From a virus (Duplodnaviria; Heunggongvirae; Uroviricota; Caudoviricetes), in the IMG/VR virus record IMGVR_UViG_2698536395_000029: a DNA stretch of 15,001 nucleotides, one strand, 5' to 3'. How positions within the stretch are numbered: the first letter of the stretch is position 1; each line of letters starts with the position of its first letter. The notes under the pieces were generated by a model that saw only the letters and a program-made list of their open reading frames with translations, was not told where the DNA came from and ran no database searches. Made by a program: the position numbers and the translations under genes. Below are positions 1-15,001 of the stretch, one piece after another.

Positions 1-165
1 ATGGCAAAGCCGATCATCACGCTCAATGGCCTAAAAATCGTCATTATGTTGGGAATGCTGGTCATTATTCTCTGCGGTATCCGTTTTGCCGCCGAGATCA
101 TCGTGCCGTTTATTCTCGCATTATTTATTGCTGTTATATATAACTTATTTCGCATAACACATTGA
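1..165 (+). pseudogene. tqsA: 5' fragment of an AI-2E family transporter gene (TqsA/YdgG-like), interrupted by the inserted element
   Basis: ATG at 1; the first ~45 codons ([45 protein letters not shown]) read like the N-terminal membrane helix of E. coli TqsA as I recall it. After codon 45 the frame enters AT-rich sequence (IYNLFRITH) and stops at 163-165, 54 aa instead of ~340. Identification is from memory, not a search. Confidence 0.5.
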
Positions 166-186
166 TTTAATTAAATAATTAACACC

Positions 187-211
187 GCAAAAAGTGCCAA
201 AAATCGCAAAA
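187..211. promoter_or_regulatory. Phased A-tracts (probable intrinsically bent DNA) in the left arm
   Basis: gcAAAAAgtgccAAAAAtcgcAAAAtg: A4-5 tracts recurring at roughly 10-bp spacing, as in att arms and IHF-bent regions. Confidence 0.4.
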
Positions 212-233
212 TGACTACACCAGTGACTACACC
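212..233. repeat. Tandem direct repeat TGACTACACC x2 (12-bp period); candidate integrase arm-type site
   Basis: Exact 10-mer at 212-221 and 224-233, about 80-100 bp inside the inferred left junction. Confidence 0.5.
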
Positions 234-250
234 GTTCGGTGCACTGTATG

Positions 251-276
251 AAACAACGTGGAACAAATAGACACAA
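251..276 (+). promoter_or_regulatory. Phased hexamer array AAACAA-N4-GAACAA-N4-ACACAA (10-bp period)
   Basis: Hexamers at 251-256, 261-266 and 271-276. The 15-mer AACAACGTGGAACAA (252-266) recurs exactly at 7715-7729. Confidence 0.5.
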
Positions 277-344
277 GAAATATACAGGCGGATCATCTTT
301 CCAGGGGGAAGCACACCAATTCATGAGGGGCGTTAATGTCGATA

Positions 345-356
345 TGGGGATCCCCA
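345..356. repeat. 12-bp perfect palindrome TGGGGATCCCCA
   Basis: Reads identically on both strands. Followed at 361-377 by the inverted repeat CCGGAA-T5-TTCCGG. Confidence 0.6.
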
Positions 357-499
357 CCTACCGGAATTTTTTTCCGGTTAAACGTTAATCAGGCTGGTGG
401 GCTTTACCTGTTCGGTAGGTGTTATGATTATCGTAATACCTTTCCCCCAATGGGGTAAAAGCATCAACCGTAACGAAAGTCGTTATGGTTGCCACTGAT

Positions 500-577
500 A
501 CCCCAAATTTGGGTATCACGAGTAAGCCCCAAAATCTGGGTGTTACTCTTACTACCCAAACTACGGGTAGTTTCCGT
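500..577. repeat. Three tandem ~26-bp units, each a small CCCAAA...GGGT palindrome, ending in a 9-bp stem (AAACTACGG / CCGTAGTTT)
   Basis: Units 500-525 (taccccaaatttgggtatcacgagta), 526-551 (agccccaaaatctgggtgttactctt) and 552-577 (actacccaaactacgggtagtttccg). A related motif cccccaatgggg lies at 445-456. Confidence 0.6.
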
Positions 578-589
578 AGTTTCATGGTC

Positions 590-609
590 GAGTTGCAGAT
601 CTGCAACTC
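590..609. repeat. 20-bp perfect palindrome GAGTTGCAGATCTGCAACTC
   Basis: Exact reverse-complement symmetry centred on AGATCT. Confidence 0.7.
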
Positions 610-863
610 CCCCATTAACCACAGGCGAATTTCCGCCTTCGGTCATTCCTTAATCATCTGCGTAATCATAATGATTATTCAGCAAGCGCAATTTTGCGCT
701 TTGCTTAAAGTTCAGCGAGTTACCGCGCCGACTTCCTCAAATTGAGGTTTCCGAAAATATCAGCGGGTTAGCGATTAAGCTGACCATTAATTAAACTGCG
801 AAAATGTCGTAGTTGTGAGGGGTGTAGCCAACCCATTTTTGGGCCGTCGGGAATATCAACCAG

Positions 864-1145
864 TTACCGCCGCAACCGCTCCGGCTTCTTCCAGTGGTAC
901 GTGATTTTCTCCTTCTCCCGATACAGTTCAACGCGGCGATTGTAGGCCAGCATTTCAAGAACGCGGATCCGTATGTCGCGCATATCCGCATCATTAAGCT
1001 GGATACCATCACGGCGCATCACCTCAGCAACAACACGCGCATAATTTTCGGCTGTCACGCTGTCCGGCTGCGTGGTCTGTTCGTCAGCCTGCTGGCTGAT
1101 TCCAGAGACGCGGCGGATTAATCGCAGTATTTCGGCTTCTGTCAT
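864..1145 (-). CDS. Hypothetical protein (93 aa), last gene of the packaging operon
   Basis: ATG at 1145 preceded by GAGGT; begins 14 nt after the TerL stop on the same strand. No family recognised. Confidence 0.5.
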   Translation of the reverse strand: MTEAEILRLIRRVSGISQQADEQTTQPDSVTAENYARVVAEVMRRDGIQLNDADMRDIRIRVLEMLAYNRRVELYREKEKITYHWKKPERLRR

Positions 1146-1158
1146 GCTGCTGACCTCA

Positions 1159-2820
1159 TTACACCCCGCTAAATTCTTCCAGTTTCTGGCGGTGGCTGTC
1201 GCTTATATCAAAAGCAAAATCCTCATGCTCTGCCTGGAATGTACCAAACGCCATCAGCGCCGCTACGCTCGGGTCTATCTTGTTCGGTGATTTTTTCTTG
1301 TTCGGCTTGATATTGGCGTTCGCGTCACTCTGCATCACGACGTTACTCATCGACCAGGACAACACCGGATCGCCACGATGCACAATCACCCTGCGGTTAA
1401 CAAAAACTTCGAACGATTTCGCCGCCGGACTGAATCTGAGGTAGGTTTGCGGGAACGGCTCCACCTCAAAACCAGCCCCCTGTAATTGCGTCCTGAGATG
1501 CGTGGCGTTCCACGTATCAAAGCCCACCAGCCTGATATTAAATTTCTCCGCATCCTGCATGATGTCATCTCTGATCCGGTCGTAATCAATGCAGTCACCT
1601 GGCGTTGTGCGTATCCAGCCCGCTTTAGCCCACTGGCGATAGACAGCGCGGTTTTTATTGGCGGGGTTCTGTAGCTGGAACTCCGGCAGATAATGACGGG
1701 AAACCAGCATGATATTTTTACCGACCGGAAAGGCATAGCACACGCTGGAAATATCGCTGGTTGATGATAAGTCCAGCCCCGCGTAACACTCCTGCCCGTG
1801 TAAATCTTCCTCCGTGAACGTTCCGGCACACTCAGCCCATGCGCCGTTACCCATCCACGGGGTAGCCCCCTGGCACCAGATATTAAATCGCTTTGTCATC
1901 ATCTCCACCCACTGCGACGGAATACCCCGCGCTTTCTGGATGGTTGAGGCCAGTTTTTCACGATCGACGGAAACATCAATATTAGGGTTCGCCTTTATCC
2001 ACATCGCCGGATCATCAACCTCGTTTTCGTCGTCCAGCTCGTAAATCAGTACAAAAATTGAATCGTTAACCTCTTCGCCGTCCAGGATCTGGCAGCAATA
2101 ATCATAGTGCTGTTTACAGGCTGAAACGACGTTGCTGCCTGATGTGGTAATGGCAAATAACAGCCCTTCGGGACGTGCGCCCATCCCCAGCTCAAGCGCG
2201 GAATAAACGCCGTTATCGGGGTGCAAGTGGTATTCGTCCACGATGGAAAGGCTTGGGTTTGTTCCCTCGATGGTTGCCGCTTTTGCTGCCAGCGGCTTTA
2301 ACAGGCTGTTGCTTTTCGGGTGTATCACCTTATGCGCCTGAATATTCACCCGCCTGCGTAACGGTCGGGATAAAAGGCACATCTGACGCGCATCATCAAA
2401 GACGATCCGCGCCTGGTCACGGCTCACCGCTGCGGTGTAGATATCCTGCTGACCGTTCTCCATAATCAGAAACCAGTTAGCCAGAATCGCGGCGGTCGTG
2501 GATTTCGCATTTTTGCGCGGCACTTCGATAAAGGCGCTCGTGTATTTGCGCCGTCCGGTGGCCTTAACCTTAAAGCCGAGGATGCACGCAAAGGCGAACT
2601 GCTGCCACGGCTCCAGCTCAATGGGTCTGCCACGCATCGGTCCTTTTACGTGCGGGCACACCCTGGAAAAGGCAATAAACCGCTCCACAACCTCACGATC
2701 GAACGTGTAAAGGGGGCTTTTAAGGTCCGAAAAGTACCGTTTAACGGCCTGTTTCAGCCGTTTACAGGCCGGAATTTTGCCCGTTTTTACGTCTTCTGCG
2801 TACTTATTCCAGGCGGTCAA
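1159..2820 (-). CDS. terL: Terminase large subunit (Terminase_1-like ATPase/nuclease)
   Basis: 553 aa; Walker-A-like PRKNAKST near residue 100; size and position after TerS. Start per ORF track is TTG at 2820, overlapping the TerS stop; next in-frame ATG is ~60 codons in, so the exact start is uncertain. Confidence 0.9.
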   Translation of the reverse strand: MTAWNKYAEDVKTGKIPACKRLKQAVKRYFSDLKSPLYTFDREVVERFIAFSRVCPHVKGPMRGRPIELEPWQQFAFACILGFKVKATGRRKYTSAFIEVPRKNAKSTTAAILANWFLIMENGQQDIYTAAVSRDQARIVFDDARQMCLLSRPLRRRVNIQAHKVIHPKSNSLLKPLAAKAATIEGTNPSLSIVDEYHLHPDNGVYSALELGMGARPEGLLFAITTSGSNVVSACKQHYDYCCQILDGEEVNDSIFVLIYELDDENEVDDPAMWIKANPNIDVSVDREKLASTIQKARGIPSQWVEMMTKRFNIWCQGATPWMGNGAWAECAGTFTEEDLHGQECYAGLDLSSTSDISSVCYAFPVGKNIMLVSRHYLPEFQLQNPANKNRAVYRQWAKAGWIRTTPGDCIDYDRIRDDIMQDAEKFNIRLVGFDTWNATHLRTQLQGAGFEVEPFPQTYLRFSPAAKSFEVFVNRRVIVHRGDPVLSWSMSNVVMQSDANANIKPNKKKSPNKIDPSVAALMAFGTFQAEHEDFAFDISDSHRQKLEEFSGV

Positions 2821-3160
2821 GCTCGTCCTCTTCTTCTGTTTCCGGTGGGTTTTTACGGCGGCTTATCGGGTCAAAACCGAGCAAGGAGGCCATTTTTATC
2901 ATCACCCTTTCAGCGTCTGATTTCGCGCTTAATGCGGGGTTTCTGCTCTCGCCGCCCTGACTGTTAACAATGCTGAACCCGCGCGCCGCAAGGTCTGCGA
3001 CGGCTTTCCGGTAAATGGAGTAGTTGACACAATACAGTTCCAGATTGCTCCAGTCGGCGGGGGTCAGGTCTCCCCGTTCCGCAAGCTGCCGCGATTTTTC
3101 CCGCCACTGCTTCACGGCGATGTCATCCAGGTAGGCGGGGGCTTTCGGTGGTCTTGCCAT
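2804..3160 (-). CDS. terS: Terminase small subunit (P27-family-like)
   Basis: 118 aa; N-terminus MARPPKAPAYLDD and the YCVNYSIY motif are typical of P27-type TerS; sits immediately upstream of and overlapping TerL. Confidence 0.8.
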   Translation of the reverse strand: MARPPKAPAYLDDIAVKQWREKSRQLAERGDLTPADWSNLELYCVNYSIYRKAVADLAARGFSIVNSQGGESRNPALSAKSDAERVMIKMASLLGFDPISRRKNPPETEEEDELDRLE

Positions 3161-3448
3161 GCTTATTTTTCGTCAGATTATTTTTCAAAAAATTCCCGTG
3201 CATAAAAATTTGAGGAGGCGTTCGGTGCCCGGCGGGGTCGGGTTTGTCCTGAAAACGCCCCCCACCCCGTCATACAGCCTCATCAGCGATTGCGGAAACA
3301 TTCCATAACCTCGCGGTCACGGTCGGTTAATCGCTTCGCTGTGATGCGTTCTGCGCGTCCTGACGCTTTATCTTTATGCCCTGTTTCCTGTGTCTTCCAT
3401 GCGTCACGCTGCCTTATAAGTCCACGGATAAGGCGGTTTTGTTCCCGC
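3161..3448. other. Candidate cos (packaging) region between HNH and TerS
   Basis: 288-bp non-coding gap in the HNH-gap-TerS-TerL arrangement where HK97-like cos phages carry cos. Contains the G/C-rich tract ggtgcccggcggggtcgggtttgtcc (~3225-3250). Position-based inference only. Confidence 0.35.
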
Positions 3449-3889
3449 TCATTCATCAGCGTCATACATCCAGTTATTGCGGTTAGCGGCCCGTTCTTCC
3501 TCTTCACGAAATCCACCTGCGGCACGCTTGCTTTTTGTTGCCGGATCAAGCCACTTCGTTTTCTGGTTATGACACGCCTGGCACAATGGCTGATGGTTCC
3601 ATTCGGGCCAGAAGAGAACATCATCACCGCCATTAATCGGGATAATGTGATCCACCACCACGGCGGGCGTATATATCCCCTTCTCAAGGCATCGCACGCA
3701 TAACGGGTTTTTACTCAGATACATGGCGCGGTATTTTTCCCACTGTCTGGAGTACCCACGCGCGCGGCGGTGTCCTCGTCTGGCATCCTCTGCACGCCAT
3801 GCCGCCCGCCTGTGCTCCTCACACTTGCCGGACTTAACGCGCCTGTTACAGCCTGGTTCTGTACATCGTCTTAATGGTTGCCACGGCAT
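3449..3889 (-). CDS. HNH endonuclease (terminase-associated)
   Basis: 146 aa; cysteine pairs CTEPGC and CVRC, then DHIIP...N...W..NHQPLCQACHNQKT, an HNH signature. ATG at 3889 overlaps the connector stop. Confidence 0.9.
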   Translation of the reverse strand: MPWQPLRRCTEPGCNRRVKSGKCEEHRRAAWRAEDARRGHRRARGYSRQWEKYRAMYLSKNPLCVRCLEKGIYTPAVVVDHIIPINGGDDVLFWPEWNHQPLCQACHNQKTKWLDPATKSKRAAGGFREEEERAANRNNWMYDADE

Positions 3890-4185
3890 CAGTACACCCC
3901 CACATCACGGTAAGCCGTCCAGAGCGCGCCTATCGTCATGGGTACGCGCGTTTTTGCGTTATCCGCTACCAGCTGGCGATTCTCGTACAGGTGAGCGATA
4001 AACATCATGCAGCCAATCTTTATGGCTGGCGTGAACTCCAGCCCGTCATCAAAGCGCCTGCCTATATGTATCTGGCACGCCTCAAGCGATGCGGCAATGT
4101 ATCCGCTGATTAACTGGTCTTCCTCGTCGCCATCGATGCGGCAATGGAGTTTCACTTCTTCCAGGGTGATAAGTTCTTCTGTCAT
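3889..4185 (-). CDS. Head-tail connector protein (gp6-like)
   Basis: 98 aa; N-terminus MTEELITLEEVKLHCRIDGDEEDQLISGYIAAS matches the gp6-like connector pattern (LEE.K.HLRID.DDED.LI). SD GAGGG upstream; ATGA overlap with the adaptor gene. Confidence 0.75.
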   Translation of the reverse strand: MTEELITLEEVKLHCRIDGDEEDQLISGYIAASLEACQIHIGRRFDDGLEFTPAIKIGCMMFIAHLYENRQLVADNAKTRVPMTIGALWTAYRDVGVY

Positions 4186-4520
4186 TTTTCCGCGCCCTCA
4201 CGACAAAGAATTTCAAGGCGTGTCCTGGCGGCATCCGGCAGCGGCTGCCCGATGATATTCAGTACACGCCCCGCCAGCGGCCCCGTATTGACCTTTATCC
4301 GGCTGGTGGCGTTGATGTCCTTCCGGTACCGTATCCAGATCCTTACGGTACCAATCGCCAGCTCTGCACCCGATGAAATGGCCTCCTTGCTGCTGATCAT
4401 GTTCACGCTTGCCCAGAGTGTGTGACCGTCCTCCCACGTTTCGAGTATTTCGCCGGTTATATCCCTGGTCTGTTTCAGGGTCTGAATCGTTACCCTGTCA
4501 CGCAGTCGCCCTATGTTCAT
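4182..4520 (-). CDS. Head-tail adaptor / head-closure protein
   Basis: Start taken at internal ATG 4520 (MNIGRLRDRVTIQ), which has a GAGGGAG SD and an ATGA overlap with the portal stop; the track's longer ORF starts at 4562. The motif RIWIRYRKDI...LEILCRE fits the head-tail adaptor family. Confidence 0.65.
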   Translation of the reverse strand: MNIGRLRDRVTIQTLKQTRDITGEILETWEDGHTLWASVNMISSKEAISSGAELAIGTVRIWIRYRKDINATSRIKVNTGPLAGRVLNIIGQPLPDAARTRLEILCREGAEK

Positions 4521-5728
4521 TCCGGTTTTTCTCCCTCGCTGATTTTTACTTCCTGTTTCCATGCCTGGCTGAACTCATCACCACCATCACGCGGGGACAG
4601 CCCTTCACGTTCGCGGGCTTCGTTCGGGCACATAACGCCGGATTTGATGCCGCGTTCATAGGTGGCAAAGCGTTCGCCAGGTGTGGCCCGTAACAGGTCC
4701 GCGCTGTCAAACTCCACCTGATACCGGATACCAGGTACAGGCGAGGCCACCAGCAGGGCGTTTTTTATCTGCTGCTCAAAGTTCGCCAGCCACGGGCGCA
4801 TTGTCATGGTGAGAAATGCGCGGCTTGCCTCGCTGAAATTGCTGTAGGTGCTGTTGCTGTATTCCTGCAGAAAAATCGGCGAGACGTTGAACATTCGGGC
4901 GATGTCTTCAATGGTGAAGCGACGGGAGGCCAGCCATTCAGCATCCTGATTACTCATGCCCAGCTGCTGATAGCTCATACCCCCTTCAAGGATGGGCGTT
5001 TTTCCGGCGTTTCTGGCCCCTTTGTAGCGTTCCAGTGCGGCTAATGCCTGTTTGCCCTTCACGCCGTCCAGCCATTCGCCTGACGTGATAACCCCTGCCG
5101 CCATCATGCCATCACGCATCACGCTCGCGCCGTGGCGTTGTTGGGCCAGCCCAAGCCCCAGCGATTCGCGGCAGATGGTTACAGGTGAGCGCCCCATAAA
5201 ACCGTCATCCGTGGAGTAACGAAGGTGGAGAACCTCCCACGGTAAATAGTTGCGGGTGTTTCCGGTGTAGGCGTCAGTGATGCAGTAGCGCCAGTTGTGT
5301 TCGCCTGTCTGCTCCACGTTCACCGACTGCGGCGGGTAAGGATGTAAAGCCACCGGAAAACCATCACGCCCCCACTGAATCACCGCATAAGCATTACCGT
5401 TTAACAGGCAGTGGCGGATCATCATTCGCTTAAACTGGTAGGGGGTTTGCCATGCGTTCGGGCGCTCGTTGAGGATGTGATCGACCGGATGAGAATCAAG
5501 CCACTCGCGGGCCTCCTTCCCCTTCTCATTGCGTACCAGGTACAGGTAACACGGCATGGTAGCCACCGCCTCAGAGATGACCGTCACGGCGTTCATGACG
5601 GCGGGCAGTGATTCCGCTGTCCCCGATGATACGTACTCACCCGCCCCCGTGTTCGATGTGCCAGCCAGCGCCATAAACTCATCAAGCGTCATGCTGCGCT
5701 GCTCTTTTTTTCTTCTGAAAGGCCACAT
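4517..5728 (-). CDS. Portal protein (HK97 family)
   Basis: 403 aa; length, composition and position between protease and adaptor; ATG at 5728 two nt after the protease stop. Confidence 0.85.
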   Translation of the reverse strand: MWPFRRKKEQRSMTLDEFMALAGTSNTGAGEYVSSGTAESLPAVMNAVTVISEAVATMPCYLYLVRNEKGKEAREWLDSHPVDHILNERPNAWQTPYQFKRMMIRHCLLNGNAYAVIQWGRDGFPVALHPYPPQSVNVEQTGEHNWRYCITDAYTGNTRNYLPWEVLHLRYSTDDGFMGRSPVTICRESLGLGLAQQRHGASVMRDGMMAAGVITSGEWLDGVKGKQALAALERYKGARNAGKTPILEGGMSYQQLGMSNQDAEWLASRRFTIEDIARMFNVSPIFLQEYSNSTYSNFSEASRAFLTMTMRPWLANFEQQIKNALLVASPVPGIRYQVEFDSADLLRATPGERFATYERGIKSGVMCPNEAREREGLSPRDGGDEFSQAWKQEVKISEGEKPE

Positions 5729-5729
5729 A

Positions 5730-6302
5730 TCACACCCCCGCTAAATCCGCCCACCAGCGGCGATTATCCGCACGCGGCATTTTTTCGGGGTGCTGCTCGT
5801 ACAGGGAGCGGCGGGCCAGCTCCACGCCGGAATCAGGGTAAGCCGGTACGGATGTGACGGTAATTTCGTACAGTTCCGCAACCAGCACGGTGCGCACGCA
5901 TGGATCTGTTGTGGTATCCCATACATCCTTACGGGAACGAAAGCCAAAGCTCATGCCGGATATATCACCACGTTTAACCAGTTCGATAACGTCCCGCCCT
6001 GTGCTGGTATCCGGTGGGGTCAGTTCAAAGCGTAACCCTGTTTCGTCCTCTTCCAGTTTCAGCGTGCCGGAACGGGTACGCCCCAGCAACATGCTGTGGT
6101 CATGCTCATACAGGCCGCGAACGTCATTACCCGCCGCAAGCCATTCAGTAAACGCTCCCCGCTGGAATTTTTCGTAAAACTCCCCCCATAGCAGCTCTGA
6201 AAGCTTATCCCAGCGAACAACGTAGCCTGTAAGCGTGTTGCTGGCGCTGGTGGTGATTTCCGATGACCGGATTTCCATACTCTTCATAATTTTTTCACCC
6301 AT
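5730..6302 (-). CDS. Prohead maturation protease (HK97 / U35-S78 family)
   Basis: 190 aa; motifs GYVVRWDKLS...GAF...LYEHD typical of HK97 prohead protease; lies directly after the capsid gene. Start may be ATG 6302 or ATG 6287. Confidence 0.8.
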   Translation of the reverse strand: MGEKIMKSMEIRSSEITTSASNTLTGYVVRWDKLSELLWGEFYEKFQRGAFTEWLAAGNDVRGLYEHDHSMLLGRTRSGTLKLEEDETGLRFELTPPDTSTGRDVIELVKRGDISGMSFGFRSRKDVWDTTTDPCVRTVLVAELYEITVTSVPAYPDSGVELARRSLYEQHPEKMPRADNRRWWADLAGV

Positions 6303-6311
6303 AAAACACTA

Positions 6312-6331
6312 AAGGGGCTTTTAAGCCCCTT
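6312..6331 (-). terminator. Stem-loop with T-rich tail between capsid and protease (likely partial terminator/attenuator)
   Basis: AAGGGGC-ttttaa-GCCCCTT; on the minus strand the hairpin is followed by TTTAGTGTTTTAT, 10 nt after the capsid stop. Confidence 0.4.
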
Positions 6332-6341
6332 CTGTATGCTG

Positions 6342-7499
6342 TTAATCGTCGTCCTGTGGCAGTTCCAGAATCTTGATCGCGTTCGAATCCACCACGCCAC
6401 CGCCTAAATATTTCTGCGTGAAAATTTTGATGAAGCCCGGCTCTGTGAGGTTGTCCGGTCTGGTGCGAACACCTGTTTCGTGATCAACAATGTAGTAACC
6501 GCGTTTGAAGTCACCCAGGGCAATAACGTTATCAGGCATAAACTCCAGATATTCGACCGGAAGGCCCAGCAACGTATCAGGATCACCCGCCTGTAAACGG
6601 TCGCGCCAGATATAATCACCGTTCGCGTTCTTCACCTTCTGAAGTTTTGCCGCCGTCGTGGAGTTAACCACCCAGACCGCGTTTTTGCGGTATTTTTTAC
6701 GTAATGCAAATTTCAGGTCGATCAGCGGGTCCGCAGATGTCCACGCCAGAGATTCGGAAGGTTTAATTACCTGCAACGTACCAAAATCACGCTCTTTGTC
6801 GTTCTTCTCTGCACGGGGTACGGATAAAAAACCTTTTGCTTTTTTGTCACCGTCGCCCACAACCAGATCGCTTTCTTCGGTTTCCGTGAAGGTGTCGCCA
6901 ATCTCACCCGTCAGCCATGAAAGGATGTCCACATCGGAAAAATCCACGATTTCCTGTGTGGTGCGCGGGTACGCATAGACCGGATACAGCTTAATGCTCA
7001 CCTCGTTAATCTGCGGGGGGCTGGTCTGTTCGCGTGCCTTACCCTCTTCACCGTGGTTAACGGTCGCACCGCCAGCGGAAACAAGCTGCTTAAACTCGTT
7101 GCTGCTGATTTTCTTCACGGTACAGATGCGGCGCATGGTGGATTCATCCGCCAGCATTCGCATGATTTCGGTGTTCAGTTCAGGGATAACGGTATAACCA
7201 CCATCAGCGGGAACGCCTGTACTTAATGCGCGGGTTTCACCTGTCAGAATGTAGTTGCGTAGTTCTGCGGGGTCAGTGGTCTGACTGCTTTTACCTGGCT
7301 TGCTGCGCTCTTCGTCTGCAATGGCTTCAAGGCGGGAAATGTCTTTATCGAGGGATTCAGCTTTAGCGCGTAATTCGTCAAATTTTGCGCCCTCAGCATC
7401 GTTAAGACTGCGGTTTTCTTTTTCCGCGTTCTCCAGCATGTCGCGCATCTGATTTTTAATGGCGGTTTTCTGCTGGCGTAATTCGATTATTCTCGGCAT
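6342..7499 (-). CDS. Major capsid protein (HK97 fold) with N-terminal coiled-coil delta/scaffold-like region
   Basis: Start set at ATG 7499 (MPRIIELRQQ); the track's upstream start at 7547 is GTG. The charged, helical N-terminal ~100 aa followed by a ~280-aa body is the HK97 pattern. Confidence 0.85.
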   Translation of the reverse strand: MPRIIELRQQKTAIKNQMRDMLENAEKENRSLNDAEGAKFDELRAKAESLDKDISRLEAIADEERSKPGKSSQTTDPAELRNYILTGETRALSTGVPADGGYTVIPELNTEIMRMLADESTMRRICTVKKISSNEFKQLVSAGGATVNHGEEGKAREQTSPPQINEVSIKLYPVYAYPRTTQEIVDFSDVDILSWLTGEIGDTFTETEESDLVVGDGDKKAKGFLSVPRAEKNDKERDFGTLQVIKPSESLAWTSADPLIDLKFALRKKYRKNAVWVVNSTTAAKLQKVKNANGDYIWRDRLQAGDPDTLLGLPVEYLEFMPDNVIALGDFKRGYYIVDHETGVRTRPDNLTEPGFIKIFTQKYLGGGVVDSNAIKILELPQDDD

Positions 7500-7506
7500 A
7501 AAAAAA

Positions 7507-7536
7507 GTCCTGGGGTTAAGTAAGGAACTCCAGGAC
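7507..7536 (-). promoter_or_regulatory. Hairpin whose 3' arm contains the capsid Shine-Dalgarno, followed by T7 and the capsid ATG
   Basis: Minus strand reads GTCCTGG-(16 nt)-CCAGGAC-TTTTTTT-ATG; the AGGA of the putative SD sits inside the stem. Confidence 0.45.
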
Positions 7537-7713
7537 GCGGCAAACACTCAACCGTTTTTCATAAGGAAATCAGTAATCGCACCGATCGTTTTCCCGCCTG
7601 GTAATGAATATTGGCGAGCACATTAACAGGCGGGAAAGTGGCCCCAGCGTCCTGGCACCACGGGCGAGAATACTCATGATTCAGTTCGGGTAAAATATGC
7701 CGATCCTGTCAGT

Positions 7714-7739
7714 GAACAACGTGGAACAACCACGAACAA
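7714..7739 (+). promoter_or_regulatory. Phased hexamer array GAACAA-cgtg-GAACAA-ccac-GAACAA (10-bp period) upstream of the head operon
   Basis: Hexamers at 7714-7719, 7724-7729 and 7734-7739, about 215-240 bp upstream of the capsid ATG. Confidence 0.5.
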
Positions 7740-7750
7740 ATAATTTACAA

Positions 7751-7779
7751 AAAATGACAAAAAGCCGGATTGCTCCGGC
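7751..7779 (-). terminator. Rho-independent terminator after the 74-aa orphan gene
   Basis: Minus strand GCCGGA-gcaa-TCCGGC followed by TTTTTGTCATTTT; 12 nt after the stop at 7791. Confidence 0.6.
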
Positions 7780-7790
7780 TGTATGCGTGC

Positions 7791-8015
7791 TCAGTCCCTG
7801 ATCCCTTTCAGAAATTCTATCAATGCATCTATCTGTTCAGGATTTACCGCCAGCATTTCACCGGATAGAGCACATCTAACAAAACCATGCTGATCCTTTT
7901 CAATCAGTGCGCCCGTCTCCAGGAATGCGCGGTAATCATTGATGCTCATCGTCTCCATGTTGTCAGCATGGTATTTATCACGCTGTTTTAATATCTCATC
8001 AAATTTCATCGGCAT
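7791..8015 (-). CDS. Hypothetical protein (74 aa), orphan gene bracketed by two near-identical terminators
   Basis: ATG at 8015 with AGAGGA SD 8 nt upstream (MPMKFDEILKQ...); the track's longer start at 8093 has no SD. Acidic, no family recognised. Confidence 0.55.
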   Translation of the reverse strand: MPMKFDEILKQRDKYHADNMETMSINDYRAFLETGALIEKDQHGFVRCALSGEMLAVNPEQIDALIEFLKGIRD

Positions 8016-8110
8016 TGTTTTTTCCTCTGTTGTGTCTGTTTGTTTCAGATAGTAACTATGCCAGACCGTGACGAAAACCCGGTAATGCGCCATACCGTTT
8101 CAACTGGTGC

Positions 8111-8133
8111 AAAAAAAGCCGGATTTCTCCGGC
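8111..8133 (-). terminator. Rho-independent terminator after the PerC-like gene
   Basis: Minus strand GCCGGA-gaaa-TCCGGC followed by TTTTTTT; nearly identical to the hairpin at 7764-7779. Confidence 0.65.
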
Positions 8134-8140
8134 TGTGTGA

Positions 8141-8413
8141 TTAGCTGTCCTGGTAATTGCGCCATATTTCATCACCAGCACCATCTATCCCCATTTCGGC
8201 ATAAGTGCGATCGACTGCCTTTTTCAGGTCTCCGTAATTATCCGGTGGCTCCGGTGGCCTCTGTGCCTTCCTGCAACATTCCAGCCGTCGCATCGTAACC
8301 TGATGCCGTTCCTTGTCTGTCTCCACCAGCAGCATGACTTCACCCCATCGCGCCGCCGCCCTCCGGTAAAAGCCTTTCGCCTCGAGTTCTTCCGCTATGC
8401 GGTCATGTACCAT
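8141..8413 (-). CDS. PerC-family-like transcriptional regulator (90 aa)
   Basis: Start taken at ATG 8413 (MVHDRIAEEL) with GAGGGGG SD. The motif AEELEAKGFYRRAAARWGEV...MRRLEC resembles the PerC/Pch signature (A..LE..G.WRRAA..W). From memory. Confidence 0.5.
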   Translation of the reverse strand: MVHDRIAEELEAKGFYRRAAARWGEVMLLVETDKERHQVTMRRLECCRKAQRPPEPPDNYGDLKKAVDRTYAEMGIDGAGDEIWRNYQDS

Positions 8414-8423
8414 CGCCACCCCC

Positions 8424-8834
8424 TCAGAACGGAATACCGTCACCGTAAGGGTCATCGCCTCCCGCTGGTGGCTGATTACCCTGTGTGCCTGTGGTTTTGC
8501 GTCTGTTCCCGCCAGGAAGTGCCGCACGGGCACTGATTACGCTGTCTGCAATAACCTGATAACCCTGCCGCGTTTCCCCATTCTGTCCGGTCCACTGGCT
8601 GACCTGCATCGTGCCGGATACGCTGGCAACGTCGCCTTTTTGATGTTTAGCCAGGAAGTCGGCCTGCTTACCAAATGCGATGACCGATAGCCATAACGTC
8701 GCCTGCCCATCCTGCGCCTGACTACATGGCAGCGATACCGCCATACGCGCCAGCGTCATCGGTGTACCCTTGCTGGTCTGTTTTACCTGCGGGTCGTCCA
8801 CCAGCCGCCCGTAAGCTGCTATCTGTGCTGTCAT
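8424..8834 (-). CDS. ssb: Single-stranded DNA-binding protein
   Basis: 136 aa; the OB-fold core aligns with E. coli SSB landmarks (LWLSVIAFGKQADFLAKHQKGD vs [22 protein letters not shown]); Gly/Pro/Gln-rich linker; acidic tail DDPYGDGIPF like the SSB DDDIPF tip. Confidence 0.8.
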   Translation of the reverse strand: MTAQIAAYGRLVDDPQVKQTSKGTPMTLARMAVSLPCSQAQDGQATLWLSVIAFGKQADFLAKHQKGDVASVSGTMQVSQWTGQNGETRQGYQVIADSVISARAALPGGNRRKTTGTQGNQPPAGGDDPYGDGIPF

Positions 8835-9109
8835 GATTCCACCTCTCCGGTTTTAACGTTGATGGTTGTTACCTGTTCCGCTTCGGCAATCTCCCGCTCT
8901 GTCAGCGTGGCAAAATTTGCCGCCGTCGTGGTCATGAATGCGCTTATCAGTTCGGGATGTGCTTTCGCGTATCCTTCCCCCGCGTGGCGGTCTATCGTTC
9001 TGATTGCCACCTTTAAAGCGTGCTCTGTCATGTCTAACGCGCGATATTTCGGTTCTGTTCTGTCTCTGCGTTTTTTGAGTGATTTATTAAATTTCCCTGA
9101 AGTGTGCAT
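8831..9109 (-). CDS. Hypothetical protein (92 aa), first gene after the origin
   Basis: ATG at 9109; stop overlaps the SSB start (ATGA). No family recognised. Confidence 0.5.
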   Translation of the reverse strand: MHTSGKFNKSLKKRRDRTEPKYRALDMTEHALKVAIRTIDRHAGEGYAKAHPELISAFMTTTAANFATLTEREIAEAEQVTTINVKTGEVES

Positions 9110-9158
9110 ATTTATTTTTACCCCCTCGTTTAAAAAGTTTTGAGTTGTGCCTCCCCTT

Positions 9159-9382
9159 GTCTACCTTATCTACCTTAGTGGCCCTCATACCAGTAATGGC
9201 GCGGCTTTCAGCTGGGTAGAGTGCTTTTATCCACTATCTACCCCGTGTCTACCTCCCTGTCTGATTCAGGTAAAATCAGGTAGAGAGGGTAGATAGTGGG
9301 TAGACAGTAAAAAAAGGCTATCTACCTAACTTAATGCACTGAATTAAATGTATTTTTCTTTACTCAGGTAGACAGGGTAGAC
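9159..9382. repeat. Iteron-type replication origin
   Basis: At least 11 copies of the 7-mer GGTAGA[C/T/G] or its complement in both orientations (9159, 9168, 9215, 9236, 9247, 9279, 9288, 9299, 9320, 9367, 9376), often at 9-11 bp spacing, flanking an AT-rich stretch at 9330-9366. Lies directly downstream of the primase stop. Confidence 0.75.
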
Positions 9383-9397
9383 AGCAATTACAAAAAA

Positions 9398-11152
9398 TTA
9401 TAAAAACGCGTCGCACTCGTCTGTTGTTATTGCGTTAGTCTGCGTTACTCCCTTAACTTTCCGCGTAATATATTCATGTCCGTAAACTTTCGCGGCTGGC
9501 TTCATAGCCTTGCCAAAGTCATTTACGTTTAGCGGTTTGCTCCTGCCTGCGTACGCCATAAACGCCAGATAGACGCGGTAAAGGCTGTTTCTGGTCGTGT
9601 ACTTCACTGAATCGCCACCGCCGCCCATCATCAGGCCGCGTGCTTCCTCCAGAAAATTCAGGAACTGGCAAAACTCAATAACCGGATCCGTCTGTTGCTT
9701 TATTGCCAGAGCTTCATCACCGTCACGCTGTTCCAGTAGTAAAGCCCGTGCCTTCTCAGGGTCGGTAAAGTTCGCCAGCAATCGGCGGATAATGACAGGG
9801 ATTTCAGCCGCGATCTTTTCCGGTAGCTCCCTGTCTTTTTCGGCCTCACTGACGATATTGTCGAAACGGAAAATCACGCGACGACGTGCCACACCTCCGG
9901 CCCGTTCGGTGAATATCATCGGGTTATTGTTGGTCGCCAGCACCACCGCCCTGATTACAGCCGTGAAACGCTTTTCGTATTTCGGGTTAATTTCCACGGG
10001 GTCACCGCCCGTGATTTTCTTGATGCCCGTTCCTTCGCCTGTATATTTCGGCTGGTCAGCCAGGACGATAAGACGACTCCCGACAACCTGCGCACGTCCA
10101 CCAGCATCATCAAGCGATGTCATTTCAGCGCTTACCGTGTTCTGTTTCCCTGCCAGAAGGCTGGCTATGTGCGTGAATGTACTTTTACCGCTCCCGCCGT
10201 CTCCGGTGGCCTCAATAAACATCTGCCAGTCGTACCGGTTCGCCATAATCATGTACAGCGCGGCACATATACGCATCATCTTGCGCGGGTCTTTTCCGGC
10301 TGCGTGCTCAAGCCATTTATGAAAGTTTGGCGCGTTATCGCGGATGTTCTCCCCTGGTGCTGGTGGCGTGTACTCAATGCCGTTGTGCGTGGTGATCCAG
10401 TTCTCCGGCGTGTGCGGGGAAAATTCCCCCGTTTTCAGGTCAAGCGCACCATTGGCGAACGGCAGCAAATCGCCGGACGGCTCGCCCATTGGTTCGGCAA
10501 TAACTTTTAACGCTTCCACGGCGTTATTGATTACGCGCTTGCTGAAAGTGGCCCTGTGCTCTGAATAGATCGCCACCATTTCGCGGCTAAGTTCCATTGT
10601 GCTGACCGGACACCATACCCCGCCGCGCCATACGTGAACGATTTCACTTTCAGGATGTACGCAAACGCCATCAAAGCGATCGGCAAGCAGCTGCGCGCGC
10701 TCACTGTCCGCCATCTGCGAAAGTTGCGCCTTTTGCTTTACCGGAAGCTCAATGACCAGACCATCAGAAAGATTCTGGCGCTCACGAGCCAGATATTCGC
10801 GCCAGTTCTCCACCTTCTGACCGTGCATACCATCAGGGTAAAAATTTGCATCCTGTACGCCTGCCGCCGCCAGCTTCTGACCAATCGCCTTTATCATTAC
10901 TGGCGCAAGATATCCGGCCCTGAATATGCGCACGGATTTTCTGCCTTCCGGCACAATTTGCAGCTTATCCAGTTCGGATAACTGCTGCTCCCCAAGCCAC
11001 ACAGGAGGCTCATTATCTCCGGCCATACGCGCGTCATGTTCCTGCCATTGTTTTGCGTGTGACCAGGCATCACTACCCGCAAAAATAATGACTTCTGTTT
11101 CTTTGTGTTTTATGCCGCGTGACTGCTGTTTTACGTTCGGTGCCAGTTTCAT
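9398..11152 (-). CDS. Primase/helicase replication protein (P4-alpha-like; D5-type NTPase C-terminal domain)
   Basis: 584 aa; Walker A GDGGSGKST at ~residue 318 with the surrounding D5/P4-family helicase context; N-terminal primase-like region; iteron origin immediately downstream. Confidence 0.85.
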   Translation of the reverse strand: MKLAPNVKQQSRGIKHKETEVIIFAGSDAWSHAKQWQEHDARMAGDNEPPVWLGEQQLSELDKLQIVPEGRKSVRIFRAGYLAPVMIKAIGQKLAAAGVQDANFYPDGMHGQKVENWREYLARERQNLSDGLVIELPVKQKAQLSQMADSERAQLLADRFDGVCVHPESEIVHVWRGGVWCPVSTMELSREMVAIYSEHRATFSKRVINNAVEALKVIAEPMGEPSGDLLPFANGALDLKTGEFSPHTPENWITTHNGIEYTPPAPGENIRDNAPNFHKWLEHAAGKDPRKMMRICAALYMIMANRYDWQMFIEATGDGGSGKSTFTHIASLLAGKQNTVSAEMTSLDDAGGRAQVVGSRLIVLADQPKYTGEGTGIKKITGGDPVEINPKYEKRFTAVIRAVVLATNNNPMIFTERAGGVARRRVIFRFDNIVSEAEKDRELPEKIAAEIPVIIRRLLANFTDPEKARALLLEQRDGDEALAIKQQTDPVIEFCQFLNFLEEARGLMMGGGGDSVKYTTRNSLYRVYLAFMAYAGRSKPLNVNDFGKAMKPAAKVYGHEYITRKVKGVTQTNAITTDECDAFL

Positions 11153-11448
11153 TTTTTACCCCTGAATACGTTAAGCATCTTTTTTATTTCCTGAATATTG
11201 GCGCGTGCTTTCTTCCTGCTGGTTGGTTTACTGCGGGGCGCTGCCTGTACCAGAGAAAAATCACGCCGAAACTGATAAACAGGCATCACGCAATCATATT
11301 CGTAGCCTTCACGGCGGTAGGTTACGCGCCGTTCTTCCACGCCCTTAATCATTACCGTGCCGCCGTACTGGTCGCGGTAAATATCACCGCGCGTAAATTT
11401 AGGGTGAGTGTTGCCACTGGCAGTTAAGCCAGAATATTTAAGTTTCAT
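11149..11448 (-). CDS. Hypothetical basic protein (99 aa)
   Basis: ATG at 11448 with GGAG SD; stop overlaps the primase ATG (ATGA). Confidence 0.55.
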   Translation of the reverse strand: MKLKYSGLTASGNTHPKFTRGDIYRDQYGGTVMIKGVEERRVTYRREGYEYDCVMPVYQFRRDFSLVQAAPRSKPTSRKKARANIQEIKKMLNVFRGKK

Positions 11449-11453
11449 TATTT

Positions 11454-11687
11454 TTATTCTCCGGTGTGCTGTTCTTTATATCTGTCGTGCAATAGATCTA
11501 TTTCTTGCAGTTCCATTATTACAGGCTCAAGAAGCGTTATTAATGCCGTGGCAATTCTTGATTTTTGTTTGTCGCGTTCATTGTCGCCAAGTGTTTCAAG
11601 CCATATGCGCAATATTTCCAGCATGTTTTCACTGTGAGAAAGTGCAAGAAATGCGCGGTATATTGTTTCGTGGTAAATATCACGCAT
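11454..11687 (-). CDS. Hypothetical protein (77 aa)
   Basis: ATG at 11687 with GAGGATG SD; overlaps the upstream gene by 8 nt. Confidence 0.5.
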   Translation of the reverse strand: MRDIYHETIYRAFLALSHSENMLEILRIWLETLGDNERDKQKSRIATALITLLEPVIMELQEIDLLHDRYKEQHTGE

Positions 11688-11913
11688 GGCTTACATCCTC
11701 AGGAAATTTTCTTCTGTAATGCGCCTCTGCCACATATTCCGCATAATCGGCGGCGATATTCAGTACATCAAGCCCCGTTGATTTATATTCTCTCGTGGAA
11801 AGTAAGAAAAAAGCCGCTCTAATAAGCTCTGGCATTGACGAAAGCGCATCAGCCGCATCATCAGGAACGCCGGAAAATTCCTGTTTCAGGGAATTAAAAC
11901 GATCATCACGCAT
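11680..11913 (-). CDS. Hypothetical acidic protein (77 aa)
   Basis: Start set at ATG 11913 (MRDDRFNS) with GGGGGTGG SD; the track's 11940 start lacks an SD and overlaps the upstream gene. Confidence 0.5.
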   Translation of the reverse strand: MRDDRFNSLKQEFSGVPDDAADALSSMPELIRAAFFLLSTREYKSTGLDVLNIAADYAEYVAEAHYRRKFPEDVSHA

Positions 11914-12145
11914 AACCACCCCCATTTTCACAATCAGCAATCAGGATGGCTTTAGCCTCATTCAGCGCCATATCAGCACTAAGTTGCATAACCGCCAGCG
12001 AATGAGGAACGAAAGCCCCGGCATATTCTGTTTCACTGGTGTCGTGCTTATGCGCCCTGTCAGCAATAACAGAAATATCAATCAGCGCATGCATTAGCGT
12101 TATGATGGCTTCGGCGGCTGCGTCCGGACGGGTGTTATTGCACAT
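11906..12145 (-). CDS. Hypothetical protein (79 aa)
   Basis: ATG at 12145 preceded by CAGGAGG; overlaps the stop of the 68-aa gene. Confidence 0.5.
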   Translation of the reverse strand: MCNNTRPDAAAEAIITLMHALIDISVIADRAHKHDTSETEYAGAFVPHSLAVMQLSADMALNEAKAILIADCENGGGYA

Positions 12146-12341
12146 GGCACACCTCCTGACGAATACGGGCAGCGAATACCATCACGCAGCCAGCCGGAGA
12201 TTGCTGGCGTGCTTCCTGTTCGCTGGTGGCCTCAATGGTAATCACGCGCGGTTGTGCCGTGCTCAGGGCGATAAAACGCCAGATGTATTTATTCAGGTCG
12301 TGCGAGTCCCGCCCTTGCGGGTGTGTGGTATGATTTCTCAT
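12135..12341 (-). CDS. Hypothetical protein (68 aa); first gene of the replication operon, possibly Icd-like
   Basis: ATG at 12341 with GAGGT SD. It is the only plausible part of the 342-aa track ORF; the upstream 274 codons are Cys/Arg/Ser-rich antisense of real plus-strand genes. The motif YIWRFIALS...EARQQ...VFAAR vaguely recalls Icd-like proteins (low confidence). Confidence 0.5.
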   Translation of the reverse strand: MRNHTTHPQGRDSHDLNKYIWRFIALSTAQPRVITIEATSEQEARQQSPAGCVMVFAARIRQEVCHVQ

Positions 12342-12379
12342 AGCTACCTCGATACTTTCGCTATCGTTGGTGGTTAGAA

Positions 12380-12410
12380 GCCCTGCGAGTGGTAACGACA
12401 CTTGCGGGGC
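12380..12410. promoter_or_regulatory. Imperfect 12-bp inverted repeat in the divergent control region
   Basis: GCCCTGCGAGTG-gtaacga-CACTTGCGGGGC (10/12 complementary at DNA level); lies in the 5' leader of the minus-strand operon. Confidence 0.45.
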
Positions 12411-12438
12411 TTTGCATTTATGCACCTTGATAATCTCA

Positions 12439-12474
12439 AGGTGTGGCCCACTATATGCTTTAGGTGTGGCCCAC
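12439..12474. promoter_or_regulatory. Two exact 13-bp direct repeats AGGTGTGGCCCAC (candidate operator) overlapping a sigma70-like promoter
   Basis: Copies at 12439-12451 and 12462-12474, 23 bp apart; TTGATA at 12427-12432 and TATACT at 12506-12511 are plausible promoter hexamers upstream of the gene starting at 12541. Confidence 0.5.
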
Positions 12475-12540
12475 GTCAAGGGTTTTATTTGTGCTTTTTC
12501 TGTGTATACTGTCCCCCACCAATCCAACAGAGGAATAGAA

Positions 12541-12720
12541 ATGGCAACGGGTACAACAAACGCAAAATCACAAGCTCTAAAGGCTCGTGTACCACACGAA
12601 ATAGTAAACGCCATGGAATCAGTGAAAGAATCAGGCGAAAGCACATCACAATTCATCATTGCGTCAATGCAAGGCGAGATCAAACGCCGCCAGCGCCGCA
12701 AGGCCAAAGAATCAGAATAA
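12541..12720 (+). CDS. Small DNA-binding protein, probable ribbon-helix-helix fold (59 aa)
   Basis: ATG at 12541 with AGAGGAA SD. The pattern LKARVPHEIVNAMESVKESGESTSQFIIASMQGEI (strand, helix, G-S/T turn, helix) and a basic tail fit CopG/Arc-type RHH proteins. Confidence 0.55.
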   Translation: MATGTTNAKSQALKARVPHEIVNAMESVKESGESTSQFIIASMQGEIKRRQRRKAKESE

Positions 12721-12762
12721 TCACTATCAGCGCCGTGGTGTGAGGTATTACGGCGCATTGCT

Positions 12763-12951
12763 ATGCAGGACAACACAATGACCGATAAAGAATTGACCAA
12801 AACATTATCACCGGCACGGAAAAGACGGCGCAGAAAGATAGAACATGAATCAGAAAGATTCGCGCCATGTGCTTTTGCCCTTGAGCAATTCCTTAAAGAG
12901 TACAGGGAAAAGCGCTCATTGCAGGTATGGCAACGAACTGAACCAGACTGA
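12763..12951 (+). CDS. Hypothetical basic protein (62 aa; start may be 12778)
   Basis: ORF 43 nt downstream of the RHH gene on the same strand, with a poly-basic stretch ARKRRRRK; the SD is weak, so coding status is uncertain. Confidence 0.4.
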   Translation: MQDNTMTDKELTKTLSPARKRRRRKIEHESERFAPCAFALEQFLKEYREKRSLQVWQRTEPD

Positions 12952-13036
12952 TTGCATTGCCCACCAGCCTGATAGCGGCTATCATCCCCGTGCTTATGTT
13001 TGGGATCACACACACAAACGGCGCAGCGGGTTATCT

Positions 13037-13064
13037 GTTCAGAAAGGCGGCTCCATTTCGGGGC
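13037..13064 (+). terminator. Rho-independent terminator ending the plus-strand RHH operon
   Basis: GCGGCTCC-atttc-GGGGCCGC (8-bp stem with one G-U pair) followed by T7. Confidence 0.75.
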
Positions 13065-13220
13065 CGCTTTTTTTATGCCTGAAAAACCCCAATTTTGTGG
13101 TTTTCCAGTCTCACCAGGGCGAACGAATCCCCGCCCACGTTCTGGCGTATATTCAATCTTCATGGTTATAGCTCTGTGTTCAGATGATTGATGTGTGGCG
13201 GCTGTGTGCCGCCAGCGTGA

Positions 13221-13409
13221 TTAATGAACTGCCTTGCAGCTATCCTTCCAGGCCAGAACCTCGGATAAAGACCAGCCAACGGAACGACCGCCAAGTTTAC
13301 GACGTGATGGGAATTGTCCGGCCTTTTCCAGGCGGTAGCGGCATGAGCGGCTAAGGCCTGTTAGCTTTTCGCATTCTTTTTCACGTATAAACCGATCAGT
13401 GCTTAACAC
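13221..13409 (-). CDS. alpA: AlpA-family transcriptional regulator / excisionase-like HTH protein
   Basis: 62 aa; LTGLSRSCRYRLEKAGQFPSRRKLGGRSVGWSLSEVLAW matches the AlpA signature (TGLSRST.YR....G.FP.P.KLG.R.V.W...EV..W). Start is GTG at 13409 with AAGGGGG SD. Confidence 0.85.
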   Translation of the reverse strand: MLSTDRFIREKECEKLTGLSRSCRYRLEKAGQFPSRRKLGGRSVGWSLSEVLAWKDSCKAVH

Positions 13410-13568
13410 TATTGCCCCCTTTCGTTTCTTAAAGAGTTATTTCGTGTTCTATTGCGTTGGGATGTGTCTGATTGTGTCAGGATGATTCAGAGTTGGCAAA
13501 TGTTGAGGTCGTATGGTTTACAGAAACAGGAATAATCAGGATAAAATCATTTAAATTCATGTTAATAC

Positions 13569-13600
13569 AAAGGCATAAAATATTGTTTCATGCCTTTTTT
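13569..13600 (+). terminator. Terminator-like hairpin on the plus strand in the int-alpA intergenic region
   Basis: AAAGGCAT-(13-nt loop)-ATGCCTTT followed by TTTTTTCTC; no plus-strand gene upstream, so function unclear. Confidence 0.3.
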
Positions 13601-13692
13601 CTCGCCATTTAAAGAGTGATTCGCTAGTGTATAAAAAACCAGTAACACATTAAAAATCAGCCACTTATAAATCCGTACACTTTTTCGCCTCT

Positions 13693-13737
13693 TGTTCGTA
13701 GTTGTTCCGCATTGTTGCTCATTGTTGCATGTTGTAT
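13693..13737 (-). promoter_or_regulatory. Array of four to five TTGTT[C/G] hexamers at exact 10-bp phasing (minus strand GAACAA/CAACAA)
   Basis: Hexamers at 13693, 13703, 13713, 13723 and a degenerate one at 13732; about 285-330 bp upstream of alpA and 50-90 bp downstream of the int stop. Confidence 0.55.
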
Positions 13738-13750
13738 CTGTTCGCATATC

Positions 13751-13766
13751 CAGTATGCGCATACTG
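13751..13766. promoter_or_regulatory. 16-bp perfect palindrome CAGTATGCGCATACTG
   Basis: Exact dyad symmetry 18 bp downstream of the int stop; no U-run on the int strand, so more likely an operator than a terminator. Confidence 0.45.
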
Positions 13767-13783
13767 AAAAAACACGAAAAAAA

Positions 13784-15001
13784 TTATTTTCTTCTGGCTA
13801 CTGGTAGCGTGGTTACGTTTTCATGTGTTCCCGCCAGTATCCCTAACCGCTCCGTCCACATATCCAGCGCATTGCGTTTAGCATCCAGATAACGGGAATG
13901 ATTATAAACTCGCTGCATTCCTGGCATCTGATGACCTGTAAGCTGCTCCACGACATGCGGATCAACGCCTAAATCGTTCAGCATGGTTGTAAAGGTGCGC
14001 CGGATGTCATGCAGTGACCAGTGAGGATGATTAAGCCTCCTGTGCGCTAATCTTCCATACTGCGATACGCTGGCCTCCTGTTTCGCTTCCCCCAGCAATA
14101 AGCCCGTGTGCCTGTTCTGCTCCACCAGCTGCGTGACGAACGGCAGGATCGCTTCCGGTATGGGCCGGAATATTGCGACCTTCGTTTTGCTGTGCTCCTT
14201 CGGAACGGTCCATAGCATTTCCGTAAAATCCCACTCCCCGATCTCCGATAGCCTCAGTTCTACCGTCCTGGCTCCGAAGACAATCAGGAGGCGGATTAAC
14301 GCGACGTAGTAAGGGGAAAATATTTTTTTGTCCAGTGCCTGCAATAATTCGCCAAGTTCTTTGTTACTTAAGACACGTTCGCTTATATCCGGTTTTTTCC
14401 CAACGTCCGCCACGTTCAGATCGTCCAGAACGTTGCTGATTGCATAGCGCCGCCTACGGCAGAACTTAAGCGCCTGTTTGCACGCCTGTAGCACGAATCC
14501 GGCAGTAACAGGCGTTCGCTTTGCCACCTGGTCAAAACAGGCCAGCCAGTGCCGTAGCTCGCATTTATCCAGCGGCATAGCACCAATCTGCTGTATTACG
14601 TGATTATTAAGTCGCCTTTTCAGGGCGATATAATCCACGCGGTTTTCCTTTACGTAATACTCAAGCCAGTAGGTGAGCGCATCGCCAACCGTTACGGGCT
14701 TTAACGCTTCCTGTACGGTGTAATTCATCTCATGACGTGGATTTTTCCCCTCAGCCAGCCATGTGCGACACTGTGCGGCTTTTTCCCTGGCTGCTTTCAG
14801 GCTCAGATCAGGATAACTTCCCAGCTTAATGCGTTCGGGTCGTGTCTCCCTTCCCGTTCCGGCCCTGTATGTGAAATACCAGGTCAATTTCCCTGATGTT
14901 AAATATTTCACGCTCAGGTTTCCGCCATCACTATAAAACGTGTTTTTCTCCGCTGGCTTACCATGAAGTTTCCTTAGCAAGGTATCGCTCAGTTTGTTCA
15001 T
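13784..15001 (-). CDS. int: Tyrosine integrase (P4/CP4-57-type, N-terminal arm-binding domain plus catalytic domain)
   Basis: 405 aa; ATG at 15001, the window edge. The N-terminus (LSDTLLRKLHGKPAEK...YSDGGNLSVKY...WYFTYR) follows the P4-type arm-binding pattern; the C-terminus has HDIRRT and RVYNHSRY consistent with the H-x-x-R and catalytic Tyr. Confidence 0.9.
   Translation of the reverse strand: MNKLSDTLLRKLHGKPAEKNTFYSDGGNLSVKYLTSGKLTWYFTYRAGTGRETRPERIKLGSYPDLSLKAAREKAAQCRTWLAEGKNPRHEMNYTVQEALKPVTVGDALTYWLEYYVKENRVDYIALKRRLNNHVIQQIGAMPLDKCELRHWLACFDQVAKRTPVTAGFVLQACKQALKFCRRRRYAISNVLDDLNVADVGKKPDISERVLSNKELGELLQALDKKIFSPYYVALIRLLIVFGARTVELRLSEIGEWDFTEMLWTVPKEHSKTKVAIFRPIPEAILPFVTQLVEQNRHTGLLLGEAKQEASVSQYGRLAHRRLNHPHWSLHDIRRTFTTMLNDLGVDPHVVEQLTGHQMPGMQRVYNHSRYLDAKRNALDMWTERLGILAGTHENVTTLPVARRK

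Follow-up and report, generated by a model that had tools for sequence, protein, structure and literature searches.

Recombination directionality factors (RDFs; excisionases) bind head-to-tail to tandem repeats spaced one helical turn apart, and for Apl, Cox and Vis such arrays are found at promoters as well as at att sites (PMC7498355). The operators of these three proteins consist of direct repeats 10–11 bp apart, with ~5–7 per array, on which binding is cooperative and the DNA is bent (PMC7498355); Cox can in addition activate a promoter, PLL of P4 (reference cited in PMC7498355). TorI of KplE1 is an RDF that also regulates transcription, and its attL sites, which are of a GTTCG type, are interspersed with Int arm-type sites in the int-proximal arm and include a block of three spaced by 2 nt (PMC2951348).

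For PICIs, the literature on AlpA covers self-activation, excision and helper-phage induction. In the prototype island EcCICFT073, AlpA expressed alone from pBAD activates a PalpA-lacZ fusion in DH5alpha, its overexpression triggers excision and replication, and it has no effect on Pint-lacZ (PMC6092414). Overexpression of alpA without a helper phage has also been used for production of EcCIEDL933 capsids. Our search of the literature, which was incomplete in coverage, found no operator sequence for the AlpA of PICIs.

The window analysed here, by which we mean the whole 15,001-nucleotide stretch of DNA, is a phage satellite of 15 kb that is integrated within the E. coli gene tqsA. Apart from one base, its sequence matches NZ_AP027170.1 (2219696–2234695) at 100% identity, and fragments of tqsA are annotated on either side of the element, with the 5' fragment at the left junction. 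The gene set (int, alpA, a primase-type replication gene and HK97-type packaging genes encoding capsid, protease, portal, connectors, HNH, TerS and TerL, within ~15 kb and with no tail or lysis genes) matches that described for the EcCIEDL933 family of capsid-forming PICIs (cf-PICIs; bioRxiv 10.1101/2022.09.08.507074), and the head region is 99% identical to that of an O157:H7 element. Judged by its gene content, the element is an EcCIEDL933-like capsid-forming PICI. All main genes are carried on the minus strand. Their order is a P4-type tyrosine integrase with an N-terminal arm-binding domain (Arm-DNA-bind_3; 13784–15001, with the start codon 12 bp past the window end), alpA (13221–13409), several small ORFs including a DUF4222 gene, a D5-type primase (9398–11152), origin-like repeats, ssb and perC, two near-identical terminators, and the HK97-type packaging operon. 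The latter begins with the major capsid gene (6342–7499, with its ATG at 7499) and continues through protease, portal, head completion, connector, HNH, TerS and TerL.

Several observations on individual genes are recorded here. The TerL gene (1159–2820) is an uninterrupted ORF of 553 aa, and a near-identical RefSeq record that is one base shorter annotates a frameshift. The DUF4222 protein (11149–11448, minus strand; 99 aa, with RGD at residues 20–22) is an apparent homologue of RgdR (ECs1581), the product of OI-51 that regulates motility and LEE type III secretion (PMC3378721). In the island of strain PE164 (L001), an int-alpA module identical to that of the window is joined to a RepA-type helicase replication gene and a lambda-like capsid and decoration module, a mixture that shows modular exchange among islands at the shared tqsA site.

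The intergenic region between int and alpA contains an array of five hexamers (TTGTTC, TTGTTC, TTGTTG, TTGTTG and TTGTAT; 13692–13737, plus strand) in a strict 10-bp register, which on the minus strand, that of the genes, reads as GAACAA-type. The preliminary description of this DNA had reported four TTGTT[C/G] hexamers here, from 13693 onwards; the hexamers and their register are present, with starts one base lower, at 13692, 13702, 13712 and 13722. The fifth, degenerate copy that it had noted is the TTGTAT at 13732, in register, and an off-register CTGTTC follows at 13738. Also borne out were its further arrays upstream of the head operon and in the left arm of the element. The former consists of GAACAA at 7714, 7724 and 7734 on the plus strand, and thus of three TTGTTC units (7714–7739) on the minus, coding strand. 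The latter, in the int-distal att arm (251–276), reads AAACAA (251), GAACAA (261) and ACACAA (271) on the plus strand; its minus-strand units are TTGTGT, TTGTTC and TTGTTT. Both of these arrays thus run opposite to the one between int and alpA. Four further units (TTGTTC, TTGTTT, TTGTAG and TTGTGC, minus strand) make up a fourth array in the right, int-proximal att arm, ~70 bp past the window end, with the start codon of int on one side and the right att core on the other (L002 16567–16602, corresponding to approximately 15068–15103 in window numbering).

It is the phasing of these hexamers, not their number, that is unusual. Whereas the lone hexamer shows no enrichment (20 copies in the window, 20.8 expected), the pair TTGTTS-N4-TTGTTS with at most one mismatch is matched six times against an expectation of 0.38, a count that none of 200 shuffles of the window reached. 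Runs of at least three TTGT at exactly 10 bp were observed three times, versus 0.001 expected per window from 1000 Markov shuffles, and within the window they are confined to the int-alpA, head-operon and left-arm sites. A PWM built from 36 units, with a consensus of approximately c-g-TTGTTC-c, gave three-unit scores of 27–33 at these three sites, compared with a null 95th percentile of 14.5.

Proceeding from int toward alpA, the array is reached 46 bp past the stop codon of int, and ~190 bp downstream of it comes the best PalpA candidate of sigma-70 type (13471–13499, minus strand), which comprises a −35 element TTGCCA (13499–13494), a 17-bp spacer and a −10 element CACAAT (13476–13471). When the int-alpA spacers of related islands are aligned, this −35 is invariant and the 17-bp spacing is preserved despite a 10-bp indel in the O157/O103 variants. 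An A-tract/hairpin/T-tract element that resembles a bidirectional terminator is positioned between the array and the candidate promoter (13571–13606). Its hairpin is conserved in the alignment of six spacer variants, with a minus-strand folding energy of −13.8 kcal/mol (z −3.5) in the window and of −14.8 kcal/mol (z −4.5) for the CFT073 counterpart. In the array itself, the same alignment shows invariant AACAA pentamers separated by four bases that vary, which is the pattern expected of protein contact points.

Other features of this spacer were considered and set aside. Two 66-aa ORFs, one on the minus strand (13562–13762) and one on the plus strand, overlie the array; their sole Pfam match is sub-threshold, RefSeq gives no annotation, and their frame is broken by 1-nt indels between variants. 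A perfect 16-bp palindrome, CAGTATGCGCATACTG (13751–13766), is situated between the int stop codon and the array and is conserved in the O157, PKF11 and O103 variants; it was rejected as an operator, being unconserved in CFT073 and E300082. An antisense promoter running from the array toward int was likewise rejected, as the plus strand has no conserved −10. We also observed a series of degenerate units in 10-bp register (TCGTGT, TTGCGT, ATGTGT, TTGTGT and ATGATT; 13442–13487, plus strand) that overlies both the −10 of the candidate alpA promoter and the 5' UTR. These units share their modulo-10 register with the main array 220 bp away, and taken alone are not significant by PWM.

The head-operon array lies 215 bp upstream of the capsid ATG and directly downstream of an intrinsic terminator (7763–7780, minus strand) which, from its position, would insulate the operon against upstream transcription. 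Its last, promoter-proximal unit coincides with the −35 of a weak candidate promoter (7692–7719, minus strand), composed of TTGTTC (7719–7714), a 16-bp spacer and a −10 element TATTTT (7697–7692). No sigma-70 promoter of consensus quality was found in 7480–8160, and dependence on an activator would fit with this; contact between such an activator and RNA polymerase at the −35 is plausible from the arrangement.

Two side observations concern the same region. The terminator belongs to a pair that are 93% identical (7759–7785 and 8113–8139, minus strand), each of the form AGCCGGAG-n-AATCCGGCT followed by a T-run, which bracket a small ORF (7791–8015). Just upstream of the ribosome-binding site of that ORF is a marginal two-unit site, TTGTGT-CTGT-TTGTTT (8027–8046, plus strand), which scores 19.1 by PWM (null 95th percentile, 18.5). 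Close relatives retain this site and the more distant element L022 does not.

Comparison of the left and right arms placed one copy of the att core, TGCTGTTAT, at 129–137, at the junction with the 5' tqsA fragment, and the other at ~16688 of L002. In addition to its phased array, each arm contains two copies of a 12-bp direct repeat with the consensus A[A/G]TGACTACACC: AATGACTACACC followed by AGTGACTACACC in the left arm (210–233, plus strand), mirrored by two copies of AGTGACTACACC in the int-proximal arm (L002 16536–16559). The two arms thus present the same composite in the same orientation, namely a doublet and then, 17–27 bp on, a phased array, the arrays being ~85–130 bp away from the att core. 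The array falls between doublet and core in the int-proximal arm and outside the doublet in the distal arm. Beyond the left arm the doublet has no further occurrence in the window. Its reverse complement includes AGTCACT, as do the arm-type sites of lambda, and its motif varies by integrase lineage; on these grounds the doublet appears a likelier arm-type site for the integrase than does the phased array. As a separate observation, phased A-tracts (CAAAAA at ~188, 198 and 207) occupy positions 186–211, between the att core and the doublet, and suggest that this segment of the left arm is intrinsically bent.

Conservation of the arrays in related elements, for which the preliminary description had proposed a motif check across homologues, was found in seven islands at three integration sites. 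These related E. coli islands, EcCICFT073 among them, are integrated at tqsA, phoQ-roxA or smrA-abgR, and all carry an array of three, five or six units in the int-alpA spacer (six in EcCICFT073, three in strain E300082) together with arrays in both arms; the left-arm array occupies the matching place in 7/7 of the elements examined. Megablast homology between the window island and EcCICFT073 ends just before the int-alpA array, and EcCICFT073 still has six perfectly phased units there. The head-operon array is found in every examined element that bears this HK97-type module, in degenerate form in L023, and is missing from those PICIs whose capsid and decoration genes form a lambda-like module (CFT073, PE164 and O157 SS52). 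In L022, which represents another int/alpA lineage (integrase 68% and AlpA 67% identical to those of the window), the intergenic region upstream of the capsid gene is ~78% identical to that of the window, with the three TTGTTC units as its best-conserved block, and TTGTTC arrays are present in the int-proximal arm as well.

In about five distant Int/AlpA lineages (L022, L023, L147, L149 and L151), an int-proximal phased array of TGTTC, GTTCG or TGTTTC is followed by a 12-bp doublet. Both arm elements are also present in L020 and L021, where the doublet is the closer of the two to int, and this lineage has no TTGT array between int and alpA. The most divergent integrase, that of L149 (29% identical), is accompanied by a wholly different doublet (two copies of TGGTCCAAA), while its AlpA is 64% identical and its array consists of two CTGTTTC units. 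These comparisons suggest that arrays follow AlpA and doublets follow Int, on few data and mainly those of L149, since most other lineages conserve both motifs. Covariation inside the close family is uninformative, as Int (85–91% identical) and AlpA (92–95%) are both conserved.

Broader scans delimited the distribution of the motif. Exact matches to three phased TTGTTC units occur at 120 loci in viral contigs, of which 13 encode an AlpA relative, all of them kin of this island; the rest are unrelated. A scan of genome contigs with an AlpA alignment retrieved mostly alpA genes without a preceding int and with a different upstream architecture, and a simple scan of CP4-57 of K-12, the namesake AlpA element, revealed no obvious phased arrays. 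Distinct features were noted upstream of alpA in L006–L012, L022, L023 and L151. One or two GTGATATCAC-type palindromes are located within ~100 bp of the gene, and a hairpin and T-run just before the ATG embeds CGAAC-N5-CGAAC (or its reverse). The arrangement suggests another conserved mode of control, again with GAAC repeats 10 bp apart.

The gene beside int, alpA, encodes a 62-aa protein of the winged-helix excisionase family (13221–13409, minus strand; PF05930, E 5e-18) that matches PHROG 2790, 'excisionase and transcriptional regulator', and that is the sole excisionase-like protein in the element according to Pfam and PHROG scans. Its AlphaFold model (pLDDT 86.8) is a winged helix-turn-helix, and the best fold matches in the PDB are excisionases: GIsul2 Xis (TM 0.83–0.90), RdfS, Pukovnik Xis and TorI. 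We consider it probable, reasoning from sequence and predicted fold, that the arrays are head-to-tail operators for AlpA, and that AlpA has an RDF role in the arms and a regulatory one at alpA and the HK97-type head operon. The arrays have the direct-repeat form of RDF operators (3–6 units at exactly 10 bp, head-to-tail inside each array), those in the arms adjoin candidate integrase arm-type doublets in a layout that is repeated in other lineages, and others stand at the alpA and head control regions.

Published reporter data bear on the same question. The primers of the PalpA fusion map to L004 15712–16167; activation by AlpA is a property of this fragment as a whole, which spans the entire six-unit array of EcCICFT073. 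Array units are the sole 8-mers that the CFT073 PalpA fragment has in common with both att arms. Production of capsids by alpA overexpression is what AlpA control of the head operon would predict. The Pint-lacZ fragment, as mapped here, includes the right-arm array, and the inaction of AlpA at Pint despite that array is neutral to mildly negative for the operator reading. Counting against it is the presence of arrays in both arms, with that of the left arm outside the doublet, as typical RDF sites are confined to one arm. The preliminary description had suggested that a single element-encoded factor, with AlpA named first, links alpA, the head genes and an att-proximal site. Core conservation, the arrays in both arms, the excisionase fold and the reporter fragment fit this putative link; the RHH protein, which had been put forward as a candidate too, need not be invoked.

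If AlpA is the binder, the details of its binding, of DNA bending and of promoter mechanics can be sketched by inference from other RDFs. One AlpA monomer would occupy each TTGTTC-type unit, as in those proteins, and monomers would stack head-to-tail at one helical turn, bending the DNA cooperatively. In the arms, an AlpA filament beside Int-bound 12-bp doublets would shape the excisive intasome, the standard role of an RDF. In the int-alpA spacer, the five-unit array would act as a high-affinity site through which AlpA raises its own transcription, and at the head operon the three-unit array, which abuts or overlaps a weak −35 past a terminator, would allow AlpA to switch on the capsid genes. 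One helper-induced protein would in this way couple excision, a positive-feedback switch and packaging. Given that the int-alpA array is ~190 bp from the −35, with a hairpin in between and in inverted orientation, simple class I/II activation is unfit as an explanation for all sites. Options at this array include bending or looping toward the weak, in-register TTGTGT-like units over the −10 region (13442–13487), a second weak promoter closer to the array, or assistance to polymerase in passing the 13606–13571 hairpin.

The system would then resemble those of 186 Apl, P2 Cox, HP1 Cox and P4 Vis, in each of which a small DNA-binding excision protein is associated with direct-repeat arrays at att sites and promoters. 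It differs from Apl and Cox in having arrays in both att arms and a TTGTTC unit, and Apl and Cox are not AlpA-family sequences. Moreover, Apl and Cox mainly repress face-to-face early promoters, whereas AlpA is known to activate its own gene, and a capsid (late) operon is its apparent target. Lambda Xis on X1-X1.5-X2 offers a further parallel to the operator reading, with winged-helix monomers bound head-to-tail every 10 bp, beside an Int arm-type site. The sequences are also alike: Xis sites contain TGTTGTG, the lambda arm-type AGTCACT resembles the doublet of the window, and in the lambda P arm an AGTCACT-type site stands next to the Xis sites TATGTTGTGTTTT and TATGTAGTCTGTTTT. Lambda nevertheless has three Xis sites, in one arm only and without promoter arrays, and the relative orientation of its Xis and arm-type sites is different. 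For KplE1, the GTTCG-type core of the TorI sites is close to the TGTTC(G) unit found here, and TorI, which is among the fold matches of AlpA, resembles it in combining an RDF role with transcriptional regulation. TorI represses PintS, while AlpA of EcCICFT073 left Pint unaffected, and we know of no TorI arrays at distant operons.

Lambda CII, with sites of the form TTGC-N6-TTGC, had been offered by the preliminary description as the analogous design. Its sites, like the arrays, are direct repeats 10 bp apart; they straddle the −35, and the proximal unit of the head-operon array lies at a candidate −35. CII, however, is a tetrameric HTH protein that uses two tetramer repeats per promoter, whereas the arrays have 3–6 units and occur in the att arms as well. 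Furthermore, the unit here is TTGTTC, Pfam and PHROG scans detected no CII-like protein, and only the head site touches a candidate −35. The closest analogue is rather the RDF/regulator class represented by lambda Xis, 186 Apl, P2 Cox, P4 Vis and KplE1 TorI. The AlpA antiterminator of P. aeruginosa, which has its Pfam family name in common with the protein here, is a winged-helix protein that exerts positive control over terminator-containing operons (PMC7969949). Its binding element differs, being a single GGGACG-N5-GGTA between −35 and −10, whereas the window arrays are not inside promoter spacers; matches to that element in the window are at chance level. The antiterminator design also places an intrinsic terminator downstream of the element, whereas the terminator at the head operon is upstream of the array; a hairpin does lie downstream of the int-alpA array, where antitermination may operate.

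The arrays might instead be bound by another product of the island, such as the DUF4222/RgdR homologue, PerC, the Icd-like 'repressor' domain or the YlcI/YnfO-family protein, or by a host response regulator of the OmpR/PhoB type, for example TorR. Winged-helix response regulators also typically use direct repeats 10–11 bp apart, and the DUF4222 and Icd-like genes are found in all related elements. The tor box of TorR is CTGTTCATAT, and certain units of other lineages read CTGTTCAT; matches to the tor box in the window, however, are at chance level. PerC is countered by strain 300709 (L017), which keeps the arrays without an annotated PerC gene. No candidate of this group accounts for arrays in both att arms, and AlpA alone is enough for the reporter response. 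DNA binding by RgdR was only non-specific (PMC3378721). We regard recognition by any of these proteins as unlikely.

Quite unlikely, too, is a two-step version of the AlpA reading, in which an excisionase-type protein of the helper would fire alpA at the AlpA operators and AlpA would then take over, closing a positive loop, driving excision and directly turning on the captured HK97 capsid operon. Were this true, operators of a recombination site would have been re-used as a satellite-wide regulatory code, with the int-alpA array as the entry point for helper induction.

In a third alternative, the N-terminal domain of the P4-type integrase would recognise the phased hexamers as its arm-type sites and would bind at the alpA and head regions as well. 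The integrase does carry an Arm-DNA-bind_3 domain, each att arm has an array no more than ~130 bp from the core, and adjacent direct repeats are possible for arm-type sites. The arm-type role, however, is filled by the separate 12-bp doublet beside each arm array, which varies with integrase lineage, and two of the arrays (int-alpA and head operon) lie far from att and not in the arms; together these two points make an integrase arm-site assignment unlikely. The array motif also persists in L149 despite an integrase of 29% identity, and AlpA elicited its response from the PalpA fragment without Int. All told, we hold this assignment to be very unlikely.

The int-alpA array could alternatively be the docking site of a helper-phage protein, for example a helper excisionase, that fires alpA, with AlpA acting elsewhere. 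Helper phages induce transcription of alpA through a phage factor (PMC6092414), and P2 Cox provides a precedent in its activation of the P4 late promoter (cited in PMC7498355). The lambda Xis sites given above, moreover, include TTGT-type cores. Against this, diverse helpers induce the islands (lambda and phi80 for EcCICFT073, HK106 and HK446 for EcCIEDL933), and with helpers so different one array is unlikely to suit all of their excisionases. Docking by a helper protein would leave unexplained why identical arrays recur in the att arms and at the head operon of the island itself, and AlpA activates the PalpA fragment without any phage. Docking of this kind strikes us as highly improbable.

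Finally, the idea that no protein binds the repeats, and that they are a product of chance, of replication slippage or of intrinsic DNA curvature, is scarcely credible: the lone hexamer is indeed not over-represented in the window, but three arrays occur where 0.001 are expected, and their cores are conserved across lineages and integration sites while the spacers have diverged. The arrays were also rejected as replication iterons, since the repeat set of the origin region, GGTAGACAG / CCTTATCTA at 9155–9385 past the primase gene, differs, and the TTGTTC arrays are located elsewhere. That region, which begins just past the primase stop codon, contains tandem CCTTATCTA and TCTACCTCCCTG units and inverted GGTAGACAG(G) copies; these are probably the iterons of a replication origin, unrelated to the TTGTTC arrays.

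The AlpA operator reading places the arrays in a well-known RDF/regulator design, of which they are apparently an undescribed example. AlpA is the master switch of Gram-negative PICIs and cf-PICIs, and a conserved operator (TTGTTC in 10-bp register, 3–6 units, at four places) predicts an AlpA regulon and supplies fragments for footprinting and mutagenesis. The phased array together with the 12-bp doublet, flanking the core on both sides, provides a signature for delimiting att sites in this satellite family. For cf-PICIs, the operator suggests direct control of the HK97-type packaging module by AlpA, a link that the lambda-type capsid modules of sister islands would lack.
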